A stretch of 64,000 nt of DNA, from assembly GCF_044324785.1 (NCBI RefSeq), contig NZ_CP172127.1; one strand, written 5' to 3'. The DNA is from Escherichia coli. Its GTDB lineage: Bacteria > Pseudomonadota > Gammaproteobacteria > Enterobacterales > Enterobacteriaceae. The translations under genes and the position numbers were made by a program. The notes beneath the pieces are model-generated. The model saw nothing but the letters and a program-made list of their open reading frames with translations, was not told where the DNA came from and made no database searches. Every line of letters starts with the position of its first letter. The first letter of the stretch is position 1. Shown here one piece after another: positions 1-64,000 of this stretch.

Positions 1-54
1 GTTTGAGCAGGCAATAAGTCCGGACGGGTATTTACCGCAGTCCGGACTTATTTT

Positions 55-1308
55 TCAGGCGTGCAGACGACGATGCAAACGCGTCCCGACCAGCAGAGCA
101 ATGACCAGCATCAGAGCAATAAATGCGCCGACGCCGTTCCAGCCATAGTTATGCCAGAAAACACCACCCAGCGTCCCGGCAATACTCGACCCCAGATAGT
201 AACTGAACAGATAGAGCGAGGAGGCCTGGCCTTTAGCGCGTTTTGCGCGGGGGCCGATCCAGCTGCTGGCTACTGAGTGGGCTGCGAAGAATCCGGCTGA
301 GAAGAGTAACATTCCGGCAAAGATCAGCCACAGCGAGCTGAATAAGGTCATCAGTAAACCAAACAGCATAACCCCCGTCGAAAACAACATCACCGGACCG
401 CGTCCATAGCGGGTGGTCATGGTTCCGGCTTTGGGTGAGCTCCATGTACCGGTCAAATAAGCCAGCGATAATAAGCCAACCACGGCCTGACTGACATGCC
501 AGGGGGAGAGCATCAACCGATAGCCGATGTAATTAAACAGCGTGACGAACGACCCCATCAGCAAAAAGCCTTCTGCGAACAATAACGGTAATCCCCGGTC
601 ACGCCAGTGCAGACGAAAGTTGATAAATAACGTCTTTGGTCGCAGGGAAGTCGGGCGAAAATGGCGTGATTCCGGGAGGATTTTCCAGAACATCAACGCC
701 GAGGCCAGCGCGAAACAGCCGATAGCCGCCAGAGCAATTCGCCAGTTGAAAAAGTCCGTGAAGACACCGCTAATTAAGCGTCCGCTCATGCCGCCAATTG
801 AGTTGCCGCTGATATACAACCCCATCGAAAAGGCCACGAAACTGGGGTGGATTTCCTCGCTAAGATAAGTCATGCCAACAGCTGCCACGCCACTTAACGA
901 AAGCCCAATCAAGGCGCGCATAATCAAAATGCCGTGCCAGCTGGTCATCATTGTCGAAAGTAACGTACAAATGGAGGCCAACAGTAGCGCCGTGACCATC
1001 ACTGGTTTGCGACCAATGGCATCGGATAGCGGGCCAGTAAACAGCAAACCGATAGCCAACATCGCCGTGGAAATGGACAGTGAAATACTACTGTTCGCGG
1101 GCGTTAAGCCAAACTCTTGTGAAAGCACCGGAAGGATAGGTTGCACACAATAGAGAAGTGCGAAGGTTGCCAGTCCGGCAGAGAACAGCGCCAGGGTGAC
1201 GCGCATAAATTGCGGCGTACCGCGTTTAATAAATTGATTTGGCTGAGAAATGCTTTGCTTGTCAGTGTCGCTTGCCGGAGCGCCATCAACAGTTGTAGTA
1301 CGGCTCAC
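55..1308 (-). CDS. ynfM: MFS-family inner membrane transporter
   Basis: 417-aa ORF, multiple hydrophobic helices, matches recalled YnfM; conserved position next to ynfL. Confidence 0.9.
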   Translation of the reverse strand: MSRTTTVDGAPASDTDKQSISQPNQFIKRGTPQFMRVTLALFSAGLATFALLYCVQPILPVLSQEFGLTPANSSISLSISTAMLAIGLLFTGPLSDAIGRKPVMVTALLLASICTLLSTMMTSWHGILIMRALIGLSLSGVAAVGMTYLSEEIHPSFVAFSMGLYISGNSIGGMSGRLISGVFTDFFNWRIALAAIGCFALASALMFWKILPESRHFRPTSLRPKTLFINFRLHWRDRGLPLLFAEGFLLMGSFVTLFNYIGYRLMLSPWHVSQAVVGLLSLAYLTGTWSSPKAGTMTTRYGRGPVMLFSTGVMLFGLLMTLFSSLWLIFAGMLLFSAGFFAAHSVASSWIGPRAKRAKGQASSLYLFSYYLGSSIAGTLGGVFWHNYGWNGVGAFIALMLVIALLVGTRLHRRLHA

Positions 1309-1414
1309 TTGAAATCCTTGCTAAATATGCCTGTGGATCAGGCTTATACATAGGGTAGGAAAATCGAATTGTTCTGTCTAATATATTAATAATCTCAAAT
1401 AAGATGTTTTAAAT

Positions 1415-2308
1415 ATGAATATTGAACTTCGTCATCTGCGTTACTTTGTTGCTGTTGCGGAAGAGCTGCATTTCGGGCGCGCCGCTGCCCGCCTGAATAT
1501 TTCGCAACCGCCGCTAAGTCAGCAGATTCAGGCGCTGGAGCAACAAATTGGTGCCCGACTGCTGGCACGAACCAATCGCAGTGTATTGCTGACGGCAGCA
1601 GGAAAACAGTTTCTTGCAGATAGTCGGCAAATCCTGTCTATGGTGGATGACGCTGCCGCTCGCGCTGAAAGACTGCATCAGGGTGAAGCGGGGGAGTTGC
1701 GTATTGGTTTTACTTCGTCCGCTCCTTTTATTCGGGCGGTGTCCGATACGTTATCGCTGTTTCGCCGTGATTATCCTGATGTCCATTTACAAACCCGCGA
1801 AATGAACACTCGCGAGCAAATCGCTCCGCTCATTGAAGGAACGCTGGATATGGGATTGCTGCGTAACACAGCGTTACCGGAGACGCTTGAACACGCAGTC
1901 ATCGTCCATGAACCGCTTATGGCGATGATCCCGCACGATCATCCCCTGGCAAATAACCCGAATGTAACGCTGGCTGAACTGGCGAAAGAACCCTTTGTCT
2001 TTTTTGATCCGCACGTCGGGACAGGGCTGTATGACGATATTCTCGGACTGATGCGACGTTACCATTTGACGCCCGTCATCACTCAGGAGGTGGGCGAGGC
2101 AATGACCATCATCGGTCTGGTTTCCGCCGGTCTGGGTGTTTCAATTTTGCCTGCGTCATTTAAACGTGTTCAGCTCAACGAAATGCGCTGGGTGCCGATT
2201 GCTGAAGAGGATGCGGTTTCTGAAATGTGGTTGGTCTGGCCGAAACATCATGAACAAAGTCCGGCTGCGCGTAACTTTCGTATTCATCTGCTGAATGCTC
2301 TCAGGTGA
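1415..2308 (+). CDS. ynfL: LysR-type transcriptional regulator
   Basis: 297-aa ORF with N-terminal LysR HTH (LRYFVAVAEELHFGRAA), divergent from ynfM. Confidence 0.9.
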   Translation: MNIELRHLRYFVAVAEELHFGRAAARLNISQPPLSQQIQALEQQIGARLLARTNRSVLLTAAGKQFLADSRQILSMVDDAAARAERLHQGEAGELRIGFTSSAPFIRAVSDTLSLFRRDYPDVHLQTREMNTREQIAPLIEGTLDMGLLRNTALPETLEHAVIVHEPLMAMIPHDHPLANNPNVTLAELAKEPFVFFDPHVGTGLYDDILGLMRRYHLTPVITQEVGEAMTIIGLVSAGLGVSILPASFKRVQLNEMRWVPIAEEDAVSEMWLVWPKHHEQSPAARNFRIHLLNALR

Positions 2309-2442
2309 GGGAAATTTCAGCGAAAAAGCCCGAAAAATGTGCTGTTAATCACATGCCTAAGTAAAAATTTGACGACACGTATTGAAGTGCTTCACCATAG
2401 CCTACAGATTATTTCGGAGCGCGAAAATATAGGGAGTATGCG

Positions 2443-3663
2443 GTGGTTGCTGAAAACCAGCCTGGGCACATTGATCAAATAAAGCAGACCAACGCGGGCG
2501 CGGTTTATCGCCTGATTGATCAGCTTGGTCCAGTCTCGCGTATCGATCTTTCCCGTCTGGCGCAACTGGCTCCTGCCAGTATCACCAAAATTGTCCGTGA
2601 GATGCTCGAAGCACACTTGGTGCAAGAGCTGGAAATCAAAGAAGCGGGGAACCGTGGCCGTCCGGCGGTGGGGCTGGTGGTTGAAACTGAAGCCTGGCAC
2701 TATCTTTCTCTGCGCATTAGTCGCGGGGAGATTTTCCTTGCTTTGCGCGATCTGAGCAGCAAACTGGTGGTGGAAGAGTCGCAGGAACTGGCGTTAAAAG
2801 ATGACTTGCCATTGCTGGATCGTATTATTTCCCATATCGATCAGTTTTTTATCCGCCATCAGAAAAAACTTGAGCGTCTGACTTCGATTGCCATTACCTT
2901 GCCGGGAATTATTGATACGGAAAATGGTATTGTACATCGCATGCCGTTCTACGAGGATGTAAAAGAGATGCCGCTCGGCGAGGCGCTGGAGCAGCATACC
3001 GGCGTACCGGTTTATATTCAGCATGATATCAGCGCATGGACGATGGCTGAGGCCTTGTTTGGTGCCTCACGCGGGGCGCGCGATGTGATTCAGGTGGTTA
3101 TCGATCACAACGTGGGGGCGGGCGTCATTACCGATGGTCATCTGCTACACGCAGGCAGCAGTAGCCTCGTGGAAATAGGTCACACGCAGGTCGACCCGTA
3201 TGGGAAACGCTGTTATTGCGGGAATCACGGCTGCCTCGAAACCATCGCCAGTGTGGACAGTATTCTTGAGCTGGCACAGCTGCGTCTTAATCAATCCATG
3301 AGCTCGATGTTACATGGACAGCCGTTAACCGTGGACTCATTGTGTCAGGCGGCATTGCGCGGCGATCTACTGGCAAAAGACATCATTACCGGGGTGGGCG
3401 CGCATGTCGGGCGCATTCTTGCCATCATGGTGAATTTATTTAACCCACAAAAAATACTGATTGGCTCACCGTTAAGTAAAGCGGCAGAAATCCTCTTCCC
3501 GGTCATCTCGGACAGCATCCGTCAGCAGGCCCTTCCTGCGTATAGTCAGCACATTAGCGTTGAGAGTACTCAGTTTTCTAACCAGGGCACGATGGCAGGC
3601 GCTGCGCTGGTAAAAGACGCGATGTATAACGGTTCTTTGTTGATTCGTCTGTTGCAGGGTTAA
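2443..3663 (+). CDS. mlc: ROK-family global repressor Mlc (DgsA)
   Basis: 406-aa ORF, probable GTG start, ROK family with Cys-rich zinc motif (CYCGNHGCLE). Confidence 0.9.
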   Translation: MVAENQPGHIDQIKQTNAGAVYRLIDQLGPVSRIDLSRLAQLAPASITKIVREMLEAHLVQELEIKEAGNRGRPAVGLVVETEAWHYLSLRISRGEIFLALRDLSSKLVVEESQELALKDDLPLLDRIISHIDQFFIRHQKKLERLTSIAITLPGIIDTENGIVHRMPFYEDVKEMPLGEALEQHTGVPVYIQHDISAWTMAEALFGASRGARDVIQVVIDHNVGAGVITDGHLLHAGSSSLVEIGHTQVDPYGKRCYCGNHGCLETIASVDSILELAQLRLNQSMSSMLHGQPLTVDSLCQAALRGDLLAKDIITGVGAHVGRILAIMVNLFNPQKILIGSPLSKAAEILFPVISDSIRQQALPAYSQHISVESTQFSNQGTMAGAALVKDAMYNGSLLIRLLQG

Positions 3664-3787
3664 CATTTTTTAACTGTTCTACCAAAATTTGCGCTATCTC
3701 AATTTGGGCCAGGAAAGCATAACTTAGACTTTCAAGGTTAATTATTTTCCTGGTTTATATTTGTGAAGCATAACGGTGGAGTTAGTG

Positions 3788-4483
3788 ATGCTGAAGCGTT
3801 TCTTTATTACCGGTACAGACACTTCTGTAGGGAAAACGGTGGTTTCCCGCGCATTGCTACAAGCGTTAGCCTCCCAGGGAAAAACGGTTGCGGGATATAA
3901 ACCCGTAGCGAAGGGGAGCAAAGAGACACCCGAAGGGCTGCGTAATAAAGATGCCCTGGTGTTGCAGAGTGTTTCAACCATCGAACTGCCTTATGAAGCA
4001 GTTAATCCTATCGCGTTAAGCGAAGAAGAAAGTAGCGTGGCGCACAGTTGCCCAATCAATTACACCCTCATTTCAAACGGCCTGGCAAACCTGACCGATA
4101 AAGTCGATCATGTCGTGGTAGAAGGGACTGGCGGCTGGCGCAGTCTGATGAATGATTTGCGTCCGCTCTCTGAATGGGTGGTGCAGGAACAACTGCCGGT
4201 ATTGATGGTTGTCGGTATTCAGGAAGGTTGCATTAACCATGCACTACTAACAGCTCAGGCGATTGCCAACGACGGGCTGCCGCTCATTGGCTGGGTGGCT
4301 AACCGAATCAATCCAGGACTGGCGCATTATGCGGAAATCATTGATGTGCTGGGTAAAAAACTTCCGGCACCGCTCATTGGTGAACTGCCTTATCTGCCGC
4401 GCGCCGAACAGCGTGAACTGGGGCAATACATCCGCTTAGCTATGCTTCGCAGTGTGCTGGCGGTAGATAGAGTCACGGTGTAA
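3788..4483 (+). CDS. ynfK: dethiobiotin synthetase paralog (BioD-like)
   Basis: P-loop GTDTSVGKT near N-terminus; start taken at MLKRFF to give 231 aa. Confidence 0.85.
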
Positions 4484-5692
4484 CGTCCGCGAAATTACCG
4501 ACGCAATTACGCAGGCAATCAATAAACCGGGGAGTAGCTGATACTCCCCGGTCATTTCACATATCATCAACGTCGACATAATCGGCGCGTGCGTGGTTGC
4601 CGCCAACAGTGTCGCCATCCCGGTCAATCCTAGTAAAAGCGTAATTTCTTCCCCGTCAGGGAACCATAATCCCAGGCTACGACCATACAACATGCCAATG
4701 GCAAGACCGATAAATAGTGTCGGTGTAAAGACACCACCGGGCGCGCCAGAACCACTACTCGCCAGCACGGCAAACAGTTTACAGAGGAAGATCCCGGCAA
4801 TGATCATTAACAGTGGCGGGGCGGTTAAAAAGGATTGTACGGTGCTATAGCCGTTGCCCCACACTGCAGGTGTGACCAGGGAAAGCTGACCCACGATTAA
4901 GCCGCCCAGTGCCAGTTGCCAGGGCGGCGCAAGTTTGAGACTTACAAATCCACGATGACAGGCGTTCATTAACGTTAACAACAGTGGTCCGCACAGACCT
5001 GCCAGCACACCTGTACTGATAATCAGCGCATAGTCACGAGCCTGAACCGTCACTGAGAGTTGTACGCTGTAGAGTAACGCGTCGCTATGATTAATCAGAT
5101 TGCTAACCAGCAACGCCACGACGGCGGAAATAATCACCGGGCCGAGAGAGGCCAACATCATAGTGCCAAACAGCACTTCGGCTATAAATAAACTGCCAGC
5201 AAGCGGGGCGCGATAGGCCGCAGCCATTCCCGCCGCAGCTCCACAGGCGATCCATAATTTACACTCCTGGCGTGGCGTAAAACGTTGGGCAAAACAGGAG
5301 GCGGCAAGGGCAGCTAAAAGAATCATCGCACCTTCGCGACCAATTGCACTGCCGCTGGTTACTACCAGCAGCGAGGCAAGGGATTTAACCAGGCTTGCTG
5401 CGTAATCAAACTGCCCATCGGTTTGCAACGCTTCCATGTAATCGGTCGGCGCATGAGGGCGTTGCTGGGTAAATTTCTGCCAGCCCATCAACAACAAACC
5501 CGCCGCCAGTCCGCCGAGCGCCGGAGTTAGCAGCCGTCGCCACGGGGAAAGATTTGTCGCTGCATTGACCAGACTGCCGGAGTCATTATTGAGGAACAAC
5601 CACTCCAGTAGCAGCATTGCATGACGAAACCCGGCAACGGCAAAGGCCGCAAGAATACCGACGACTGTTGCGATAAGCAGACGGCGGAACAT
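4436..5692 (-). CDS. clcB: ClC-family voltage-gated chloride channel
   Basis: Polytopic membrane protein with GSGAPGGVF-type ClC motifs; start placed at MFRRLL within the longer ORF. Confidence 0.85.
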
Positions 5693-5886
5693 AGTGCGCA
5701 GATCCGGATAGATGTGTAGATGATGCATGAGCAGAAATGGGCAATGAAACACGGGCGACTATTTTGCGGCAAAAGAGGCCAGCCGCAAAAGCAGTGCGTG
5801 CTTTAAGAGATAAAAAAACGTGACACTGTAACCTATTATTGCCGAATTGCGCGTAATCGTCACCATCCGGCAATAATAAGGTGATC

Positions 5887-6501
5887 CTATCGAAAGAGTG
5901 GTTTAACCGCGACAGGAATTAACAGTTGTGATTGCCATTGCGCCAGCGTTAAGCGAGCCAGTTCACCCAGTGCACGGTAGAAAGGGTGTTCTGCTTTTTC
6001 GATAAAAACGTCAAGAAAACGTGTTGACCACGGAAAAAGGTGCCATGCCAGCAATTCTTCGCATTCTGTCTGGCGACCATTCTCCGCCAACCACGCAGCC
6101 ATCAACAGCAGTGAACCAAAATGATCTTCCGGTTCGTTTTGCTTCATTTCAAACTGAATGCCTTTCTCGCGCATCCACTGACGAAGTGCCAATGTTGAAT
6201 CGCCAAACAGCACAGATTCGCGATCCAGCCAGACCGATCCCCACGGCGGTGACGGCAGTGCCCACGGGCCGACAAACAAACGCTGCCAGGCCTGGGCGTG
6301 AGTCTCTTCACTCTGTGTCTGAAAAGCCGTCACCAGCGGCGCTAATGACGCTTCTGGTAGAGGCCACTGAGTTTCCCAGCCGTCACGGGTGAGTACCGCA
6401 ACCAGGGGGGCGGCTTCCGCACTCTCTGGAGCGTAATAAAACAGCGCGCCCAACACGCGCGCCGCGACAGAAAAATTATCTTGCTGTGAAAAATGGGTCA
6501 T
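5887..6501 (-). CDS. dmsD: Tat proofreading chaperone DmsD
   Basis: Begins MTHFSQQDNFSVAARVLGALFYYAPE, matches recalled DmsD; lies downstream of ynfEFGH. Confidence 0.9.
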   Translation of the reverse strand: MTHFSQQDNFSVAARVLGALFYYAPESAEAAPLVAVLTRDGWETQWPLPEASLAPLVTAFQTQSEETHAQAWQRLFVGPWALPSPPWGSVWLDRESVLFGDSTLALRQWMREKGIQFEMKQNEPEDHFGSLLLMAAWLAENGRQTECEELLAWHLFPWSTRFLDVFIEKAEHPFYRALGELARLTLAQWQSQLLIPVAVKPLFR

Positions 6502-6543
6502 TCCTAACATCCTGAAATGTGCGGGTTGCCCCGCACCAATTTG

Positions 6544-7398
6544 TTAACCTGCAATAGCCATTCCTACCGTCATGTGCAGGCCATAAAAGAGCACACGCCC
6601 GATCATCTCACCGCCAAGTATGAGGATTAGCCCCAGAACAAGTCCGGCAACGTGAGGTTCACGGCGACGAATGAGCGGACAAAGCCAGCATCCTAGACCT
6701 GCGCATAACAATACCACACGCCAGACCTGTAAGGAGGCGTAATCTGGTACCAGTGCGCTGGCTTGTTGTACGGATGAGTGAATAGACGCCAGAGACAAAC
6801 CTTGCAGCACAATCACCCCGGCACAAGCGATCAGCGCCAGAACGCTAATGATGGCAAATGGTGTGGTATTAAATGTAACGCGGGCTGCCCGCAGAATTGC
6901 GGCAGCAAGTATTGGACCACTCAATAATACTGTCAGGAAGAAAGCCAGCGTAGTGTAACCGTTATGCCAGGTTGGCACAGTGTCGATTTGATACACGCCG
7001 GTCATCATCCAGACGAAAATGACGCCGAGCGCCATGCTGACAAGTAACCAGAGTTTCCCCAACGCTTGCGGCATTTTACCGATGACCGCCACCAGCCACC
7101 ATAATCCGCCAACGGCAAAAAATATTGAACCGGCAGCAATCTCGTTACTCAGACCAGAAGCACCGATTCGATTCAGCGAGTTAAACGCTCGCAGTGGCGA
7201 TCCCAGGTGCATGACAGAGGCAATAAACCCGATGCCCATCAACAGCCAGAGGAAAAACATGCCACGAACAATGTGCTGACGGTCTGCGTCATTTTTGGCG
7301 GCGAACCAGCCAATTCCGCTAACAATCAGCGCGCCTACTACGCATTGACCCAATACGGTAAAGATAACCAGTGGCCATTCATGCCATCCATTTCCAAT
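6544..7398 (-). CDS. ynfH: DmsC-type membrane anchor subunit of the YnfEFGH oxidoreductase
   Basis: Hydrophobic polytopic ORF directly after ynfG; start codon uncertain because no ATG sits at the expected 284-aa start. Confidence 0.75.
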   Translation of the reverse strand: MGNGWHEWPLVIFTVLGQCVVGALIVSGIGWFAAKNDADRQHIVRGMFFLWLLMGIGFIASVMHLGSPLRAFNSLNRIGASGLSNEIAAGSIFFAVGGLWWLVAVIGKMPQALGKLWLLVSMALGVIFVWMMTGVYQIDTVPTWHNGYTTLAFFLTVLLSGPILAAAILRAARVTFNTTPFAIISVLALIACAGVIVLQGLSLASIHSSVQQASALVPDYASLQVWRVVLLCAGLGCWLCPLIRRREPHVAGLVLGLILILGGEMIGRVLFYGLHMTVGMAIAG

Positions 7399-7399
7399 T

Positions 7400-8017
7400 T
7401 TACACTTCCTCCGGATTAGCCAGATAACCAGTGGTATCGCCGGTCGGGCGGCTGTTGGCGTTAGGTTTGATAACGATATTGGGTTTTGTGAAATGCGCGC
7501 GCGGCAGTGGCGCGACGGCAGCCAGAGTGCCGTACTTCTGGCGCAGCTCTTCAATTGGACCGAACTCAAGTGCACGCAGCGGGCAGGATTCGACACATAT
7601 GGGTTGTTTCCCCTCGGCGACGCGCGAATAACAACCATCGCACTTCGTCATGTGCCCTTTTTCAGCATTGTACTGTGGCGCGCCGTACGGACAAGCCATG
7701 TGGCAGTAGCGGCAGCCGATACAAACATCTTCATCAACCACCACAAAGCCATCTTCACGCTTATGCATTGCGCCGCTGGGGCAGACTTTTGTACATGCGG
7801 GGTCATCGCAATGGTTACAGGAGATGGAGAGATAATAAGCGAACACGTTCTGGTGCCAGACGCCATTATCTTCCTGCCAGTCGCCGCCAGCATATTCATA
7901 AATACGGCGGAAACTGACTTCCGGGCCAAGATCTTTAAAATCTTTGCACGCCAGTTCGCAGGTTTTACAGCCAGTACAGCGGCTGGAATCGATAAAAAAT
8001 CCATATTGTGTGGTCAT
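7400..8017 (-). CDS. ynfG: 4Fe-4S ferredoxin-type subunit (DmsB-like)
   Basis: 205 aa with four CxxCxxCxxxCP clusters. Confidence 0.9.
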   Translation of the reverse strand: MTTQYGFFIDSSRCTGCKTCELACKDFKDLGPEVSFRRIYEYAGGDWQEDNGVWHQNVFAYYLSISCNHCDDPACTKVCPSGAMHKREDGFVVVDEDVCIGCRYCHMACPYGAPQYNAEKGHMTKCDGCYSRVAEGKQPICVESCPLRALEFGPIEELRQKYGTLAAVAPLPRAHFTKPNIVIKPNANSRPTGDTTGYLANPEEV

Positions 8018-8027
8018 GGGCTACTCC

Positions 8028-10454
8028 TTAAACCTTTTCGATCTGGACAAGATTGCTGTGCGACGGGTTTCCCTTTGCCAGCGGTGAAGGGCGGTGAGAG
8101 GTCAGAATATTAATACTGCCGCCGTGATCGACCCGGTCACCAAACATATCCGCTTTAAGCCACGCACCTTGCCCGATGGCGGTAACGCCAGGCAGAATAC
8201 GCGGAGTCACTTTTGCGGCAATCAGCATTTCTCCATTATTGTTAAATACCCGCACGGTATCGCCATGACGGATACCGCGTGCCTGAGCATCAATAGGGTT
8301 GATCCACACCTCTTGTGGGCAGGCCTGCTGTAACACATCAATATTGCCGTAGCTGGAGTGGGTACGCGCTTTGTAGTGGAAGCCCGTTAACTGCAGTGGA
8401 TAGGTTTTCCGCAGGGGATCGTCCCAGCCATCAAAACCTGGGGTATACGCAGGAAGGGGATGAATAATTTCATCTTTTTTCAATTCCCAGGTATCCGCAA
8501 TCGTCGCCAGTCGTTCAGAATAAATTTCGATTTTCCCCGAAGGTGTTTTCAACGGGTTTGCCTGTGGATCTTCACGGAATGCGCGGAAAGCGACGTAGTG
8601 TTCTTCCGGGCATTTTTTCTTAAAGATCCCGGTCGTTTTCATCTCCTCGTAGTCGGGCATCTCAGGGTTACGTTCCTTCGTTTTCGCATGGAGATATTTG
8701 ATCCATTCGTGCTGACTGCGGTCTTCAGTAAAGGTTTGATAAACGTCTGGTCCTAAGCGTTTGGCGACTTCGCTCAGCATCCAGTAGATGGGTTTGCGTT
8801 CAAATTTTGCTGAGGTTGCGGGTTGGGCGAGGATCACATAGCCCATATTCCCGGCAGATTCGTGAGAGATAAGGTCTTCTTGCTCTGTTGGCATCAGGTC
8901 GGGCAACAGGATATCGCAATACTTAGCCGAGGCAGTCATGAAGTGGTCAATGCCAACAATCATCTCGCACTTGCTGTCATCCTGAAGCACCTCATGGGTG
9001 TGATTGATGTCGCCATGTTGATTGATCAATGTGTTACTGGCGTAGCACCATAAAAACTTGATGGGGACATCCAGTTTTTCTTTTCCACGAACACCATCAC
9101 GGGTCGCGGTCATTTCCGTACCGTGGTCGATGGCATCTGTCCATGTAAAGACGGAAATCTGCGTTTTAACAGGATTCTCGAGCATCGGGAACCATTCTAC
9201 CCCCAGATCCCAGCTACCTTCGCGTACACCTGAGTTGCCGCCGTTTATGCCGACGTTACCGGTGAGAACGGAAAGCATGGCAATAGCGCGGGACGTTTGC
9301 TCGCCGTTGGAGTGTCGTTGTGGCCCCCAACCCTGACAAATATAAGCAGGTTTTGCTGAACCGATCTCTCGTGCCAACTGGATAATTTTTTCTGCCGGTA
9401 TGCTGGTGATTTTTGCTGCCCATTCCGGCGTTTTAGCTATGCCGTCAGGCCCTTCGCCCAGAATATAGGCTTTATAATGCGCGTTACGTGGTGCGTTGGC
9501 GGGCAGCGTTTTTTCATCGTAACCAACACAATATTTGTCGAGAAATGGCTGATCGACCATGTTTTCAGTAATCAGTACCCAGGCAATCGCACAGGCCAGT
9601 GCGCCATCGGTGCCTGGGCGAATTGGCAGCCATTCATCTTCACGCCCGGCAGCAGTGTCGTTATAACGTGGATCGATGACGATCATGCGTGCGTTTGAAC
9701 GTTCTCGGGCTTGCTCGACGTAGTAAGTGACACCACCGCCGCTCATCCGGGTTTCTGCCGGGTTATTTCCGAACATAACGACCAGTTTCGTATTGGCGAT
9801 ATCATCCGGGCTGTTGCCATCATTGGCACCGAACATATAACTCATTGCGGCACTGATCTGTGCGGTACTGTAGCTACCATAGCGACTGAGAAAACCACCG
9901 CAAGAGTTCATCAGACGGTACGGGACGTTTGAGTTGGTGATGTTTCCGCCATCTACGCCTGTTCCGTACAGGACATGTACAGCCTCATTGCCGTAATCTT
10001 TTAGGATCCGCCGAAGATTATCACTGATGGTATCCAGGGCTTCGTCCCAACTTATCCGTTCAAATTTACCTTCACCGCGCTTGCCGACGCGCTTCATGGG
10101 ATATTTCAGCCGATCAGGATGATTCATCCGTCGGCGGATAGAGCGCCCGCGTAAACACGCCCGAACCTGATGATTACCGTAAACGTCGTCACCTGTCGTA
10201 TCAGACTCCACCCAGTACACAGTGTCATCTTTCACATGCAAACGTAACAGACAGCGGCTCCCGCAGTTAACGGTGCAGGAACTCCAGACCGCTTTCTCTT
10301 CTACCGGTGCCTCTGCCGCTCGGACCATTTGGGAAAATGGCAGAGTGAAAGCACTGCTTGCCAGCGCGAGACTGCCAAGTGCGGAGGTTTTCATCAGACT
10401 TCTACGGCTGATTTCAGCCTTCATGAGCGCCTCTGTGGTATGGAATTTCATCAT
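8028..10454 (-). CDS. ynfF: molybdopterin oxidoreductase catalytic subunit (DmsA paralog)
   Basis: 808 aa, twin-arginine signal SRRSLMK, molybdopterin oxidoreductase family; tandem paralog of ynfE. Confidence 0.9.
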   Translation of the reverse strand: MMKFHTTEALMKAEISRRSLMKTSALGSLALASSAFTLPFSQMVRAAEAPVEEKAVWSSCTVNCGSRCLLRLHVKDDTVYWVESDTTGDDVYGNHQVRACLRGRSIRRRMNHPDRLKYPMKRVGKRGEGKFERISWDEALDTISDNLRRILKDYGNEAVHVLYGTGVDGGNITNSNVPYRLMNSCGGFLSRYGSYSTAQISAAMSYMFGANDGNSPDDIANTKLVVMFGNNPAETRMSGGGVTYYVEQARERSNARMIVIDPRYNDTAAGREDEWLPIRPGTDGALACAIAWVLITENMVDQPFLDKYCVGYDEKTLPANAPRNAHYKAYILGEGPDGIAKTPEWAAKITSIPAEKIIQLAREIGSAKPAYICQGWGPQRHSNGEQTSRAIAMLSVLTGNVGINGGNSGVREGSWDLGVEWFPMLENPVKTQISVFTWTDAIDHGTEMTATRDGVRGKEKLDVPIKFLWCYASNTLINQHGDINHTHEVLQDDSKCEMIVGIDHFMTASAKYCDILLPDLMPTEQEDLISHESAGNMGYVILAQPATSAKFERKPIYWMLSEVAKRLGPDVYQTFTEDRSQHEWIKYLHAKTKERNPEMPDYEEMKTTGIFKKKCPEEHYVAFRAFREDPQANPLKTPSGKIEIYSERLATIADTWELKKDEIIHPLPAYTPGFDGWDDPLRKTYPLQLTGFHYKARTHSSYGNIDVLQQACPQEVWINPIDAQARGIRHGDTVRVFNNNGEMLIAAKVTPRILPGVTAIGQGAWLKADMFGDRVDHGGSINILTSHRPSPLAKGNPSHSNLVQIEKV

Positions 10455-10511
10455 TACTCACTTATTGCTTTTCAAACAAAATGTCATGCCAGAATTTATG
10501 GTTGTAGTGGG

Positions 10512-12938
10512 TTATATTTTTTCGATCTCGACCAGATTAGTGTGCTGCGGGTTTCCCTTCGCCAGTGGTGAAGGGCGCAGAGTGGTTAGCGTATTCACAC
10601 AGCCGCCGTGGTCGATTTTATCGCCAGACATATTGGCCTCGTGCCAGGCTCCCTGACCCATAGCGCTAACTCCAGGAAGAATGCGTGGTGTCACTTTGGC
10701 TGGTAGCCGAACTTCGCCACGATGGTTAAACACCCGCACCATATCGCCGTTGGCAATCCCACGTTTCTGTGCATCTATAGGGTTGATCCACACTTCCTGA
10801 CGGCAGGCTGCCTTCAGGACATCAATGTTGCCGTAGGTCGAGTGAGTACGGGATTTGTAATGGAAACCAAACAGTTGCAGTGGGAAGGTACTACGTTCAG
10901 GGGAGTCCCAGCCTTCAAAGGTTGAGGCATAAACCGGCAGTGGGCTTATCACTTCATCTTTTTCCAGTTCCCAGGTACGGGCAATTTCCGCCAGCTTGCT
11001 GGAATAAATTTCAATCTTACCGGAAGGCGTTTTAAGTGGATTTGCCTCGGGGTCGTCACGAAATGCTTTGTAGGCGACAAAATGACCATTGGGATCTTTA
11101 CGCTTATAGATACCCATTTTTTTCAGTTCGTCGTAAGACGGTAACGCCGGATCTTTGGCAAGCATTTTGGCGTACAGATGTTGTAACCATTGTTCCTGCG
11201 TGCGACCTTCAGTGAACTTTTGATAGACGTCAGGTCCAAGACGTTTCGCGACTTCACTCAGGATCCAGTAAATCGGTTTGCGTTCGAATTTTTCGCTGGT
11301 GACAGGCTGGAGGAAAATGAGATATCCCATGTTACCGGTGTAGTCGTTAGGAATAATATCTTCCTGCTCAACGGTCATCAGGTCTGGCAGCAGAATGTCG
11401 GCATATTTTGCCGATGAGGTCATAAAGTTTTCGATGACCACAATCATTTCGCATTTCGATTCGTCCTGCAGAATTTCATGCGTTTTGTTGATGTCAGAAT
11501 GCTGATTAACCAGGGTATTTCCCGCGTAGTTCCAGATGAACTTAATGGGCACATCCAGTTTATCTTTGCCCCGGACGCCGTCGCGGATTGCCGTCATTTG
11601 CGGGCCATGATCGATAGCATCCGTCCAGCTGAAGCAGGAGATTGACGTTTTGACCGGATTATCAAGCACCGGCAGGCGTTCTATGGTAATGGTATAGGTC
11701 GATTCACGCGCGCCACTATTCCCGCCGCTGATGCCGACATTGCCCGTCAGAATAGGCAACATCGCAATAGCGCGTGCAGTCAGCTCGCCGTTTGCCTGGC
11801 GTTGCGGTCCCCAGCCCTGGCAGATATAAGCGGGTTTTGCTGTGCCAATTTCACGCGCCAGTTTGATGATACGGTCCACCGGGATACCGGTAATTTGCGA
11901 AGCCCACTGCGGCGTTTTCGCTGTTTTATCGTCACCTTCACCAAGAATATAGGCTTTATAGTGACCATTTTTTGGTGCATCTGCGGGTAAGGTTTTTTCG
12001 TCATAGCCGACGCAGTATTTATCGAGAAAAGGTTGATCAACGAGATTTTCGTTAATCAATACCCAGGCAATACCCGCAACCAGCGCGGCATCGGTGCCCG
12101 GGCGAATAGGAAGCCATTCGTCTTCACGACCGGCAGCCGTATCGGTATATCGCGGATCGATAACAATCATTTTTGCGTTCGATTTCTCGCGCGCTTTTTC
12201 AAGAAGATAAGTGATGCCACCGCCGCTCATGCGGGTTTCTGCCGGGTTGTTACCAAACATCACGACCAGCTTGCTGTTTTCAATATCCGTGGTGCTGTTG
12301 CCATCATTACTGCCGTAGGTGTAGGGCATGGCACAGGAAATTTGCGCGGTGCTGTAGGAGCCATACTGATTGAGTGAACCGCCGTAGCAGTTCATCAGGC
12401 GTTTGACCGCCGAGGCTGATGGTGAAGAGCGGGTCATATTGCCGCCAACAATCCCCGAAGAGTACTGAATATATACAGCCTCATTGCCATATTGTTCGAC
12501 GGTTTTTTTCAGGCTACTGGCGATAGTATCCAGGGCTTCATCCCAGCTAATCCGTTCGAATTTGCCTTCGCCGCGTTTGCCCACGCGTTTCATTGGGTAA
12601 TTCAAGCGATCGGGATGATTAATACGCCGACGGATGGAGCGACCGCGCAAACAGGCACGTACTTGATGATTGCCATACTCGTCGTTGCCGGTGTTGTCAG
12701 TTTCCACCCAGGTCACTTCATTATCTTTAACATGCAGACGAAGTGCACAGCGGCTACCACAGTTGACGGAACAGGCACCCCAGACCACTTTCTCGCTGGC
12801 CTGTTGTACCGCTGCCGCTGCACTGCGCAGGGTGAACGGTAAAGAAAAACCGCCTGCAGCCAGCGCCAGAGAACCTATCGCGGTAGATTTAACGAGTGTT
12901 CTGCGGCTGATGCCCACCATTTGTTCATTTTTGGACAT
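10512..12938 (-). CDS. ynfE: molybdopterin oxidoreductase catalytic subunit (putative selenate reductase, DmsA paralog)
   Basis: 808 aa, twin-arginine signal SRRTLVK, highly similar to the adjacent ynfF. Confidence 0.9.
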   Translation of the reverse strand: MSKNEQMVGISRRTLVKSTAIGSLALAAGGFSLPFTLRSAAAAVQQASEKVVWGACSVNCGSRCALRLHVKDNEVTWVETDNTGNDEYGNHQVRACLRGRSIRRRINHPDRLNYPMKRVGKRGEGKFERISWDEALDTIASSLKKTVEQYGNEAVYIQYSSGIVGGNMTRSSPSASAVKRLMNCYGGSLNQYGSYSTAQISCAMPYTYGSNDGNSTTDIENSKLVVMFGNNPAETRMSGGGITYLLEKAREKSNAKMIVIDPRYTDTAAGREDEWLPIRPGTDAALVAGIAWVLINENLVDQPFLDKYCVGYDEKTLPADAPKNGHYKAYILGEGDDKTAKTPQWASQITGIPVDRIIKLAREIGTAKPAYICQGWGPQRQANGELTARAIAMLPILTGNVGISGGNSGARESTYTITIERLPVLDNPVKTSISCFSWTDAIDHGPQMTAIRDGVRGKDKLDVPIKFIWNYAGNTLVNQHSDINKTHEILQDESKCEMIVVIENFMTSSAKYADILLPDLMTVEQEDIIPNDYTGNMGYLIFLQPVTSEKFERKPIYWILSEVAKRLGPDVYQKFTEGRTQEQWLQHLYAKMLAKDPALPSYDELKKMGIYKRKDPNGHFVAYKAFRDDPEANPLKTPSGKIEIYSSKLAEIARTWELEKDEVISPLPVYASTFEGWDSPERSTFPLQLFGFHYKSRTHSTYGNIDVLKAACRQEVWINPIDAQKRGIANGDMVRVFNHRGEVRLPAKVTPRILPGVSAMGQGAWHEANMSGDKIDHGGCVNTLTTLRPSPLAKGNPQHTNLVEIEKI

Positions 12939-13136
12939 AACTCACTCCCTGTTCTTTATCGTTATATAAAAGTTTATATATTGAATATTTAGCGCGCTAA
13001 CAATAGAGGGAGTCTACCTATTTTGGGTTAAGAATTATTAATCCATATCAATAGAAGGGTATGAGTAATAAGGTGGGATTATGTTGTATGTTCAAATCGC
13101 CGGATGTGTCGTATCCGGCGTTCAGTCGATAATGTG

Positions 13137-13442
13137 TTACTGCGGTTCGGCAGGCGCGCCATCCTGGGTAGACTGCGCGGGAGCAGAGACGTTACCGCTG
13201 GTGGTACGGGTGTAGAGAATTTTATGCGTATCATTAGCGCAATGCCCGACGACCTGGGAATCAGGCTGATCAACCTGGTCATTGGGTACAATACTTAACG
13301 TGAAGCTGCTTTCGGGTACGCCATTATTGATAATGCGCTGTGATATATCGCTCTGTATGCGCTCACAGGATCCCGGCGCGGCGAGTACCGCGGGTGAGGC
13401 GAGGGCGAGCAGAAGCGCGGCACAGCAGGTTGAGAGTTTCAT
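13137..13442 (-). CDS. ynfD: secreted DUF1161-type protein
   Basis: 101 aa from MKLSTCCAALLLALASPAVLA with a signal peptide. Confidence 0.85.
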   Translation of the reverse strand: MKLSTCCAALLLALASPAVLAAPGSCERIQSDISQRIINNGVPESSFTLSIVPNDQVDQPDSQVVGHCANDTHKILYTRTTSGNVSAPAQSTQDGAPAEPQ

Positions 13443-13549
13443 CATAAGCTCCTTACGCGAAGATAACTTCTTTAAGCATAGCATTTAACGTGTAAAGTAC
13501 TGTATTTGCTACTATGATTGAGAATCATCTCTACTCTCTGGTGACTGTT

Positions 13550-14260
13550 GTGAAATACAAATTACTGCCATGCTTACTCGCGATATTCCTCACAGGATGT
13601 GACCGCACAGAGGTAACACTTTCATTTACCCCTGAGATGGCCAGTTTCTCTAATGAATTCGATTTTGATCCGCTGCGTGGTCCGGTAAAAGATTTCACTC
13701 AGACATTAATGGATGAGCAAGGTGAAGTGACGAAACGTGTTTCTGGGACTTTGTCGGAAGAAGGCTGTTTTGATTCACTCGAATTACTGGATCTGGAAAA
13801 TAATACCGTGGTCGCTCTGGTACTGGACGCCAATTATTACCGTGATGCCGAGACGCTGGAGAAGAGAGTACGTTTACAGGGAAAATGCCAGCTAGCGGAA
13901 TTACCTTCTGCCGGGGTGAGCTGGGAAACCGATGATAATGGCTTCGTGATTAAAGCCAGCAGCAAACAGATGCAGATGGAATATCGCTATGATGATCAGG
14001 GTTATCCACTGGGTAAAACCACGAAAAGTAACGACAAAACATTATCTGTCAGCGCCACGCCATCAACGGACCCGATCAAAAAATTAGATTACACAGCGGT
14101 TACTTTACTGAATAATCAAAGGGTTGGTAATGTAAAACAGAGCTGTGAATATGACAGTCACGCCAATCCGGTGGACTGTCAGCTAATCATTGTTGATGAA
14201 GGAGTAAAACCCGCCGTCGAACGGGTTTACACCATCAAAAATACTATCGATTATTATTAA
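13550..14260 (+). CDS. ynfC: UPF0257-type lipoprotein
   Basis: Lipobox LLPCLLAIFLTGC; probable GTG start giving 236 aa. Confidence 0.8.
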   Translation: MKYKLLPCLLAIFLTGCDRTEVTLSFTPEMASFSNEFDFDPLRGPVKDFTQTLMDEQGEVTKRVSGTLSEEGCFDSLELLDLENNTVVALVLDANYYRDAETLEKRVRLQGKCQLAELPSAGVSWETDDNGFVIKASSKQMQMEYRYDDQGYPLGKTTKSNDKTLSVSATPSTDPIKKLDYTAVTLLNNQRVGNVKQSCEYDSHANPVDCQLIIVDEGVKPAVERVYTIKNTIDYY

Positions 14261-14262
14261 TG

Positions 14263-14823
14263 CTATTGTGCGGTCGGCTTCAGGAGAGTCTGACCCGGTA
14301 TTTTGTGCTCTGCCAGATACTGATGCTGGAATATGCACATGCGAATGGCATTCCGATATTGACCATTAATAAAGAACTCATGCATCAATTCACCTTCAAC
14401 CGTAAAGCCAAGCTTGCGGTAAATGTGAATCGCTTTTTCATTCTCTTTATCGACGATCAGATACAGCTTATAGAGATTGAGAACGGTGAAGCCATAGTCC
14501 ATTGCTAATTTTGCGGCACGCGTTGCCAGACCTTTCCCCTGATATTCCGGGGAGATAATTATCTGAAATTCTGCGCGGCGATGAACATGGTTAATTTCCA
14601 CCAGCTCCACCAGACCGGCTTTTTCGCCGTCACATTCCACCACAAAGCGCCGTTCGCTCTGATCGTGAATATGCTTATCGTACAGATCAGAGAGTTCAAC
14701 AAAGGCTTCGTAGGGTTCCTCAAACCAGTAACGCATCACACTGGCGTTATTGTCGAGTTGATGTACATAGCGTAAATCTTCACGCTCCAGCGGGCGTAGC
14801 TTAACACTGTGGGCGCTTGGCAT
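14263..14823 (-). CDS. speG: spermidine N1-acetyltransferase
   Basis: 186-aa GNAT protein matching recalled SpeG. Confidence 0.95.
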
Positions 14824-14857
14824 AACGTGTCCTTACATTCCTTAAATCAATAACAGG

Positions 14858-15199
14858 TTAGGGGGTAATAACGCGGCCAGTTCGACGGTCCAGGCAGCGC
14901 AAAGTATTTGGCTCCCAGTAGGCATTGATGTTGGCGCTTTGCTCACATTTATCGCGGTTATCAAAAGCGGCGTCGGCTTTATCCCACTCTTTTTCAGTGC
15001 GTTTATTCACTTTCTGGCGCAGATTGCGCGTGTCATTCCATTGCTCTTTTTCCATAGCGGCGTGCTGGCGGCTTTGTGCACTGTCGCCAGACTCAATCAC
15101 CAGTTTGTTAGTTTCGGCATGAACAGTTGTGCTCAATGCCAGTGTGCAAGGCAGCAGAAAAGCGAGCAGGCCAATTCGTTTGCTGAGAGTAATTTTCAT
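14858..15199 (-). CDS. ynfB: UPF0482 secreted protein
   Basis: 113 aa with signal peptide, conserved position. Confidence 0.85.
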
Positions 15200-15333
15200 A
15201 ATTCATTCCCTGTATGAATGATTAAAGGTGATTCTACACCATCCACTGCGAACGCAAAACGTACCAGGAGGATGTTTATATTGATGATATTATGTCGTCC
15301 TATAACTATACATGATGTCAATAAGTGACAAAG

Positions 15334-15660
15334 ATGATTAAAACAACGTTACTATTTTTTGCTACTGCGCTGTGTGAAATTATTGGATGCTTTCTGCCCT
15401 GGTTGTGGTTAAAACGAAACGCCAGTATCTGGCTGTTGCTTCCGGCGGGGATTTCTCTGGCACTGTTTGTCTGGTTGTTAACGTTGCATCCTGCGGCGAG
15501 TGGGCGTGTTTACGCGGCTTATGGTGGCGTTTATGTCTGCACGGCGTTGATTTGGCTGCGCGTTGTGGATGGCGTGAAACTGAGTCTTTATGACTGGACG
15601 GGGGCGTTGATTGCGCTTTGCGGCATGTTGATCATTGTTGCGGGCTGGGGGCGCGCGTAA
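15334..15660 (+). CDS. ynfA: UPF0060 small membrane protein
   Basis: 108 aa from MIKTTLLFF, four hydrophobic segments. Confidence 0.85.
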
Positions 15661-15865
15661 GGACATAAATCCATTTTATCAATAAGATACAAGGAAGTGT
15701 CAGCTGACAAAAGGTATTCTATTTCATCTTTTGTCAACCATTCACGGCGCAAATATACGCCTTTTTTTGTGATCACTCCGGCTTTTTTCGATTTTCATAC
15801 TTGTATGGTAGTAGCTCAGTTGCGTAGATTTCATGCATCACGACAAGCGATGCAAGGAATCGAAC

Positions 15866-17080
15866 ATGAAGATCGTAAAGGCTGAAGTTTTTGTTACCTG
15901 TCCGGGGCGTAATTTCGTCACATTAAAAATCACCACTGAGGACGGTATTACGGGCCTTGGGGATGCCACCCTCAATGGACGTGAGCTTTCCGTGGCCTCT
16001 TATTTGCAGGATCACCTTTGTCCGCAGCTTATTGGTCGCGATGCACACCGTATCGAAGATATCTGGCAGTTTTTCTATAAAGGAGCTTACTGGCGTCGCG
16101 GCCCGGTGACGATGTCGGCCATTTCAGCGGTTGATATGGCGCTGTGGGATATTAAAGCCAAAGCTGCCAACATGCCGCTTTACCAGTTACTCGGCGGCGC
16201 GTCTCGTGAAGGGGTGATGGTTTATTGCCATACCACCGGTCACAGTATTGATGAAGCTCTGGATGATTATGCCCGTCATCAGGAGCTGGGATTCAAAGCC
16301 ATCCGCGTGCAGTGCGGAATCCCTGGTATGAAAACCACCTACGGCATGTCGAAAGGTAAAGGTCTGGCTTATGAACCCGCAACCAAAGGACAGTGGCCGG
16401 AAGAGCAGCTGTGGTCGACGGAGAAATACCTCGATTTCATGCCGAAATTGTTTGACGCGGTACGTAACAAGTTTGGTTTTAATGAACATTTGCTGCATGA
16501 CATGCACCATCGCTTAACGCCTATTGAAGCGGCGCGCTTTGGTAAAAGCATTGAAGATTATCGCATGTTCTGGATGGAAGACCCGACGCCTGCGGAAAAC
16601 CAGGAATGCTTCCGTCTCATTCGCCAACATACCGTCACACCCATCGCGGTGGGTGAAGTCTTCAACAGCATCTGGGACTGCAAGCAACTGATTGAAGAGC
16701 AACTTATCGATTATATCCGCACCACGCTGACCCATGCAGGCGGAATTACCGGTATGCGCCGGATTGCCGATTTTGCTTCGTTGTATCAGGTACGTACTGG
16801 CTCACACGGTCCTTCCGATTTGTCACCAGTCTGCATGGCTGCGGCGCTGCACTTTGATCTGTGGGTCCCCAATTTCGGTGTCCAGGAATACATGGGTTAT
16901 TCCGAACAAATGCTTGAAGTCTTCCCGCACAACTGGACTTTCGATAACGGCTATATGCATCCGGGAGACAAACCGGGTCTTGGCATCGAATTCGATGAAA
17001 AGCTGGCGGCGAAATATCCCTATGAACCTGCTTATCTGCCAGTCGCACGGCTGGAAGATGGCACGCTGTGGAACTGGTAA
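15866..17080 (+). CDS. rspA: starvation-sensing protein RspA (enolase-superfamily mannonate dehydratase-like)
   Basis: 404 aa from [17 protein letters not shown]. Confidence 0.9.
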
Positions 17081-17091
17081 GGAGTAAGATA

Positions 17092-18111
17092 ATGAAAAGC
17101 ATTTTAATTGAAAAACCGAATCAACTGGCAATTATCGAACGCGAAATACCCACCCCGTCAGCGGGTGAAGTACGAGTAAAAGTGAAACTTGCCGGAATTT
17201 GTGGTTCAGATAGCCATATTTATCGTGGGCATAATCCTTTTGCGAAATATCCGCGCGTCATTGGTCATGAATTCTTTGGCGTCATTGATGCAGTGGGTGA
17301 AGGCGTGGAAAGCGACAGAGTCGGTGAACGCGTTGCTGTCGATCCGGTGGTCAGCTGTGGGCATTGCTATCCGTGCTCTATAGGTAAGCCGAACGTTTGT
17401 ACGACACTGGCTGTATTAGGTGTGCACGCTGACGGTGGTTTCAGTGAATATGCCGTGGTGCCGGCAAAAAATGCGTGGAAAATTCCTGAAGCAGTGGCCG
17501 ATCAATATGCGGTGATGATCGAACCTTTTACCATTGCGGCTAACGTTACCGGTCATGGTCAACCGACTGAAAATGATACCGTTCTGGTTTACGGCGCAGG
17601 TCCAATCGGCCTGACGATCGTTCAGGTATTAAAAGGCGTCTATAACGTTAAGAATGTGATTGTTGCCGATCGCATTGATGAACGACTGGAAAAAGCGAAA
17701 GAGAGCGGGGCAGACTGGGCGATTAATAACAGCCAGACACCGCTTGGCGAGATTTTCGCTGAAAAAGGCATAAAGCCGACATTAATTATCGATGCGGCTT
17801 GTCATCCTTCAATCCTGAAAGAAGCCGTAACGCTGGCTTCTCCAGCGGCACGTATTGTATTGATGGGCTTCTCCAGTGAACCGTCTGAAGTGATTCAGCA
17901 AGGAATTACCGGAAAAGAACTCTCTATTTTCTCTTCACGCTTAAATGCAAATAAATTCCCGGTCGTTATCGACTGGTTAAGTAAAGGGTTAATTAAACCA
18001 GAAAAACTAATTACCCATACGTTTGATTTCCAGCATGTTGCTGATGCCATTAGTTTATTTGAACAGGATCAAAAGCATTGCTGCAAAGTCTTACTCACTT
18101 TTTCTGAATAA
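17092..18111 (+). CDS. rspB: zinc-dependent alcohol dehydrogenase family protein RspB
   Basis: 339 aa from MKSILIEK, MDR zinc-ADH motifs (GICGSD, GHE), overlaps the rspA stop. Confidence 0.9.
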   Translation: MKSILIEKPNQLAIIEREIPTPSAGEVRVKVKLAGICGSDSHIYRGHNPFAKYPRVIGHEFFGVIDAVGEGVESDRVGERVAVDPVVSCGHCYPCSIGKPNVCTTLAVLGVHADGGFSEYAVVPAKNAWKIPEAVADQYAVMIEPFTIAANVTGHGQPTENDTVLVYGAGPIGLTIVQVLKGVYNVKNVIVADRIDERLEKAKESGADWAINNSQTPLGEIFAEKGIKPTLIIDAACHPSILKEAVTLASPAARIVLMGFSSEPSEVIQQGITGKELSIFSSRLNANKFPVVIDWLSKGLIKPEKLITHTFDFQHVADAISLFEQDQKHCCKVLLTFSE

Positions 18112-18168
18112 TACCAATAACGGCGAGTAAGTAGTACGCATCTTACCTCTTTTTTAGAGATAACCATT

Positions 18169-18261
18169 ATGACAATAGAAAAACACGAAAGAAGCACTAA
18201 GGATTTGGTGAAAGCAGCAGTATCGGGATGGCTGGGCACTGCGCTTGAATTTATGGATTTC
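18169..18261 (+). pseudogene. ydfJ: 5-prime fragment of MFS transporter gene ydfJ, truncated by prophage integration
   Basis: Reads MTIEKHERSTKDLVKAAVSGWLGTALEFMDF, then runs into AT-rich phage DNA and stops after 11 unrelated codons. Confidence 0.6.
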
Positions 18262-18298
18262 AAGAGTCATACGTGTCAACTATTTGATAAATATTAAA

Positions 18299-19594
18299 TT
18301 AATTTTTCATTGCTTCGTTATGGGGCATGGTTGGGGCAAACTCGCTTAACTGTGTATTTAACAAAGCTACCTGTGCATTATTGTTTTCAGACATCCATTT
18401 TCCGTATACCTGAAATACCATTTGCGCATCTGCATGGCCCATCTGGTTTGCTATAAATGCCGGATTAGCACCAGCTGTCAGCGACCAGCAGGCATAAGTA
18501 TGTCTCGACTGATATGATTTTCGATGGCGGAGTCCGGCACGTTTTATCGCTGCGTCCCACATCTGCCTTATTGAGTCAACGGTAAAATGGTCACCATAAT
18601 TTTTTACTCTCGCTGACACTTCAGGTTGAAAAACAAAGGTGCATTTATGTTTTTCTGTTCTGCCATACTCTCTGAGGTGAACATCAATGATATGCTCTTT
18701 GCTCAGTCTCGTTAATGTCATCTGACTCCGGAGAGCGTCGATTGCTGGCTTAATAAGATGAATGACCCGATTGGTTCCCGCCTGTGTTTTTGGTACCGTG
18801 AAACGGTCTTTTGCTAAATTTCTCCTGATCATCATTGTTCCATTTTTCAGATCTATGTCCTCCCATCCAAGTGCACACAGCTCACCAGGGCGAACGCCAG
18901 TATAAACAGAAACACACCATAAATTTTTGGCTTGCTGATTTCTGCACGCATCGATAAGACGGATGAATTCCTCCCGCGAAAGAGGATCCGGAATGGTTCT
19001 TGATTCCTTTAATGGCGAGATCCCCTTAAACGGGTTATCTGCCAGGTAACCGTTATCAACACCAAACTGGAACACGGCGTTAAGATTTGTCATGTAATTA
19101 TTTACAGTTACAGCCGATCTCCCTGGTTGTGTAACAATATAGTTACTTTTGGGGATCTGGTATCCAGTCAGTAGCTCTTTACGAACCTCCAGTAATTTTT
19201 CTTTATTAATCGATGAGGCAAGATTTTTTTCACCGATTATGCTCAGGATATTTTTGATGACGGCACGGTATGTGTTGAGTGATGTTTTTGCGACTTCAGT
19301 TTCTTTCAGTGCCAGAAATTTTTCAGCCAGTTCTTTTATGGTTAAATCTTGTCGAGTCTCACCAAATTTTTCCAGATTGCGTGAGGAGGGAAACTGTTTT
19401 GCATAGTCGAAAACACCAGTTTTTATTGCGTAACAAACAGAGGCGCGTAGCTCACCTGCAACGCGCCTGTTTTTTGCTGTGTCAGGAACCCCCAGGTTTT
19501 CCCTGACTCTTACGCCTTTATAAACAAACCAGATACGTAATTTCCCTCCATGGTTTTCCACGCCTGTCGGATATTTCATTTCAACTTCTCTCAT
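18299..19594 (-). CDS. phage tyrosine integrase
   Basis: 431-aa ORF at the prophage edge with C-terminal catalytic region (HTYACW...VYGKW); true start may be a few codons in. Confidence 0.85.
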   Translation of the reverse strand: MREVEMKYPTGVENHGGKLRIWFVYKGVRVRENLGVPDTAKNRRVAGELRASVCYAIKTGVFDYAKQFPSSRNLEKFGETRQDLTIKELAEKFLALKETEVAKTSLNTYRAVIKNILSIIGEKNLASSINKEKLLEVRKELLTGYQIPKSNYIVTQPGRSAVTVNNYMTNLNAVFQFGVDNGYLADNPFKGISPLKESRTIPDPLSREEFIRLIDACRNQQAKNLWCVSVYTGVRPGELCALGWEDIDLKNGTMMIRRNLAKDRFTVPKTQAGTNRVIHLIKPAIDALRSQMTLTRLSKEHIIDVHLREYGRTEKHKCTFVFQPEVSARVKNYGDHFTVDSIRQMWDAAIKRAGLRHRKSYQSRHTYACWSLTAGANPAFIANQMGHADAQMVFQVYGKWMSENNNAQVALLNTQLSEFAPTMPHNEAMKN

Positions 19595-19613
19595 TAGTTA
19601 GTGTGGCTTTTAG

Positions 19614-19865
19614 TCAAGTAAGATGACGTCTTGGTCTTGCTGATGCCTGGCGCTCAATCCAGCGATCAATTTCTTCCAGGTTGTAAAAGCATGGACTGTT
19701 ATCCCATGGCATACCGTCATGAGCGACATGCTTATATTCCCTTCCTTCCATAAACGATTTTTCCCGGGCCTTTTTTAACGTACCTTTTTTTATTCCTTTC
19801 AGCGCAATTAACTGCTCTTCGGATACCCATTTGCCGGGAGAGACAATCATGATTACTTCGCTCAT
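19614..19865 (-). CDS. putative excisionase
   Basis: 83-aa ORF immediately upstream of int with a GREY motif reminiscent of lambda Xis. Confidence 0.55.
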   Translation of the reverse strand: MSEVIMIVSPGKWVSEEQLIALKGIKKGTLKKAREKSFMEGREYKHVAHDGMPWDNSPCFYNLEEIDRWIERQASARPRRHLT

Positions 19866-19937
19866 CGATTTCTTTATCTCTTACATCAGACGAGCGCCGG
19901 TTGCAGAATACCAGTCACAACCGGCGACAGTTGAACA

Positions 19938-20282
19938 TTAAGAATCAGCCTGACTCGGGATCAGTTTTTGCCAGATAACTGAAACGTATTTTGCCTGGTA
20001 ACGGGCGTCATCAAGTGCATTATGGCGCTCACCTTCGAATGGAATAGCCGTTCTGGCATCGAAGTCTATGGCTTTCCCCAGCTCAACGATTGTGCGTACA
20101 TCGCGATCGTTGTAGTAACGCCACGGGCAGGGGATCCCCTGCCGTTCGTATGAACGGCGCAAAATCGTGTTGTCGAAGTTGGCTCCATTTCCCCAAACCT
20201 GAACAAAAAATTCACCGGAGTTTTCGTCGATAAATTCCCGCAATTGTAACAGTGCATCATCTAACGGGATTTCATCGGTCAT
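19938..20282 (-). CDS. C-terminal part of a split DEDDh 3-5 exonuclease (Exo II and Exo III motifs)
   Basis: WGNGANFD and HNALDDARY motifs; start overlaps the upstream stop as ATGA; the Exo I motif is in the preceding ORF. Confidence 0.7.
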   Translation of the reverse strand: MTDEIPLDDALLQLREFIDENSGEFFVQVWGNGANFDNTILRRSYERQGIPCPWRYYNDRDVRTIVELGKAIDFDARTAIPFEGERHNALDDARYQAKYVSVIWQKLIPSQADS

Positions 20283-22411
20283 AATGGCCGATTGCGCTTC
20301 GCGTGATTGCTCTTAAGCCACCATTTAATGGTGTCCCGATCAATGACTCCGCCAGCAGTTTCCAGATCGATAGTCTTACTAAATTCCGGTCCCATATCTC
20401 CGGTTTGCGGATCGAAAAATATTGCACCTATTGAGATGATCGGGGCATCAGGATTTTTTCCCATGGTTTCAAGGTCGATCATTAGATGGTCACACGTCCT
20501 GCTGGTGGATGTGATTTCGTGATGACCGTTCACCTTAATTGAGTGATCTGCCGTCTCGCCAGTTTCATTATCGCTATCGTGATGCTGATTGCCGCCAGCG
20601 TTCTCCTTGTGTGGATGTTCAGCGCCTTCCATTTCCTCCGGATCATCTTCCTGAACTTCAACCTGATACTCTTCATCGAATGTTTCTTGGTATGTTGCGT
20701 CGCCCATCACCGCGCCACAATCAGGGCAGTTGCCGCCGCCGGTCTGACCGCAAGCGGTGCAGACTTTTTCCACTTCCTGTTGCGCCACTGATTCAGGCTG
20801 TTTCGTTTCTGGCTCGTTTTGTAACGCATTTGGGCTGTTTTGTTCCGCTTTTTGGTAGTTCCGTTCCGATTCATGCTGGTTCTGGTTCACAGAATCGCGG
20901 GTCTGGATCCCCTTAACCCATTTCGGATCATTCGGGTCACTAATCCCTTCAACAAATTCACCACGTGATGCAGCAAGCAACTTATCGGCGTCAGGCTGGC
21001 TGATATTGGCTGCCTGCATAATTTTGTTTACTTCGTCAGCGGTAACTTTTATCGGCTCTGGTTGTTCTGAATCTTCAGCGGTATCTACATTTTGCGGTAA
21101 GCCCGTGTATGTGCCATTTTTTCGGGCAAAATATTCTTCTTTTGTGATTTCAGTGGCGCCAGCAGCCAGTGCCTTATCCAGACCAGAAAGTTTGTTTGCG
21201 CGACCGTATTTTTCTCCGTCCTTATCTGCGAAGAGGAAATAGAACGGCCCCTCACGCTCTACAGATGGTTCAGCTTCCGGTGCGGTTTCATTTTTTGGGA
21301 TATCAGATACCTCAGTTTCCACTGCATCAGTTTGTGTTTCTGATGACTTGAGAACATCAACAGTGCCCAGGTCTGTTTCTTCATTCTCAAACACGCCCTT
21401 TGTCGTCAGGTATTCGCAGATATATTTGTTCAGTGCTACGGGATCTTTGTGAATGTCGATCGGACGCTCACGGACAAGGCCAAAAATAGTTTGGCGGTCG
21501 TAGCGAAGGGCATCAGGCTGTTTGCGTATTGATGCCGAGATACGCTTCCAGTCTTCGCGGTCGTTGTCGATAACTTCATTTTTTGCCCAGCGATGGATGC
21601 TGCCGTCAATGTTTCCGGCATCCACATCACCAGGCCAGAGAGCGTAGGCCAGTTCGTCATCCAGTGTTTTCCATGTCTGCTTGTATTCGCGATGAATGGC
21701 AGCAATGACCGGGCTGATTTTTCCTGTTGAATTTTCAGTGTACTGTTGATTGGCTCTGGCGCGGGCGAGATCAACAACAGACGTGTATTTTCCGGTTTCC
21801 TTGCGTTCACCTTCGCGACGTTTTTTCCAGATGCGCATCTCTGCCTGAATTTCGGGCCATTTAGCACCAGGAATACATTTATGCTTAACCCACCCAATGG
21901 CGTGCAACTTAAGCTCCGGATACATGGCGTTAACTTCTGGCATTTTCATCAACGCTTCAACGATATGTCCGTTGAATGTTGCCATGTCTTCCTGCAACAA
22001 TTCCTGTGCGCTAATAACCATATCAACGGTGATGTTTTCACATGTGTCGAACTTAACCATGACAGCGTTCTGTACTTCAGGGGCCAGCTTGTCAAAAGTG
22101 ACGTTCATCGGATCGGATTCAGTCTCAACCGGGACAAAAGAAGCAGACTCCTCATCCCAGCGGTTTTCCTGCATATATTCAGCATCCCATGAATCGAGGG
22201 CAGGGCGGGGTATACCAGGTTTATCCTCGCAGACAATAAATTTATAAGCGCAGTCCTGAGCAGCCGGATAATGTTCCAGGAATTGCCAGTGAAATTTTGC
22301 TCGAGCACGGCGTTCGTCGCCAGCTTCAATGGCTGTGGCTACAGCCACAGCGCCTTCTTCCCTTGTTGCCAGTTCGTCAGGAATAGCGGCGCAAATAAAG
22401 ACTTTACTCAT
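20279..22411 (-). CDS. prophage exonuclease, N-terminal 710 aa (RecE/exodeoxyribonuclease VIII position) ending in an Exo I motif
   Basis: 710-aa ORF with acidic low-complexity middle, Cys4 zinc-ribbon (CTACGQTGGGNCPDCG) and C-terminal MIDLETMG motif. Confidence 0.7.
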   Translation of the reverse strand: MSKVFICAAIPDELATREEGAVAVATAIEAGDERRARAKFHWQFLEHYPAAQDCAYKFIVCEDKPGIPRPALDSWDAEYMQENRWDEESASFVPVETESDPMNVTFDKLAPEVQNAVMVKFDTCENITVDMVISAQELLQEDMATFNGHIVEALMKMPEVNAMYPELKLHAIGWVKHKCIPGAKWPEIQAEMRIWKKRREGERKETGKYTSVVDLARARANQQYTENSTGKISPVIAAIHREYKQTWKTLDDELAYALWPGDVDAGNIDGSIHRWAKNEVIDNDREDWKRISASIRKQPDALRYDRQTIFGLVRERPIDIHKDPVALNKYICEYLTTKGVFENEETDLGTVDVLKSSETQTDAVETEVSDIPKNETAPEAEPSVEREGPFYFLFADKDGEKYGRANKLSGLDKALAAGATEITKEEYFARKNGTYTGLPQNVDTAEDSEQPEPIKVTADEVNKIMQAANISQPDADKLLAASRGEFVEGISDPNDPKWVKGIQTRDSVNQNQHESERNYQKAEQNSPNALQNEPETKQPESVAQQEVEKVCTACGQTGGGNCPDCGAVMGDATYQETFDEEYQVEVQEDDPEEMEGAEHPHKENAGGNQHHDSDNETGETADHSIKVNGHHEITSTSRTCDHLMIDLETMGKNPDAPIISIGAIFFDPQTGDMGPEFSKTIDLETAGGVIDRDTIKWWLKSNHAKRNRPL

Positions 22412-22534
22412 TTTGTTTTAACCTCATGACAGATTTAAGGATGAACAAATCCCTGCCATTGCTGGCATATAAGAATGAAACCGGATATTTATTACGGAAC
22501 TGTTTTAAAGACCTGCCGGGATTTCGATATTATC

Positions 22535-22705
22535 CTAGTGAATAACTTTATCGACCGGGTAACAGTTACCGGGAATTTTCTGTTCGGTTGCTGCAGTCAT
22601 ACACTCCTGCATTGTCCTGTGAACACTGACTGCAATATCAACTGGCACTCCGGAAACAAGAAAAACTGTCAGAACAAGCGCAAATGCTGAATTCATTGTG
22701 CACAT
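22535..22705 (-). CDS. ydfD: small secreted/membrane protein at the YdfD (Qin lysis-protein) position
   Basis: Signal-like MNSAFALVLTVFLVSG directly downstream of dicB; start choice uncertain. Confidence 0.55.
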   Translation of the reverse strand: MCTMNSAFALVLTVFLVSGVPVDIAVSVHRTMQECMTAATEQKIPGNCYPVDKVIH

Positions 22706-22881
22706 CCTTTTGGCATCAGACGTAAACGAGCCAGCATTGAAACAATGCATATTTTATTTAATAGCTCCCGTTCTTGTTTTCTCTTGTTAATGGCATCTTC
22801 AGTAAATACAGGGTTACTGATAGTGACACCAATTTCAAAACAACCTTCAGACGTATTAACGTTTGGTAATAACGTTTTCAT
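22693..22881 (-). CDS. dicB: cell division inhibitor DicB
   Basis: 62 aa MKTLLPNVNTSEGCFEIGVTISNPVF... matches recalled DicB; internal start of the 97-aa ORF. Confidence 0.9.
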   Translation of the reverse strand: MKTLLPNVNTSEGCFEIGVTISNPVFTEDAINKRKQERELLNKICIVSMLARLRLMPKGCAQ

Positions 22882-23055
22882 TATCGCGCCCTCAACAATG
22901 AGTTTTGTGATGCGGTGCCTGGTGCCTCCAGGTGACGTTAACCAGTTAACAATTAACGCCGGATACAGAGAATCCACCCATAACACTGTTTTTGGTTTTA
23001 ACTGTTCCGCGTGCGCTCAGCCGCATTCACCACATCACAAAATTCACTTTAAAAA

Positions 23056-23108
23056 GGGCGGCAGAGCAGTCACGGAGTAAAACTGATACCGCCAAACGTC
23101 ACCAGAAA
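23056..23108 (-). ncRNA. dicF: DicF small regulatory RNA
   Basis: Minus strand reads TTTCTGGTGACGTTTGGCGGTATCAGTTTTACTCCGTGACTGCTCTGCCGCCC followed by a T-run, matching recalled DicF; lies between ydfC and dicB as in K-12. Confidence 0.85.
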
Positions 23109-23448
23109 ATTGATAACAGAGGGCGTTGCAGCGGGGTTGTCACTTAAGCGTATGGTCAACCTGACAACCCGGTGTCCTCAACGGGGAAGGAATAACCCCG
23201 CCATACTTACCGCCGCGCCATTTCGCGGGTTGCCACAACCGGAAGCGCACGGTCGACGAAAATTTAACGACAGGCTATCTATGAACCAGCTACCTCGCCG
23301 TGCGCTTTCGCGTTATGGTCTGACTTTTCAGGGAAATATCCTTTCAGTAAACTGTCAGTGCCGGATGCTCACCCGTGTCCGGCGCACGCACTCCACCTCA
23401 CCCGTGGAGAACTCCTTAATTACCAACCTTAGCTTCGTTGGTTAGCTA

Positions 23449-23667
23449 TTAACGCGGGTATGTAATCATTCTGGCAATGCTTAATGCCGCTGCTTTTTCC
23501 AGATTGGTGATATCCTGCTCCAGAGAGAACAGATTTTCAGCCTGCTTAGCCCTGGCTTCATTAGCCCATTTCAGATCCTGCGCTGCATTAATTTTCTGGT
23601 GCATCCACTCATAAAGTTCATCATCGGTATAGTCTGGCGCGATGATAACGGGTTCTCGTTTCTGCAT
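23449..23667 (-). CDS. ydfC: Qin-type protein YdfC
   Basis: 72-aa ORF in the conserved dicB operon position. Confidence 0.8.
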   Translation of the reverse strand: MQKREPVIIAPDYTDDELYEWMHQKINAAQDLKWANEARAKQAENLFSLEQDITNLEKAAALSIARMITYPR

Positions 23668-23696
23668 ACTGATTCCTTGCGGTGCTGTTTCGCTTA

Positions 23697-23825
23697 TCAG
23701 CCGTTAGATTTTGCCGAACTGGAAAGCGCCTGTTTAAATTCGCTGAAGCTGAGAGCTTCTTCGCCTTCGGCAAGGCCTTCGAAGTATTCTTCGTAAGCCT
23801 TTTCCATGATTGTGTCGAAATCCAT
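23697..23825 (-). CDS. ydfB: Qin-type small protein YdfB
   Basis: Manual translation MDFDTIMEKAYEEYFEGLAEGEEALSFSEFKQALSSSAKSNG, 42 aa, below the ORF-track length cutoff. Confidence 0.75.
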   Translation of the reverse strand: MDFDTIMEKAYEEYFEGLAEGEEALSFSEFKQALSSSAKSNG

Positions 23826-23826
23826 A

Positions 23827-23982
23827 TCACCCACCTGAATTTCTTTCCAGCCAGCGACGCGCTCCAGATTCGGTTTTAAACGTTTTGCTTTTGGTATACG
23901 TCATTGCGGTGAACGTGCCGTCCTGGTTTGGAAACACGCCGTACACCAGAGATTCGTTGTTGCCAAGATCGATAGTATCCAT
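23827..23982 (-). CDS. ydfA: Qin-type small protein YdfA
   Basis: 51 aa from MDTIDLGNNESLVYGVF, first gene of the dicB operon. Confidence 0.8.
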   Translation of the reverse strand: MDTIDLGNNESLVYGVFPNQDGTFTAMTYTKSKTFKTESGARRWLERNSGG

Positions 23983-24095
23983 GCTGACCTCATTTCCCCT
24001 TAACGCCGGGGTAGCGGAACTGTTTGCTGAGAACACCGTGCGGTGTCTTGATGGAAAATAATTTAGAATAACCTAACATGAGAGGCAAGTGTTTT

Positions 24096-24113
24096 TGTTA
24101 GATTGATCTAACA
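24096..24113. promoter_or_regulatory. 18-bp palindromic operator (TGTTAGA-N4-TCTAACA) in the dicB-operon promoter region
   Basis: Perfect palindrome tgttagattgatctaaca between dicA and ydfA; same half-sites as the site at 24607-24624. Confidence 0.5.
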
Positions 24114-24149
24114 AAAAGGGTGGGCGCAACTAATCACTTGAAAAGAATG

Positions 24150-24557
24150 TTATTTTATTGATTTATTTTTACGCGCTTTAAGCATTTCTTCGAAGAGTTT
24201 GTTGAAGTTTTCTACTCTTGCGCGCATTTCAGACAGCAAGGCTTCCTGCTCGGAAGATGGAAGAGCATCGAATAATTCGATCAATTCTTTGTGGTTGGGA
24301 GTTAGCTCTGTTTCCACATGAAGTTCTTGTGCAGGCACTGGTGCCTTGTCTTCGTCACCAAACATTAGCCATGTAGGTGAGCACTTCAGAGCATCCGCTA
24401 AAGCAAACAATCGTTTTCCGACTGGCTGGGTTTCGTCTCTTTCCCATTGTGAAATTGTGACGTGAGCAACTCCAGCGAGGCGCGCGGCTTCTCGTTGTGT
24501 TAAGCGTAATTCTTTTCGTCGCGCCAGAACTCGCTGGCCCAGGGTTCTTGTATCCAT
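24150..24557 (-). CDS. dicA: Cro/C1-type HTH repressor, DicA-like
   Basis: 135 aa with N-terminal HTH (LRLTQREAARLAGVAHVTISQWE); divergent from dicC. Confidence 0.8.
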   Translation of the reverse strand: MDTRTLGQRVLARRKELRLTQREAARLAGVAHVTISQWERDETQPVGKRLFALADALKCSPTWLMFGDEDKAPVPAQELHVETELTPNHKELIELFDALPSSEQEALLSEMRARVENFNKLFEEMLKARKNKSIK

Positions 24558-24606
24558 AGTTAGGTAATTCTAATTTTTCTTGACTTAGGTATCCCGCGCA
24601 CAATAA

Positions 24607-24624
24607 TGTTAGAAAAGTCTAACA
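24607..24624. promoter_or_regulatory. 18-bp palindromic operator in the dicA-dicC divergent promoter region
   Basis: tgttagaaaagtctaaca just upstream of the dicC start, with a TTGACT -35-like hexamer at 24580-24585. Confidence 0.5.
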
Positions 24625-24634
24625 AGAGGGGGAT

Positions 24635-24865
24635 TTGATGCTTAAAGTTGACGCAATTACTTTTTTTGGCAGCAAAACAAAGCTTGCCAATGCCGCAGGA
24701 GTGAGGCTGGCAAGTGTTGCTGCTTGGGGGATACTGGTTCCTGAAGGTCGCGCGATGCGTCTACAGGAGGCATCTGGCGGGGAGCTTCAGTATGATCCCA
24801 AAGTTTATGATGAATATCGTAAGACGAAGCGGGCGGGGCGGTTGAACAATGAAAATCACTCCTGA
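24635..24865 (+). CDS. dicC: Cro-like regulator DicC
   Basis: 76 aa; C-terminal RAMRLQEASGGELQYDPKVYDEYRKTKRAG matches recalled DicC. Confidence 0.8.
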   Translation: MMLKVDAITFFGSKTKLANAAGVRLASVAAWGILVPEGRAMRLQEASGGELQYDPKVYDEYRKTKRAGRLNNENHS

Positions 24866-25370
24866 ACAGGCTCGTGAGGCTCTGGATGCCTGGATATGTC
24901 GACCAGGAATGACACAGGAGCAGGCGACGATATTAATCACTGAAGCATTCTGGGCTTTGAAAGAGCGCCCGAACATCGATGTTCAGCGTGTCACAGATGA
25001 AGGTGGCGCGGTTGATCAGCGAGCGCTTGGTGTTAATCGAGTGAAGATATTCGAACGCTGGAAGGCTATCGACACCAGGGATAAGCGTGAAAAGTTCACG
25101 GCGCTAGTGCCTGCGATTATGGAGGCTATCCGGATTAGTGATTTCAGGTTGTATCGTGAAATTACTGACGGAAAAAGCATCACGTGCATGATCGCCGGGT
25201 TAAACAAAGAATATGGCGATGTGGTGGAGTCCGGACTGCTTTTTGCTGATCCTGCCGTAGTGGATCGTGAAACTGACGAACTTATAGAAAAAGCAATTGC
25301 TTTCAAGCTTGCGTATCGACAGCAATACCAACAAAAAGCTGGATGGAATTATGAGCCTTCTTTTTGCTGA
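24849..25370 (+). CDS. hypothetical phage early protein (cII/YdaT position)
   Basis: 173-aa ORF overlapping the dicC stop; function not recognisable from sequence. Confidence 0.45.
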   Translation: MKITPEQAREALDAWICRPGMTQEQATILITEAFWALKERPNIDVQRVTDEGGAVDQRALGVNRVKIFERWKAIDTRDKREKFTALVPAIMEAIRISDFRLYREITDGKSITCMIAGLNKEYGDVVESGLLFADPAVVDRETDELIEKAIAFKLAYRQQYQQKAGWNYEPSFC

Positions 25371-26316
25371 ACGCCCACTGGTTATAAACACGCAGCTGGC
25401 AATGAAAATTGGCTTAAACGAAGCCATTGTTTTGCAACAACTGCACTACTGGTTGAGAGATACCAACTCCGGCATGGAATGTGATGGTGTTCGCTGGATT
25501 TATAACACAACGGAACAATGGCTGGAACAGTTCCCATTCTGGTCAGAGTCAACGTTAAAGCGCGCGTTTGCAAGTCTGAAAACGCTGGGGCTTTTGCGTT
25601 GTGAAAAGCTCAATAAATCAAAGCGCGATATGACCAATTTCTACACGATCAACTATGGGAGCGAGCTTTTAGATGGTGGCAAATTGAGCGAATCCATCGG
25701 TTCAAAATGCGCCGCTCCATCAGGTCAAAATGACACGATGGAAGAGGTCAAAATGAAACGCTCCATTGATTCAAAACGACCCAATGTCATCGGGTCAAAA
25801 TGGCCTGATGATCTTACAGAGAATACAACAGAGATTACTACAGAGAATAAAAACACTTTTCGTCCGGAAGCTTCGCAACCGGACCCGCAGACGACTGAAC
25901 AGGATTTTTTAACCCGGAACTCCGACGCGGTTGTGTTTAGTGCGAAAAAACGCCAGTGGGGTAGCAGGGAGGATTTGGCGTGTGCGCAGTGGATCTGGGG
26001 GCGGATCGTGGGTCTCTACGAACAGGCAGCCAGTGATGATGGCGAGATCATGCGACCAAAAGAGCCTAACTGGACTGCCTGGGCCAATGACGTGCGCACA
26101 ATGCGGATGCTGGATGGCAGAAGCCACAGACAAATTTGCGAAATGTTTGGTCGGGTTCAGCGAGATCCATTCTGGGTAAAAAACATCATGAGCCCGTCAA
26201 AGCTCCGCGAAAAATGGGACGAACTGGTCATCCGCCTGGGACGTTCACCTGTACAGCGTTGTGTTAATCATATTTCTGAACCGGATACAGAAATTCCGCC
26301 TGGTTTCAGAGGATAA
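25297..26316 (+). CDS. phage replication initiation/organizer protein (O-like)
   Basis: N-terminal winged-helix replisome-organizer-like region, acidic linker, conserved C-terminal domain; true start probably MSLLFAERP at 25351. Confidence 0.6.
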   Translation: MLSSLRIDSNTNKKLDGIMSLLFAERPLVINTQLAMKIGLNEAIVLQQLHYWLRDTNSGMECDGVRWIYNTTEQWLEQFPFWSESTLKRAFASLKTLGLLRCEKLNKSKRDMTNFYTINYGSELLDGGKLSESIGSKCAAPSGQNDTMEEVKMKRSIDSKRPNVIGSKWPDDLTENTTEITTENKNTFRPEASQPDPQTTEQDFLTRNSDAVVFSAKKRQWGSREDLACAQWIWGRIVGLYEQAASDDGEIMRPKEPNWTAWANDVRTMRMLDGRSHRQICEMFGRVQRDPFWVKNIMSPSKLREKWDELVIRLGRSPVQRCVNHISEPDTEIPPGFRG

Positions 26317-26356
26317 GTGTTGATTTCAGGTCATGAGGTAATTTTAAGGGGGACTT

Positions 26357-26779
26357 GTGGCAAAAGTTTTTACACAAGAAGAGCGGGAAAAAATTAAATG
26401 GCAGGTGGTGGAACTCGTGCGCCAGAGCGGCCGTGAGACGTTACGGCAACTGGAAGCTAAAACAGGTGCGACTAGATATCTGATGAGCGTTCTTGCCAGA
26501 GAGCTGGTAGCCAGTGGCGATGTATACAACTCCGGCTACGGGTTATTCCCCTCTGAACAGGCGCGTAAGGACTGGCAAAACGCCCGCAAAAAACTCTCGA
26601 GGGCAAAGGTGAAGAAACCTGCTGTGGTTGATCCGGACCTTATCTGGTCATCACCTGACGGAGAAATACGTCGCTACGACAGTCGCCTAAACATAATCTG
26701 TCGCGAGTGCCGGAAGAGCGAAGTTATGCAGCGCATACTGGCTTTCTATCAGGGTAATTTTCAGGACGTGGCGCAGTGA
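26357..26779 (+). CDS. hypothetical phage protein
   Basis: 140-aa ORF with good coding character, no recognisable motif. Confidence 0.45.
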   Translation: MAKVFTQEEREKIKWQVVELVRQSGRETLRQLEAKTGATRYLMSVLARELVASGDVYNSGYGLFPSEQARKDWQNARKKLSRAKVKKPAVVDPDLIWSSPDGEIRRYDSRLNIICRECRKSEVMQRILAFYQGNFQDVAQ

Positions 26780-27210
26780 GTGCACCGGCAACCATTCTTG
26801 ATATGTGCTGTGGCAGCCGCATGTTCTGGTTCGATAAGTCTGACGAACGGGCGATATTTAGCGATATCAGAAAAGAAGGATACACATTACGCAATGGGAG
26901 ACGCTTGATTATCAGCCCTGACATTATCGCAGATTTTCGTGCATTATCATTTGCAGACGCATCTTTTTCGATGGTTGTATTAGACCCTCCGCATCTTGAG
27001 CGTGTTGGTGATAACGCCTGGATGGGAAAGAAATATGGACGGCTGAATAAAGATGCCTGGCGTGATGATTTGCGACAGAGATTTAAAGAAGCTTTTCGGG
27101 TGTTGAGGCCGCACGGCGTTCTGATTTTTTAATGGAATGAAACGCAAATACCGGTAAGCCAGATTCTGGCACTGACAGATAGAAAGCCTGTTATCTGTCA
27201 ACGAACAGGG
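26776..27210 (+). pseudogene. truncated phage DNA methyltransferase (amino-MTase with DPPH motif)
   Basis: VLDPPHL catalytic motif; stop inside a T-run at 27130-27132, similarity continues about 26 codons in-frame after it. Confidence 0.6.
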
Positions 27211-27554
27211 AAAAAACGATAAAACCCACTGGATTATTTTTATGAAAGAGGCATCCAGTGAGTAGATTCGTAAGGTTACAGATACGTATATCTGAATAAT
27301 TAAATTCAGTTCTGTAAATAAAACTTAATCCTTAACCGGATGGATTTCTGCACCCTCAGAACATCAGGAGGCCGCCCGAAAGGGCGGTAGTGAAATGCGA
27401 AAGTTCAAAATTATTATTGAAACGGGAATAGCTGGTGGAGATTTTGAGGATGTATTCGAAGTGGACGATGACGCAACACCTGATGAAATTCATGACGGAG
27501 CATAAGAAATTTTCTTTAACTACTGCAATTACTCATACCACGAAATAAAAGACG

Positions 27555-28030
27555 ATGAGGAAGAACAAAGTGGCTGATTTTTGTTCAGCTAAATATAACA
27601 TCAGTTTTGAAGAGCGGGATGAACTATTAATGGACTATGGTGAGTTACGCGGTGGAAGTGCTGCTGATGTCGAATCCTAGCGTGATGACTATGAAGCGGG
27701 AAAAACTCCGGTCGAAGCATATTGTGAGGAGTGGGGCGATGAATGAGCGAGATTAATTATCAGGAAGGGCATGAAACGGCGGGGCAAGCAAAACCAGTGA
27801 CATGGCGATATCGCTACGTGAAAAAAGGCGTTACGGACTTTCAGGGGAAGTAGTGGTCTGGTGACTGGAAATATGTACCGAAAAAAGAGGATTGTAACGA
27901 CAGGCCGAACTATCAAATTCAGGCCTTATTCACTGCCTCACCAGTCCCGGTTACATCAGAAGAATTGGTTAAAGCTGTGCACTTTTATGAACAACTAAAA
28001 CGCGAAAATCCACCAACATCCGGCAACTAG
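27555..28030 (+). pseudogene. two translationally coupled small ORFs, each interrupted by one in-frame TAG
   Basis: Frame-0 ORF 27555-27746 has TAG at 27678; overlapping frame-2 ORF 27743-28030 (MSEINYQEGHE...) has TAG at 27851. Confidence 0.35.
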
Positions 28031-28284
28031 ATTAATGGGTTAACTATGTCGGTTAAACGACCAGCCAACTGAAAAAGCGGAAACCTGATTACAGGTTGCC
28101 AGATAAGGCAATGAGCTACCTGGCGCGGAACGGACTGATAAGTATGGGGAATGTTTTACGATGAACCTTTAGACTAAAGAGTTTGTAACGCTATGTAAGT
28201 GATTTTTTCTGGTTTAGATATTTATATGTCCGGCCAAATTGAGGTGTGTTTAAATGTAATTGCACATTGATTGTAGGAGGAATA

Positions 28285-28464
28285 ATGAAAAACGCATTGC
28301 AGTTTTTGTTTGTTGCGTTCTGGTTGTTCGCATCATGTATGCCCATCATCTTCACAGCAAGGTATATGGAAAAAGTTGATGTTTTGATATTAATATTTGG
28401 ATATATAAATGCCCTTTTTTTAGGGGTGTTCATGGCGGTCATGTGCATTGAATACTGGCGGTAA
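28285..28464 (+). CDS. small two-helix membrane protein, unknown function
   Basis: 59 aa from MKNALQFLFVAFWLFASCMPIIF, preceded by AGGAGG Shine-Dalgarno. Confidence 0.45.
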   Translation: MKNALQFLFVAFWLFASCMPIIFTARYMEKVDVLILIFGYINALFLGVFMAVMCIEYWR

Positions 28465-29755
28465 ATACAGCGAACTCCATTGGTTTAGTTGGATATTTAC
28501 TGTGCTGGACAAAAACGGTTTGCGGGGAAATCTTAGTTAAGTAGAATGACTGCGGGTGCTTGAGGCTATCTGCCTCGGGCACGAACACCAACGGCAGGTA
28601 GAGAAAAGCCCCAGTTAACATTACGCGTCCTGCAAGACGCTTAACATTAATCTGAGGCCAATTTCATGCCAGACACATGTAGGTTAGCCTCTTACGTGCC
28701 GAAAGGCAAGGAGAAGCAGGCTATTGTTAACACCAAGCTGTAATGTCCCCTTTGAACCATTCTAAAATGTCCCCAGACAATTCTCTGGGGGATTTTTCAT
28801 GACCAAAGAAACTGTTACGATGAGTCATAAGGAACTCCACCGACTTCAGATTATTCAGGAGTCAATTAATCGACATATTACTCAGGAACAAGCTGCGGCA
28901 CGCATTGGCATTTCTATTCGGCAGGTTAAACGTCTGGTGCAACGGTATAGAAATGAAGGGCCTTCTGGTCTGGTTTCCCACCGACGTGGAAAGCGTCCTA
29001 ATAATTCCTTTTCTACTGAATTCAGAGCAACAGTAATTTTACTCCTCAAAGGCCGTTACGCTGATTTTGGACCTACGTTTGCGTGCGAAAAATTGCGCGA
29101 GATACACGGTTTATCTTTATCCGTTGAAACTCTCAGAAAGTGGATGATAGAAGAGGGGGGTATGGCGTGAACGCCGTCGTAAAATTGCCCGTATATATCA
29201 ACGCCGCATGCGACGACCATCTTACGGTGAACTGATCCAGATTGATGGCTCACCTCATGACTGGTTTGAAAATCGAGGCCCCAGATGTACACTGATCGTT
29301 TTCATTGATGATGCCACCAGTGCGTTGATGGCGTTGCGTTTTGTGCCTGCTGAAACAACCCGGGCTTACATGGAAACCCTCCGGGGTTACCTTAATGATC
29401 ATGGCGTACCGCTCGCTCTCTACTCTGATAGACACAGTATATTCAGGGTAAATAACCCAGAGCGGGAAGGTGAGCTGACCCAGTTCACTCGTGCGATAAA
29501 GACACTGGGCATCGAGCCAATCCATGCCAACAGCCCGCAGGCAAAAGGGCGGGTAGAGCGCGCCAATCAGACACTACAGGACAGGCTGGTCAAAGAAATG
29601 CGGCTTCAGAATATCAGTGATATTGAAACAGCAAATGCATGGTTGCCGACCTTTATTGAAGCCTATAACAACCGGTTCGCTACGTCGCCTCGTACTACTG
29701 ATAATGCTCATCTTGATGTGCACCATTCTGAAGAGGAACTGGGTTATATCTTCAG

Positions 29756-29764
29756 CCTACAGGC
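29756..29764. repeat. 9-bp target site duplication (CCTACAGGC), left copy
   Basis: Identical 9-mer immediately flanks both ends of the IS. Confidence 0.8.
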
Positions 29765-30821
29765 GGCTTTGTTGAATAAATCAGATTTCGGGTAAGTCTC
29801 CCCCGTAGCGGGTTGTGTTTTCAGGCAATACGCACGCTTTCAGGCATACCTGCTTTCGTCATTTTGTTCAGCGCTCGTACCAGGGCCATAGCCTCCGCAA
29901 CCTGACCATCGTAGTCACGCAGCGTCAGTGAACCCCCGAACAGCTGTTTTACCCGGTACATCGCCGTTTCCGCTATCGAGCGACGGTTGTAATCTGTTGT
30001 CCATTTCCACCGCGCATTACTCCCGGTCATTCGCTGATTAGCCACTGCACGGTTACGGTCTGCATATTCACCGGGCCAGTAACCCGCACCTTTTCGGGGA
30101 GGGATAAGCGCGCTGATTTTCTTACGCCGCAGTTCATCGTGACATAGCCGGGTATCGTAAGCGCCATCGGCGGCGGCTGACCTGATTTTCCGGTGGGTTT
30201 GCCGGATTAACCCGGGGAAGGCCTCTGAGTCCGTAACGTTGTTCAGCGACAGGTCAGCGCAGATGATTTCATGTGTTTTACTGTCAACGGCGAGATGCAG
30301 CTTACGCCAGATACGGCGGCGTTCCTGGCCATGCTTTTTGACTTTCCACTCGCCTTCACCGAAGACCTTCAGCCCGGTGGAATCAATTACCAGGTGTGCG
30401 ATTTCACCCCGGGTGGGCGTTTTGAAACTGACATTAACCGACTTTGCCCGCCTGCTGACACAGCTGTAATCCGGGCAGCGTAGCGGAACGTTCATCAGAG
30501 AAAAAATGGAATCAATAAAGCCCTGCGCAGCCCGCAGGGTCAGCCTGAATACGCGTTTAATGACCAGCACAGTAGTGATGGCAAGGTCAGAATAGCGCTG
30601 AGGTCTGCCTCGTGAAGAAGGTGTTGCTGACTCATACCAGGCCTGAATAGCTTCATCATCCAGCCAGAAAGTTATGGAGCCACGGTTGATGAGGGCTTTA
30701 TTGTAGGTGGGCCAGTTGGTGATTTTGAACTTTTGCTTTGCCACGGAACGGTCTGCGTTGTCGGGAAGATACGTGATCTGATCCTTCAACTCAGCAAAAG
30801 TTCGATTTATTCAACAAAGCC
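29765..30821 (-). mobile_element. IS903-group insertion sequence (IS5 family), 1057 bp
   Basis: Perfect 18-bp terminal inverted repeats GGCTTTGTTGAATAAATC, 1057-bp length and 9-bp duplication typical of IS903/IS102. Confidence 0.9.
29821..30744 (-). CDS. IS903-type DDE transposase
   Basis: ORF inside the IS with DDE residues and YREK-like signature; probable GTG start giving 307 aa. Confidence 0.85.
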   Translation of the reverse strand: MAKQKFKITNWPTYNKALINRGSITFWLDDEAIQAWYESATPSSRGRPQRYSDLAITTVLVIKRVFRLTLRAAQGFIDSIFSLMNVPLRCPDYSCVSRRAKSVNVSFKTPTRGEIAHLVIDSTGLKVFGEGEWKVKKHGQERRRIWRKLHLAVDSKTHEIICADLSLNNVTDSEAFPGLIRQTHRKIRSAAADGAYDTRLCHDELRRKKISALIPPRKGAGYWPGEYADRNRAVANQRMTGSNARWKWTTDYNRRSIAETAMYRVKQLFGGSLTLRDYDGQVAEAMALVRALNKMTKAGMPESVRIA

Positions 30822-30830
30822 CCTACAGGC
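30822..30830. repeat. 9-bp target site duplication (CCTACAGGC), right copy
   Basis: Direct repeat of 29756-29764. Confidence 0.8.
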
Positions 30831-31642
30831 GAAGCGCGTTCTGTCTAAAAATCTCACTTTCCAGTACAAAAGCAGTGCGTTTCAGGTACGCAGTGAGGGC
30901 CGGGGATATCGACTTAGGCATTCGGTTGTTACTGTATGCGAGAACTTTGACGGTGAAATTAACGTTCTGTATGACGGGAAAGCGCTGGGCTGGGAAAAGT
31001 ATGTTGATGGCCCGGAGCCTATACCACTGGATGATGAAAAGAGTGTCCATGAACGAGTGGATAATGCCCGTATTGATTTACGCTCAAAATACTATGTTAA
31101 ACCTAAAGCTGACCATCCCTGGCTTACGCGCCGAACGCAAAGTCATCAGCAAGTTAAGCCCCCGAAGTTACCTAAAAAGAAGCCTGATCCCGATAAAAAA
31201 GATTGAAACCAAGATCGATTCGGTTGAGTGCATATCCATTCATAGGGTAGATTCTTAAGTCGCGTTTCTGGTGTTCATTTTCGGGTGGTTTGTTACTTGT
31301 TTTACCGGGGATATGCCAGAAACGCGCTGAGTCAGTCTGGGCGGTGCGCGTAATGAGGCGTTATGGTAAATAGCCTATGCTAATGTCCGCTAAGAGCAAG
31401 AAGCGGAAGTTGGCAGTTTTGTGGACTGTCCCCACAAATGTGACTACAGAAATAGTTGCAATTCATAATTGATCATGGGTTGTCAGTTAAACTCGTGGCG
31501 ATTTAAATAGACTAATTGGGAGTGCGTCCATTACTTATATCTTGTAATGTTAACTATCAGAAATGATACAAAGATAATATGTCTTTAAAGAAAAGGCTGA
31601 TGGCGAAAAGTGGCCCGATGAGGGCCACAATACGGCTGTCAC

Positions 31643-31975
31643 TTAGACGTAAATATCAATGGTGCCAGCGGTATTTGTATCGTCTTTTTTCTCTTCTTTT
31701 TTATCAGGCTGAACTGTCGCGTCTTTATTCTTTTTCTCTGCCTGCTGCCTTAACAACTGCTCCAGTTGAGCCCTGAGGCTTTCAATTTGCTTCTGTACCA
31801 ATGCAGCCATTTCTTTTTTCTGCTGTGTCGTCATCCCCTCTTCCGATGAGATTTTCCCAAGCTTTTCAGTCAGCACCTGAATTTGTCTTGTGATTTTGGC
31901 TATTTCTGATGTTCCTTCCGGGGCGGAGTTGTTTGAAATAACGGTTGAGGTATTTCCCTGAATTGTGACAGACAT
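31643..31975 (-). CDS. flxA: FlxA (sigma-28-dependent prophage protein)
   Basis: 110 aa MSVTIQGNTSTVISNNSAPEG... matches recalled FlxA. Confidence 0.9.
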   Translation of the reverse strand: MSVTIQGNTSTVISNNSAPEGTSEIAKITRQIQVLTEKLGKISSEEGMTTQQKKEMAALVQKQIESLRAQLEQLLRQQAEKKNKDATVQPDKKEEKKDDTNTAGTIDIYV

Positions 31976-31999
31976 AGATTTCTCCTTTTAAAAAAGCAC

Positions 32000-32026
32000 T
32001 ATCGGCATGCACAAAAAAATCTTTAA
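32000..32026 (-). promoter_or_regulatory. sigma-28 (FliA) promoter for flxA
   Basis: Minus strand TAAAGATT-N11-GCCGATAG against consensus TAAAGTTT-N11-GCCGATAA, about 25 bp upstream of the flxA start. Confidence 0.65.
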
Positions 32027-32177
32027 TCGTATTTCTTGTGTCATTAATTGTTTGATGTTCAGATTGTTTTCCTCGCGGGCTGGCGCGCCTCAGAAAGTAA
32101 AGCTTGTTGACAGGGGTAAACGTTCGGCAATAATTTTCTGCCGCATGCGGGTGTTGCATAAAACGTGCTACGTTCCT

Positions 32178-32483
32178 TTATCGACAGGTCAGGTCACCGC
32201 TCACCCGCCGACGAGAAAGCAACACTGACATGCTAAAGCAAAAAATAGATGAATAAGTTGAGTTGTGCATATGTAGCCTGACCGTCACAAAGTATATGGT
32301 GTCTGTACCAGTAAGATGATGGCCGGACTCTTTAAAAACGAGCTGACCTGCACAATACAGGATGGACTTAGCAATGGCTGCTCCTGGCACAAAGCGGACA
32401 GTGATCACCGTTCTTACGACTACTTTCTGACTTCCTTCGTGACTTGCCCTAAGCATGTTGTAGTGCGATACTTGTAATGACAT
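32178..32483 (-). CDS. ydfV: hypothetical protein at the YdfV position
   Basis: 101-aa ORF between flxA and relB. Confidence 0.55.
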   Translation of the reverse strand: MSLQVSHYNMLRASHEGSQKVVVRTVITVRFVPGAAIAKSILYCAGQLVFKESGHHLTGTDTIYFVTVRLHMHNSTYSSIFCFSMSVLLSRRRVSGDLTCR

Positions 32484-32507
32484 TTGTAATTACAAGAGGT
32501 GTAAGAC

Positions 32508-32747
32508 ATGGGTAGCATTAACCTGCGTATTGACGATGAACTTAAAGCGCGTTCTTACGCCGCGCTTGAAAAAATGGGTGTAACTCCTTCTGAAGCGCTT
32601 CGTCTCATGCTCGAGTATATCGCTGACAATGAACGCTTGCCGTTCAAACAGACACTCCTGAGTGATGAAGATGCTGAACTTGTGGAGATAGTGAAAGAAC
32701 GGCTTCGTAATCCTAAGCCAGTACGTGTGACGCTGGATGAACTCTGA
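32508..32747 (+). CDS. relB: RelB antitoxin
   Basis: 79 aa MGSINLRIDDELKARSYAALEKMGVTPSEALR... matches recalled RelB. Confidence 0.9.
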   Translation: MGSINLRIDDELKARSYAALEKMGVTPSEALRLMLEYIADNERLPFKQTLLSDEDAELVEIVKERLRNPKPVRVTLDEL

Positions 32748-33034
32748 TGGCGTATTTTCTGGATTTTGACGAGCGGGCACTAAAGGAATGGCGAAAGCTG
32801 GGCTCGACGGTACGTGAACAGTTGAAAAAGAAGCTGGTTGAAGTACTTGAGTCACCCCGGATTGAAGCAAACAAGCTCCGTGGTATGCCTGATTGTTACA
32901 AGATTAAGCTCCGGTCTTCAGGCTATCGCCTTGTATACCAGGTTATAGACGAGAAAGTTGTCGTTTTCGTGATTTCTGTTGGGAAAAGAGAACGCTCGGA
33001 AGTATATAGCGAGGCGGTCAAACGCATTCTCTGA
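32747..33034 (+). CDS. relE: RelE mRNA-interferase toxin
   Basis: 95 aa MAYFLDFDERALKEWRKLGSTVREQLKKKL..., start overlaps the relB stop. Confidence 0.9.
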   Translation: MAYFLDFDERALKEWRKLGSTVREQLKKKLVEVLESPRIEANKLRGMPDCYKIKLRSSGYRLVYQVIDEKVVVFVISVGKRERSEVYSEAVKRIL

Positions 33035-33105
33035 ACCAAAGCATGACATCTCTGTTTCGCACCGAAGGTGACACTTCTGCTTTGCGTTGACAGGAGAAGC
33101 AGGCT

Positions 33106-33261
33106 ATGAAGCAGCAAAAGGCGATGTTAATCGCCCTGATCGTCATCTGTTTAACCGTCATAGTGACGGCACTGGTAACGAGGAAAGACCTCTGCGAGGT
33201 ACGAATCCGAACCGGCCAGACGGAGGTCGCTGTCTTCACAGCTTACGAACCTGAGGAGTAA
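33106..33261 (+). CDS. hokD: Hok-family membrane toxin HokD (RelF)
   Basis: Manual translation MKQQKAMLIALIVICLTVIVTALVTRKDLCEVRIRTGQTEVAVFTAYEPEE, 51 aa, below the ORF-track cutoff. Confidence 0.85.
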   Translation: MKQQKAMLIALIVICLTVIVTALVTRKDLCEVRIRTGQTEVAVFTAYEPEE

Positions 33262-33477
33262 GAGACCCGGCGGGGGAGAAATCCCTCGCCACCTCTGATG
33301 TGGCAGGCATCCTCAACGCACCCGCACTTAACCCGCTTCGGCGGGTTTTTGTTTTTATTTTCAACGCGTTTGAAGTTCTGGACGGTGCCGGAATAGAATC
33401 AAAAATACTTAAGTAGCGCGCAGGGATAAGAGGGATGGTCCCTTAAAGGGGAGAGCTAATTATCCGGAAGGATTCTG

Positions 33478-33729
33478 ATGATGAACATCGAAGAACTGCG
33501 TAAAATTTTTTGTGAAGATGGCCTCTATGCTGTGTGCGTTGAAAATGGAAATCTTGTTAGTCATTACCGCATTATGTGTTTGCGAAAGAATGGGGCTGCG
33601 TTAATTAATTTTGTGGATGCTCGGGTCACGGACGGATTTATCTTGCGCGAAGGTGAGTTTGTCACTTCATTACAGGCATTGAAAGAGATCGGAATAAAAG
33701 CTGGCTTTTCTGCTTTTTCAGGAGAATAA
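33478..33729 (+). CDS. rem: Rem protein (function unknown)
   Basis: 83-aa ORF after relBE-hokD as in Qin. Confidence 0.7.
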   Translation: MMNIEELRKIFCEDGLYAVCVENGNLVSHYRIMCLRKNGAALINFVDARVTDGFILREGEFVTSLQALKEIGIKAGFSAFSGE

Positions 33730-33795
33730 ACTCATCTACAATCTTGCGCGGGGCTGAACTCCCGCTGAGTAACACCGTGCCACCGGAGAAAACCG

Positions 33796-34074
33796 ATGGC
33801 ACGCAACGCAAAATATTACAATTCTGATAATTCGCCCGTTCTTGCCTGCACGCACGGGCGGTATTCTCACGCATTCAAGTCTGAATGGTTCCAGCACCCT
33901 CCATGCACTGCAGAACAGGCCGAATGGCTGATTCATTCTTACCGCAGGCGCGGGTTCGAGGTTAAGAAAGCTCTCAGTCTCGACTATCGGCACTGGATAA
34001 TCTCTGTCAGGCTGCCTTATTCCGAACGCCCACCACGTGCGTCCCGCACTTTCCAGCAACGGATCTGGAGGTAA
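33796..34074 (+). CDS. hypothetical ORF, possibly the frameshifted 5-prime part of ydfU
   Basis: 92-aa ORF overlapping the next ORF start by 38 nt in another frame. Confidence 0.35.
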   Translation: MARNAKYYNSDNSPVLACTHGRYSHAFKSEWFQHPPCTAEQAEWLIHSYRRRGFEVKKALSLDYRHWIISVRLPYSERPPRASRTFQQRIWR

Positions 34075-35125
34075 CGTGCGGGTATTACTTAGACCTGTTC
34101 TGGTGCCTGAGCTTGGGCTGGTGGTCCTTAAGCCGGGCCGTGAATCCATACAGATATTTCATAATCCTCGAGTGCTGGTGGAACCGGAACCAAAAAGCAT
34201 GCGTAATCTGCCATCCGGAGTCGTTCCTGCCGTTCGCCAGCCGCTGGCGGAAGACAAAACATTGCTGCCGTTTTTTAGTAACGAACGGGTGATTCGTGCT
34301 GCTGGCGGCGTTGGCGCATTGTCCGACTGGCTATTACGTCATGTTACATCCTGCCAGTGGCCTAATGGCGATTACCATCACACTGAAACAGTCATTCACC
34401 GTTATGGTACCGGCGCAATGGTGTTGTGCTGGCACTGCGACAACCAACTGCGTGACCAGACATCGGAATCACTGGAGCTGCTTGCTCAACAAAATCTGAC
34501 AGCATGGGTGATTGACGTCATCCGTCACGCAATAAGCGGTACGCAGGAGCGGGAATTATCTTTGGCTGAATTATCCTGGTGGGCGGTCTGCAATCAGGTG
34601 GTGGATGCACTACCTGAGGCTGTATCGCGTCGTTCGCTGGGATTACCAGCGGAAAAAATCTGCTCGGTGTACCGCGAAAGCGACATCGTACCGGGAGAGC
34701 AGACCGCCACCAGCATATTGAAACAACGCACAAAAAATCTTGCACCGTTGCCTTACGCCCACCAGCAACAAAAATCACCACAGGAAAAGACGGTGGTAAG
34801 CATCACCGTTGATCCAGAGTCTCCGGAATCTTTCATGAAGCTGCCTAAACGTCGCCGCTGGGTTAAGGAGAAATACACACGTTGGGTTAAGACACAGCCG
34901 TGTGCTTGCTGCGGTATGCCAGCCGACGATCCGCATCATCTGATTGGTCACGGGCAGGGCGGAATGGGAACAAAAGCACATGATCTCTTTGTGTTGCCTT
35001 TGTGCAGAAAGCATCACAACGAGCTGCATACGGATACAGTGGCATTTGAAGATAAGTATGGCTCCCAACTGGAGCTGATATTTCGTTTTATCGATCGCGC
35101 GCTGGCAATTGGCGTACTGGCGTAA
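34037..35125 (+). CDS. ydfU: DUF968/HNH-like phage protein YdfU
   Basis: 362 aa with C-terminal Cys/His cluster (CACCGMPADDPHHL...CRKHHNELH). Confidence 0.65.
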   Translation: MRPALSSNGSGGNVRVLLRPVLVPELGLVVLKPGRESIQIFHNPRVLVEPEPKSMRNLPSGVVPAVRQPLAEDKTLLPFFSNERVIRAAGGVGALSDWLLRHVTSCQWPNGDYHHTETVIHRYGTGAMVLCWHCDNQLRDQTSESLELLAQQNLTAWVIDVIRHAISGTQERELSLAELSWWAVCNQVVDALPEAVSRRSLGLPAEKICSVYRESDIVPGEQTATSILKQRTKNLAPLPYAHQQQKSPQEKTVVSITVDPESPESFMKLPKRRRWVKEKYTRWVKTQPCACCGMPADDPHHLIGHGQGGMGTKAHDLFVLPLCRKHHNELHTDTVAFEDKYGSQLELIFRFIDRALAIGVLA

Positions 35126-35138
35126 GTGGAGAACGAGC

Positions 35139-35891
35139 ATGAACCTTGAAGCCTTACCAAAATATTACTCCCCAAAATCTCCAAAATTGAGCGATGACGC
35201 TCCAGCGACAGGCACCGGTTGTTTAACAATTACGGATGTAATGGCAGCGCAGGGGATGGTGCAGTCGAAAGCACCACTTGGGTTGGCCTTATTTCTGGCA
35301 AAAGTTGGTGTTCAGGACCCCCAGTTTGCGATTGAAGGCCTGCTAAATTACGCGATGGCACTGGATAACCCGACATTGAACAAATTGAGTGAAGAAATCC
35401 GGTTACAGATTATTCCTTACCTCGTGAGTTTTGCCTTTGCTGATTACTCCAGGTCTGCGGCAAGTAAGGCTCGCTGTGAGCATTGTTCAGGTACGGGATT
35501 TTATAATGTATTGCGCGAAGTGGTGAAACACTACAGACGCGGGGAATCTGTAATCAAGGAAGAATGGGTGAAGGAACTATGTCAGCATTGCCATGGTAAG
35601 GGCGAAGCCAGCACAGCGTGCAGAGGGTGTAAGGGTAAAGGGATTGTTCTGGATGAAAAAAGAACCCGGTTTCATGGCGTACCGGTATATAAGATTTGTG
35701 GGCGTTGTAATGGAAACCGGTTTAGTCGTTTACCGACCACGCTGGCACGACGTCATGTCCAGAAGCTGGTACCAGACCTGACCGATTATCAGTGGTATAA
35801 GGGGTATGCGGACGTCATTGGTAAACTGGTAACAAAGTGCTGGCAGGAAGAAGCATACGCGGAAGCGCAATTGAGGAAGGTGACAAGATAA
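35139..35891 (+). CDS. quuQ: late-gene antiterminator Q-like protein
   Basis: About 250 aa with zinc-binding Cys clusters (CEHCSGTG, CQHCHGKG, CRGCKGKG, CGRCNG) upstream of the lysis genes. Confidence 0.8.
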   Translation: MNLEALPKYYSPKSPKLSDDAPATGTGCLTITDVMAAQGMVQSKAPLGLALFLAKVGVQDPQFAIEGLLNYAMALDNPTLNKLSEEIRLQIIPYLVSFAFADYSRSAASKARCEHCSGTGFYNVLREVVKHYRRGESVIKEEWVKELCQHCHGKGEASTACRGCKGKGIVLDEKRTRFHGVPVYKICGRCNGNRFSRLPTTLARRHVQKLVPDLTDYQWYKGYADVIGKLVTKCWQEEAYAEAQLRKVTR

Positions 35892-36312
35892 ATGATTTTT
35901 GCTGAAGATGGCGACATGATGTTTGCATTTTTCAAAAAATATGGATAAAATTTTTTCAACGATGGGCTTTGTATACCCGACGTTAAGAAAAAGTAGAAAA
36001 CCCGCTGATGAGCGGGTTTTGTGCTTTAAATGGGGCAATGGTAATGTTGAATCTCATCCCGGGACTCATGTCTGTTAACTTATTATTTAGCTGGTGACTT
36101 GGTTATTTGCCTGATGTTTAAAATGTTTTCTTCCAGTACAATGTCCCTAAACACAATGAGTCTGCTTATTATATTATTAGCAGAGCTATTACGGCCAAAG
36201 TACAGCATAAGCTTTTAAAGCCAATCAACCAGTCATCAAGACAGACGGGGTTATTCATAAAAACTCTCCATGTGTGATCCGATGGGGCCTGAAATTAAAG
36301 CTTTAATATAGC

Positions 36313-36525
36313 TCATGAAAGGTAAACATTGGCAGCTGAAGGGCCACGCAGACCATTTATCCGGCAAAATTCCACGCGTAATCCGGTGGTAATTTCTTCT
36401 GCATCGCGGAGATTGAGCGCTGAGACATGAAGCTGGACATCGATACGACCATCGGATGGGGTGATAAGACCCTTGCCGCTTTTGCCGTCAAAGGTTTTGA
36501 CAATTCCTGTCATTTTACGGGACAA
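36313..36525 (-). CDS. cspF: cold-shock-domain protein CspF
   Basis: 70-aa CSD ORF, divergent type. Confidence 0.85.
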
Positions 36526-36825
36526 AAAAATTCCTTAATACTGATAACTTGGCGCACTATACACACGTTCCTGAAGAAAGCTATAGTTTTTTGATGGGGT
36601 TGAAGATGGCTGGATGTCTAAAATAAACATTGCTTCATATGTTCAACTATGCGTTAATGATTGCGTCGGTTTGAAGAACAGACGATATACGAAGTAGTTT
36701 ACTAAAGCAGTTCTCATTTCAGGTGTTATTCACTTATTCCTTCTTTGAGTCTCTCCAATTAAGTACGAAGTCGTTTCTGTTATGCAAACCATTTATGCCG
36801 AAAGGCTCAAGTTAAGGAATGTAGA

Positions 36826-37041
36826 ATGTCAAATAAAATGACTGGTTTAGTAAAATGGTTTAACGCTGATAAAGGTTTCGGCTTTATTTCTCCTGTTGAT
36901 GGTAGTAAAGATGTGTTTGTGCATTTTTCTGCGATTCAGAATGATAATTATCGAACCTTATTTGAAGGTCAAAAGGTTACCTTCTCTATAGAGAGTGGTG
37001 CTAAAGGTCCTGCAGCAGCAAATGTCATCATTACTGATTAA
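36826..37041 (+). CDS. cspB: cold-shock protein CspB
   Basis: 71 aa [23 protein letters not shown] with RNP motifs. Confidence 0.9.
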
Positions 37042-37322
37042 AATTCATCGCTCGTCTGTATACGATAACGAAGAAGGCTGATGCCTGAGTAGAGATACGG
37101 ACAGAGTAGTGAATATTGGATCTCTTTAATAAAAAGTAAGGAGGTCCAATACATGAAACAATGGCTAGCATATTTGGCAAAATCTTAATCAGGAAAAGTA
37201 TGCTAACCATTGTGGTGAAGTGCAGGTTTGCTGCATGAATAGTTTTACAGCAGAAGCTAACTGCTGGCATGGCAAAACAAAGTGCGTAAGTGGATGACTC
37301 CCACAAAAAGCACCACAATCTC

Positions 37323-37346
37323 AAACCCGCTCAGGCGGGTTTTTTA
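37323..37346 (+). terminator. intrinsic terminator after cspB
   Basis: aaacccgc-tcag-gcgggttt hairpin followed by a T-run. Confidence 0.6.
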
Positions 37347-37794
37347 TTATCTGCTTTAAATATATTATTAAAATATAAAAAATACTTGTTACTAATAAAA
37401 TCAATCAGGCTACAGCTTTAAGATTTGTCTGGAATACTTTGTTGCAATGAGGGCAGATCAAAAGGGCACCTTTTTGTACTCTTGAAAAACTGTGTTCTGA
37501 CTCTTGGGTGCAGTTTGGGCAGGAACATTTAACGAGATAATTACGGCGTGATTTTGAGTTTTTACGTTCTGACATAGGCTTTTCCTGTATAAATGGCCGT
37601 ATACAGTACACTAAATATGAAAACATTTCTCGTATTATTATTTTATATATGACTTTCTTTCAAAATAATTACCCACATTTTTAATGTGTATGTTTTTTTA
37701 GCGCCGTTGAGAACAACGTGTGCTGTCAAAACTACCCCGTAGACTCCGATCTTTTCAAACATATTGCACCATCCGTGTACATCGGGGTGAGGAT

Positions 37795-38010
37795 ATGAAA
37801 TCAATGGATAAGTTAACAACAGGTGTTGCCTATGGCACATCGGCGGGTAATGCTGGTTTCTGGGCATTGCAGTTACTCGATAAAGTAACTCCGTCACAGT
37901 GGGCTGCAATCGGTGTGCTGGGTAGCCTGGTTTTTGGCCTGCTGACGTATCTGACAAATCTTTATTTCAAGATTAAAGAAGACAGGCGTAAGGCTGCGAG
38001 AGGAGAGTAA
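37795..38010 (+). CDS. essQ: phage holin
   Basis: 71 aa from MKSMDKL with hydrophobic helices and a charged C-terminus, first gene of the lysis cassette. Confidence 0.8.
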
Positions 38011-38014
38011 TCCA

Positions 38015-38322
38015 ATGACTCAAGACTATGAACTGGTTGTGAAAGGAGTCCGTAATTTTGAGAATAAAGTTACGGTAACTGTAGCCTTACAGGACAAAGA
38101 ACGCTTTGACGGTGAAATTTTTGACCTGGATGTCGCCATGGACCGTGTTGAAGGAGCTGCGCTGGAGTTTTATGAGGCAGCAGCCAGAAGGAGCGTCCGG
38201 CAAGTCTTCCTGGAAGTAGCAGAAAAATTGTCAGAAAAAGTTGAGTCTTATCTGCAGCATCAGTACTCCTTTAAGATTGAAAATCCTGCCAATAAGCACG
38301 AGCGTCCTCATCATAAATATAT

Positions 38323-38326
<4 letters not shown>
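38015..38326 (+). CDS. ydfR: DUF1327 phage protein YdfR
   Basis: 103-aa ORF between holin and endolysin. Confidence 0.7.
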
Positions 38327-39350
<1,024 letters not shown>

Positions 39351-39713
39351 GGTAATATTAAATCGGAACATTTACATCGCGGAATGTAAAATTTAAATAA
39401 AAAGGACTCTTCCATGAGCCAAAATTCCTGAAATCTTAAGGGTAAGATAAAAGGTCTTAATCAGAATGACACGTTATTATTAATAAATAAAGCTATTCTT
39501 TCATTGCTGTGTTTTTCTTTACAAAAGTAATCCTTGCTATGGGTGGTTAATCATGCGTTAATGGTGTTCTGGTTTGTTACAAATTTATCTGAAGCAGTCA
39601 TTGTTATAATTTTATTATTTGTACCTCTTGAGATTTCCTTGTTGGTTTTTCTCTCTGATATTTTTTTTCGGACCATTCTGCCCAAGGGCTAATTTCTTCA
39701 AAAGGTAATAATT

Positions 39714-39926
39714 ATGTCTAACAAAATGACTGGTTTAGTGAAATGGTTTAACCCTGAAAAAGGTTTTGGTTTCATCACGCCGAAAGATGGCAGCAAAGAT
39801 GTGTTTGTCCATTTCTCAGCAATTCAGAGCAACGATTTCAAAACATTAACTGAGAATCAGGAAGTTGAATTTGGTATTGAGAACGGACCTAAAGGTCCTG
39901 CCGCTGTTCATGTAGTGGCGCTTTGA
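39714..39926 (+). CDS. cspI: cold-shock protein CspI
   Basis: 70 aa [23 protein letters not shown]. Confidence 0.9.
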
Positions 39927-40133
39927 GGTAGACAATATTACAAACCATATTCACTTTAGATGCCCGTGTTGTCATGGTTCCCAGTATAGAACATCATCTT
40001 TTGATGTTTCTGACATGAATCCTTTCGGGGCAAAATGTATCTTTTGTAAATCAATGATGATTACATTTGATAATATTTCACAATACTTAAATGCCAGCCG
40101 TCTGTCGTTGGATTTAAAAAAGTGAAAATGAAG

Positions 40134-40153
40134 GCTCCTTCGGGAGCTTTTTT
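40134..40153 (+). terminator. intrinsic terminator after cspI
   Basis: gctcc-ttcg-ggagc hairpin with UUCG loop and T6 run. Confidence 0.55.
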
Positions 40154-40197
40154 GCTTGGTATCTATTCGATGGATACTCACATACTACGGTAACATC

Positions 40198-40428
40198 ATG
40201 AAAAAAATCATAGTTTTTTTTAACTCTGAACCTGCAGTGGTAGTGCCAGCGATGACTGGAGTTAACACCATCATGCGTGAATATCCAAATGGCGAAAAAA
40301 CACACCTTACTGTAATGGCCGCAGGGTTTCCATCTCTGACCGGAGATCATAAAGTCATTTATGTAGCCGCGGATCGACATGTTACTTCAGAAGAAATTCT
40401 GGAAGCAGCAATAAGGCTCTTGAGTTGA
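40198..40428 (+). CDS. ynfN: small prophage protein at the YnfN position
   Basis: ORF beginning MKKIIVFFNSEPAVVVPAMTGV. Confidence 0.55.
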   Translation: MKKIIVFFNSEPAVVVPAMTGVNTIMREYPNGEKTHLTVMAAGFPSLTGDHKVIYVAADRHVTSEEILEAAIRLLS

Positions 40429-40600
40429 TTTGATGCTATTGTATTGATAATTCAGGAAAATTTTCTTTGTCTGTTTGTGTAAAATTTAGACTATCGTATG
40501 TTGATTATTGCGATGTTTCATCTTATCTTTTACACGTTTGCACCATATAATCGACTTACTGTGTAACTGGAAAGTCATAACAGACTAAAAGAGGAAATGA

Positions 40601-40774
40601 TGAATATTGAAAACTTAAAAACAAAAGCAGAAGCAGATATTTCTGAATATATAACAAAAAAAATTATTGAACTTAAGAAAAAGACCGGGAAAGAAGTTAC
40701 CAGTATTCAGTTTACCGCACGGGAAAAAATGACGGGTCTTGAAAGCTATGATGTCAAGATTAATTTAATCTGAT
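40601..40774 (+). CDS. gnsB: GnsB
   Basis: 57 aa MNIENLKTKAEADISEY...REKMTGLESYDVKINLI, Gns-family, manual translation. Confidence 0.8.
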
Positions 40775-40924
40775 GTATTCAATAATAAAATTTATCCATA
40801 AACCTCGTTTTTACGGGGTTTTGTTATATTTGAATGGTTCCGAATATCTAAATCACAATTGTTGATGGTTTTTATTAAACCAATGCAGTCCGGCTCAGGA
40901 GTGAGAGAAGCCGGACGTTATGGT

Positions 40925-41335
40925 TTAGCGTGGTAAGATCTGTGTAGTTTTCTGGATGCTTTCAGTAAATAGTAATGAATTATCAAAGGTATAGTAATAT
41001 CTTTTTTGTTCGTGGATATTTGTAACCCACCGAAAAACTCCTGCTTTAGCAAGGTTTCTTCTGTATTCCTGAAATGTGATCTCTCTGGATTTCAGCTTAT
41101 TAGAGGTCGTTTCTATAAGATGCCTATCCTTTGAAAATTTGACAGACACAATGTTTTTTAGGCCCTTTAATAACACTGTATTATCATTTTTTAATACAAT
41201 ATGAACATTCTCTGTGGCTAAATAGTAAATGTAATGTGAGACATTGTGACGTTTTAGCTCAGAATAAAACCATTGATAGTTTAAATCGTTTCGAACTTTA
41301 TCAAATATTTGTTTAAAAATGACTACCTGATCCAT
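40925..41335 (-). CDS. ydfO: DUF1398 prophage protein YdfO
   Basis: About 136 aa, conserved position before the cos/Nu1 region. Confidence 0.75.
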
Positions 41336-41392
41336 AGATAAACCTTCCATATGATATGAGGGGGCGTAGTCTGCACGATTATCTAAATTGCT

Positions 41393-41626
41393 TCAATCTG
41401 GTCTGACCTGTTTTCTGAGCAATTCAGTAATGTCACTCTTTTCTTTGTTTGCTTCAGAAGAAACTCTTTTTTCTGAGCACAGTCTCCGGCGGCAGGCTTC
41501 AATGACCCAGGCTGAGAAATTCCCGGACCCTTTTTGCTCAAGAGCGATGTTAATTTGTTCAATCATTTGGTTAGGAAAGCGGATGTTGCGGGTTGTTGTT
41601 CTGCGGGTTCTGTTCTTCGTTGACAT
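41393..41626 (-). CDS. ynfO: small ribbon-helix-helix-like DNA-binding protein (YnfO position)
   Basis: 77-aa ORF with RHH-like segment IRFPNQMIEQINIALEQKG. Confidence 0.55.
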   Translation of the reverse strand: MSTKNRTRRTTTRNIRFPNQMIEQINIALEQKGSGNFSAWVIEACRRRLCSEKRVSSEANKEKSDITELLRKQVRPD

Positions 41627-41825
41627 GAGGTTGTCCCGTATTCAGTGTCGCTGATTTGTATTGTCTGAAGTTGTTTTTACGTTAAGTTGATGCAGATCAA
41701 TTAATACGATATCTGCGTCATAATTGATTATTTGACGTGGTTTGATGGCGTAGATGCACGTTGTGACATGCAGATGATAATTATTATCATTTTGCGGGTC
41801 CTTTCCGGCGATCCGACAGGTTACG

Positions 41826-42014
41826 GGGCGGCGACCTCGCGGGTTTTCGCTATTTATGAAAATTTTCCGGTTTAAGGCATTTCCGTTCTTCTTCGTCGTA
41901 ACTTAATGTTTTTATTTAAAATACCCCCTGAAAAGAAAGGAAACAACAGGTGCTGAAAACGAGCTTTTGGGCCTCTGTCGTTTCCTTTCTCTGTTTTTGG
42001 CCGTGGAATGAACA
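41826..42014 (+). other. lambda-type cos site: cosN cohesive-end sequence GGGCGGCGACCT (41826-41837) followed by the cosB region
   Basis: ACAGGTTACG + GGGCGGCGACCT + CGCGGGTTTTCGCTATTTATGAAAATTTTCCGG matches the recalled lambda right-end/left-end junction; Nu1 starts at 42015. Confidence 0.85.
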
Positions 42015-42534
42015 ATGGAAGTCAACAAAAAGCAGCTGGCTGACATTTTCGGTGCGAGTATCCGTACCATTCAGAACTGGCAGGAACAGGGAATGCCCGT
42101 TCTGCGAGGCGGTGGCAAGGGTAATGAGGTGCTTTATGACTCTGCCGCCGTTATAAGATGGTATGCCGAAAGGGATGCTGAAATTGAGAACGAAAAGCTG
42201 CGCCGGGAAGTTGAAGAACTGCGGCAGGCCAGCGAGACAGATCTCCAGCCAGGGACTATTGAGTACGAACGCCATCGACTTACGCGTGCGCAGGCCGACG
42301 CACAGGAGCTGAAAAATGCCAGAGACTCCGCTGAAGTGGTGGAAACCGCATTCTGTACTTTCGTGCTGTCGCGGATCGCAGGTGAAATTGCCAGTATTCT
42401 CGACGGGATCCCCCTGTCGGTGCAGCGGCGTTTTCCGGAACTGGAAAACCGACATGTTGATTTCCTGAAACGGGATATCATCAAAGCCATGAACAAAGCA
42501 GCCGCGCTGGATGAACTGATACCGGGGTTGCTGA

Positions 42535-42560
<26 letters not shown>
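42015..42560 (+). CDS. nohA: terminase small subunit (lambda Nu1 homolog)
   Basis: 181 aa MEVNKKQLADIFGASIRTIQNWQEQGMPVLRGGGKGNEVLYD, matches recalled lambda Nu1. Confidence 0.9.
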
Positions 42561-46241
<3,681 letters not shown>

Positions 46242-46261
<20 letters not shown>

Positions 46262-47561
46262 TCTCCCGCATATTGCCAGCATGGCTTTTAATGAGCCGCT
46301 GATGCTTGAACCCGCCTATGCGCGGGTTTTCTTTTGTGCGCTTGCAGGCCAGCTTGGGATCAGCCGCCTGACGGATGCGGTGTCCGGCGACAGCCTGACT
46401 GCCCAGGAGGCACTCGCGACGCTGGCATTATCCGGTGATGATGACGGACCACGACAGGCCCGCAGTTATCAGGTCATGAACGGCATCGCCGTGCTGCCGG
46501 TGTCCGGCACGCTGGTCAGCCGGACGCGGGCGCTGCAGCCGTACTCGGGGATGACCGGTTACAACGGCATTATCGCCCGTCTGCAACAGGCTGCCAGCGA
46601 TCCGATGGTGGACGGCATTCTGCTCGATATGGACACGCCCGGCGGGATGGTGGCGGGGGCATTTGACTGCGCTGACATCATCGCCCGTGTGCGTGACATA
46701 AAGCCGGTATGGGCGCTGGCCAATGACATGAACTGCAGCGCAGGTCAGCTGCTTGCCAGTGCCGCCTCCCGGCGTCTGGTCACGCAGACCGCCCGGACAG
46801 GCTCCATCGGCGTCATGATGGCTCACAGTAATTACGGCGCTGCACTGGAGAAACAGGGCGTGGAAATCACGCTGATTTACAGCGGCAGCCATAAGGTGGA
46901 TGGCAATCCCTACAGCCATCTTCCGGATGACGTCCGGGAGACACTGCAGTCCCGGATGGACGCAACCCGCCAGATGTTTGCGCAGAAGGTGTCGGCATAT
47001 ACCGGCCTGTCTGTGCAGGCTGTGCTGGATACCGAGGCTGCAGTGTACAGCGGTCAGGAGGCCATTGATGCCGGACTGGCTGATGAACTTGTCAACAGCA
47101 CCGATGCGATCACCGTTATGCGTGATGCACTGGATGCACGTAAATCCCGTCTCTCAGGAGGGCGAATGACCAAAGAGACTCAATCAACAACTGTTTCAGC
47201 CACTGCTTCGCAGGCTGACGTTACTGACGTGGTGCCAGCGACGGAGGGCGAAAACGCCAGCGCGGCGCAGCCGGACGTGAACGCGCAGATCACCGCTGCG
47301 GTTGCGGCAGAAAACAGCCGCATTATGGGGATCCTCAACTGTGAGGAGGCTCACGGACGCGAAGAACAGGCCCGCGTGCTGGCAGAAACCCCCGGTATGA
47401 CCGTGGAAACGGCCCGCCGCATTCTGGCAGCTGCACCACAGAGTGCACAGGCGCGCAGTGACACTGCGCTGGATCGTCTGATGCAGGGGGCACCGGCACC
47501 GCTGGCTGCAGGTAACCCGGCATCTGATGCCGTTAACGATTTGCTGAACACACCAGTGTAA
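46242..47561 (+). CDS. C: head maturation protease/scaffold gpC with in-frame nested Nu3
   Basis: GTG start after GGAGGAG ribosome-binding site, 439 aa (VTAELRNLPHIASMAF...). Confidence 0.9.
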
Positions 47562-47570
47562 GGGATGTTT

Positions 47571-47903
47571 ATGACGAGCAAAGAAACCTTTACCCATTAC
47601 CAGCCGCTGGGCAACAGTGACCCGGCTCATACCGCAACCGCGCCCGGCGGATTGAGTGCGAAAGCGCCTGCAATGACCCCGCTGATGCTGGACACCTCCA
47701 CCCGTAAGCTGGTTGCGTGGGATGGCACCACCGACGGTACTGCCGTTGGCATTCTGGCGGTTGATGCTGACCAGACCAGCACCACGCTGACGTTCTACAA
47801 GTCCGGCACGTTCCGTTATGAGGATGTGCTCTGGCCGGAGGCTGCCAGCGACGAGACGAAAAAACGGACCGCGTTTGCCGGAACGGCAATCAGCATCGTT
47901 TAA
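47571..47903 (+). CDS. D: head decoration protein gpD
   Basis: 110 aa from [12 protein letters not shown]. Confidence 0.9.
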
Positions 47904-47958
47904 CTTTACCCTTCATCACTAAAGGCCGCCTGTGCGGCTTTTTTTACGGGATTTTTTT

Positions 47959-48984
47959 ATGTCGATGTACACAACCGCCCAGCTGCTGGCGGCAAATGAG
48001 CAGAAATTTAAGTTTGATCCGCTGTTTCTGCGTCTCTTTTTCCGTGAGAGCTATCCCTTCACTACGGAGAAAGTCTATCTCTCACAAATTCCGGGACTGG
48101 TAAACATGGCGCTGTACGTTTCGCCGATTGTTTCCGGTGAGGTTATCCGTTCCCGTGGCGGCTCCACCTCTGAATTTACGCCGGGATATGTCAAACCCAA
48201 GCATGAAGTGAATCCGCAGATGACCCTGCGTCGCCTGCCGGATGAAGATCCGCAGAATCTGGCGGACCCGGCTTACCGCCGCCGTCGCATCATCCTGCAG
48301 AACATGCGTGACGAAGAGCTGGCCATTGCTCAGGTCGAAGAGATGCAGGCAGTTTCTGCCGTGCTCAAGGGCAAATACACCATGACCGGTGAAGCCTTCG
48401 ATCCGGTTGAGGTGGATATGGGCCGCAGTGCGGCGAACAACATCACGCAGTCCGGCGGCACGGAGTGGAGCAAGCGTGACAAGTCCACGTATGACCCGAC
48501 CGACGATATCGAAGCCTACGCGCTGAACGCCAGCGGCGTGGTGAATATCATCGTGTTTGATCCGAAAGGCTGGGCGCTGTTCCGTTCCTTCAAAGCCGTC
48601 AAGGAGAAGCTGGATACCCGTCGCGGCTCTCATTCCGAGCTGGAGACAGCGGTAAAAGACCTGGGCAAAGCGGTGTCCTATAAGGGAATGTATGGCGATG
48701 TGGCCATCGTCGTGTATTCCGGACAGTACGTGGAAAACGGCGTCAAAAAGAACTTCCTGCCGGACAACACGATGGTGCTGGGTAACACTCATGCACGCGG
48801 TCTGCGCACCTATGGCTGTATTCAGGATGCGGATGCATTGAGTGAGGGTATTAATGCGTCTCCCCGTTATCCGAAAAACTGGAAGACATCCGGCGATCCG
48901 GCGCGAGAGTTCACCATGATTCAGTCAGCACCGCTGATGCTGCTGGCTGATCCTGATGAGTTCGTGTCCGTTCAACTGGCGTAA
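47959..48984 (+). CDS. E: major capsid protein gpE
   Basis: 341 aa from MSMYTTAQLLAANEQKF. Confidence 0.95.
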   Translation: MSMYTTAQLLAANEQKFKFDPLFLRLFFRESYPFTTEKVYLSQIPGLVNMALYVSPIVSGEVIRSRGGSTSEFTPGYVKPKHEVNPQMTLRRLPDEDPQNLADPAYRRRRIILQNMRDEELAIAQVEEMQAVSAVLKGKYTMTGEAFDPVEVDMGRSAANNITQSGGTEWSKRDKSTYDPTDDIEAYALNASGVVNIIVFDPKGWALFRSFKAVKEKLDTRRGSHSELETAVKDLGKAVSYKGMYGDVAIVVYSGQYVENGVKKNFLPDNTMVLGNTHARGLRTYGCIQDADALSEGINASPRYPKNWKTSGDPAREFTMIQSAPLMLLADPDEFVSVQLA

Positions 48985-49025
48985 TCATGGCCCTTCGGGG
49001 CCATTGTTTCTCTGTGGAGGAGTCC

Positions 49026-49421
49026 ATGACGAAAGATGAACTGATTGCCCGTCTCCGCTCGCTGGGTGAACAACTGAACCGTGATATCAGCCTGACGGGG
49101 ACGAAAGAAGAACTGGCGCTCCGTGTGGCAGAGCTGGAAGAAGAGCTTGATGACACGGGCGACACTGCCGGTCAGGATACCCCTCTCAGCCCGGAAAATG
49201 TGCTGACCGGACATGAAAATGAGGTTGTATCAGCGCAGCCGGATACCGTGACTGATACGGCTGATCTGGTCACGGTTGTGGCACTGGTGACGCTGCATAC
49301 TGATGCACTTCACGCCACGCGGGATGAGGCTGTGGCATTTGTGCTGCCGGGAACGGCGTTCCGTGTCTCTGCCGGTGTGGCAGCTGAAATGACAGAGCGC
49401 GGCCTGGCCAGAATGCAATAA
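49026..49421 (+). CDS. FI: DNA packaging protein gpFI
   Basis: Starts MTKDELIARLRSLGEQLN. Confidence 0.85.
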   Translation: MTKDELIARLRSLGEQLNRDISLTGTKEELALRVAELEEELDDTGDTAGQDTPLSPENVLTGHENEVVSAQPDTVTDTADLVTVVALVTLHTDALHATRDEAVAFVLPGTAFRVSAGVAAEMTERGLARMQ

Positions 49422-49432
49422 CGGGAGGCGCT

Positions 49433-49786
49433 GTGGCTGATTTCGATAACCTGTTCGATGCTGCCATTGCCTGCGCCGATGAAACGATACGCGGGTACAT
49501 GGGAACGTCAGCCACCATGACATCCGGTGAGCAGTCCGGTGCTGTGATACGTGGTGTTTTTGATGACCCTGAAAATATCAGCTATGCCGGACAGGGCGTG
49601 CGCGTTGAAGGCTCCAGCCCGTCCCTGTTTGTCCGGACTGATGATGTGCGGCAGCTGCGGCGCGGCGACACGCTGACCATCGGTGAGGAAAACTTCTGGA
49701 TAGACCGGATTTCGCCGGATGATGGCGGAAGCTGTCATCTCTGGCTTGGGCGGGGCGTACCGCCTGCCGTTAACCGTCGCCGCTGA
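49433..49786 (+). CDS. FII: head-tail connector gpFII
   Basis: 117 aa from MADFDNLFDAAIA. Confidence 0.9.
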   Translation: MADFDNLFDAAIACADETIRGYMGTSATMTSGEQSGAVIRGVFDDPENISYAGQGVRVEGSSPSLFVRTDDVRQLRRGDTLTIGEENFWIDRISPDDGGSCHLWLGRGVPPAVNRRR

Positions 49787-49797
49787 AAGGGGGATGT

Positions 49798-50376
49798 ATG
49801 GCCATAAAAGGTCTTGAGCAGGCCGTTGAAAACCTCAGCCGTATCAGCAGAACGGCGGTGCCCGGTGCCGCCGCAATGGCCATTAACCGCGTTGCTTCAT
49901 CCGCGATATCGCAGTCGGTGGCACAGGTTGCCCGTGAGACAAAGGTACGCCGGAAACTGGTAAAGGAAAGGGCCAGGCTGAAAAGGGCCACGGTCAAAAA
50001 TCCGCAGGCCAGAATCAGGGTTAACCGGGGGGATTTGCCCGTAATCAAGCTGGGTAACGCGCGGGTTGTCCTTTCCCGCCGCAGACGTCGTAAAAAGGGG
50101 CAGCGTTCATCCCTGAAAGGTGGCGGCAGCGTGCTTGTGGTGGGAAACCGTCGTATTCCCGGCGCGTTTATTCAGCAACTGAAAAATGGCCGGTGGCATG
50201 TCATGCAGCGTGTGGCCGGGAAAAACCGTTACCCCATTGATGTGGTGAAAATCCCGATGGCGGTGCCGCTGACCACGGCGTTTAAACAGAATATTGAACG
50301 GATACGGCGTGAACGTCTTCCGAAAGAGCTGGGCTATGCGCTGCAGCATCAACTGAGAATGGTAATAAAGCGATGA
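49798..50376 (+). CDS. Z: tail completion protein gpZ
   Basis: 192-aa ORF in lambda order. Confidence 0.9.
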   Translation: MAIKGLEQAVENLSRISRTAVPGAAAMAINRVASSAISQSVAQVARETKVRRKLVKERARLKRATVKNPQARIRVNRGDLPVIKLGNARVVLSRRRRRKKGQRSSLKGGGSVLVVGNRRIPGAFIQQLKNGRWHVMQRVAGKNRYPIDVVKIPMAVPLTTAFKQNIERIRRERLPKELGYALQHQLRMVIKR

Positions 50377-50768
50377 AACATACTGAACTCCGTGCAGCCG
50401 TACTGGATGCACTGGAGAAGCATGACACCGGGGCGACGCTTTTTGATGGTCGCCCCGCTGTTTTTGATGAGGCGGATTTTCCGGCAGTTGCCGTTTATCT
50501 CACCGGCGCTGAATACACGGGCGAAGAGCTGGACAGCGATACCTGGCAGGCGGAGCTGCATATCGAAGTTTTCCTGCCTGCTCAGGTGCCGGATTCAGAG
50601 CTGGATGCGTGGATGGAGTCCCGGATTTATCCGGTGATGAGCGATATCCCGGCACTGTCAGATTTGATCACCAGTATGGTGGCCAGTGGCTATGACTACC
50701 GGCGCGACGATGATGCGGGCCTGTGGAGTTCAGCCGATCTGACTTATGTCATTACCTATGAAATGTGA
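50373..50768 (+). CDS. U: tail terminator gpU
   Basis: 131-aa ORF in lambda order. Confidence 0.9.
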
Positions 50769-50775
50769 GGACGAT

Positions 50776-51516
50776 ATGCCAACACCAAATCCTCTGGCAC
50801 CGGTGAAAGGGGCCGGGACCACCCTGTGGGTTTATAACGGGAGCGGCGACCCTTATGCAAACCCGCTTTCAGACAATGACTGGTCGCGTCTGGCAAAGGT
50901 TAAAGACCTGACGCCCGGCGAACTGACCGCTGAGTCCTATGACGACAGTTATCTCGATGATGAAGATGCGGACTGGACCGCGACCGGACAGGGGCAGAAA
51001 TCCGCCGGAGATACCAGCTTCACGCTGGCGTGGATGCCCGGAGAGCAGGGGCAGCAGGCGCTGCTGGCGTGGTTTAATGAAGGTGATACCCGTGCCTATA
51101 AAATCCGCTTCCCGAACGGCACGGTCGATGTGTTCCGCGGCTGGGTCAGCAGTATCGGTAAGGCGGTGACGGCGAAGGAAGTGATCACCCGCACGGTGAA
51201 AGTCACCAATGTGGGCCGTCCGTCGATGGCAGAAGATCACAGCACGGTCACAGCGGCAACCGGCATGACCGTGACGCCTGCCAGCACCTCGGTGGTGAAA
51301 GGGCAGAGCACCACGCTGACCGTGGCATTCCAGCCGGAAGGCGCAACCGACAAGAGCTTCCGTGCGGTGTCAGCGGATAAAACAAAAGCCACCGTGTCGG
51401 TCAGTGGTATGACCATCACCGTGAAAGGTGTTGCTGCAGGCAAGGTCAACATTCCGGTCGTATCCGGTAATGGTGAACTTGCTGCGGTTGCAGAAATCAA
51501 CGTCACCGCCAGTTAA
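50776..51516 (+). CDS. V: major tail protein gpV
   Basis: 246 aa from [20 protein letters not shown] with C-terminal Ig-like region. Confidence 0.9.
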
Positions 51517-51531
51517 TCCGGAGAGTCAGCG

Positions 51532-51954
51532 ATGTTCCTGAAAACCGAATCATTTGAACATAACGGTGTGACCGTCACGCTTTCTGAACTGTCAGCCCTG
51601 CAGCGTATTGAGCATCTCGCCCTGATGAAACGGCAGGCAGAACAGGCGGAGTCAGACAGCAACCGGAAGTTTACTGTGGAAGACGCCATCAGAACCGGTG
51701 CTTGTGTGGTGGCGATGTCCCTGTGGCATAACCATCCGCAGAAGACGCAGATGCCTTCCATGAATGAAGCCGTTAAACAGATTGAGCAGGAAGTGCTTAC
51801 CACCTGGCCTACAGAGGCAATTTCTCATGCTGAAAACGTGGTGTACCGGCTGTCCGGTATGTATGAGTTTGTGGTGAATGATGCCCCTGAACAGGCAGAG
51901 GATGCCGGGCCTGCAGAGCCTGTTTCTGCGGGAAAGTGTTCGACGGTGAGCTGA
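51532..51954 (+). CDS. G: tail assembly chaperone gpG
   Basis: 140-aa ORF ending just after the slippery site. Confidence 0.9.
   Translation: MFLKTESFEHNGVTVTLSELSALQRIEHLALMKRQAEQAESDSNRKFTVEDAIRTGACVVAMSLWHNHPQKTQMPSMNEAVKQIEQEVLTTWPTEAISHAENVVYRLSGMYEFVVNDAPEQAEDAGPAEPVSAGKCSTVS
51930..51936 (+). other. programmed -1 ribosomal frameshift heptamer G GGA AAG (G to G-T fusion)
   Basis: GGGAAAG in the G zero frame a few codons before the G stop; the -1 frame continues as the T ORF. Confidence 0.8.
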
Positions 51955-52370
51955 GTTTTGCCCTGAAACTGGCGCGCGAGATGGGGCGACCCGACTGGCG
52001 TGCCATGCTTGCCGGGATGTCATCCACGGAGTATGCCGACTGGCACCGCTTTTACAGTACCCATTATTTTCATGATGTTCTGCTGGATATGCACTTTTCC
52101 GGGCTGACGTACACCGTGCTCAGCCTGTTTTTCAGCGATCCGGATATGCATCCGCTGGATTTCAGTCTGCTGAACCGGCGCGAGGCTGACGAAGAGCCTG
52201 AAGATGATGTGCTGATGCAGAAAGCGGCAGGGCTTGCCGGAGGCGTTCGTTTTGGCCCGGACGGGAATGAAGTTATCCCCGCTTCCCCGGATGTGGCGGA
52301 CATGACGGAGGATGACGTAATGCTGATGACAGTATCAGAAGGGATCGCAGGAGGAGTCCGGTATGGCTGA
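51936..52370 (+). CDS. T: T portion of the gpG-T tail assembly chaperone fusion
   Basis: ORF in the -1 frame relative to G, running to the start of H. Confidence 0.85.
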   Translation: MFDGELSFALKLAREMGRPDWRAMLAGMSSTEYADWHRFYSTHYFHDVLLDMHFSGLTYTVLSLFFSDPDMHPLDFSLLNRREADEEPEDDVLMQKAAGLAGGVRFGPDGNEVIPASPDVADMTEDDVMLMTVSEGIAGGVRYG

Positions 52371-54942
52371 ACCGGTAGGCGATCTGGTCGTTGATTTAAG
52401 TCTGGATGCGGCCAGATTTGACGAGCAGATGGCCAGAGTCAGGCGTCATTTTTCCGGTACGGAAACTGATGCGAAAAAAACAGCGGCAGTCGTTGAACAG
52501 TCGCTGAGCCGACAGGCGCTGGCTGCACAGAAAGCGGGGATTTCCGTCGGGCAGTATAAAGCCGCCATGCGTATGCTGCCTGCACAGTTCACCGACGTGG
52601 CCACGCAGCTTGCAGGCGGGCAAAGTCCGTGGCTGATCCTGCTGCAACAGGGTGGTCAGGTTAAGGACTCCTTCGGCGGGATGATCCCCATGTTCAGGGG
52701 GCTTGCCGGTGCGATCACCCTGCCGATGGTGGGGGCCACCTCGCTGGCGGTGGCGACCGGTGCGCTGGCGTATGCCTGGTATCAGGGCAACTCAACCCTG
52801 TCCGATTTCAACAAAACGCTGGTCCTTTCCGGCAATCAGGCGGGACTGACGGCAGATCGTATTCTGGCCCTGTCCAGAGCCGGGCAGGCGGCAGGGCTGA
52901 CGTTTAACCAGACCAGCGAGTCACTGACGGCGCTGGTGAATGCCGGTGTGCGTGGTGGTGAGCAGTTTGAGGCGATCAGCCAGAGTGTGGCGCGTTTCTC
53001 CTCTGCATCCGGCGTGGAGGTGGACAAGGTCGCTGAAGCCTTCGGGAAGCTGACCACAGACCCGACGTCGGGACTGACAGCGATGGCACGTCAGTTCCAT
53101 AACGTGACGGCGGAGCAGATTGCGTATGTTGCTCAGTTGCAGCGTTCCGGAGATGAAGCCGGGGCATTGCAGGCGGCGAACGAGGCCGCAACGAAAGGGT
53201 TTGATGACCAGACCCGCCGCCTGAAAGAGAACATGGGCACGCTGGAGACCTGGGCAGACAGGACAGCACGGGCATTCAAATCCATGTGGGATTCGGTGCT
53301 GGATATTGGTCGCCCGGACACTGCCCAGGGAATGCTGGAGAAAGCAGAAAAGGCTTTTGATGAGGCGGACAAAAAATGGCAGTGGTATCAGAGCCGAAGC
53401 CACCGGCGCGGTAAAACCTCAGCATTTCTTGCCAATCTCCGGGGAGCATGGGAGGACAGAGCGAATGCGCAACTTGGGCTTTCAGCCGCCACGTTGCAGG
53501 CCGATCTTGAAAAGGCCAGAGAGATGGCAGCAAAGGACTGGGCCGAGTCTGAGGCATCACGGCTGAAATATACCGAAGAGGCGCAGAAGGCTTACGAACG
53601 CCTGCAGACGCCGCTGGAGAAATATACCGCCCGTCAGGAAGAACTGAACAAGGCACTGAAAGACGGGAAAATCCTGCAGGCAGATTACAACACGCTGATG
53701 GCGGCGGCGAAAAAGGATTATGAAGCGACGCTGAAAAAGCCGAAACAGTCCGGCGTGAAAGTGTCTGCGGGCGATCGTCAGGAAGACAGTGCTCATGCTG
53801 CCCTGCTGACGCTTCAGGCTGAACTCCGGACGCTGGAGAAGCATGCCGGAGCAAATGAGAAAATCAGCCAGCAGCGCCGGGATTTGTGGAAGGCGGAGAG
53901 TCAGTTCGCGGTACTGGAGGAGGCGGCGCAACGTCGCCAGCTGTCCGCACAGGAGAAATCCCTGCTGGCGCATAAAGATGAGACGCTGGAGTACAAACGC
54001 CAGCTGGCTGCACTTGGCGACAAGGTTACGTATCAGGAGCGCCTGAACGCGCTGGCGCAGCAGGCGGATAAGTTCGCACAGCAACAACGGGCAAAACGGG
54101 CAGCCATTGAGGCGAAAAACCGGGGGCTTACTGACCGGCAGGCAGCGCGGGAAGCCACAGAACAGCGCCTGAAGGAACAGTATGGCGATAATTCGCTGGC
54201 GCTGAATAACGTCATGTCAGAGCAGAAAAAGACCTGGGCGGCTGAAGACCAGCTTCGCGGGAGCTGGATGGCAGGCCTCAGGTCCGGCTGGAGTGAGTGG
54301 GAAGAGAGCGCCACGGACAGTATGTCGCAGGTTAAAAGTGCAGCCACGCAGACCTTTGATGGTATTGCGCAGAATATGGCGGCGATGCTGACCGGCAGTG
54401 AGCAGAACTGGCGCAGCTTCACCCGTTCCGTGCTGTCCATGATGACAGAAATTCTGCTTAAGCAGGCAATGGTGGGGATTGTCGGGAGTATCGGTAGCGC
54501 CATTGGCGGGGCTGTTGGTGGCGGCGCATCCGCATCAGGCGGTACAGCCATTCAGGCAGCTGCGGCGAAATTCCATTTTGCAACCGGAGGATTTACGGGA
54601 ACCGGCGGCAAATATGAGCCAGCGGGGATTGTTCACCGTGGTGAATTTGTCTTCACGAAGGAGGCAACCAGCCGAATTGGTGTCGGCAACCTGTACCGCC
54701 TGATGCGGGGCTATGCGGAAGGTGGTTATGTGGGCGGTGCCGGAAGTCCGGCGCAGATGCGGCGGGCTGAAGGCATTAATTTTAATCAGAACAATCACGT
54801 GGTGATTCAGAACGACGGTACGAATGGTCTGCCAGGTCCACAGATGATGAAGGCAGTGTATGACATGGCCCGCAAGGGTGCCCGTGATGAAATTCAGGCA
54901 CAGATGCGCGATGGTGGTCTGTTCTCCGGAGGTGGACGATGA
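52363..54942 (+). CDS. H: tail tape measure protein gpH
   Basis: 859 aa starting MAEPVGDLVVDLSLDAARFDEQ, coiled-coil rich, Gly-rich C-terminal part. Confidence 0.9.
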   Translation: MAEPVGDLVVDLSLDAARFDEQMARVRRHFSGTETDAKKTAAVVEQSLSRQALAAQKAGISVGQYKAAMRMLPAQFTDVATQLAGGQSPWLILLQQGGQVKDSFGGMIPMFRGLAGAITLPMVGATSLAVATGALAYAWYQGNSTLSDFNKTLVLSGNQAGLTADRILALSRAGQAAGLTFNQTSESLTALVNAGVRGGEQFEAISQSVARFSSASGVEVDKVAEAFGKLTTDPTSGLTAMARQFHNVTAEQIAYVAQLQRSGDEAGALQAANEAATKGFDDQTRRLKENMGTLETWADRTARAFKSMWDSVLDIGRPDTAQGMLEKAEKAFDEADKKWQWYQSRSHRRGKTSAFLANLRGAWEDRANAQLGLSAATLQADLEKAREMAAKDWAESEASRLKYTEEAQKAYERLQTPLEKYTARQEELNKALKDGKILQADYNTLMAAAKKDYEATLKKPKQSGVKVSAGDRQEDSAHAALLTLQAELRTLEKHAGANEKISQQRRDLWKAESQFAVLEEAAQRRQLSAQEKSLLAHKDETLEYKRQLAALGDKVTYQERLNALAQQADKFAQQQRAKRAAIEAKNRGLTDRQAAREATEQRLKEQYGDNSLALNNVMSEQKKTWAAEDQLRGSWMAGLRSGWSEWEESATDSMSQVKSAATQTFDGIAQNMAAMLTGSEQNWRSFTRSVLSMMTEILLKQAMVGIVGSIGSAIGGAVGGGASASGGTAIQAAAAKFHFATGGFTGTGGKYEPAGIVHRGEFVFTKEATSRIGVGNLYRLMRGYAEGGYVGGAGSPAQMRRAEGINFNQNNHVVIQNDGTNGLPGPQMMKAVYDMARKGARDEIQAQMRDGGLFSGGGR

Positions 54943-55268
54943 AGACCTTCCGCTGGAAAGTGAAACCCGGTATGGATGTGGCTTCGGCCCCTTCCGTCAG
55001 GAAAGTGCGCTTTGGTGATGGCTATTCCCAGCGAGCGCCTGCCGGGCTGAATGCCGACCTGAAAACGTACAGCGTGACGCTTTCTGTTCCCCGTTGGGAG
55101 GCCACGGCGCTGGAGTCGTTTCTGGCTGAGCACGGGGGCTGGAAAGCCTTTCTGTGGACGCCGCCTTATGAGTGGCGGCAGATAAAGGTGACCTGCGCAA
55201 AATGGTCGTCGCGGGTCAGTATGCTGCGTGTTGAGTTCAGCGCAGAGTTTGAACAGGTGGTGAACTGA
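54939..55268 (+). CDS. M: tail tip protein gpM
   Basis: 109-aa ORF in lambda order. Confidence 0.9.
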   Translation: MKTFRWKVKPGMDVASAPSVRKVRFGDGYSQRAPAGLNADLKTYSVTLSVPRWEATALESFLAEHGGWKAFLWTPPYEWRQIKVTCAKWSSRVSMLRVEFSAEFEQVVN

Positions 55269-55966
55269 TGCAGGATATCCGGCAGGAAACACTGAATGAA
55301 TGCACCCGTGCGGAGCAGTCGGCCAGCGTGGTGCTCTGGGAAATCGACCTGACAGAGGTCGGTGGAGAACGTTATTTTTTCTGTAATGAGCAGAACGAAA
55401 AAGGTGAGCCGGTCACCTGGCAGGGGCGACAGTATCAGCCGTATCCCATTCAGGGGAGTGGTTTTGAACTGAATGGCAAAGGCACCAGTACGCGCCCCAC
55501 ACTGACGGTTTCTAACCTGTACGGTATGGTCACCGGGATGGCGGAAGATCTGCAGAGTCTGGTCGGTGGAACGGTGGTCCGGCGTAAGGTTTACGCCCGT
55601 TTTCTGGATGCGGTGAACTTCGTCAACGGAAACAGTGGCGCCGATCCGGAGCAGGAGGTGATCAGCCGCTGGCGCATTGAGCAGTGCAGCGAACTGAGCG
55701 CGGTGAGTGCCTCTTTTGTACTGTCCACGCCGACGGAAACGGATGGCGCTGTTTTTCCGGGACGTATCATGCTGGCCAACACCTGCACCTGGACCTATCG
55801 CGGTGACGAGTGCGGTTATAGCGGTCCGGCTGTCGCGGATGAATATGACCAGCCAACGTCCGATATCACGAAGGATAAATGCAGCAAATGCCTGAGCGGT
55901 TGTAAGTTCCGCAATAACGTCGGCAACTTTGGCGGCTTCCTTTCCATTAACAAACTTTCGCAGTAA
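55268..55966 (+). CDS. L: tail tip protein gpL
   Basis: 232-aa ORF in lambda order. Confidence 0.9.
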   Translation: MQDIRQETLNECTRAEQSASVVLWEIDLTEVGGERYFFCNEQNEKGEPVTWQGRQYQPYPIQGSGFELNGKGTSTRPTLTVSNLYGMVTGMAEDLQSLVGGTVVRRKVYARFLDAVNFVNGNSGADPEQEVISRWRIEQCSELSAVSASFVLSTPTETDGAVFPGRIMLANTCTWTYRGDECGYSGPAVADEYDQPTSDITKDKCSKCLSGCKFRNNVGNFGGFLSINKLSQ

Positions 55967-55971
55967 ATCCC

Positions 55972-56715
55972 ATGACACAGACAGAATCAGCGATTCTGGC
56001 GCACGCCCGGCGATGTGCGCCAGCGGAGTCGTGCGGCTTCGTGGTAAGCACGCCGGAGGGGGAAAGATATTTCCCCTGCGTGAATATCTCCGGTGAGCCG
56101 GAGGCGTATTTCCGTATGTCGCCGGAAGACTGGCTGCAGGCAGAAATGCAGGGTGAGATTGTGGCGCTGGTCCACAGCCACCCCGGTGGTCTGCCCTGGC
56201 TGAGTGAGGCCGACCGGCGGCTGCAGGTGCAGAGTGATTTGCCGTGGTGGCTGGTCTGCCGGGGGACGATTCATAAGTTCCGCTGTGTGCCGCATCTCAC
56301 CGGGCGGCGCTTTGAGCACGGTGTGACGGACTGTTACACACTGTTCCGGGATGCTTATCATCTGGCGGGGATTGAGATGCCGGACTTTCATCGTGAGGAT
56401 GACTGGTGGCGTAACGGCCAGAATCTCTATCTGGATAATCTGGAGGCGACGGGGCTGTATCAGGTGCCGTTGTCAGCGGCACAGCCGGGCGATGTGCTGC
56501 TGTGCTGTTTTGGTTCATCGGTGCCGAATCACGCCGCAATTTACTGCGGCGACGGCGAGCTGCTGCACCATATTCCTGAACAACTGAGCAAACGAGAGAG
56601 GTACACCGACAAATGGCAGCGACGCACACACTCCCTCTGGCGTCACCGGGCATGGCGCGCATCTGCCTTTACGGGGATTTACAACGATTTGGTCGCCGCA
56701 TCGACCTTCGTGTGA
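55972..56715 (+). CDS. K: tail tip assembly protein gpK (JAB/MPN plus NlpC/P60-like)
   Basis: HSHP metal-binding motif and Cys/His peptidase-like region; 3-prime end overlaps I. Confidence 0.85.
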   Translation: MTQTESAILAHARRCAPAESCGFVVSTPEGERYFPCVNISGEPEAYFRMSPEDWLQAEMQGEIVALVHSHPGGLPWLSEADRRLQVQSDLPWWLVCRGTIHKFRCVPHLTGRRFEHGVTDCYTLFRDAYHLAGIEMPDFHREDDWWRNGQNLYLDNLEATGLYQVPLSAAQPGDVLLCCFGSSVPNHAAIYCGDGELLHHIPEQLSKRERYTDKWQRRTHSLWRHRAWRASAFTGIYNDLVAASTFV

Positions 56716-57284
56716 AAACGGGGGCTGAAGCCATCCGGGCACTGGCCACACAGCTCCCGGCGTTTCGTCAGAAACTGAGCGACGGCTGGTATCAGGTACG
56801 GATTGCCGGGCGGGACGTCAGCACGTCCGGGTTAACGGCGCAGTTACATGAGACTCTGCCTGATGGCGCTGTGATTCATATTGTTCCCAGAGTCGCCGGG
56901 GCCAAGTCAGGTGGCGTATTCCAGATTGTCCTGGGGGCTGCCGCCATTGCCGGATCATTCTTTACCGCCGGAGCCACCCTTGCAGCATGGGGGGCAGCCA
57001 TTGGGGCCGGTGGTATGACCGGCATCCTGTTTTCTCTCGGTGCCAGTATGGTGCTCGGTGGTGTGGCGCAGATGCTGGCACCGAAAGCCAGAACTCCCCG
57101 TACACAGACAACGGATAACGGTAAGCAGAACACCTATTTCTCCTCACTGGATAACATGGTTGCCCAGGGCAATGTTCTGCCTGTTCTGTACGGGGAAATG
57201 CGCGTGGGGTCACGCGTGGTTTCTCAGGAGATCAGCACGGCAGACGAAGGGGACGGTGGTCAGGTTGTGGTGATTGGTCGCTGA
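56613..57284 (+). CDS. I: tail assembly protein gpI
   Basis: 223 aa with ubiquitin-like N-terminus and Gly/Ala-rich hydrophobic segment. Confidence 0.9.
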   Translation: MAATHTLPLASPGMARICLYGDLQRFGRRIDLRVKTGAEAIRALATQLPAFRQKLSDGWYQVRIAGRDVSTSGLTAQLHETLPDGAVIHIVPRVAGAKSGGVFQIVLGAAAIAGSFFTAGATLAAWGAAIGAGGMTGILFSLGASMVLGGVAQMLAPKARTPRTQTTDNGKQNTYFSSLDNMVAQGNVLPVLYGEMRVGSRVVSQEISTADEGDGGQVVVIGR

Positions 57285-57344
57285 TGCAAAATGTTTTATG
57301 TGAAACCGCCTGCGGGCGGTTTTGTCGTTTATGGAGCGTGAGGA

Positions 57345-60300
57345 ATGGGTAAAGGAAGCAGTAAGGGGCATACCCCGCGCGAAGCGAAGGACAACCTGAA
57401 GTCCACGCAGTTGCTGAGTGTGATTGATGCCATCAGTGAAGGGCCGATTGAAGGTCCGGTGGATGGATTAAAAAGCGTGCTGCTGAACAGTACGCCGGTG
57501 CTGGACAGTGATGGGAATACCAACATCGCCGGTGTCACGGTGGTGTTCCGGGCTGGTGAGCAGGAGCAGACTCCGCCGGAGGGATTTGAATCCTCCGGCT
57601 CCGAGACGGTGTTGGGTACGGAAGTGAAATACGACACGCCGATCACCCGCGCCATCACGTCGGCAAACATCGACCGACTGCGCTTTACCTTCGGTGTGCA
57701 GGCACTGGTGGAAACCACCTCAAAGGGGGACCGGAATCCGTCGGAAGTTCGCCTGCTGGTTCAGATACAGCGTAATGGTGGCTGGGTGACGGAAAAAGAC
57801 ATCACCATTAAGGGCAAAACCACCTCGCAGTATCTGGCCTCGGTGGTGGTGGATAACCTGCCGCCGCGCCCGTTTAATATCCGGATGCGCAGAATGACGC
57901 CGGACAGCACCACAGACCAGCTGCAGAACAAAACGCTCTGGTCGTCATACACCGAAATCATCGATGTGAAACAGTGCTACCCGAACACGGCACTGGTCGG
58001 CGTGCAGGTGGACTCGGAACAGTTCGGCAGCCAGCAGGTGAGCCGTAATTATCATCTTCGCGGGCGCATTCTGCAGGTGCCGTCGAACTATAACCCGCAG
58101 ACGCGGCAATACAGCGGTATCTGGGACGGAACGTTTAAGCCAGCATACAGCAACAACATGGCCTGGTGTCTGTGGGATATGCTGACCCATCCGCGCTACG
58201 GCATGGGGAAGCGTCTCGGTGCGGCGGATGTGGACAAATGGGCGCTGTATGTCATCGGCCAGAATTGCGACCAGTCGGTGCCGGATGGCTTTGGTGGCAC
58301 GGAGCCGCGCATCACCTGTAATGCCTGGCTGACCACACAGCGCAAGGCGTGGGATGTTCTCAGTGATTTCTGCTCGGCGATGCGCTGTATGCCGGTATGG
58401 AACGGGCAGACGCTGACGTTCGTGCAGGACCGACCGTCGGATAAGGTGTGGACCTATAACTGCAGTAATGTGGTGATGCCGGATGATGGCGCGCCGTTCC
58501 GCTACAGCTTCAGTGCCCTGAAGGACCGTCATAATGCCGTTGAGGTGAACTGGATTGACCCGGATAACGGCTGGGAGACGGCGACAGAGCTTGTTGAAGA
58601 TACGCAGGCCATTCTCCGTTACGGTCGTAACGTCACGAAGATGGATGCCTTTGGCTGTACCAGCCGGGGGCAGGCGCACCGCGCCGGGCTGTGGTTGATT
58701 AAAACGGAACTACTGGAAACGCAGACCGTGGACTTCAGCGTGGGGGCGGAAGGGCTTCGCCATGTGCCGGGCGATGTCATTGAAATCTGCGATGATGACT
58801 ATGCGGGGATCAGCACCGGCGGGCGCGTGCTGGCGGTGAACAGCCAGACCCGGACGCTGACGCTCGACCGTGAAATCACGCTGCCATCCTCCGGTACCAC
58901 GCTGATAAGCCTGGTTGACGGAAGTGGCAATCCGGTCAGCGTGGAGGTCCAGTCCGTCACCGACGGCGTGAAGGTAAAAGTGAGCCGTGTTCCTGACGGC
59001 GTTGCCGGATACAGCGTATGGGGGCTGAAGCTGCCGACGCTGCGCCAGCGCCTGTTCCGCTGCGTGAGTATCCGTGAGAACGACGACGGCACGTATGCCA
59101 TCACCGCCGTGCAGCATGTACCGGAAAAAGAAGCTATCGTGGATAACGGGGCGCACTTTGACGGCGACCAGAGCGGCACGGTGAATGGTGTCACGCCGCC
59201 AGCAGTGCAGCACCTGACTGCCGAAGTCACCGCAGACAGCGGGGAGTATCAGGTACTGGCCCGCTGGGACACGCCGAAGGTGGTGAAGGGCGTGAGTTTC
59301 ATGCTTCGCCTGACCGTAACAGCGGATGACGGCAGTGAGCGGCTGGTCAGCACGGCCCGGACGACGGAAACCACTTACCGCTTCACACAACTGGCTCTGG
59401 GGAACTACAGGCTGACAGTCCGGGCAGTAAATGCGTGGGGGCAGCAGGGCGATCCGGCGTCGGTATCGTTCCGGATTGCCGCACCGGCAGCGCCGTCGCG
59501 GATTGAGCTGACGCCGGGCTATTTTCAGATAACCGCCACGCCGCATCTTGCGGTTTATGATCCGACGGTACAGTTTGAGTTCTGGTTCTCGGAAAAGCGG
59601 ATTGCGGATATCAGGCAGGTTGAAACCAGCGCGCGTTATCTTGGTACGGCACTGTACTGGATAGCCGCCAGTATCAATATCAAACCGGGCCATGATTATT
59701 ATTTTTACGTTCGCAGTGTGAACACCGTTGGCAAATCGGCATTCGTGGAGGCTGTCGGTCAGCCGAGTGATGATGCATCAGGCTATCTGGATTTTTTCAA
59801 AGGCGAGATAGGGAAAACCCATCTGGCTCAGGAGCTGTGGACGCAGATTGATAACGGTCAGCTTGCGCCTGACCTGACTGAAATCAGGACGTCCATAACG
59901 GATGTCAGCAATGAAATAACACAGACCGTCAATAAGAAACTGGAAGACCAGAGTGCAGCGATCCAGCAGATACAGAAGGTTCAGGTTGATACAAATAATA
60001 ACCTGAACAGCATGTGGGCAGTGAAGCTGCAGCAGATGCAGGACGGACGCCTTTATATTGCGGGTATCGGTGCCGGTATTGAGAACACCCCTGACGGCAT
60101 GCAGAGTCAGGTGCTGCTGGCGGCGGACAGGATTGCGATGATTAATCCTGCAAATGGCAACACAAAACCGATGTTTGTTGGTCAGGGTGATCAGATATTC
60201 ATGAATGACGTGTTCCTGAAACGCCTGACGGCTCCCACCATTACCAGCGGTGGAAATCCGCCGGCATTTTCCCTGACACCGGACGGAAAGCTGACCGCTA

Positions 60301-60842
60301 AAAATGCGGATATCAGTGGCAGTGTGAATGCGAACGCCGGGACGCTCAACAATGTCACGGTAAATGAAAACTGTACGATTAAGGGCATGCTGGAGGCGAC
60401 TCAGGTCAGAGGTGACTTCGTTAAAGCTGTATCCAAATCATTCCCGAAACAGGCTGGTACGTGGGGTAATACGGAAACACCAAACGGGACGGTTACAGTC
60501 ACCATCAGCGATGATCATAACTTTGACCGTCAAATCATTATTCCGCCCATTATCTTTAACGGAATAGCGTATAGCGATCCGGGAAGTGGTAATAACCCGG
60601 GAGGTACAAGATACACGGGTTATGGTTTTGAAGTTCGCAAAAACGGCGTATTAATCGCATCCAGAGAAACTAAAGGGGCCATTCCCGGTAGTTACAGTGC
60701 AGTTATTGATATGCCGAGTGGCAGGGGAAGCGTCACTCTGGAGTTTAAGATTTTCCAGAAAGGCAATCAGGGGGCAGGCAATATCACCGACTGTACGGTG
60801 ATTGTGACCAAAAAAGCCGCTTCCGGCATCAGTATTCGTTGA
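57345..60842 (+). CDS. J: central tail fiber / host specificity protein gpJ
   Basis: 1165 aa; N-terminal about 800 aa match recalled lambda J, C-terminal region differs. Confidence 0.9.
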
Positions 60843-60864
60843 AATATTTATAACCCCAATAAAG

Positions 60865-60888
60865 GGCGTCAGGAATGACGCCTTTTTT
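60865..60888 (+). terminator. intrinsic terminator after J
   Basis: ggcgtca-ggaa-tgacgcc hairpin followed by T6. Confidence 0.6.
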
Positions 60889-60912
60889 ATTGCAGAAAAG
60901 CGAGAGGTAATT

Positions 60913-61512
60913 ATGCGTAAAGTTTGTGCAGCAATTTTGTCCGCAGCCATTTGTCTGGCCGTATCCGGTGCGCCTGCATGGGCGTCTGAACATCAGTCCA
61001 CGCTGAGCGCGGGGTATCTTCATGCCTCGACGAACGTCCCCGGCAGTGATGATCTGAACGGGATTAACGTGAAATACCGTTATGAGTTTACGGACACACT
61101 GGGGCTGGTGACGTCATTCAGCTATGCAGGAGACAAGAATCGCCAGCTGACCCGTTACAGCGATACCCGCTGGCATGAAGATTCCGTTCGTAACCGCTGG
61201 TTCAGCGTAATGGCGGGGCCGTCTGTGCGCGTGAATGAATGGTTCAGCGCGTATGCGATGGCGGGTGTGGCTTACAGCCGTGTGTCGACTTTCTCCGGGG
61301 ATTATCTTCGCGTAACTGACAACAAGGGGAAAAAGCACGATGTGCTGACCGGAAGTGATGACGGTCGCCACAGCAACACGTCTCTGGCGTGGGGGGCTGG
61401 CGTGCAGTTTAACCCGACCGAATCCGTGGCCATTGATATTGCTTATGAAGGCTCCGGCAGTGGTGACTGGCGCACTGACGGTTTCATCGTGGGTGTCGGT
61501 TATAAATTCTGA
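60913..61512 (+). CDS. lom: Lom-like outer membrane beta-barrel protein (Ail/OmpX family)
   Basis: 199 aa with signal peptide and C-terminal aromatic GVGYKF. Confidence 0.85.
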   Translation: MRKVCAAILSAAICLAVSGAPAWASEHQSTLSAGYLHASTNVPGSDDLNGINVKYRYEFTDTLGLVTSFSYAGDKNRQLTRYSDTRWHEDSVRNRWFSVMAGPSVRVNEWFSAYAMAGVAYSRVSTFSGDYLRVTDNKGKKHDVLTGSDDGRHSNTSLAWGAGVQFNPTESVAIDIAYEGSGSGDWRTDGFIVGVGYKF

Positions 61513-61576
61513 TTAGCCAGGTAACACAGTGTTATGACAGCCCGCCGGTTCAGGTGGGCTTTTTTGTGGGGTGAAT

Positions 61577-64000
61577 ATGGCAGTAAAGATTTCAGGTGTA
61601 CTGAAAGACGGCACAGGAAAACCGGTACAGAACTGCACAATCCAGCTGAAAGCAAAACGTAACAGCACCACGGTGGTGGTAAACACGCTGGCCTCAGAAA
61701 ATCCGGATGAAGCCGGGCGTTACAGCATGGACGTTGAGTACGGGCAGTACAGCGTTATTCTGTTGGTGGAGGGATTCCCGCCGTCACATGCCGGGACCAT
61801 CACCGTGTATGAAGATTCCCGACCCGGTACGCTGAATGATTTTCTCGGTGCCATGACGGAGGATGATGCCCGTCCTGAGGCACTGCGCCGTTTTGAACTG
61901 ATGGTGGAAGAGGTGGCGCGTAACGCGTCCGCGGTGGCACAGAACACGGCAGCCGCGAAGAAGTCAGCCAGCGATGCCGGCACATCAGCACGTGAGGCGG
62001 CAACCCATGCGACTGATGCTGCAGGCTCAGCACGCGCAGCCAGCACGTCAGCCGGACAGGCCGCGTCGTCGGCTCAGTCAGCATCTTCCAGCGCAGGAAC
62101 GGCATCAACAAAGGCCAGTGAAGCATCGAAAAGTGCTGCTGCTGCAGAGTCCTCAAAAAGCGCGGCAGCTACCAGTGCCGCTGCGGCGAAAACGTCAGAA
62201 ACGAATGCGGCAGCGTCACAACAATCAGCAGCCACTTCTGCATCCGCCGCGACCACGAAGGCGTCAGAAGCTGCCACCTCAGCCCGGGATGCGGCGGCCT
62301 CAAAAGAGGCGGCAAAATCATCAGAAACGAGCGCAGCCTCGAGCGCCAGTAGTGCAGCCTCCTCGGCAACAGCGGCAGGAAATTCCGCGAAGGCGGCAAA
62401 AACGTCCGAGACGAACGCTAAGTCTTCTGAGACGGCAGCAGCACAGAGTGCCTCCGCAGCAGCAGACTCAAAAACAGCGGCTGCCTCATCTGCCAGCGCC
62501 GCGTCAACAAATGCCGGGCAGGCCTCAGCCAGTGCCACCGCCGCCGGAAAATCGGCAGAAAGTGCTGCATCGTCCGCTTCAACAGCCACAACGAAGGCTG
62601 GCGAAGCCGCTGTACAGGCCAGCGCAGCAGCGAGGTCTGCTTCCGCAGCGAAGACATCCGAGACGAACGCGAAAGCGTCGGAAACCAGCGCAGAATCCTC
62701 AAAAACGGCTGCCGCATCGTCCGCCAGTTCGGCGGCGTCATCGGCATCATCTGCGTCTGCTTCAAAAGATGAGGCGACCAGACAAGCGTCCGCAGCGAAG
62801 GGCAGCGCCACGACAGCATCCACGAAGGCGACAGAGGCAGCTGGCAGTGCGACGGCGGCAGCACAGAGCAAAAGTACGGCGGAATCCGCGGCAACGCGCG
62901 CCGAGACAGCGGCAAAACGGGCAGAGGATATTGCATCCGCCGTGGCGCTTGAGGATGCGAGCACGACGAAAAAGGGGATAGTACAGCTCAGCAGTGCGAC
63001 CAACAGCACTTCCGAGTCACAGGCGGCAACGCCAAAAGCCGTTAAGGCCGCGTATGACCTGGCTAACGGGAAATACACCGCACAGGACGCTACGACAGCA
63101 CAAAAAGGAATTGTCCAGCTCAGTAGTGCAACCAACAGCACATCTGAAACGCTTGCTGCGACACCGAAAGCAGTGAAAGCAGCTAATGACAATGCGAATG
63201 GTCGGGTACCTTCTGCCCGTAAGGTGAATGGTAAGGCGCTTTCAGCGGATATAACACTGACGCCGAAAGATATTGGTACGCTTAACTCAACAACAATGTC
63301 ATTCAGCGGTGGTACTGGTTGGTTCAAATTAGCAACGGTAACCATGCCACAGGCGAGTTCTGTTGTTTCAATTACGTTGATTGGTGGCGCTGGATTTAAC
63401 GTGGGGTCACCTCAACAGGCAGGTATATCTGAACTTGTTTTACGTGCAGGTAATGGTAATCCGAAGGGGATTACTGGTGCTTTATGGCAGCGCACATCGA
63501 CAGGGTTTACAAATTTTGCCTGGGTCAATACATCTGGTGATACTTACGATATTTACGTTGCAATCGGAAATTATGCGACTGGTGTAAATATTCAATGGGA
63601 TTATACCAGTAATGCCAGCGTGACGATTCATACGTCACCAGCATATTCTGCTAATAAGCCGGAAGGGTTAACGGACGGTACAGTTTATTCACTCTATACG
63701 CCATCAGAGCAGTTTTATCCGCCTGGCGCACCAATCCCGTGGCCATCAGATACCGTTCCGTCTGGCTATGCCCTGATGCAGGGGCAGACTTTTGACAAAT
63801 CTGCATACCCGAAACTTGCAGCCGCTTATCCGTCAGGCGTGATCCCTGATATGCGTGGCTGGACGATTAAGGGCAAACCTGCCAGTGGTCGGGCCGTATT
63901 GTCTCAGGAACAGGACGGCATTAAATCGCATACCCACAGCGCCAGCGCATCCAGTACGGATTTGGGGACGAAAACCACATCGTCGTTTGATTACGGCACT
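61577..64000 (+). CDS. stf: side tail fiber protein, 5-prime partial (continues past window end)
   Basis: Starts [26 protein letters not shown], long Ala/Ser-rich repeat region, then tail-fiber repeat motifs; no stop before 64000. Confidence 0.8.

What the first reader, a model, noticed from the sequence alone, without database searches (positions are those of the whole stretch)
28246..28464. Orphan small two-helix membrane protein gene with strong ribosome-binding site
A 59-aa hydrophobic protein (MKNALQFLFVAFWLFASCMPIIF...) with an AGGAGG Shine-Dalgarno sits alone between the decayed region and the transposase remnant. Small membrane proteins at such prophage positions are often superinfection-exclusion or toxin-like factors, but I recognise no family.
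Basis: inference. Interest (0 to 1): 0.45.

Follow-up and report, generated by a model that had tools for sequence, protein, structure and literature searches.

The report
Small prophage membrane protein beside hok
The 59-residue open reading frame is a real, conserved gene for a small two-helix membrane protein carried as cargo just upstream of a hok/sok killer cassette in E. coli lambdoid prophages; it belongs to a tiny uncharacterised family and its function is still unknown.

Summary
An ATG ORF at 28285-28464 (+) encodes the quoted 59-aa protein, preceded by AGGAGG (28275-28280). The window is an E. coli Qin/Rac-type lambdoid prophage.

The ORF is very probably a genuine gene. A second E. 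coli version, "type B", sits in a Rac-prophage remnant of B2 strains such as CFT073 and NC101. It is 41% identical, aligns without gaps, and has the same length, start and stop. The substitution pattern fits purifying selection (dN/dS about 0.24; permutation 0/20,000). The overlapping minus-strand ORF that phage records annotate is broken in type B.

It is not quite "alone". Rfam finds a hok mRNA leader at 28554-28725, cut at the hok start codon by an insertion sequence (IS). In related phages the ORF sits about 260 nt upstream of an intact hok, and type B is also followed by a hok fragment. The ORF occupies a variable, AT-rich cargo slot in the nin region; a related Rac-like phage carries an unrelated gene there.

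No family, fold or defence-system match was found, and RefSeq leaves both versions unannotated. Function is inferred only: a membrane hairpin with a conserved GxxxAxxxG/Asn face, most plausibly an accessory or exclusion-type factor. It is ordinary in kind and modest in interest.

The parts
28285..28464 (+). Coding sequence of the 59-aa two-helix membrane protein ('type A'), stop codon included
   Evidence: ORF list and sequence. Gapless 60-codon alignment to paralog type B: identity 35/42/29 of 60 at codon positions 1/2/3, dN 0.47, dS 1.98, BLOSUM score 145 against 60.5+-17 in 20,000 permutations. Hydropathy and AF2 helices. The ORF is intact in all 82 related viral loci, although these were selected by protein match.
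28275..28280 (+). Shine-Dalgarno AGGAGG, 4 nt before the ATG
   Evidence: Sequence. AGGAGG in 66 and AGGGGG in 15 of 82 related loci. The RNA fold of the leader is no more stable than shuffles (z 0.70), so no strong sequestration is predicted.
28165..28284 (+). AT-rich upstream leader of the cassette, homologous between the two paralogs. It contains the palindrome CTTTAGaCTAAAG (28167-28179) and a candidate extended -10, TGtTTAAAT (28247-28255).
   Evidence: Alignment A2 gives 74/145 identical columns with 16 gap columns, against 32+-7% identity for shuffled controls. The palindrome is CTTCAGtCTGAAG in type B, a change on both arms. TGcTTAACT sits at the matching place in type B. Both were read by eye and are inference only. 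The promoter scan found no sigma-70 site.
28096..28164 (+). Fossil of the last 23 codons of the upstream nin-region gene ('HP4' of the Rac-like phage), ending at TGA 28162-28164. It marks the left edge of the cargo slot.
   Evidence: tblastn of Rac phage HP4 residues 63-85 gives 57% identity, E 8e-6. The same gene end precedes an unrelated gene, HP5, in phage MN652886.
28554..28724 (+). hok mRNA 5' leader (Rfam 'sok' family model), with a truncated mok frame from 28666. The hok coding sequence is missing.
   Evidence: Rfam RF01794 scores 99.8 bits (gathering score 59), E 2.4e-22, full model 1-157. There is 91-93% DNA identity to hokW/mokW/sokW of 933W and Sakai phages starting at window ~28501-28511. 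Homology to phages with intact hok stops at 28724.
28725..28800 (+). Left end of the inserted ISEsa1-like (IS1202-family) element that cuts hok after the 'AT' of its start codon
   Evidence: BLAST break at query position 625 = window 28724 in all loci with intact hok. IAI1 annotation names the IS1202-like ISEsa1 family transposase. Compare the intact 'ggctATGaag' in the Rac phage.
28191..28448 (-). Overlapping 85-aa minus-strand ORF, judged spurious
   Evidence: Phage records annotate this strand as 'hornerin' or hypothetical. It has no SD, it is hydrophilic (GRAVY -0.37), and the same frame has five stop codons in the paralog.

Best explanation
The ORF at 28285-28464 is a genuine gene for a 59-residue inner-membrane protein made of two transmembrane helices joined by a short loop.

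It is accessory ('moron-like') cargo in a variable, AT-rich slot of the nin region of Rac/Qin-type lambdoid prophages. The slot lies between the end of a small nin gene and the hok/sok killer cassette. The ORF points the same way as the early-right operon (dicC/cro to Q). I therefore infer that it is transcribed mainly with the delayed-early genes, possibly helped by a weak extended -10 promoter of its own.

The basic N-terminus (K2, or R2K3 in type B) and the neutral-to-acidic loop suggest an N-in/C-in hairpin. Conserved small and polar residues inside the helices (W13, S17, C18, P20, T24 in helix 1; G39, N42, A43, G47 in helix 2, a GxxxAxxxG zipper-like face) suggest tight helix packing or self-association.

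My committed guess at function is that it acts at the inner membrane in phage-host conflict. The single most likely job is an Imm/gp15-style block to entry of competing phage DNA, or a related membrane-level effect that benefits the lysogen. It works independently of hok.

Shown: the gene is real and conserved, its context, and the predicted two-helix shape. Inferred: topology, oligomerisation, timing of expression and function.
For: Real gene:
- ATG with AGGAGG.
- The only distant relative found among 1.84 billion representative proteins is a 59-aa E. coli paralog. It is 41% identical, gapless, and shares start and stop.
- Codon-position identity is 35/42/29 of 60; dN 0.47 against dS 1.98.
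- In 20,000 permutations the BLOSUM score of 145 was never reached (simulated 60.5+-17), amino-acid identity gives p 0.008, and an open frame gives p 0.035.
- Indels occur only outside the ORF: 22 gap columns in 247 flank columns against 0 in 180.

Retention:
- In the window the upstream small genes carry stops or frameshifts, and hok is cut by an IS.
- In the B2 remnant the ydaW and lygF neighbours are fragments with stops and hok is a fragment, yet the ORF is intact.

Membrane hairpin: hydropathy peaks and AF2 helices 2-26 and 28-58, pLDDT 77.

Cargo slot:
- GC is 0.335-0.375 against 0.44-0.50 in the flanks.
- An unrelated gene, HP5, occupies the same slot in Rac-like phage MN652886.
- hok cassettes of 933W-type phages start matching only after the ORF's stop.

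Independence from hok: the ORF is intact where hok is destroyed (this window; type B). Also, 2919 genomes match the 501-nt query 28100-28600 spanning the ORF and its flanks, but only 1567 match the ORF-only query.
Against: There is no expression evidence of any kind.

Simple scans find no sigma-70 promoter and no terminator for the ORF, so it fails two classical moron criteria.

Within type A the five variable sites in the ORF are all nonsynonymous, though conservative (A16V, V31I, I37M, Y40H, L44I). Recent evolution therefore shows no sign of purifying selection, although the counts are small.

The family is confined to E. coli and Shigella with only two divergent members, so the selection test rests on a single pairwise comparison with saturated dS.

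No match to any exclusion, defence, toxin or holin family or fold. A 180-nt ORF could survive in remnants by luck. RefSeq PGAP annotates neither paralog.
Confidence: 0.55

Rival explanations
1. It is a membrane-damaging toxin in the manner of type I toxins or small holin-like proteins. When made, the hairpin oligomerises through its glycine-zipper face and dissipates membrane potential. It would serve abortive infection, post-segregational killing or lysis timing, next to a second killer, Hok.
For: It is a small, very hydrophobic protein (GRAVY 1.27). It has a conserved GxxxAxxxG plus Asn face. It sits next to hok/sok in two diverged lineages.
Against: No antisense RNA family lies over the ORF and there is no minus-strand promoter by scan. 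The leader RNA is not unusually structured and the SD is not clearly sequestered (z 0.70). There is no Hok or holin family match. The protein has two helices and no charged tail. It lies upstream of Q, outside the lysis cassette. An unguarded toxin with a near-perfect SD would be expected to decay in cryptic remnants, but it is the gene that stays intact.
Confidence: 0.15
2. It is a small regulatory membrane protein that binds and modulates a host inner-membrane protein such as a transporter, sensor kinase or phage receptor component. Known small E. coli membrane proteins do this, and prophage DicB does it for ManYZ.
For: Conserved polar and small residues within both helices suggest a specific helix-helix partner. 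The intact gene is retained in a chromosomal remnant of all sampled B2 genomes with no other phage function left. There is a weak, sub-threshold resemblance to the small subunit of sodium/substrate symporters (TIGR03647, E 0.031, 14.5 bits against a cutoff of 26).
Against: The TIGR03647 hit is below threshold, seen only for type B, and probably compositional. No partner gene is linked to the ORF. Nothing here tests binding.
Confidence: 0.17
3. It is a non-functional leftover: an ORF that was once a phage gene, or never a gene, and persists by chance in T-rich DNA, which naturally translates into hydrophobic residues.
For: PGAP does not call it in any RefSeq genome listed. No promoter was found. 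Recent variation is all nonsynonymous. The taxonomic range is very narrow.
Against: The start, stop and length are conserved at 41% identity with no indels, while the flanks have indels. The permutation test for amino-acid similarity gives 0/20,000. An open frame is unlikely by composition, 1.6% and 0.6%. It has a strong SD.
Confidence: 0.1
4. The real gene is the 85-aa minus-strand ORF (28448..28191) annotated in phage records, or the plus-strand ORF is a fragment of a larger disrupted gene.
For: Phage records PV340562 and ON470612 annotate the minus strand. A terminator-like hairpin on the minus strand lies at 28097..28082.
Against: The minus frame has five stops in the paralog, no SD, and a low-complexity hydrophilic product. 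No longer protein contains the 59-aa sequence except frameshift or contig-end artefacts.
Confidence: 0.03

Closest known systems
HK97 gp15 (moron-encoded inner-membrane superinfection-exclusion protein; YebO-like)
   Same: Both are small inner-membrane proteins carried as extra cargo in a lambdoid phage, with GC content different from the neighbours. The definition and function of gp15 are taken from PMC3594210.
   Different: There is no sequence or profile similarity. gp15 lies in the tail operon and, as a classical moron, has its own promoter and terminator and is expressed from the prophage. Here no promoter or terminator was found and expression is unknown. The topology of gp15 was not compared.
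T4 Imm (small two-helix inner-membrane protein that blocks DNA entry; from my own knowledge)
   Same: Size class, two predicted membrane helices, and placement among early-transcribed phage genes.
   Different: No homology was detected. T4 is a virulent phage. The function of the ORF here is untested.
Hok and other type I toxins (hok/sok)
   Same: Both are small hydrophobic membrane proteins in prophages. The ORF is physically adjacent to a hok/sok cassette in both lineages of the family.
   Different: The ORF lies outside the mobile hok cassette, whose homology starts after the ORF's stop. It is not homologous to Hok. It has two helices rather than one. No antisense RNA or locking mRNA fold was found. 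It survives where hok is destroyed.
Class II holins / pinholin S21 68 (two transmembrane domains, glycine-zipper pore face; from my own knowledge)
   Same: Two transmembrane helices and a G-x3-small-x3-G motif in helix 2.
   Different: The C-terminal tail is only EYWR, not charged. The ORF is not in the lysis cassette downstream of Q. There are no holin family hits.

Membership tests
Moron (independent accessory unit in lambdoid phages; definition in PMC3594210) | Appears as an addition or replacement relative to related phage genomes | tested here: met
   The same slot between the HP4 gene end and hok holds an unrelated 87-aa gene, HP5, in Rac-like phage MN652886. 933W-type hok cassettes lack the ORF.
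Moron (independent accessory unit in lambdoid phages; definition in PMC3594210) | [quoted passage not shown] | tested here: met
   GC is 0.335-0.375 over 28100-28499 against 0.44-0.50 in both flanks.
Moron (independent accessory unit in lambdoid phages; definition in PMC3594210) | Own promoter | tested here: inconclusive
   The consensus scan finds no sigma-70 site in 27700-28900, and none on the + strand upstream of type B. By eye, a TGnTTAA(A/C)T motif is shared by both paralogs ~35 nt before the ATG. This is inference only.
Moron (independent accessory unit in lambdoid phages; definition in PMC3594210) | Own terminator | tested here: not met
   There is no terminator-like site between the stop (28464) and the hok leader. 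The fold of 28440-28560 is no better than shuffles, z -0.05.
Moron (independent accessory unit in lambdoid phages; definition in PMC3594210) | Expressed from the repressed prophage | not testable with these tools
   Needs RNA-seq, Ribo-seq or reporter data from a lysogen.
Type I toxin-antitoxin toxin | Small hydrophobic membrane protein | tested here: met
   59 aa, GRAVY 1.27, two hydrophobic peaks.
Type I toxin-antitoxin toxin | Cognate antisense or overlapping small RNA | tested here: not met
   The only Rfam hit near the ORF is the hok/sok leader downstream at 28554-28725. Nothing overlaps the ORF at E<=1. There is no minus-strand promoter by scan. A novel RNA cannot be excluded.
Type I toxin-antitoxin toxin | Highly structured mRNA that hides the ribosome-binding site | tested here: not met
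   The leader fold is -23.6 kcal/mol against shuffles -26.1+-3.5, z 0.70.
Hok/Gef family and the hok/sok cassette | Homology to Hok, or location inside the mobile hok/mok/sok unit | tested here: not met
   No Pfam hit. Cassette homology in other phages begins at ~28501-28511, after the ORF's stop. The Rfam model starts at 28554.
Holin / pinholin (class II) | Two transmembrane domains plus a charged cytoplasmic C-terminal tail, encoded in the lysis cassette downstream of Q | tested here: not met
   Two helices are present, but the tail is only EYWR. The gene lies upstream of ydfU, rusA and Q in phage 640R1. No PHROG or Pfam holin hit.
Known superinfection-exclusion / anti-phage defence proteins (Imm, gp15/YebO, SieA, SieB; PADLOC set) | Sequence, profile or fold similarity to a described member | tested here: not met
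   PADLOC, PHROGs, Pfam and NCBIfam give no hits. The best BFVD Foldseek E-value is 1.8.
Known superinfection-exclusion / anti-phage defence proteins (Imm, gp15/YebO, SieA, SieB; PADLOC set) | Exclusion phenotype against superinfecting phage | not testable with these tools
   Requires phage plating assays.

The most novel reading that the evidence does not exclude
The small hairpin protein is a prophage gene domesticated by E. coli. It has been kept intact in two independent cryptic remnants, including one fixed across phylogroup B2 pathogens such as CFT073 and NC101, because it gives the host a benefit at the inner membrane. That benefit could be a previously undescribed kind of entry block or membrane-potential gate. 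Alternatively, its recurring position beside hok/sok reflects a functional pairing with that cassette.
Probability: 0.1. Interest if true: 0.6.

Novelty: new member of a known kind. Interest (0 to 1): 0.3.

Why it matters
Small membrane proteins are systematically missed. RefSeq's pipeline annotates neither version of this one, although type A is present in 1567 (29%) and type B in 1043 (19%) of 5426 complete E. coli genomes.

If it proves to exclude phages or to alter membrane physiology, it would add a compact accessory function found in many commensal and pathogenic E. coli. It would also define a swappable cargo slot next to hok/sok in lambdoid prophages. If it does nothing measurable, it remains a well-documented example of a conserved but unannotated small gene.

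Tried and rejected
- Family searches on both paralogs (Pfam, PHROGs, NCBIfam, PADLOC) gave nothing. The one exception is a sub-threshold TIGR03647 hit for type B (E 0.031), which I treat as compositional.
- The exhaustive HMMER search and a profile search found only the two E. coli/Shigella paralogs and their damaged variants.
- A scan of one genome per species (100,044 species) returned a single locus. It is a 100%-identical E. coli-like contig in a MAG labelled Collinsella, probably mis-binned.
- The AF2 model searched against viral structures gave no match with E<1. I did not run further fold searches because a 59-residue hairpin is not discriminating.
- Rfam shows nothing over the ORF. Promoter and terminator scans and RNA folds are not significant.
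- I first read the Rfam and BLAST hits as a minus-strand hok overlapping the ORF. I rejected this because the Rfam 'sok' model is in the sense of the hok leader, so hok is on the + strand, downstream of the ORF.
- I suspected that the type B homologue came from another genus, such as an endosymbiont. I rejected this because its flanks are 98-99.8% E. coli.
- A regex search for hok failed and was replaced by tblastn.
- A literature search for the peptide and for related topics found no description of this protein.
- My recalled IS5 end sequence did not match. The ~1.06-kb insertion is therefore described only by comparison with IAI1.

Full report
**Where we are.** The window is E. coli chromosome. 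Bases 28100-28600 are 100% identical to IAI1 and many other strains. The IAI1 annotation shows a Qin/Rac-type lambdoid prophage. Its gene order is dicB, ydfA-C, dicA, dicC, a YdaT-family gene, a replication gene, DUF977, then several pseudogenes, an ISEsa1-like (IS1202-family) transposase remnant, ydfW, flxA, ydfV, relBE, hokD, rem, ydfU and the antiterminator. Relative to IAI1 the window carries an extra ~1.06-kb insertion at 29766-30821 inside the ISEsa1-like element.

**Observation.** The ORF listing gives a + strand ORF at 28246..28464, 72 aa from GTG. AGGAGG lies at 28275-28280, four bases upstream. An 85-aa ORF is open on the opposite strand at 28448..28191. That minus-strand ORF is the one annotated in phage records PV340562 ('hypothetical') and ON470612/ON470619 ('hornerin'). 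RefSeq's pipeline annotates neither strand in any genome listed.

**Which strand, and is it a gene?** The word-indexed protein search found only E. coli/Shigella proteins at least ~90% identical, plus frameshifted or truncated variants. The exhaustive HMMER search of 1.84 billion representatives added one distant relative, P0037. It is 59 aa, 41% identical and aligned 1-59 to 1-59.

Its DNA is also E. coli. It lies in phylogroup-B2-type strains (CFT073, NC101, ABU 83972, APEC O18), in a remnant of the Rac prophage. The order there is ttcA, an integrase fragment, a DUF1627 (ydaW) fragment, about 0.65 kb of unannotated DNA, the ORF, a metal-ABC-permease pseudogene, uspF and ompN. I call the window's version type A and this one type B.

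Several results support a real + strand gene:
- The alignment of the two is gapless over 60 codons, with the same start and stop.
- Identity by codon position is 35, 42 and 29 of 60. Nei-Gojobori dN is 0.47 and dS 1.98 (saturated), a ratio of about 0.24.
- I redistributed the same 74 differences at random 20,000 times. The frame stayed open in 3.5% of trials. Amino-acid identity reached the observed 24 in 0.8%. The BLOSUM62 score (145 against 60.5+-17) was never reached.
- The flanks are homologous too: upstream 74/145 identical columns, against 32+-7% for shuffled controls. But they carry 22 gap columns in 247, and the ORF carries none in 180.
- The minus-strand frame has five stop codons in type B and encodes a hydrophilic, low-complexity product.
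- In type B the upstream ATG is out of frame with the ORF (my reading of the sequence), so the conserved start is the ATG at 28285.

I conclude that the + strand 59-aa ORF is a real gene that has been under purifying selection, and that the minus-strand annotation is spurious. One caveat applies. Within type A, the five variable ORF sites among 25 haplotypes are all nonsynonymous, though conservative, and those loci had been picked by protein similarity.

**The protein.** Both paralogs have two hydrophobic peaks, at about residues 4-24 and 33-55. AlphaFold2 on the three-sequence alignment gives helices 2-26 and 28-58 with mean pLDDT 77. Invariant positions include W13, S17, C18, P20, I21, I22 and T24 in helix 1. 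In helix 2 they include F38, G39, N42, A43, L44, G47, V48 and F49, and the tail is I55-E56-x-W58-R59. Basic residues sit at the N-terminus, and the loop is neutral (type A) or acidic (type B). By the positive-inside rule this suggests both ends in the cytoplasm. That topology, and self-association through the G39-A43-G47/N42 face, are inferences.

**Context: not alone.** Rfam's hok/sok leader model matches 28554-28725 on the + strand at 99.8 bits against a gathering score of 59. The model runs in the sense of hok mRNA and ends at the hok ATG. In the window, homology to phages with intact hok stops at 28724, after the 'AT' of that ATG, where the ISEsa1-like element begins. The killer gene has therefore been cut off, leaving its leader and a truncated mok.

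Among 82 related phage or viral loci, 51 have an intact hok starting 258-260 nt (270 in one damaged copy) after the ORF's end, and 29 lack it as the window does. In phage 640R1 the order is O, DUF977/LygF, four small genes, the ORF, hok, a rem-associated gene, ydfU, rusA and Q. This is the nin region, with all genes on the early-right strand. Type B is followed 55 nt later by a fragment of the hok coding sequence, 81% identical (E 6e-13) with an in-frame stop. The ORF-then-hok arrangement is therefore ancestral to both paralogs.

**The two are separable.**
- hok cassettes in 933W/Sakai-type phages match only from ~28501-28511 onward.
- 2919 genomes match the 501-nt query 28100-28600, which spans the ORF and its flanks, but only 1567 match the ORF-only query.
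- A Rac-like phage carries an unrelated soluble 87-aa gene, HP5, in the same slot between the HP4 gene end and hok.
- The slot is AT-rich, GC 0.335-0.375 against 0.44-0.50 around it.
- In both remnants the ORF is intact although hok is destroyed.

**Decay around it.** In the window the neighbouring small genes are damaged. The DUF7167 gene has an internal stop, the next gene has a stop, the next a frameshift, HP4 survives only as its last 23 codons, and the methyltransferase is frameshifted. In the B2 remnant only fragments of ydaW and lygF remain, with stops. The small ORF is the only intact phage-derived reading frame in either stretch. This hints at selection in the host, but for a 180-nt target it could be luck.

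**Regulation.** No sigma-70 promoter or terminator was found by scan. The leader and the trailer do not fold better than shuffles. By eye, TGtTTAAAT (28247-28255) aligns with TGcTTAACT in type B. A 13-bp palindrome just after the HP4 stop (28167-28179) keeps its symmetry in type B through a change on both arms. These are leads, not findings.

**Comparison with known systems.** There are no matches in Pfam, PHROGs, NCBIfam or PADLOC, no viral fold match and no paper found.
- The ORF resembles a moron in being AT-rich swappable cargo, by the definition in PMC3594210, but it lacks a detectable promoter and terminator.
- It is not a Hok-family or type I toxin by the tests available.
- It is not a holin by position or by tail.
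- Its closest functional analogues are small inner-membrane exclusion proteins such as HK97 gp15 and T4 Imm (my own knowledge).

**Verdict.** This is a real, unannotated, narrowly distributed small membrane-protein gene, a new member of a familiar kind. Its function is unproven, and I rate its interest as modest (0.3).

Noticed in passing
window 28554-28743: There is a hok/sok locus remnant here. The full hok mRNA leader is present (Rfam RF01794, 99.8 bits), with a truncated mok frame from 28666. The hok coding sequence is removed by an IS insertion exactly after the 'AT' of its start codon (28724/28725). A likely hok promoter, TTGCGG-16 nt-TAGAAT at 28520-28547, lies just upstream; it was read by eye.
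   Followed up: yes
window 28725-~31300, insertion 29766-30821: The ISEsa1-like (IS1202-family) element that cut hok is itself interrupted by a ~1.06-kb insertion absent from strain IAI1. The insertion encodes a 322-aa transposase-like ORF (29821..30789, minus strand). From memory it looks like the IS903 group; the family was not tested.
   Followed up: partly
L084 829-1008; L088 (NC101) 4829-5008: A second family member, type B (41% identical, 59 aa), is present in 1043 of 5426 complete E. coli genomes, including CFT073, NC101 and ABU 83972. It lies in a Rac-prophage remnant between ttcA and uspF, is followed by a hok fragment, and is not annotated by RefSeq.
   Followed up: yes
window 28191-28448 (minus strand): GenBank phage records annotate the antisense ORF here ('hornerin' in ON470612 and ON470619, 'hypothetical protein' in PV340562). 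The paralog comparison shows this frame is not conserved.
   Followed up: yes
window 27395-28164: This is a run of decayed small nin-region genes. The DUF7167 gene has an internal stop, the next gene has a stop, the 640R1 h4514-like gene has a frameshift, and only the last 23 codons of an HP4-like gene remain. That HP4 fossil is also present in the apparently intact phage 640R1.
   Followed up: partly
window 28167-28179 and 28247-28255: The 13-bp palindrome CTTTAGaCTAAAG lies right after the HP4 stop codon. It is CTTCAGtCTGAAG in type B, so symmetry is kept by a change on both arms. In one MFE fold the preceding CCUUU pairs with the GGAGG of the SD. A shared TGnTTAA(A/C)T motif lies ~35 nt before the ATG. 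The meaning of both is unknown.
   Followed up: partly
window 28082-28097 (minus strand): A terminator-like hairpin, AACCTGTAATCAGGTT followed by a T-run, lies on the minus strand downstream of the antisense ORF. It is a weak site; 0.9 such sites are expected by chance in the scanned region.
   Followed up: no
L089 3092-3355 (phage MN652886): In a Rac-like phage, the slot upstream of mok/hok holds an unrelated 87-aa soluble protein, HP5, with no Pfam match. This suggests a swappable cargo position next to hok/sok.
   Followed up: partly
window 33270-33351: There is a weak, sub-threshold Rfam match to isrK (25 bits against a gathering score of 50), downstream of the relBE-hokD region. It is probably just a terminator hairpin.
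   Followed up: no
L087: The only hit among 100,044 species-representative genomes is a 5.5-kb contig, 100% identical at the protein level, in a MAG labelled Collinsella sp. This is probably a mis-binned E. coli contig.
   Followed up: no

Follow-up and report, generated by a model that had tools for sequence, protein, structure and literature searches.

A cargo-carrying, relBE-containing transposon of the IS1202 family in the hokD locus of an Escherichia coli Qin prophage, itself interrupted by IS903B

In the E. coli DNA analysed here (64,000 nt of contig NZ_CP172127.1, assembly GCF_044324785.1; hereafter the window), the Qin prophage carries a transposon inserted where the Shine-Dalgarno sequence and start codon of hokD lie. 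Counting the hok toxin locus, the transposon that interrupts it and the IS903B within this transposon, the nesting inside the prophage has three levels. The outer element is a 3.3-kb transposon with cargo rather than a simple IS. The arrangement would have arisen in an IAI1-like E. coli whose Qin prophage went through four steps in turn, namely hokD, the IS1202-family transposon, a G insertion and IS903B, and a probability of about 0.85 is given to this reading. The features of the locus are collected in Table 1.

Table 1. Features of the interrupted hokD locus, in coordinates of the window
Feature	Position	Strand	Basis
Orphaned 5' leader of hokD mRNA (promoter-proximal leader, sok antisense region, truncated mok), up to the start codon of hok	28554-28724	+	Rfam RF01794
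Transposon target-site duplication, left 15-bp copy, GGAGAAGCAGGCTAT (hok Shine-Dalgarno to AT of ATG)	28710-28724	.	Identical to 33093-33107
Left terminal inverted repeat, TGTTAACACCAAGCTGTAATGTCCCC	28725-28750	+	Sharp boundary in six-context alignment; 19/26 to right end
Second copy of the inner part of the left inverted repeat, AAATGTCCCC	28765-28774		Subterminal repeat
Outer transposase gene, 5' part (HTH domains), cut off early by the frameshift	28799-29170	+	ORF list, Pfam
G6 run, +1 frameshift	29155-29160	+	Comparison with related copies
Outer transposase gene, middle part (DDE/rve core), shifted frame, up to IS903B	29208-29764	+	ORF list, Pfam
IS903B 9-bp target duplication, left copy, CCTACAGGC	29756-29764	.	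Identical 9-mers
IS903B (IS5 family), 1057 bp	29765-30821	-	Perfect 18-bp inverted repeats, profile match, DNA identity
IS903B transposase, intact 322-aa ORF	29821-30789	-	ORF list
IS903B 9-bp target duplication, right copy, CCTACAGGC	30822-30830	.	Identical 9-mers
Outer transposase gene, 3' part	30831-31206	+	Frame resumes after IS903B duplication
Variable cargo segment	31412-32380	.	Sibling similarity stops at 31411, resumes at 32381
flxA (cargo)	31643-31975	-	
ydfV (mostly inside the variable cargo segment)	32178-32483	-	
Conserved right module, relB and relE, reading outward towards hokD	32381-33066	+	Sibling comparison
relB	32508-32747	+	
relE	32747-33034	+	
Inner repeat near right end	33042-33054		
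Right terminal inverted repeat, ...GGTGACACTTCTGCTTTGCGTTGACA	33067-33092	-	19/26 match to left end
Transposon target-site duplication, right 15-bp copy, GGAGAAGCAGGCTAT, overlapping the hokD ATG (33106)	33093-33107	.	Identical to left copy
hokD coding sequence, 51 aa	33106-33261	+	Same locus annotated in IAI1 and K-12
Terminator-like hairpin after hokD	33330-33356		

IS903B and the transposase gene that it interrupts

The innermost element had been described in the first-pass annotation as an IS903-type insertion of 1057 bp whose 18-bp inverted repeats and 9-bp target duplication are both perfect, and all of this was borne out. The inverted repeats (29765-29782 and 30804-30821; GGCTTTGTTGAATAAATC) are identical over 18 bp and divergent beyond, and their motif has two sites in the 64-kb window, both of them ends of the element, for an expected number of 0.01. 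The 9-mers flanking the element match perfectly, which has a chance probability of 4^-9 for a specified 9-mer. The transposase scored 357 bits against the NCBIfam IS5-family model NF033579 (cutoff 140), while at the DNA level the copy is identical at 1054 of 1057 nt (99.7%) to the PGAP-labelled IS903B of strain D53-1. Length, inverted repeats, duplication size and a single DDE transposase are all shared with IS903/IS903B (IS5 family, IS903 group), the sole noteworthy difference being the new insertion site; the junction was found in none of 5426 complete E. coli genomes. By itself, this nesting is ordinary and belongs to routine genome decay.

The interrupted gene had been read as a DDE/rve-type transposase whose frame resumes after the 9-bp duplication and also changes at the G6 run, and the comparisons agree on each point. 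The host frame picks up directly after the second 9-mer, and after in-silico deletion of 29765-30830 the DNA is collinear with the corresponding locus in E. coli IAI1, which lacks the interruption (3235 bp, 0 gaps, 99.97% identity). Removal of IS903B together with one G of the G6 run restores a single ORF of 446 aa, identical at 443 of its 446 residues to the intact transposase of plasmid copies. This reconstruction scored 462 bits against NF033594 (the ISNCY model; cutoff 250) and matches the Pfam domains HTH_28/29/23/32 at residues 10-116, plus rve_3; intact copies 99% identical to it carry the PGAP label "IS1202-like element ISEsa1 family transposase". The last 49 codons of the gene (31057-31206) are the ydfW of E. 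coli annotations. Hence ydfW, the "HTH domain protein" and the "ISEsa1 transposase, partial" of thousands of E. coli genomes are pieces of one gene.

At the G6 site, related copies have either GGGGT (Leu) or G5 (Val), and the G6 allele is common to IAI1 and 11 other loci. Because IAI1 and many other E. coli have G6 without IS903B, the frameshift is older than the IS903B insertion, in line with the earlier suggestion that IS903B entered an already frameshifted gene. It could be objected that the G run is a programmed frameshift or a sequencing error and that IS903B was the first lesion to inactivate the outer transposase: slippage and sequencing errors are both typical of homopolymer runs, and the upstream ORF would yield a free-standing HTH protein, as which PGAP indeed annotates it. 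However, the intact relatives encode one continuous 446-aa protein from GGGGT or G5 with no frameshift, G6 is present in independently sequenced genomes (IAI1 among them) and in several metagenomic contigs, and G6 could be read through in frame only with a shift used by no known family member, which makes this objection highly improbable.

Ends, cargo and extent of the outer transposon

The outer transposon spans 28725-33092, with an intact length of 3301 bp, and runs from TGTTAAC... at 28725 to ...GTTGACA at 33092 (TGT...ACA). Salmonella plasmid pSA20064858.1 (NZ_CP030003.1, bases 68352-71652) provides an example of the intact 3301-bp form. Its terminal inverted repeats, IRL and IRR, are 26 bp long and match at 19 of 26 positions, the best pair in an 8-kb scan. 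Copies of their inner part recur at a spacing of 24-25 bp, as ATGTCCCC at 28743 and 28767 and, on the opposite strand, as GTGTCACC at 33074 and ATGTCATG at 33049; these repeats are a putative second transposase-binding site. These features match the IS1202 family as described by Harmer, Pong and Hall 2023 (PMC10132070), with TGT/ACA ends, imperfect terminal inverted repeats of 24-26 bp, a further repeat inside each end and a subgroup whose target-site duplications are of >15 bp. Between the ends of the 3.3-kb element, no ORFs other than tnp, flxA, ydfV, relB and relE are present.

The ends of the outer element had not been identified in the first-pass annotation, which proposed a search near 28740 and 31440. 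The left repeat was indeed found there, at 28725-28750, whereas none was present near 31440 (best match over 31380-31440: 12/26, the chance level), and the true right end lies 1.65 kb past the proposed position. A stringent search of the immediate flanks for inverted or direct repeats found nothing. Beside the boundary between cargo and relBE, at 32348-32373, there is an IRL-like match of 17/26, which is about the chance level for the scan.

These ends bear on a different delimitation, in which the outer element would be the 1.6-kb ISEsa1 as catalogued (approximately 28725-31411) and flxA, ydfV and relBE ordinary neighbours in Qin. Copies with different downstream genes do lose similarity at 31411, and the shared module, at 1621 bp, has nearly the length given for ISEsa1 (1609 bp, catalogued without a target-site duplication). 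Yet neither an inverted repeat nor a duplication was found at 31411, a duplication around the 1.6-kb left module having been searched for, and similarity returns at 32381 in all versions, to end in the 19/26 inverted repeat. Moreover, perfect 15-bp repeats lie beyond the right inverted repeat in four hok loci, a duplication is also present at one non-hok site, and the exact empty pnd site is recovered only by removing the whole 3301 bp. The shorter delimitation is accordingly given very little credence, and the 3.3-kb transposon is retained, although a genuine short IS form of ISEsa1 may exist besides it.

Insertion into hokD and recurrence at hok/pnd loci

The leader and the coding sequence of hokD are now on opposite sides of the transposon. 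The leader scored 99.8 bits against Rfam RF01794 (sok; gathering score 59) over the full model (1-157), and the leader hairpin of the hok target is GCCGNAAGGCAA. Only after in-silico removal of 28725-33107 do the leader, which ends at 28724, and the coding sequence, which starts at 33106, become contiguous, and the site after excision of the transposon is collinear with the uninterrupted hokD-like locus of plasmid pSA186_4. Within the relBE-hokD stretch, the sole terminator-like site comes after hokD; co-transcription of relBE and hokD is cited in PMC5120126.

The relB-relE-hokD (relBEF) operon in the Qin prophage of K-12 is the same locus, with relBE, IRR, the right copy of the duplication and hokD 99.9% identical. 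The full structure is kept in the window and in IAI1, while K-12 has lost the equivalent of 25129-31021 and therefore lacks the leader, the left end and most of the transposase sequence, which has made the transposon unrecognisable there. A structural origin is thereby offered both for the relB-relE-hokD operon and for the absence of a hokD regulatory region in K-12.

The same backbone, with varying cargo, occupies an identical position in an identical orientation in IncI1 pndA, IncF hok and IncHI hok. Each of these insertions has its own perfect 15-bp duplication: TGGAGGGGCTATGAT in IncI1 pndA, GGAGAAGAAGGCCAT in IncF hok and GGAGAAGAAGCCATG in IncHI hok of C. freundii, the transposase module of the latter being 87-89%-diverged. 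A 12,843-bp version at a non-hok site of K. michiganensis is flanked by a 16-bp duplication; overall, the duplication measures 15 bp at four hok sites and 16 bp at two other sites. After in-silico excision, the pnd site is identical at 400 of 400 nt to ColIb-P9 and other IncI1 plasmids, and 80% or more of this 400-nt empty-site query is matched in 1799 plasmid records.

Left junctions were then surveyed at 107 loci gathered by exact match to IRL, a sample that leaves diverged relatives outside. The flanks fall into 33 distinct classes, not all of which are independent events, the Qin classes being variants of one event. Twenty-two classes correspond to hok/pnd leaders cut at the same position (+/-1 nt), three to tandem insertions at the hok Shine-Dalgarno sequence, and eight, about a quarter, to non-hok sequences, so the preference for hok is not absolute. 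Among the right-flank classes, seven out of nine start with the hok Shine-Dalgarno sequence. One non-hok class (L022) has a 6-bp repeat only. Some insertions adjoin a resident IS of the IS481 family, which shows that neither the duplicated sequence nor the sequence downstream of it must be hok. As for other collections, an exact-IRL scan of species-representative genomes gave five loci, of which three are truncated where the contig stops, and a scan of viral contigs returned almost exclusively Qin copies. On pSC138 and on a Providencia plasmid, only the relBE/IRR end is left, truncated by IS26.

Several copies (L015, L056 and L092) have non-matching flanks, with a left leader and a right hok coding sequence of different hok types, a pattern tentatively attributed to recombination between copies. 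That such recombination occurs lends some weight to the idea that the tnp-relBE block spread among hok loci through homologous recombination or plasmid-prophage exchange, rather than by targeted transposition. Recombination, however, would not produce, at every target, a site-specific 15-bp direct repeat of the local sequence, and four diverged loci each have a perfect duplication of their own, together with a matching local leader and coding sequence. The non-hok site has a 16-bp duplication too, the insertion points of separate events differ by +/-1 nt, which fits the action of a transposase, and the empty pnd and hokD-like sites hold one copy, hence the repeats were not pre-existing. Spread by recombination is thus considered highly improbable, and targeted transposition into many diverged hok/pnd loci is the reading pursued below.

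Proposed history and comparison with known systems

The starting point would have been a Qin prophage with an ordinary hok/sok-type locus, hokD. An IS1202-family transposon, with an ISEsa1-type transposase in its left module, a slot for cargo in the centre and relBE in its right module, would then have entered hokD through a cut with a 15-bp stagger, which begins immediately 3' of the conserved leader GGCAA and extends from the hok Shine-Dalgarno sequence to the start codon. With this insertion, the coding sequence of hokD would have lost its connection to the hok promoter, leader and sok region. With a regenerated Shine-Dalgarno sequence and ATG, hokD would have come to follow relE directly, no terminator intervening, which is the known relB-relE-hokD operon. 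An extra G in the homopolymer run would later have put the transposase out of frame and, recently, IS903B would have landed in the transposase gene, duplicating 9 bp of it as this element usually does. The transposase itself probably recognises hok-leader DNA upstream of the duplicated segment, and the relBE of the transposon may compensate for, or replace, the addiction function of the disrupted hok locus. With its ends intact, the defective element could be mobilised in trans.

Taken jointly, the results may be read more broadly, with about equal odds for and against. Elements of the ISEsa1 type would be cargo transposons of 3.3 to 12.8 kb, with relBE always at the right end, homing in one orientation and within a nucleotide to the translation-initiation regions of hok-family type I toxin genes on plasmids and prophages; they would free hok from antisense control and place it under the relBE promoter. 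The relBEF operon of K-12 would then be a fossil of such an insertion, and the hok Shine-Dalgarno region would be shared as a landing pad by two or more unrelated transposases, one each of the IS1202 and IS481 families. No description of hok targeting was found in literature searches, and both hok homing and relBE as transposon cargo appear undescribed so far. In the outer element, the paradigm type II toxin-antitoxin pair, relBE, is carried as fixed cargo by a transposon whose insertion breaks up a type I toxin-antitoxin locus; one addiction module would here take the place of another.

Tn7-like transposons share with the present element TGT/ACA ends, repeated end motifs resembling binding sites, a cargo slot and one-orientation homing to a conserved "safe" site. 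They differ in their 5-bp duplication, compared with 15 bp here, and in gene content, since the 3.3-kb element has a single TnsB-like gene, with no TnsA, TnsC, TnsD/TniQ or TnsE seen among its ORFs.

ISEsa1 is catalogued, in PMC10132070, with 1609 bp, a terminal inverted repeat of 15/22, no target-site duplication and no known target. The transposase type is the same, as the PGAP labels indicate, but the right inverted repeat expected about 1.6 kb from the left end is absent here. Compared with ISEsa1 as catalogued, the present unit is of at least 3.3 kb, has cargo with relBE always rightmost and generates duplications of 15-16 bp. A right end drawn at the wrong place would explain why ISEsa1 was recorded without duplication or target.

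The traits of the element match those of the IS1202 family, as characterised in the same paper. The reconstructed transposase, of 446 aa, lies within the 394-507 aa of the family and has the N-terminal HTH and RNaseH/DDE core; the 26-bp ends agree with TGT/ACA termini and imperfect repeats of about 22-29 bp, and the sequence copies 24-25 bp apart with the extra inner repeat near each end. Among the duplication classes of the family (3-5, 15-17 and 27-28 bp, or none), the 15-16 bp observed here correspond to the >15-bp class. As in the site-hunting ISAjo2 group, insertion takes place in one orientation and always equally far from a conserved sequence. The targets differ, being dif/pdif sites in the family as documented so far and preferentially the hok translation-initiation region here, which would make the latter a second target type for the IS1202 family and, as the hok target has no known bound host protein, a directly testable case of target recognition.

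IS903B within a frameshifted transposase gene

The first-pass annotation had read from the sequence a 1057-bp IS903-type element with perfect 18-bp inverted repeats and a 9-bp duplication. This reading was borne out: the element is an IS903B, flanked on both sides by the 9-mer CCTACAGGC, and the IS903B repeat motif has no further occurrence in the window (expected count 0.01). A size of 1057 bp, 18-bp inverted repeats and a 9-bp duplication are the hallmarks of IS903. Its minus-strand ORF is intact (322 aa) and matches the NCBIfam model for IS5-family transposases with 357 bits. The element, an unremarkable member of its family, shares 1054 of 1057 nucleotides with a copy labelled IS903B in E. 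coli D53-1. When 29765-30830 was removed in silico, as had been proposed, the host ORF became continuous except at a G run. The resulting DNA aligns over 3235 bp, gap-free and at 99.97% identity, with E. coli IAI1, where the locus is uninterrupted; this collinearity is an empty-site proof for IS903B. The junction was absent from all 5426 complete E. coli genomes searched, and the insertion is therefore recent and strain-specific. The nested insertion is confirmed and, in itself, ordinary.

With IS903B excised, the host ORF still shifts frame at the G run (29155-29160). Once one G is removed, the frame encodes a continuous protein of 446 aa, with N-terminal HTH domains and an rve_3 core. This protein reaches 462 bits with the ISNCY transposase model of NCBIfam, and 443 of its 446 residues are the same in the intact 446-aa protein that many plasmids carry as "IS1202-like element ISEsa1 family transposase". 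A programmed frameshift at this run is contradicted by the continuous transposase ORF of the relatives. The site reads GAGGGGTTATGG in 64 related loci and GAGGGGGTATGG in three; the extra G is present in the window, in IAI1 and in ten other loci, so that the frameshift is a real allele predating IS903B, and the host transposase was correctly described as already frameshifted and doubly inactivated.

As for the surrounding stretch (29143-29173), GAGGGGTTA (Leu) is the majority allele across copies, GAGGGGGTA (Val, G5) occurs in few, and GAGGGGGGTA (G6, frameshift) is the allele of the window and the IAI1 lineage. Across the copies the homopolymer grew in steps, a substitution extending the run and slippage coming later. 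In IAI1-like strains, the frameshifted N-terminus of this transposase is annotated as a "helix-turn-helix domain-containing protein".

Ends of the outer transposon and its position in hokD

The locus is the Qin prophage, with flxA, ydfV, relB, relE and hokD on the right side of the transposase. In a six-context alignment, the left end of the outer element is sharp at 28725 (TGTTAACACC...). Rightward, copies with different neighbours part ways after 31411, where neither an inverted repeat (best match 12/26) nor a duplication was found; the right end proposed near 31440 was thus not upheld. These absences agree with the description of ISEsa1 in PMC10132070 (1609 bp, TIR 15/22, no TSD, no known target). 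Equating the outer element with this catalogued 1.6-kb IS fails, since inverted repeat and TSD are absent and the empty site is exact at 3301 bp. The actual right end lies 1.65 kb beyond the one proposed, and its terminal repeat forms with the left end the best pair in a two-strand 8-kb scan. The termini are TGT...ACA, and 24-25 bp inward of each one the inner repeat occurs again. The total length corresponds to 3301 intact bp, one G and 1066 bp of IS903B with its duplication.

An inverted match to the left terminal repeat (17/26) was also seen at 32348-32373 (minus strand), which is about chance level for the scan; its position just left of the relBE module start (32381) is suggestive of an old end or cargo-exchange scar. 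Concerning the Qin copies from viral and metagenome sets (L023, L025, L028 and others; L numbers designate loci collected by exact match to the left inverted repeat), many measure 3274 bp, with a 27-bp internal deletion, or 3301 bp, apparently the intact length, and not 3302 bp, so the state of the transposon differs among E. coli lineages.

Coordinates of the features (window positions unless a locus is named)
Feature	Position	Description
IS903B	29765-30821 (1057 bp); repeats 29765-29782 and 30804-30821	18-bp perfect inverted repeats, GGCTTTGTTGAATAAATC
Outer transposon	28725-33092	4368 bp
Right terminal inverted repeat	33067-33092	...GCGTTGACA; 19/26 match to left end
15-bp duplication	28710-28724 and 33093-33107	GGAGAAGCAGGCTAT, identical outside both ends
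Left flank	28554-28724 (171 bp)	full-length match to Rfam hok/sok leader model, 99.8 bits
E. coli gene "ydfW" (49 aa)	31057-31206	last 49 codons of outer transposase
IS481-family IS	L090:5672-6765; also L077, L092	ends TGTATGGGTCCACC...GTGTGAACTTACACA; 346-aa transposase on opposite strand

The right copy of the duplication extends into the hokD ATG (33106), and the flanks joined with a single 15-mer are collinear with the uninterrupted hokD-like locus of plasmid pSA186_4. The transposon occupies the Shine-Dalgarno (SD)/start-codon region of hokD, whose coding sequence is cut off from its own promoter, leader, mok and sok. hokD is placed immediately 3' of relE and the sole terminator-like hairpin follows hokD; this arrangement is the relB-relE-hokD operon, co-transcribed according to Gotfredsen and Gerdes (1998, as cited in PMC5120126). 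The truncated mok frame (28666-28743) crosses the junction and stops six codons into the left end of the transposon; the hok promoter is therefore directed into the transposase gene, 56 bp upstream of the ATG. K-12 MG1655 (at 1647357) lacks the equivalent of 25129-31021, i.e. 5.9 kb (4.8 kb excluding IS903B). As a consequence, no more than the right third of the transposon is left there, the leader/sok region of hokD is gone, and the transposon structure cannot be seen. The view that hokD has no regulation of its own may stem from this loss.

Recurrence at hok and pnd loci

The same backbone lies, between perfect duplications particular to each site, in IncI1 pndA of a Salmonella plasmid (3301 bp; TGGAGGGGCTATGAT), in IncF hok of Enterobacter asburiae (GGAGAAGAAGGCCAT) and in IncHI hok of Citrobacter freundii (5.8 kb, different cargo, 87-89%-diverged transposase module; GGAGAAGAAGCCATG), and a 12,843-bp version with ncr and chr metal-resistance genes occupies a non-hok site in Klebsiella michiganensis, with a 16-bp duplication. 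In silico excision restores a pnd site that is identical over 400/400 nt to ColIb-P9 and further IncI1 plasmids; 1799 plasmid records each cover at least 80% of this 400-nt query. A left module (to 31411), a variable cargo slot and a right relBE module (from 32381) are common to all versions.

Exact-match loci pooled from genomes, viral and metagenome sets fall into 33 distinct classes by left flank. In 22 of them the flank is a hok or pnd leader, the orientation is constant and the junction follows GGCAA at one position (±1 nt); three are tandem arrangements at a hok SD and eight are non-hok. The hok SD also opens seven of the nine right-flank classes. Judged by TSD sequence and position, at least 12 hok-type junctions look like separate events. 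Spread by homologous recombination explains neither the locus-specific perfect duplications nor the ±1-nt variation of the insertion point; recombination between copies probably accounts for the mismatched flanks in L015, L056 and L092. A 3301-bp copy at a non-hok site (L022, IMGVR_UViG_2912051188_000002) has only a 6-bp direct repeat (CGCCTT), not 15-16 bp.

An unrelated 1094-bp IS481-family IS, found in >2000 plasmids, mostly Klebsiella, pre-occupies the hok SD in several Klebsiella-type loci, flanked there by GGAGA as a 5-bp duplication; two transposase families appear to use the hok SD as a common landing site. This IS adjoins the ISEsa1-type transposon in L015, L074, L076, L081, L082 and L102. 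At IS481-occupied loci the transposon is still at the same position, its TSD being composed of GGAG(A/T) and the initial 10-11 nt of the IS. At L105:11696-11755, two transposons lie head to tail with one 15-bp hok-SD GGAGAAAAAGGCTAT as sole spacer, hence the same site was hit twice. Insertion at such occupied or tandem sites means that the duplicated sequence and the downstream hok coding sequence are both dispensable; we infer that recognition depends on a small hairpin (GCC-GNAA-GGC, then AA) of the conserved leader immediately upstream.

The mechanism that best accounts for these data is targeted transposition in a fixed orientation, by one TnsB-like transposase of the IS1202 family that makes a 15-16-bp staggered cut. 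At this locus, the frameshift followed and IS903B came last. Plausibly, if hypothetically, the transposon would put hok/sok control out of action and supply an addiction module of its own, transcription from the hok promoter now running into the transposase.

Comparison with described systems

It was proposed earlier that relBE is plasmid-derived and "integrated into the ancestral hokD ORF" (Ramisetty and Santhosh 2016, quoted in PMC6379469). The literature searched, which took in the 2016 proposal as quoted and ISEsa1 as listed in PMC10132070, yielded no account of the transposon, of its ends and duplication, or of hok homing. The outer element fits the definition of the IS1202 family (Harmer et al. 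2023). It contradicts ISEsa1 as catalogued in length, right end, TSD and target.

Follow-up and report, generated by a model that had tools for sequence, protein, structure and literature searches.

The sigma-28 promoter of the prophage gene flxA in Escherichia coli and its counterparts upstream of chromosomal FlxA-like genes

How does a gene carried by a phage come to be read by a sigma factor of the host flagellar regulon, and is such control peculiar to the phage copy or a trait of the gene family to which it belongs? These questions are raised by flxA, a small gene on the minus strand of the 64,000-nucleotide stretch of E. coli DNA analysed here, which is referred to as the window. A sequence-only reading of the window had proposed that flxA is driven by a near-perfect sigma-28 (FliA) promoter about 25 bp upstream, that the gene lies inside a prophage and that a hairpin terminator follows it. 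The segment is almost certainly the flxA transcription unit of an E. coli Qin-type lambdoid prophage, made up of a sigma-28 promoter, a short leader, a gene of 110 codons and a probable intrinsic terminator. Its features, in the direction of transcription, are the following.

32018..32025, minus strand: sigma-28 -35 element TAAAGATT, matching the consensus TAAAGTTT at 7 of 8 positions and equal to the published K-12 flxA FliA motif
32007..32017, minus strand: 11-nt spacer TTTTTGTGCAT, whose length is kept and whose sequence has diverged in homologues of 65-87% identity
31999..32006, minus strand: sigma-28 -10 element GCCGATAG, matching the consensus GCCGATAA at 7 of 8 positions, with the CGA core; CCGATA is invariant in the homologue alignment
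31989..31993, minus strand: expected transcription start zone, predicted from the usual sigma-28 geometry (about 6-10 nt past the -10 element), which would leave a leader of about 15-18 nt
31982..31986, minus strand: Shine-Dalgarno sequence AGGAG, 6 nt ahead of the ATG and invariant in the homologue alignment
31643..31975, minus strand: flxA coding sequence, 110 aa, FlxA-like protein (PF14282), a predicted helical hairpin with disordered termini
31606..31628, minus strand: putative intrinsic terminator identified by folding, with a 7-bp stem GUGGCCC/GGGCCAC (6 G-C pairs), a 5-nt loop UCAUC and UUUU

The promoter stands out clearly from the rest of the window. The arrangement TAAAGATT-N11-GCCGATAG (32025..31999, minus strand) agrees with the consensus TAAAGTTT-N11-GCCGATAA at 14 of 16 positions, with one deviation in each element and exactly 11 nt between the octamers. 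It is the sole match with two or fewer mismatches on both strands of the 64-kb window, and dinucleotide-preserving shuffles of the window contain such matches at a mean of 0.05 per window. A position weight matrix for FliA, made from the 24 ChIP-seq sites with a fold-above-threshold value greater than 4 (PMC4183435) and with flxA left out, ranks the same site first in the window at 21.9 bits, while the training sites themselves span 8.8-29.4 bits and the best score of a shuffled window averages 14.4 bits (sd 1.8). The near-perfect minus-strand promoter of the sequence-only reading is therefore borne out, and its distance of about 25 bp was accurate: 23 nt were measured from the -10 octamer to the flxA ATG at 31975, an interval that includes the Shine-Dalgarno sequence.

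Could such a motif be a chance match, with flxA transcribed instead by read-through from ydfV or from a sigma-70 promoter? Shuffling leaves some room for coincidence, as 5 of the 100 shuffles contained a single match with two or fewer mismatches and one shuffled window reached 24.6 bits, the maximum and a value above that of the flxA site. In addition, ydfV lies upstream of flxA on the same strand. However, no sigma-70-like site was found on the minus strand between 31300 and 32400, and members of the protein family keep both the motif and its spacing from the ATG. More directly, the same promoter has been examined experimentally in E. coli K-12. The 28-mer TAAAGATTTTTTTGTGCATGCCGATAGT is base-for-base the same in MG1655 and in phage PhiR42_1, and it is the flxA FliA motif given in Table 2 of Fitzgerald et al. 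2014 (PMC4183435). In that study FliA was cross-linked at the exact motif, with a ChIP-seq signal 16 fold above threshold, which is moderate beside the 110 of fliC, and normalised flxA mRNA fell from 280 in motile MG1655 to 2 in ΔfliA, a difference marked as significant (PMC4183435). Furthermore, purified sigma-28 holoenzyme selects the ydfV>flxA spacer in vitro (PMC5493296). Against this body of data, a chance match is extremely improbable.

Other published measurements point in the same direction. Microarrays showed flxA decreased 28.4-fold in ΔfliA and increased 8.2-fold 5 min after FliA induction (Zhao et al. 2007, PMC1935009), and the first report of the gene describes it, in its title, as FliA-dependent and dispensable for motility development (Ide & Kutsukake 1997, Gene 199:19-23). 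Expression data of this kind cannot by themselves separate direct from indirect control, so that FliA might act on flxA through a FliA-induced regulator such as FliZ. This route is hardly credible: ChIP-seq places FliA on the motif itself (PMC4183435), the genomic-SELEX peak in the ydfV>flxA spacer was obtained with reconstituted sigma-28 holoenzyme and no other factors (Shimada et al. 2017, PMC5493296), and the near-consensus sigma-28 sequence occupies a position suited to flxA. Direct control by FliA, as the sequence-only reading had proposed, is thus supported by published ChIP-seq, ΔfliA mRNA and SELEX data on the identical K-12 sequence. The comparison of fliA+ and fliA- backgrounds that it had suggested as a check has been published more than once for this sequence, and nearly all flxA mRNA proved to depend on FliA. 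The flxA sigma-28 promoter is already known, being identical in sequence to one that has been published and validated by experiment, and since the fliA+ versus fliA- test is in print for the same 28-mer, the promoter finding itself is nothing new.

How would this promoter place flxA in time? FliA-RNA polymerase recognises TAAAGATT-N11-GCCGATAG and would start transcription at about 31989-31993, producing a leader of some 15-18 nt that would carry the Shine-Dalgarno sequence, and the transcript would end at the hairpin downstream of the gene. FlgM keeps FliA inactive until the hook-basal body is complete, and flxA should for this reason behave as a late flagellar gene. It would be switched on only at the late flagellar stage, once FlhDC has induced FliA and FlgM has been exported, and its expression would be independent of the lysis-lysogeny or repressor circuit of the phage.

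The downstream end of the unit is less sharply defined than its upstream end. A hairpin begins 14 nt past the flxA stop codon, spans 31628-31610 and is followed by UUUU at 31609-31606; the 56-nt segment that bears it has a folding energy of -18.1 kcal/mol (z = -2.7 against shuffles). A Rho-independent terminator is usually taken to consist of a GC-rich stem-loop with 5-6 or more U directly behind it, and the U-tract of the flxA hairpin is 4. A consensus terminator scan passed over the hairpin, as its tail has 4 T in 8 where at least 5 of 8 are required, and an Rfam search of 30500-34500 (E <= 0.1) returned nothing at flxA. The hairpin is the same in MG1655 and PhiR42_1 and is missing from the 65-87% identical homologues outside the E. 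coli/Qin lineage. We regard it as a putative intrinsic terminator on the strength of its predicted fold. The hairpin terminator announced by the sequence-only reading is structurally present with a weak U-tract, and it sits just outside the interval 31643-32026 that this reading had delimited.

The prophage that surrounds flxA can be placed by alignment. The segment 31022-38380 is the reverse complement of MG1655 1,640,000-1,647,358 at 99.88% identity, with 9 mismatches in all, 0 of them in the promoter and 2 within flxA. The MG1655 counterpart lies inside the annotated cryptic prophage Qin, where the ORF is annotated as flxA (b1566). Over a longer range, window 18246-64000 aligns with the complete 48.7-kb lambdoid phage PhiR42_1 (PV340562.1, from E. 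coli ECOR13) in six collinear blocks of 96-99% identity. Genes kept here and lost from K-12 Qin include the cII, O, LygF and methyltransferase genes and the whole late head/tail region. To judge from these alignments, the Qin-type lambdoid prophage in the window is nearly complete, much more so than K-12 Qin. Collinearity with K-12 Qin and with PhiR42_1 confirms that flxA lies within a prophage.

Within this prophage, flxA and the upstream dubious ORF ydfV are flanked by the cro-cII-O replication block on one side and the relBE-hokD-rem-ydfU-Q block on the other, and both are read against the direction of rightward early transcription. The same orientation is found in PhiR42_1, where flxA is annotated 'FliA regulated' and runs counter to cro, cII, O and Q. 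The G+C content of the flxA unit is 39-43%, and that of parts of its flanks is about 50-56%. The unit is a self-contained 'moron', consisting of a sigma-28 promoter, one gene and a probable terminator and set between the O/replication and Q/lysis modules.

The surroundings of flxA hold several further elements. The ydfV ORF (32178-32483, minus strand) encodes 101 aa and matches no Pfam or PHROG family, and its status as a real gene is doubtful. With just 24 nt between its start codon and that of the divergent relB (32508), the 5' end of ydfV must share sequence with the relBE control region. The ydfV-flxA spacer contains a near-consensus sigma-70-like promoter, TTGACA-16-AATAAT (11/12), at 32107-32134 on the plus strand, which is directed away from flxA, antisense to ydfV and toward relBE about 370 nt downstream. 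Just downstream of hokD, at 33270-33351 (plus strand), lies the only hit of the Rfam search: the Hfq-binding sRNA isrK, known from a Salmonella prophage, is matched there at 25.1 bits (E = 0.016), short of the gathering score of 50. On the other side, about 0.8 kb downstream of flxA, an IS5-family element of about 1,056 bp occupies approximately 29766-30821 (ORF 29821..30789, minus strand). Its transposase matches NCBIfam NF033579 at 357 bits, and its size is IS903-like; IS5 proper was ruled out as the adjacent transposase, the insertion being only about 1,056 bp and the model match being the IS5-family NF033579. The element lies within what remains of an ISNCY-family transposase gene (28799-29795 and 30733-31206) and is missing at the corresponding site in both PhiR42_1 and K-12. 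Elsewhere in the prophage, the second-best sigma-28 matrix score of the window belongs to TCCAGTCTTCGCGGTCGTTGTCGATAAC (21547-21574, plus strand; 18.8 bits against the shuffle mean of 14.4), antisense within the exodeoxyribonuclease VIII (recE-like) gene. The region of TCCAGTCTTCGCGGTCGTTGTCGATAAC is absent from K-12, which puts it outside the published FliA ChIP-seq coverage.

What kind of protein does this promoter serve? The window FlxA is identical to K-12 FlxA (b1566) at 108 of 110 residues and scores 54.1 bits on PF14282 (gathering cut-off 26.3; residues 7-101 covered), which together with the K-12 annotation bears out the identification of the downstream gene as flxA. It also matches phrog_11044 (E = 1.5e-71), and no NCBIfam model matches it. 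The two differences are R68 and K84 in the window (31774 and 31726) versus W68 and E84 in K-12 MG1655. No other member of the 18-sequence FlxA alignment has W at position 68, and the K-12 W68 allele therefore appears to be derived. An AlphaFold2 model computed with an 18-sequence alignment predicts two helices, 24-42 and 50-86, between disordered ends (mean pLDDT 62.6), and a Foldseek comparison of this model with the PDB returned no match with E below 1. As the model is a generic helical hairpin with no PDB match at E < 1, we draw no functional inference from it. FlxA was still among the uncharacterised Qin genes of the E. coli 'y-ome' in 2024. Of 5,426 complete E. coli genomes, 1,203 carry the 901-bp flxA region at an identity of at least 95%.

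Looking beyond E. coli, is sigma-28 control confined to the prophage copy? Homologues of 65-87% identity, from Enterobacter and from metagenomes, share the pattern TAAA...-N11-.CCGATA., with a diverged spacer sequence, and also the Shine-Dalgarno sequence, and promoter-bearing homologues of 65% identity were found in non-phage-looking contexts. A profile search over one genome per species, using as the profile the narrower alignment (A3), whose distant relatives are only 26-44% identical to Qin FlxA, returned 80 FlxA-like loci (labelled L011-L090, e.g. L037:3001-3336 and L055:3001-3330) in many genera, including Citrobacter, Enterobacter, Kluyvera, Buttiauxella, Pantoea, Erwinia and Brenneria. 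The same neighbour genes surround 69-73 of the 80 loci. By NCBIfam these are gltX, xapA, a convergent LysR-family regulator in the yfeR position and ligA, and an ORF for a membrane protein of 331 aa occupies the position of K-12 yfeH. The order gltX-(xapA)-[flxA-like]-yfeR-yfeH-ligA is a core chromosomal, syntenic locus. The gltX-ligA slot of E. coli K-12 holds yfeN and no FlxA-like gene.

The promoter accompanies the gene at this locus. The [CT]CGATA core occurs within 70 nt upstream of 78 of the 80 FlxA-like genes and ends 27-33 nt from the ATG in 74 of these 78; the full bipartite sigma-28 pattern is present in 74 of the 80 upstream regions. Background 70-nt chunks from the same loci contain the core in 3.4% of cases and the bipartite pattern in 0.16%. 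Likewise, 75% of the FlxA-like upstream regions reach at least 12 bits on the FliA matrix, versus 0.6% of the background chunks. Exceptions to the sigma-28 pattern are L082 (Pectobacterium versatile) and L083, from a Burkholderiaceae MAG. As the promoter is found in 74-78 of 80 chromosomal relatives, sigma-28 control is a trait of the family rather than a peculiarity of the prophage copy. A search of the available literature found no paper on the regulation of the FlxA-like (PF14282) family.

Two histories could have led to the present arrangement: the promoter came with a captured gene, or it arose de novo in the prophage as the phage evolved to sense host motility. For a separate origin it can be said that the Qin-type FlxA is only 26-44% identical to 14 more distant relatives of the chromosomal type (alignment A2), that 24 nt separate the end of CGATA from the ATG in flxA versus 27-33 nt in the chromosomal genes, and that the flxA -35 element has TAAAG where most chromosomal copies have TCAAG. 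Nevertheless, a de novo origin would leave the same promoter to be explained in nearly all chromosomal members, at a syntenic core locus and in genera including Citrobacter, Enterobacter, Pantoea, Erwinia and Brenneria, as well as before the 65% identical homologues outside recognisable phage contexts. Common ancestry of gene and promoter is the more economical explanation, and we consider the de novo origin unlikely. Most likely, and most simply, flxA and its promoter were taken up together by a lambdoid phage from a chromosomal FlxA-like gene, where the direction from chromosome to phage is inferred solely from the distribution of the genes.

What, then, does flxA do for its host or its phage? 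The promoter finding itself changes nothing here, as flxA has been known since 1997 as a non-flagellar FliA target and has been re-confirmed genome-wide; what is added is solely that sigma-28 control extends through the family at a syntenic chromosomal locus. A fixed-distance sigma-28 promoter in about 80 Enterobacterales species argues for a real, motility-linked role of FlxA, and flxA is a member of the host regulon that is carried by a phage with its regulatory signal intact. In the broader proposal, FlxA-like proteins are ancestral and conserved late members of the sigma-28 flagellar regulon across motile Enterobacterales, encoded at the core gltX-yfeR-ligA locus, and in about one-fifth of sequenced E. 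coli strains the gene is present only as a lambdoid-phage moron captured with its promoter. The strict conservation of the promoter would imply a role connected with late steps of flagellar assembly or with the motile state, even though E. coli does not need its copy for motility to develop. We consider this proposal, taken as a whole, to be evenly balanced between right and wrong. More speculatively, FlxA could perhaps be a small secreted or flagellum-associated coiled-coil protein.

The flxA unit can be compared with several known systems. Closest is flxA of K-12 MG1655 (b1566, Qin), which has the identical 28-nt promoter and hairpin and the same neighbours ydfV, relBE and hokD, whereas the prophage of the window is far more complete and carries the IS5-family insertion about 0.8 kb downstream of flxA. 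With the canonical class 3 promoters of tar, fliC, tsr, flgMN and yhjH, flxA shares the bipartite TAAAGTTT-N11-GCCGATAA architecture, and its 21.9 bits fall within the range of 8.8-29.4 spanned by the ChIP-defined training sites; unlike them, it is phage-borne and falls outside the structural, chemotaxis and regulatory genes of the flagellar system.

Autonomous cassettes in phage genomes provide a second point of reference. The bor and lom genes of phage lambda are lambdoid phage 'morons', that is, autonomous promoter-gene-terminator cassettes that stand outside the phage regulatory circuit. The flxA cassette resembles them in being autonomous, differently oriented and lower in G+C than parts of its flanks, but at its promoter an alternative sigma factor of the host takes the place of sigma-70. 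Another FliA ChIP site in a cryptic prophage is (yafY)ykfB in CP4-6, where the downstream gene is partly FliA-dependent. In that case the promoter is intragenic and the values are 118 vs 42, whereas the flxA promoter is intergenic and its transcript drops about 140-fold (PMC4183435). Finally, the chromosomal FlxA-like genes share with flxA the architecture of PF14282-type proteins (an MxxTI N-terminus, a central coiled coil and a C-terminal IDIYV/I) and a sigma-28 promoter at a fixed distance; they differ from it in being only 26-44% identical to Qin FlxA and in occupying a core-genome locus rather than a prophage.

Follow-up and report, generated by a model that had tools for sequence, protein, structure and literature searches.

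The relBEF operon of the cryptic prophage Qin as a probable junction between an IS1202-family transposon and a hok toxin gene

The relB-relE-hokD cluster of Escherichia coli, i.e. the Qin-type relBEF operon, most probably represents the junction between a transposon and its preferred target, a hok-family toxin gene. We assign a probability of roughly 85% to this reading, under which the cluster originated by insertion and hokD came under the control of the relB promoter. The DNA analyzed is a 64,000-nt stretch of the E. coli contig NZ_CP172127.1 (assembly GCF_044324785.1), hereafter termed the window. The cassette itself is not new, since it is the relBEF operon of the cryptic prophage Qin, which has been in the literature since 1985-86 and is textbook knowledge. 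The original prediction had recognized the three genes and their position between the replication and Q regions of a prophage; it overlooked a complete hok leader/sok remnant 4.4 kb upstream (28554-28724). Judged from the alignments described below, this remnant and hokD belong together as the 5' and 3' halves of a single prophage hok/sok locus, and the cassette would be a transposon right end abutting its target gene, not a purpose-built three-toxin operon.

Anatomy of the cassette and of the inserted element

The features of the locus are as follows (coordinates in the window, strand, description):

28554-28724, plus strand: orphaned 5' half of the hok locus, from the leader to the Shine-Dalgarno and the 'AT' of the hok ATG, with the sok antisense inside
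28709-28724, no strand: left target-site duplication, AGGAGAAGCAGGCTAT, hok Shine-Dalgarno through the 'AT' of ATG
28725-33091, plus strand: ISEsa1 (IS1202-family) transposon, 4367 bp, ~3301 bp without a secondary IS, with a 16-bp repeat at both ends
28725-28774, plus strand: left inverted repeat TGTTAACACCAAGCTGTAATGTCCCC and an inner copy of the site 24 nt inward (inner repeat 15/19)
28799-31206, plus strand: ISEsa1 transposase gene with two inactivating lesions
29765-30821, minus strand: secondary IS903-like (IS5-family) element, 1057 bp, within the transposase gene
31412-32380, minus strand: variable cargo, comprising flxA (31643-31975, Pfam FlxA match) and most of ydfV (32178-32483)
32381-33091, plus strand: conserved right-end module, comprising the relB promoter/operator, relB, relE and the right inverted repeat
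32508-32747, plus strand: relB, 79 aa
32747-33034, plus strand: relE, 95 aa, its ATG overlapping the relB stop as ATGA (32744-32750)
33042-33091, minus strand: right inverted repeat, with terminal site 33067-33091/2 and inner site 33042-33060
33092-33107, no strand: right target-site duplication, AGGAGAAGCAGGCTAT, which gives hokD its Shine-Dalgarno and the first two bases of its ATG
33106-33261, plus strand: hokD (relF), intact ORF of a 51-aa Hok-family toxin
33262-33357, plus strand: hok 3' UTR, with the fbi element (33311-33323/6) and an intrinsic terminator (33330-33347) followed by a T run

The ORFs, the Pfam matches and the annotation of 100%-identical regions agree on relB, relE and hokD, all on the plus strand and exactly within the coordinates that had been given. 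RelB matches the Pfam RelB profile (1e-32, above the curated cut-off) and the NCBIfam RelB/DinJ equivalog PRK11235 (133 bits vs a cut-off of 96), while RelE matches Pfam ParE_toxin/RelE (2.2e-13, above the curated cut-off) and NCBIfam TIGR02385 RelE_StbE (54.7 bits vs 27.9), and is identical to K-12 RelE (WP_000323025.1). The pair shows the organization that defines RelBE, with a RelB/DinJ antitoxin gene directly upstream of, and overlapping, the gene for a RelE/ParE-fold toxin; RelB-RelE autorepression, Lon-lability of the antitoxin and ribosome-dependent mRNA cleavage are known from literature on the identical K-12 genes (PMC3598666). HokD is a ~50-aa peptide of the Hok/Gef type with an N-terminal transmembrane helix and a Hok domain that covers the entire Pfam HOK_GEF profile (positions 1-42 of 42, 1e-23, 82.9 bits vs 22). 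As it scores under the cut-offs of the NCBIfam Hok models, its membership in the family is based on the Pfam match and on identity to annotated HokD. The protein (WP_000813254.1) is also identical to the Hok of an intact hok/sok locus in strain KN13-4.

Many E. coli chromosomes match 32100-33500 at 100% identity, with the annotated order ydfV, relB, relE, hokD, rem. Among 5426 complete genomes, 1156 contain at least 80% of this region. In the identical region, the annotated genes put the cassette between replication-type genes and the Q antiterminator (ydfT), which bears out the location given by the original prediction.

The orphaned leader contains the tac element (28554-28565), the Sok-target region and the mok start region, and gives a full match to Rfam RF01794 (positions 1-157; 99.8 bits vs a gathering score of 59) that ends exactly at the junction. 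It is collinear with the intact KN13-4 locus, in which the leader, hokD and the same 3' UTR precede the same orf-DUF968-Q genes. In-silico joining of the two halves brings back the tac/fbi pairing exactly as in the intact KN13-4 mRNA. By eye, candidate promoter hexamers for hok (TTGCGG, 28520-28525; TAGAAT, 28542-28547) and, on the minus strand, for sok (28709-28704 and 28686-28681) can be discerned. A sigma-70 consensus scan of the orphan leader flagged no promoter, so these hexamers remain candidates; the scan is insensitive, as it also misses the relB promoter.

The 16-nt direct repeat that flanks the insert is exact, with a spacing of 4383: the left half of the locus ends ...GGCTAT| and the right half restarts |AGGAGAAGCAGGCTATG. 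The breakpoint at 33092 is constant against thousands of genomes, with homology starting there in every E. coli genome that lacks the upstream relBE. The terminal inverted repeats match at 19 of 26 positions, and no other site on either strand of the 64-kb window scores as high; each is accompanied by an inner repeat (15/19 at +24 on the left, 13/19 at +25 on the right). The right repeat occupies nearly all of the 57 nt from the relE stop to the duplication. The left end starts with TGT, and the corresponding right-end ACA is present only if the first A of the repeated 16-mer is assigned to the element; accordingly, the duplication length is ambiguous, and the count of 16-17 bp falls to 15-16 bp once the terminal A of ...GTTGACA is taken as part of the element.

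The transposase of the window is dead, owing to a +1 frameshift (an extra G at 29155) and the IS903-like insertion. An intact 446-aa homologue (L008:527-1867) scores 464.7 bits against NCBIfam ISNCY_2 (cut-off 250) and contains Pfam HTH_28/29/32 and rve_3 domains. A single HTH + DDE transposase in this intact copy, imperfect ends of ~24-26 bp with inner sites, and a duplication that falls within the lengths known for the family (5, 16-17 or 27-28 bp) place the element in the IS1202 (ISNCY) family. The secondary element has inverted-repeat arms at 29765-29797 and 30789-30821 and a 322-aa transposase ORF on the minus strand (29821-30789), and its target duplication is marked by a 9-10-nt overlap of the flanking alignments. 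An initial assignment to IS5 was replaced by IS903-like in view of its terminal repeats (GGCTTTGTTGAATAAATC...) and 1057-bp length.

Taken together, the anatomy suggests the following sequence of events. In the ancestral lambdoid prophage, an ordinary hok/sok locus would have lain between the replication genes and Q. An ISEsa1 transposon, with a TnsB-like DDE transposase and the layout left repeat, transposase, variable cargo, relB promoter-relB-relE, right repeat, would then have inserted at the Shine-Dalgarno/ATG of hok, duplicating the 16 bp that comprise the Shine-Dalgarno and the 'AT' of the start codon. In the present sequence, the hok promoter, the leader with tac, ucb, Sok target and mok start, and sok lie stranded 4.4 kb upstream as an orphan, and the hok ORF retains a Shine-Dalgarno (via the duplication) together with the fbi-containing 3' UTR and a terminator of its own.

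Transcription and translation of hokD

Published northern blots revealed one full-length relBEF mRNA with relB, relE and relF probes (Kasari et al. 2013, PMC3598666), in keeping with the single operon that had been proposed. This mRNA was lost when the relB promoter was deleted, and no toxin-inducible internal promoter was seen (PMC3598666). Co-transcription of relBEF and autoregulation by RelB are likewise described in PMC3598666, with reference to Bech 1985, Gerdes 1986 and Gotfredsen & Gerdes 1998. In the window, no terminator-like site separates relE from hokD, the sole one in 32100-33800 being that after hokD (33330-33347). The earlier suggestion that hokD is expressed by coupling to relBE is thus upheld for co-transcription from the relB promoter. 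It does not extend to translation, because the relE stop lies 71 nt before the hokD ATG and hokD has an AGGAG Shine-Dalgarno of its own. relBE reads outward with no terminator ahead of the transposon end, and by the northern blots hokD is the third gene of a relB-promoter mRNA that ends at hok's own terminator. As the third gene of this mRNA, hokD would be governed at the level of transcription by RelB/RelE autorepression, with transcription rising when RelB is degraded or when other toxins act.

In native hok mRNAs, according to PMC9841398 and a bioRxiv preprint (10.1101/2025.08.07.668861), translation of hok depends on translation of mok. As hokD would have to start from its own Shine-Dalgarno in the absence of mok coupling, its translation from the relBEF mRNA is probably inefficient. 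A rival reading, to which we give somewhat less than an even chance, is that hokD is a silent passenger, transcribed and essentially never translated because mok coupling is missing and the ribosome-binding site is structured, so that the locus would amount to a two-gene relBE module with a stable untranslated 3' tail. This alternative rivals the functional part of the main explanation and leaves the insertion origin untouched. Location of the mok start on the orphan half is in line with it, as are the findings that cells withstand strong induction of relBEF and that the relF portion of the RNA builds up (PMC3598666). A further point in its favor is the report that a Tyr-to-Cys A-to-I edit is necessary for full toxicity of several Hok proteins (bioRxiv 10.1101/2025.08.07.668861). 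The predicted unfolding energy of the hokD ribosome-binding site in the relBEF mRNA bears on both sides, in that at 11.0 kcal/mol it exceeds the values for relB and relE (8.4-8.5) and is below that of the native hok mRNA (14.1), differences that are small, model-dependent and vary with the chosen context. Arguing against complete silence are the canonical AGGAG 9 nt from the hokD ATG and the loss of the tac/fbi fold-back lock. All copies inspected also have an undamaged hokD ORF, but the insertions happened too recently for such conservation to prove selection. The HokD coding sequence is reported to be toxic on overexpression (bioRxiv 10.1101/2025.08.07.668861).

Recurrence at hok genes and the extent of ISEsa1

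Enterobacterial plasmids carry the same unit, with its own 16-17-bp duplications, at six or more further hok-family genes; it sits at their Shine-Dalgarno/ATG and almost always has the orientation seen in the window. The duplication is ATGGAGGGGCTATGAT on both sides at a pndA-type gene of a Salmonella IncI plasmid, AGGAGAAGAAGGCCAT on both sides at an R1-type hok of an Enterobacter IncF plasmid, and AGGAGAAGTCAGCTAT around a 12,842-bp variant carrying ncr/chr; it measures 16 bp in the window and in three plasmids, and 17 bp in L079 and L088. Without its secondary IS, the window unit shows 5 differences over 3301 nt (99.85% identity) relative to the intact unit at 68352-71651 of the Salmonella plasmid NZ_CP030003.1, which sits in a pndA-type hok locus. 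Such 99.85%-identical copies at different hok targets in different genera argue indirectly that the unit transposes.

In a metagenome scan, hok leaders made up 36 of the 44 informative left flanks, always in sense orientation. Five of the 44 were non-hok, and one non-hok copy had only a 7-bp repeat; hok targeting is therefore a strong preference and not an absolute rule. The 94 left ends fell into 17 flank clusters, namely ten hok leaders, two AGGAG-type targets with a different upstream sequence, one tandem and four unrelated. Since a single Qin insertion gave rise to many of the sampled copies, independence is overstated by the raw counts; it is the distinct hok targets that represent independent events. 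On the other side of the element, the right repeat is followed by AGGAG..ATG and a Hok ORF in five of eight sampled plasmids, with three different Hok proteins, and a 91%-diverged lineage of the relE-proximal end also adjoins hok. In a genome-collection scan, five other enterobacterial genomes were seen to encode a 100% identical RelE upstream of the right end. As the same transposon is found repeatedly at hok-family genes of conjugative plasmids, the relBE-hok arrangement appears to be a repeated product of target-specific transposition.

Where the end of ISKpn28 (IS481 family), not a hok ORF, directly follows AGGAG, both flanks take the form AGGAGnTGTATGGGTCC, the left and right copies being matched across different contigs. 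These flanks are consistent with a 17-bp duplication measured from the leader, which would put the recognized determinant upstream of the toxin ORF. An earlier reading of the AGGAGnTGTATGGGTCC flank as an unknown ORF was discarded, as it is the ISKpn28 end at a hok Shine-Dalgarno. A 22-nt right-end pattern match in a Pseudomonadales MAG (L013) has no relE upstream and was set aside as chance or unrelated.

These comparisons bear on the extent of ISEsa1. ISfinder lists it as 1609 bp with 15/22 inverted repeats, and Harmer et al. 2023 (PMC10132070) report 'no TSD detected' for it. In a set of more than 90 copies, a ~1.6-kb unit bounded by a duplication was never found, which explains that report: the right end had been placed ~1.7 kb too early. 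Two earlier candidates for the right end, one just past the transposase stop (~31262-31277) and the other at the ISfinder length (~31400), were rejected, as no duplication follows either and a ~1.6-kb unit never turned up. The ncr/chr-carrying variant on the Phytobacter plasmid NZ_AP018757.1 (12.8 kb) has in common with the window only 28725-31411 and 32381-33091; the cargo between them (31412-32380) is absent from it, and the right-end module is 98.6% identical. The true length of 'ISEsa1' may thus be 3.3 kb or more, with a fixed relBE right-end module and variable cargo, its limits having been misplaced before.

Under an alternative that we regard as unlikely, relBE is not integral to the element, and a 1.6-kb ISEsa1 once mobilized neighboring DNA much as ISEcp1 does, through a surrogate right end that lay there by chance. 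The ISfinder length of 1609 bp, with its 15/22 repeats, does coincide with the point at which the cargo variants diverge (~31411). However, besides the failure of any 1.6-kb unit to appear with a duplication in more than 90 copies, the relE-proximal end is common to variants with different cargo and to the 91%-diverged hok-adjacent lineage, and it has the two-site architecture of the left end. We therefore favor relBE as a fixed part of the transposon. In plasmids and prophages, this unit may home to the Shine-Dalgarno/start codon of hok-family genes, always in one orientation and duplicating 16-17 bp, and the hok leader may be the determinant that is recognized. Our search found no published description of hok-targeting by ISEsa1 or IS1202; Ramisetty & Santhosh 2016 and Pedersen & Gerdes 1999 lay outside this search. 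We consider the chances about even that relBE as the fixed right-end module of a hok-homing IS1202-family transposon is at once correct and not yet published.

The element resembles the IS1202 family and its ISAjo2 group (Harmer, Pong & Hall 2023, PMC10132070) in its ISNCY_2 transposase with HTH + DDE domains, in its typical 16-17-bp duplication and in its orientation-specific, site-specific insertion. Its ~26-bp imperfect repeats with an inner second site and TGT terminus are like those of the family and of the Tn7 TnsB type. The ISAjo2 group targets dif/pdif (Xer) sites, whereas the window element is found at the translation-initiation region of hok-family genes; in length, too, the window unit (at least 3.3 kb) differs from the ISEsa1 of the literature (1609 bp, PMC10132070).

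Antisense control, the K-12 allele and related systems

The locus in the window shares its prophage position and several components with an intact hok/sok system: it has the same toxin family, a 3' UTR with fbi, a terminator and, on the orphan half, a full leader recognized by Rfam, and it lies at the same prophage position as the intact KN13-4 allele. However, its toxin ORF is parted from the promoter, tac/ucb, the Sok target, the mok start and sok, such that the unstable antisense RNA and 3' processing of intact loci would be replaced by read-through from a type II toxin-antitoxin promoter. Alignments with intact hok loci start no earlier than 33092, which is 14 nt ahead of the hokD ATG, so that the start region of mok stays on the orphan half. 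At hokD there is hence neither a cis-encoded Sok overlapping the leader of hok's own transcript, from which it is separated by the 4367-bp insertion, nor a mok frame translationally coupled to hok. The tac/fbi fold-back within one mRNA is also gone, as fbi (33311-33323) is kept and tac (28554-65) lies on a different transcript.

The original prediction had seen no obvious Sok-like antisense promoter, and a Sok adjoining hokD is indeed missing: a search of 32000-33900 with the Rfam sok/hok-leader model is empty even at E<=10, and the consensus scan, which misses the relB promoter too, flags nothing promoter-like on the minus strand of 32100-33800. Sub-threshold Rfam matches near hokD (isrK at 25 bits, rsmX and others) were judged to be hairpins of the hok 3' UTR. 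It is very improbable that hokD is still under an RNA antitoxin, through a cryptic local antisense promoter or through the orphan or another sok acting in trans. The orphan sok region (28.6 kb) is intact and E. coli genomes have several hok/sok loci (median 2 places per genome), but the relBEF mRNA and the leader have in common only the 16-nt duplication, which is outside the Sok-complementary region as placed by eye. As the relBEF mRNA is devoid of any Sok-target sequence, the orphan Sok would be unable to regulate hokD. By the same reasoning from sequence, hokD would lie outside RNA-antitoxin control.

The window is 99.86% identical over 31022-36000 to K-12 MG1655 within 'cryptic prophage Qin', with the genes and their order alike. 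The K-12 relBEF locus lacks the equivalent of 25129-31021, i.e. the replication genes, the hok leader/sok, the left end of the transposon and most of the transposase, which is reduced to its last 49 aa, annotated as 'ydfW'. Since both transposon ends are kept in the window, the origin of the cluster can be read here, unlike in K-12. K-12 alone, where the hok leader is deleted together with the element's left end, does look like the product of a one-off illegitimate recombination or deletion without transposition, the 'major genetic rearrangement' for which PMC7232551 cites Pedersen & Gerdes 1999 ('genetic rearrangement'), but this is very improbable, given the exact 16-bp duplication at both ends, the inverted repeats with inner sites, and the occurrence of the same unit in the same register at six or more different hok genes, each with a different duplication sequence.

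Mobile elements are known to have disrupted other hok loci while the toxin ORF survived, as in the IS-inactivated chromosomal loci of E. coli for which Pedersen & Gerdes 1999 is quoted; there, as quoted, the IS elements lie near the ORF and hokD is set apart as a 'rearrangement'. The window element differs from those IS cases in its one precise register, its own toxin-antitoxin pair and its recurrence at many hok genes. Lima-Mendez et al. are said to have described, in 2020, Tn3-family transposons with toxin-antitoxin pairs in the transposition module. As in these, the type II pair of the window element is a conserved transposon component and not accidental cargo; in contrast to them, the transposase is of another family, and the pair lies at the very end, reads outward and takes over the toxin gene of the target.

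The junction anatomy offers a concrete mechanism for the 'major rearrangement' that makes hokD the odd one out among the K-12 hok genes. The long-known cassette, for its part, is a caution that relBE deletions can have polar effects on hokD. The junction anatomy also suggests a natural path by which a type I toxin could exchange an antisense RNA for a type II antitoxin as its controlling factor. The IS1202 family, known for homing to dif, would gain a second specific target, the translation-initiation region of a toxin gene that marks plasmids and prophages. If the proposed homing is true, each insertion would disarm the RNA-controlled addiction of the replicon, install the protein-controlled one of the transposon and bring the captured Hok toxin under the relB promoter. 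As the relB-relE right-end module is present in 784 plasmid records (655 at >=99% identity), most of them conjugative (617), such insertions would be relevant to the remodelling of plasmid addiction in clinical Enterobacterales.

The relB-relE-hokD cassette

An ORF check recovered all three genes of the original prediction on the plus strand between 32508 and 33261, and profile searches assign their products to families far over the Pfam cut-offs:

32508-32747 (+): relB, RelB family (Pfam and NCBIfam)
32747-33034 (+): relE, RelE/ParE family (Pfam and NCBIfam), with an ATGA overlap at the relB stop
33106-33261 (+): hokD, Hok/Gef family (Pfam)

Many E. coli chromosomes contain a 100% identical copy of 32100-33500, annotated there as ydfV-relB-relE-hokD-rem, and 1156 of 5426 complete E. 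coli genomes have 80% or more of this stretch; 31022-36000 is 99.86% identical to K-12 MG1655 within the 'cryptic prophage Qin'. Given the family matches and these identities, the cassette is the relBEF operon (relF being hokD); the three-gene observation is thus confirmed and concerns a cassette known before. The overexpressed HokD coding sequence is toxic (bioRxiv 10.1101/2025.08.07.668861). Codon 47 of hokD (TAC, Tyr) lies in a UACG motif (33244-33247) of the predicted loop CUUACGAAC, the context of TadA A-to-I Tyr-to-Cys recoding, which is reported for hokB and mentioned for hokC/D/E (bioRxiv 10.1101/2025.08.07.668861).

A transposon within one hok/sok locus

The predicted absence of a local Sok holds: an Rfam scan of 32000-33900 at a very permissive threshold returned no sok/hok-leader match, and a consensus scan found no minus-strand promoter-like site in 32100-33800, the sole terminator-like hairpin there being at 33330-33347, 3' of the gene. 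What the original prediction overlooked is an orphan sok half, seen in the whole-window Rfam scan as a complete sok/hok-leader match at 28554-28725 (99.8 bits, gathering score 59). By alignment this model represents the sense hok leader and ends at the hok AUG, and at its final positions the window reads AUU.

The unsplit allele of E. coli KN13-4 consists of leader, hokD and the 3' UTR found in the window, followed by orf-DUF968-Q, also as in the window, and its hokD product (WP_000813254.1) is identical to the window HokD. Aligned with this allele, the left half of the window is collinear through ...AAGGAGAAGCAGGCTAT and diverges thereafter, and the relE-hokD region is collinear only from AGGAGAAGCAGGCTATG on. 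A repeat search found AGGAGAAGCAGGCTAT at both junctions, and across all complete E. coli genomes homology to the hokD-type loci without relBE sets in at query position 333 (window 33092) in every case. The interrupting features are:

28709-28724 and 33092-33107: exact 16-nt direct repeat
28725-33091: inserted transposon, starting TGTTAACACCAAGCTGTAATGTCCCC
29765-30821: IS903-like (IS5-family) element of 1057 bp with a 9-bp duplication, inside the ISEsa1 transposase gene

In the predicted fold of the intact KN13-4 mRNA nt 1-12 pair with nt 375-387, and an in-silico join of window 28554-28724 to 33108-33352 gives exactly the same pairing between tac and fbi, the 5' and 3' elements whose fold-back is described in a passage of PMC9841398. 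This predicted folding supports the reading that the two halves are one hok locus; judged from the joined halves, hokD keeps fbi (33311-33323), with its partner tac (28554-28565) 4.4 kb off. In some Qin-type prophages, such as that of E. coli E2865 (L001, 5330-5380), the hok leader left of the transposon is reduced to about 25-30 nt, with unrelated sequence further upstream; here the orphan sok half has undergone an additional deletion.

The insert encodes an ISEsa1/IS1202-family transposase, an intact homologue of which scores 464.7 bits on NCBIfam ISNCY_2 and contains HTH and rve_3 domains. Two lesions disrupt the window gene, a frameshifting 1-nt insertion (G at 29155) and the IS903-like element, so that this copy is immobile on its own. 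In reverse complement, 19 of the final 26 nt before the right repeat are identical to the left end, a score reached at no other site on either strand of the window. At both ends an inner copy of the end site lies 24-25 nt further in, as in the outer-plus-inner architecture described for the IS1202 family (PMC10132070). Between the relE stop and the insert end there are 57 nt, a spacer that the two end sites occupy nearly completely. A 12,842-bp variant on a Phytobacter plasmid (NZ_AP018757.1), which carries nickel- and chromate-resistance genes and has an exact AGGAGAAGTCAGCTAT repeat on its flanks, has two modules in common with the window: a left one (28725-31411, transposase) and a right one (32381-33091, comprising 127 nt 5' of relB, relB, relE and the right repeat). 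The stretch between them (flxA, ydfV) is variable cargo. Pantoea dispersa (L127, NZ_CP118630.1, ~322200-322750) has a relBE pair of 87.6% identity flanked by malT and a phosphodiesterase gene, and the locus contains neither transposon end nor hok; this pair may be related to the source from which the relBE module came.

K-12 Qin bears a deletion equivalent to window 25129-31021, and has thereby been deprived of the hok leader/sok, of the left repeat and of most of the ISEsa1 transposase, whose C-terminal 49 aa survive as 'ydfW' (b1567; L004, NC_000913.3 1647174-1647323; window 31057-31206). Because of this loss hokD was describable only as inactivated by 'genetic rearrangement' (Pedersen & Gerdes 1999, as cited in PMC7232551). 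Ramisetty and co-workers (PMC6379469) described relBE as plasmid-acquired and integrated into hokD.

Expression and control of hokD

The sequence shows that promoter, tac/ucb, Sok target, mok start and sok are gone from hokD, which retains an AGGAG 9 nt 5' of the ATG (from the duplication), an intact ORF, fbi and the terminator; relBE reads outward, with no terminator before hokD. The predicted co-transcription agrees with the literature: a passage of PMC3598666 citing Bech 1985 and Gotfredsen & Gerdes 1998 has relF co-transcribed with relBE, and for the identical K-12 genes the same paper describes a single relBEF mRNA dependent on the relB promoter, induced by amino-acid starvation and other toxins, whose relF part builds up after cleavage by mRNA-cleaving toxins, with no toxin-inducible internal promoter found in relBEF. 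If the 'coupling' originally proposed was meant as translational, it is wrong. HokD synthesis would be gated by RelB/RelE autorepression, not by an RNA antitoxin, and translation of hokD is probably inefficient without mok coupling; predicted ribosome-binding-site unfolding is 11.0 kcal/mol for hokD versus 8.4-8.5 for relB/relE and 14.1 for the native mRNA, which is weak evidence. We infer that the orphan Sok is unable to act on hokD, since the relBEF mRNA and the leader have only the 16-nt duplication in common.

At the right end of the insert (33086-33091, +) a perfect outward-facing TTGACA lies directly 5' of the hokD Shine-Dalgarno; no -10 hexamer was seen 16-18 nt from it, and the promoter scan flagged nothing there. 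A sub-threshold isrK match (33270-33351, +; 25 bits versus a gathering score of 50, E = 0.008) spans both hairpins and the terminator of the hok 3' UTR and is probably a mere structural resemblance. Gathering-level Rfam matches elsewhere in the window are DicF sRNA (23056-23107, -) and two cspA-type thermoregulator 5' UTRs (36665-37057, + and 39568-39953, +), probably the cspB and cspI leaders of the Qin-type prophage.

Recurrence of the element at other hok genes

A 3.3-kb unit on a Salmonella IncI plasmid (NZ_CP030003.1), 99.85% identical, lies in a pndA-type locus between two copies of ATGGAGGGGCTATGAT; on an Enterobacter IncF plasmid the relBE transposon unit, flanked at each end by AGGAGAAGAAGGCCAT, occupies an R1-type hok. 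A genome-collection scan found the right end in Enterobacter, Kluyvera, Klebsiella michiganensis, Citrobacter portucalensis and an E. coli-like contig binned as Collinsella, with a 100% identical RelE upstream in every case; IMG/VR holds 46 right and 41 left ends, mainly of the Qin type. Sense-orientation hok leaders occupy 36 of 44 informative left flanks in the metagenome scan, 3 more end in an AGGAG-type target (one a tandem copy) and 5 are unrelated. Pooled left ends (n=94) form 17 flank clusters, 10 of which are distinct hok leaders. In all cases where the duplicated target recurs downstream, the same right end precedes it. Among plasmid records, 784 contain the right module (Klebsiella 254, Enterobacter 249, Escherichia 76, Citrobacter 72, Salmonella 55), and 617 of the 784 are conjugative; in 5 of 8 sampled plasmids the right repeat is followed by AGGAG...ATG and a Hok ORF, and these ORFs encode three different Hok proteins, one of them of the IncHI2 type. 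A 91%-diverged element lineage likewise adjoins hok.

Units delimited by duplicated targets measure 2260, 3273-3308, ~4238, ~4600, 4655 and 12,842 bp, with none of ~1.6 kb among them, and their duplications are 16 or 17 bp. Harmer, Pong & Hall (PMC10132070) give ISEsa1 a length of 1609 bp and inverted repeats of 15/22, and could detect no duplication in multiple examples; the data presented here suggest that the true ISEsa1 right end is 3' of relE. A literature search found no paper linking ISEsa1 or IS1202 with hok. The added value of the present analysis is the junction anatomy, read from the sequence, which points to an IS1202-family transposon that targets hok and carries relBE as right-end module, apparently undescribed as far as can be told.

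On some Klebsiella-type contigs and plasmids an end of the IS481-family ISKpn28 (TGTATGGGTCCACCAC...) directly follows the hok AGGAG (L122:1112-1511; left flanks on contigs L087, L094, L095 and L115), so the hok ribosome-binding site is occupied by another kind of IS as well. The ISKpn28-bearing flanks read AGGAGnTGTATGGGTCC on both sides of the relBE transposon (AGGAG plus ISKpn28 end), the matching left and right copies coming from different contigs, and would fit a 17-bp duplication if its length is counted from the leader. This fit suggests that the recognised determinant would be the upstream leader rather than the hok ORF.

A 3300-bp unit in an IMG/VR locus occupies a non-hok site with a repeat of only 7 bp (ACGCCTT), and in Citrobacter portucalensis (L017:8763-8810) the right end abuts an inverted hok leader. 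On another contig (L118:~11690-11755) two tandem element copies have one target copy in common, in the order right repeat-AGGAGAAAAAGGCTAT-left repeat.

Follow-up and report, generated by a model that had tools for sequence, protein, structure and literature searches.

The 92-codon open reading frame in front of ydfU (here ORF1) and ydfU itself are very probably two separate genes of one rightward operon in the nin region of the Escherichia coli prophage Qin, the overlap between them deriving from a fortuitous, lineage-specific GTG codon. The stretch of DNA analysed (the window) comprises 64,000 nucleotides of contig NZ_CP172127.1, and its initial annotation had raised the possibility of a frameshift at the 5' end of ydfU. 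Judging from the comparison of homologous sequences, the supposed frameshift is an artefact of ORF calling laid over an ordinary operon architecture, and ORF1 is, on the same grounds, a real and conserved small prophage gene. Annotation by PGAP and a catalogue entry in PHROGs already exist for this arrangement.

The window contains the nin region (relBE, hokD, rem, ORF1, ydfU, ydfT) of Qin, a cryptic prophage of K-12. Its plus strand corresponds to the minus strand of MG1655, and MG1655 positions are obtained by subtracting the window position from 1678380. The genes around ORF1 are, in this order, relB, relE, hokD, rem (33478-33729), ORF1, ydfU, ydfT/quuQ (35139-35891), cspF and cspB. A terminator-like hairpin with a T-run is found just 3' of hokD (33330-33356), and a promoter-like site (TTGAAG-18-TAGAAT, 33370-33399) is located between this hairpin and rem; both are matches to a consensus. 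In the curated MG1655 RefSeq record nothing is annotated in the 346-nt gap between rem and ydfU (window 33730-34075; MG1655 1644305-1644650). In other K-12 genomes PGAP describes ORF1 as the hypothetical protein WP_012304870.1, and it calls the gene in thousands of E. coli genomes; in K-12-type, O157-type and CFT073 genomes the hypothetical protein is followed by a ydfU of 349 aa. The features of the locus are listed in the table.

Table. Features of the ORF1-ydfU locus, in window positions.
Feature	Position	Strand	Basis
Spurious antisense ORF over ORF1, 137 aa	33736..34149	-	stops in homologues; pN/pS
Shine-Dalgarno-like GGAGA, 6 nt 5' of the ORF1 ATG	33785..33789	+	read from sequence
ORF1, small prophage protein gene, 92 aa, ATG start, TAA stop (34072-34074)	33796..34074	+	ORF list, annotation, pN/pS, phrog_1212
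Variable N-terminal extension of ORF1, codons 1-26	33796..33873	+	predicted disordered; absent from 66-68-aa homologues
Conserved core of ORF1, codons 27-92	33874..34071	+	pN/pS 0.124; phrog_1212; AF2
GTG opening the mechanical 362-aa ORF	34037..34039	+	no conserved start codon
Mechanical 362-aa ORF, GTG start	34037..35125	+	longest open frame only
Predicted RNA hairpin, ydfU Shine-Dalgarno and GTG paired with ORF1 codons 83-87	34043..34082	+	MFE fold
Shine-Dalgarno GGAGGT for ydfU (GGAGG = 34067-34071)	34067..34072	+	last two ORF1 codons TGG AGG (Trp-Arg) and first base of the stop
ydfU, 349 aa, GTG start (34076-34078)	34076..35125	+	annotation; phrog_96; mEp460 gp49 alignment; pN/pS
DUF968 region, YdfU residues 160-346, His-Me-finger (HNH-like) core	34553..35113	+	Pfam; CxxC...HH...CxxHH

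The initial annotation was based on two open reading frames, of 92 and 362 aa, and the ORF list confirms that these share 38 nt (34037-34074) in differing frames, the second being in the +1 frame relative to the first (33796 mod 3 = 1, 34037 mod 3 = 2). Both the overlap and the length of 362 aa arise because a mechanical ORF opens at the first ATG, GTG or TTG after a stop codon. The length itself does not hold, since RefSeq (PGAP) and the MG1655 record both give 349 aa for ydfU, from 34076 to 35125. Of 36 distinct homologous sequences, 12 have GTG at 34037 and the remaining 24 have GTC or GCC there. When read in the ydfU frame, the segment 34001-34075 shows a pN/pS of 1.5, against 0.11 for 34000-34074 in the ORF1 frame; for codons 1-24 of ydfU the value is 0.30. 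As the GTG at 34037 is not conserved and no coding selection is seen in the ydfU frame upstream of the annotated start, the 13-residue extension is not part of YdfU.

The junction between the two genes reads ...ATC TGG AGG TAA C GTG CGG..., with the ORF1 stop and the ydfU start 1 nt apart. It was followed through 84 loci taken from E. coli chromosomes, isolated phages and IMG/VR contigs, in which the identity to the window ranges from 76 to 100% for ORF1 and from 71 to 100% for YdfU. All 84 loci have the same layout, a 279-nt ORF followed after 1 nt by ydfU, down to the lowest amino acid identities (76% for ORF1, 71% for YdfU), and YdfU aligns in every one of them from residue 1, which is located 5 nt past the last ORF1 sense codon. 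The string TGGAGG TAA C GTG is unchanged in 83 of the 84, the single exception having AGGAGG. The 84 loci include those of the inducible phages PhiR42_1, HannyBb, Tritos and PPompW, and the locus is present at a coverage of at least 80% in 3,512 of 5,426 complete E. coli genomes. The initial proposal named a split gene and a small overlapping gene as alternatives. The small gene is retained, while the split is not, and neither is the overlap, ORF1 abutting on ydfU.

The identities of the two proteins are uncoupled between loci (98.9% for ORF1 and 82.5% for YdfU in locus L030, 92.4% and 98.9% in locus L038), which indicates recombination between two modules. There is also a mosaic breakpoint inside ydfU, at about 34808-34826 (residues ~245-250). 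Many phages and prophages, including mEp460 and SfV (orf45), match only the last ~320 nt of ydfU, which correspond to the His-Me finger core, with 87% identity; in other loci ORF1 and the first two thirds of ydfU are common and the C-terminus is different.

ORF1 is open in all 30 distinct homologous DNA sequences, with a pN/pS of 0.236 when read in the ORF1 frame and of about 1.5 in either shifted frame, and its variable columns number 24, 28 and 56 at the first, second and third codon position. Codons 1-26 are not under purifying selection (pN/pS 1.07) and carry indels which give proteins of 90 or 92 aa. The AF2 model has a pLDDT below 50 for residues 1-21 and above 90 for the core, which is predicted to consist of a beta-alpha-beta-beta fold and, after it, a basic C-terminal tail or helix (PRxSRTFQQRIWR). 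In the alignment distant homologues begin at residue 27, and residues 27-92 correspond to positions 1-66 of the 66 positions of the PHROGs profile phrog_1212 (E 1.7e-35). ORF1 matched no Pfam family in a scan that admitted E values up to 1, and searches of PDB sequences with YdfU and with the ORF1 profile gave no significant match. Codons 1-26 always stay open behind a conserved ATG, despite a pN/pS of about 1 and the indels. The Shine-Dalgarno-like site of ORF1 is GGAGA or GGAGG in K-12-type upstream sequences and AGAGA in a second upstream variant; the finding of two quite different upstream sequences abutting on the ORF1 ATG suggests a recombination junction at the start codon.

Two other proposals for this stretch were discarded. 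In 27 of 36 distinct homologous sequences the antisense ORF is interrupted by one to three stops, and its pN/pS is 1.42. For the label "toxin to Rem", given to an ORF1 homologue of phage vB_EcoS-689R5 (L006, 2518-2796) and in related records, no supporting evidence was found.

Among the alternatives to two protein-coding genes, the one which fares best, very unlikely as it is, regards ORF1 as an untranslated leader, such as a Rho-loading or regulatory RNA region, which is open by chance. It agrees with the lack of an ORF1 annotation in MG1655 and with data on transcription termination, since the terminator upstream of ydfU was listed among the strongest Rho-dependent terminators in E. coli (PMC9160355) and in Rho mutants ydfU is de-repressed (log2 about 1.4-2.8) while rem is not (PMC9160355 supplement). 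The increase of ydfU but not of rem places the action of Rho in or near the ORF1 stretch (~33730-34100). Such a leader is however contradicted by the strong frame-specific purifying selection on ORF1 and by protein homologues which extend down to 30-40% identity in phages of Salmonella, Klebsiella, Yersinia, Edwardsiella and Erwinia; the confident AF2 fold of the core also speaks against it. With ORF1 taken as a gene, the Rho-dependent terminator suggests that the stretch is poorly translated in the silent, uninduced prophage.

YdfU matches the family DUF968 (PF06147) over profile positions 1-171 of 171, with a Pfam E of 1.4e-76 and 256.8 bits against a cut-off of 27.8, and weak matches to HNHc_6 and RecA_dep_nuc are found at residues 268-328. 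The protein has a His-Me finger (HNH-like) motif flanked by zinc-binding Cys pairs (CACCG...DDPHHL...H...CRKHHNELH). The protein was assigned to His-Me finger group 7 together with YbcO (PDB 3g27) by Jablonska et al. 2017 (PMC5714182), and a role in recombination or repair, similar to that of NinG/Rap, has been proposed for it (PMC5714182). Positions 1-334 of the profile phrog_96 align to residues 1-349 of YdfU. The N-terminal 135-160 residues are outside DUF968 (residues 1-159, 34076-34550), have their own PHROG (phrog_11007) and carry a Cys/His cluster, CQWP...HH...CWHC, resembling a metal-binding site. The comparison with an intact lambdoid phage also speaks against a frameshift: gp49 of mEp460 (329 aa, 57% identity) aligns with YdfU end to end, over residues 1-349 and thus from the same first residue, and the gene 5' of gp49 encodes a KilA-N-type regulator and not an ORF1 homologue.

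Searches with ORF1 gave 129 matches with the single sequence, 507 with a profile against a set of 5.8 billion proteins and 110 representative clusters with an exhaustive HMM search. Nearly all homologues are proteins of 50-145 aa without a Pfam domain. The few longer ones which match ORF1 well are one-off chimeras or have an N-terminal extension in which no domain is recognised. In these three large protein searches no conserved fusion of ORF1 with YdfU or another nuclease was found. Sporadic chimeras combine the small protein with replication protein O, baseplate J, YbcO, the YdfU C-terminus or an alternative frame of ydfT. In P0186 a frameshift joins it to YbcO, and in P0097 and P0049 deletions join it to the YdfU C-terminus and to the alternative ydfT frame, respectively; P0203 and P0221 are two further one-off chimeric ORFs which carry part of the small protein. 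The long forms probably arose by deletion or frameshift in decaying prophages, or are truncated fragments or assembly artefacts. Weak matches in several stretches, near E = 1e-4, to three long proteins (341-939 aa) look spurious.

ORF1 belongs to phrog_1212, as its core gives a full-length match to the profile and the family consists of a stand-alone small protein of temperate enterobacterial phages and prophages. Homologues of 66-68 aa, with 30-48% identity, are found in Gifsy-1, Gifsy-2, mEp237, SPN3UB, PY54, phiES15 and in phages of Klebsiella, Edwardsiella, Hafnia and Erwinia, and the hosts of phages carrying an ORF1 homologue include Escherichia, Salmonella, Klebsiella, Cronobacter, Yersinia, Edwardsiella, Hafnia and Erwinia. 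The small gene is typically located in the nin region 3' of a gene of the NinB, DUF1367 or YbcN type. In 10 of about 16 sampled subfamilies it is directly upstream of a gene for a His-Me-finger nuclease, with a gap or overlap of at most 4 nt. In the Qin type the nuclease is YdfU/DUF968. It is YbcO/DUF1364 in mEp237, phiES15, one Klebsiella phage and prophages of E. coli and Cronobacter, and NinG in Gifsy-2, GF-2 and a Logan contig; in another pair a NinG-like protein, phrog_5034, takes this place. NinG is separated from the small gene by one to three genes (in one case several) in four cases, and no nuclease follows the small gene in PY54, PhiR46_1 and one weak match.

In the direct pairs the small gene ends in the conserved W-[G/R] and a stop codon (TGG GGG TGA or TGG AGG TAA) at 0-2 nt before the next start, so that its last codons constitute the Shine-Dalgarno sequence of the following gene; this design is seen at the junctions of loci L008, L009, L011, L092, L100, L106 and L109. 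Qin and GF-2 have a frame offset of +1 between the two genes, the other direct pairs one of +2. The junction design of the small protein across the family fits translational coupling and argues against a conserved frameshift mechanism. From these associations we infer a possible functional partnership of the small protein with the nuclease. The phrog_1212 protein could in that case serve the nin-region His-Me-finger nucleases as a dedicated and translationally coupled partner, acting as an inhibitor, a chaperone or a DNA-targeting subunit, a proposal which we make only tentatively and regard as rather unlikely. The association may instead reflect a merely conserved order of nin genes, since the NinB/DUF1367 gene also often precedes the small gene.

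The frame relation in the family bears also on a second alternative, by which ribosomes would undergo a programmed +1 frameshift at the ORF1 stop (AGG UAA C), in the manner of prfB, and produce a fusion besides the two separate products. The frameshifting of prfB depends on a slippery P-site codon and on a stimulatory Shine-Dalgarno sequence 3 nt upstream. The ORF1-ydfU junction resembles prfB in its +1 offset at a stop codon and in the nearby SD-like element, GGAGG; the stop follows the rare codon AGG, and the junction is invariant. It is unlike prfB in having neither a slippery P-site codon nor the SD-like element at the right spacing of 3 nt, nor a frame relation conserved in the family. 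A tRNA-Arg paired with AGG has no way to re-pair with GGU, and the SD-like GGAGG extends over the P-site codon itself; the related pairs with YbcO or NinG have an offset of +2 or a 4-nt overlap. An ordinary initiation site fully accounts for the GGAGG and the GTG after it, and we know of no ORF1-YdfU fusion products. We consider programmed frameshifting at this site to be exceedingly unlikely.

That ydfU is a frameshift-split pseudogene, with ORF1 as the detached N-terminus of an ancestral DUF968 protein of ~440 aa, is hardly conceivable: the two ORFs do lie next to each other on one strand, in different frames, and Qin is a decaying cryptic prophage with other damaged genes, but both parts are not found in one continuous frame in any intact relative among the 84 loci and more than 600 homologues, the two-gene layout persists in inducible phages, no conserved fused homologue emerged from the searches, complete YdfU homologues with no ORF1 in front of them begin at the same residue, ORF1 homologues are found 5' of unrelated nuclease families, and no coding selection acts in the ydfU frame upstream of 34076. 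The frameshift suspected at the 5' end of ydfU is therefore refuted, the homologues being two separately conserved proteins.

Given two adjacent genes, ORF1 and ydfU are probably translationally coupled. We infer this from the layout, in which the stop and start are within a few nucleotides and the downstream Shine-Dalgarno sequence is inside the upstream ORF. The spacing between this sequence and the GTG of ydfU is short (3-4 nt). Ribosomes ending on ORF1 would be delivered to the weak GTG start of ydfU, or would unmask it. A predicted hairpin sequestering the Shine-Dalgarno sequence is suggestive of the coupling and was not accepted as evidence for it: it is present in the MFE fold, with -21.1 kcal/mol in a 66-nt context, but it is not significant against shuffled sequences (z = -1.67; 13 of 200 shuffles fold as well), and it is inconsistent across the other subfamilies.

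The significance of these results is small. A false pseudogene or frameshift flag is removed from ydfU, and the rem-ydfU interval which appears as "intergenic" in MG1655 is seen to hold a conserved 92-codon gene, a small gap in the annotation which is worth closing. That the small protein recurs beside His-Me-finger nucleases of three or four families is a modest lead for work on YdfU, YbcO and NinG, poorly understood nucleases of lambdoid phages.

As to known systems, the ydfU of the window is the K-12 gene itself and does not differ from the known DUF968 protein, and the 13 extra residues of the 362-aa ORF are outside the family. With the other members of phrog_1212 (PHROGs v4), such as Gifsy-2 STM1021.1n, mEp237 gp51, phiES15 gp17 and PY54 ORF47, ORF1 has in common the whole 66-position profile, the place in the nin region and the C-terminal W-[G/R]-stop which doubles as the next Shine-Dalgarno sequence. 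The Qin or E. coli type differs from them in an extra, fast-evolving N-terminus of 24-26 residues, which is predicted to be disordered, and in being paired with the large YdfU nuclease, whereas the others are paired with YbcO or NinG. Like coupled gene pairs of phages and bacteria, the ORF1-ydfU pair shows a 1-nt gap, a GGAGG in the last codons of the upstream gene, a weak GTG start and a predicted hairpin over the Shine-Dalgarno sequence and the start; unlike them, its hairpin is statistically indistinguishable from that of shuffled sequence.
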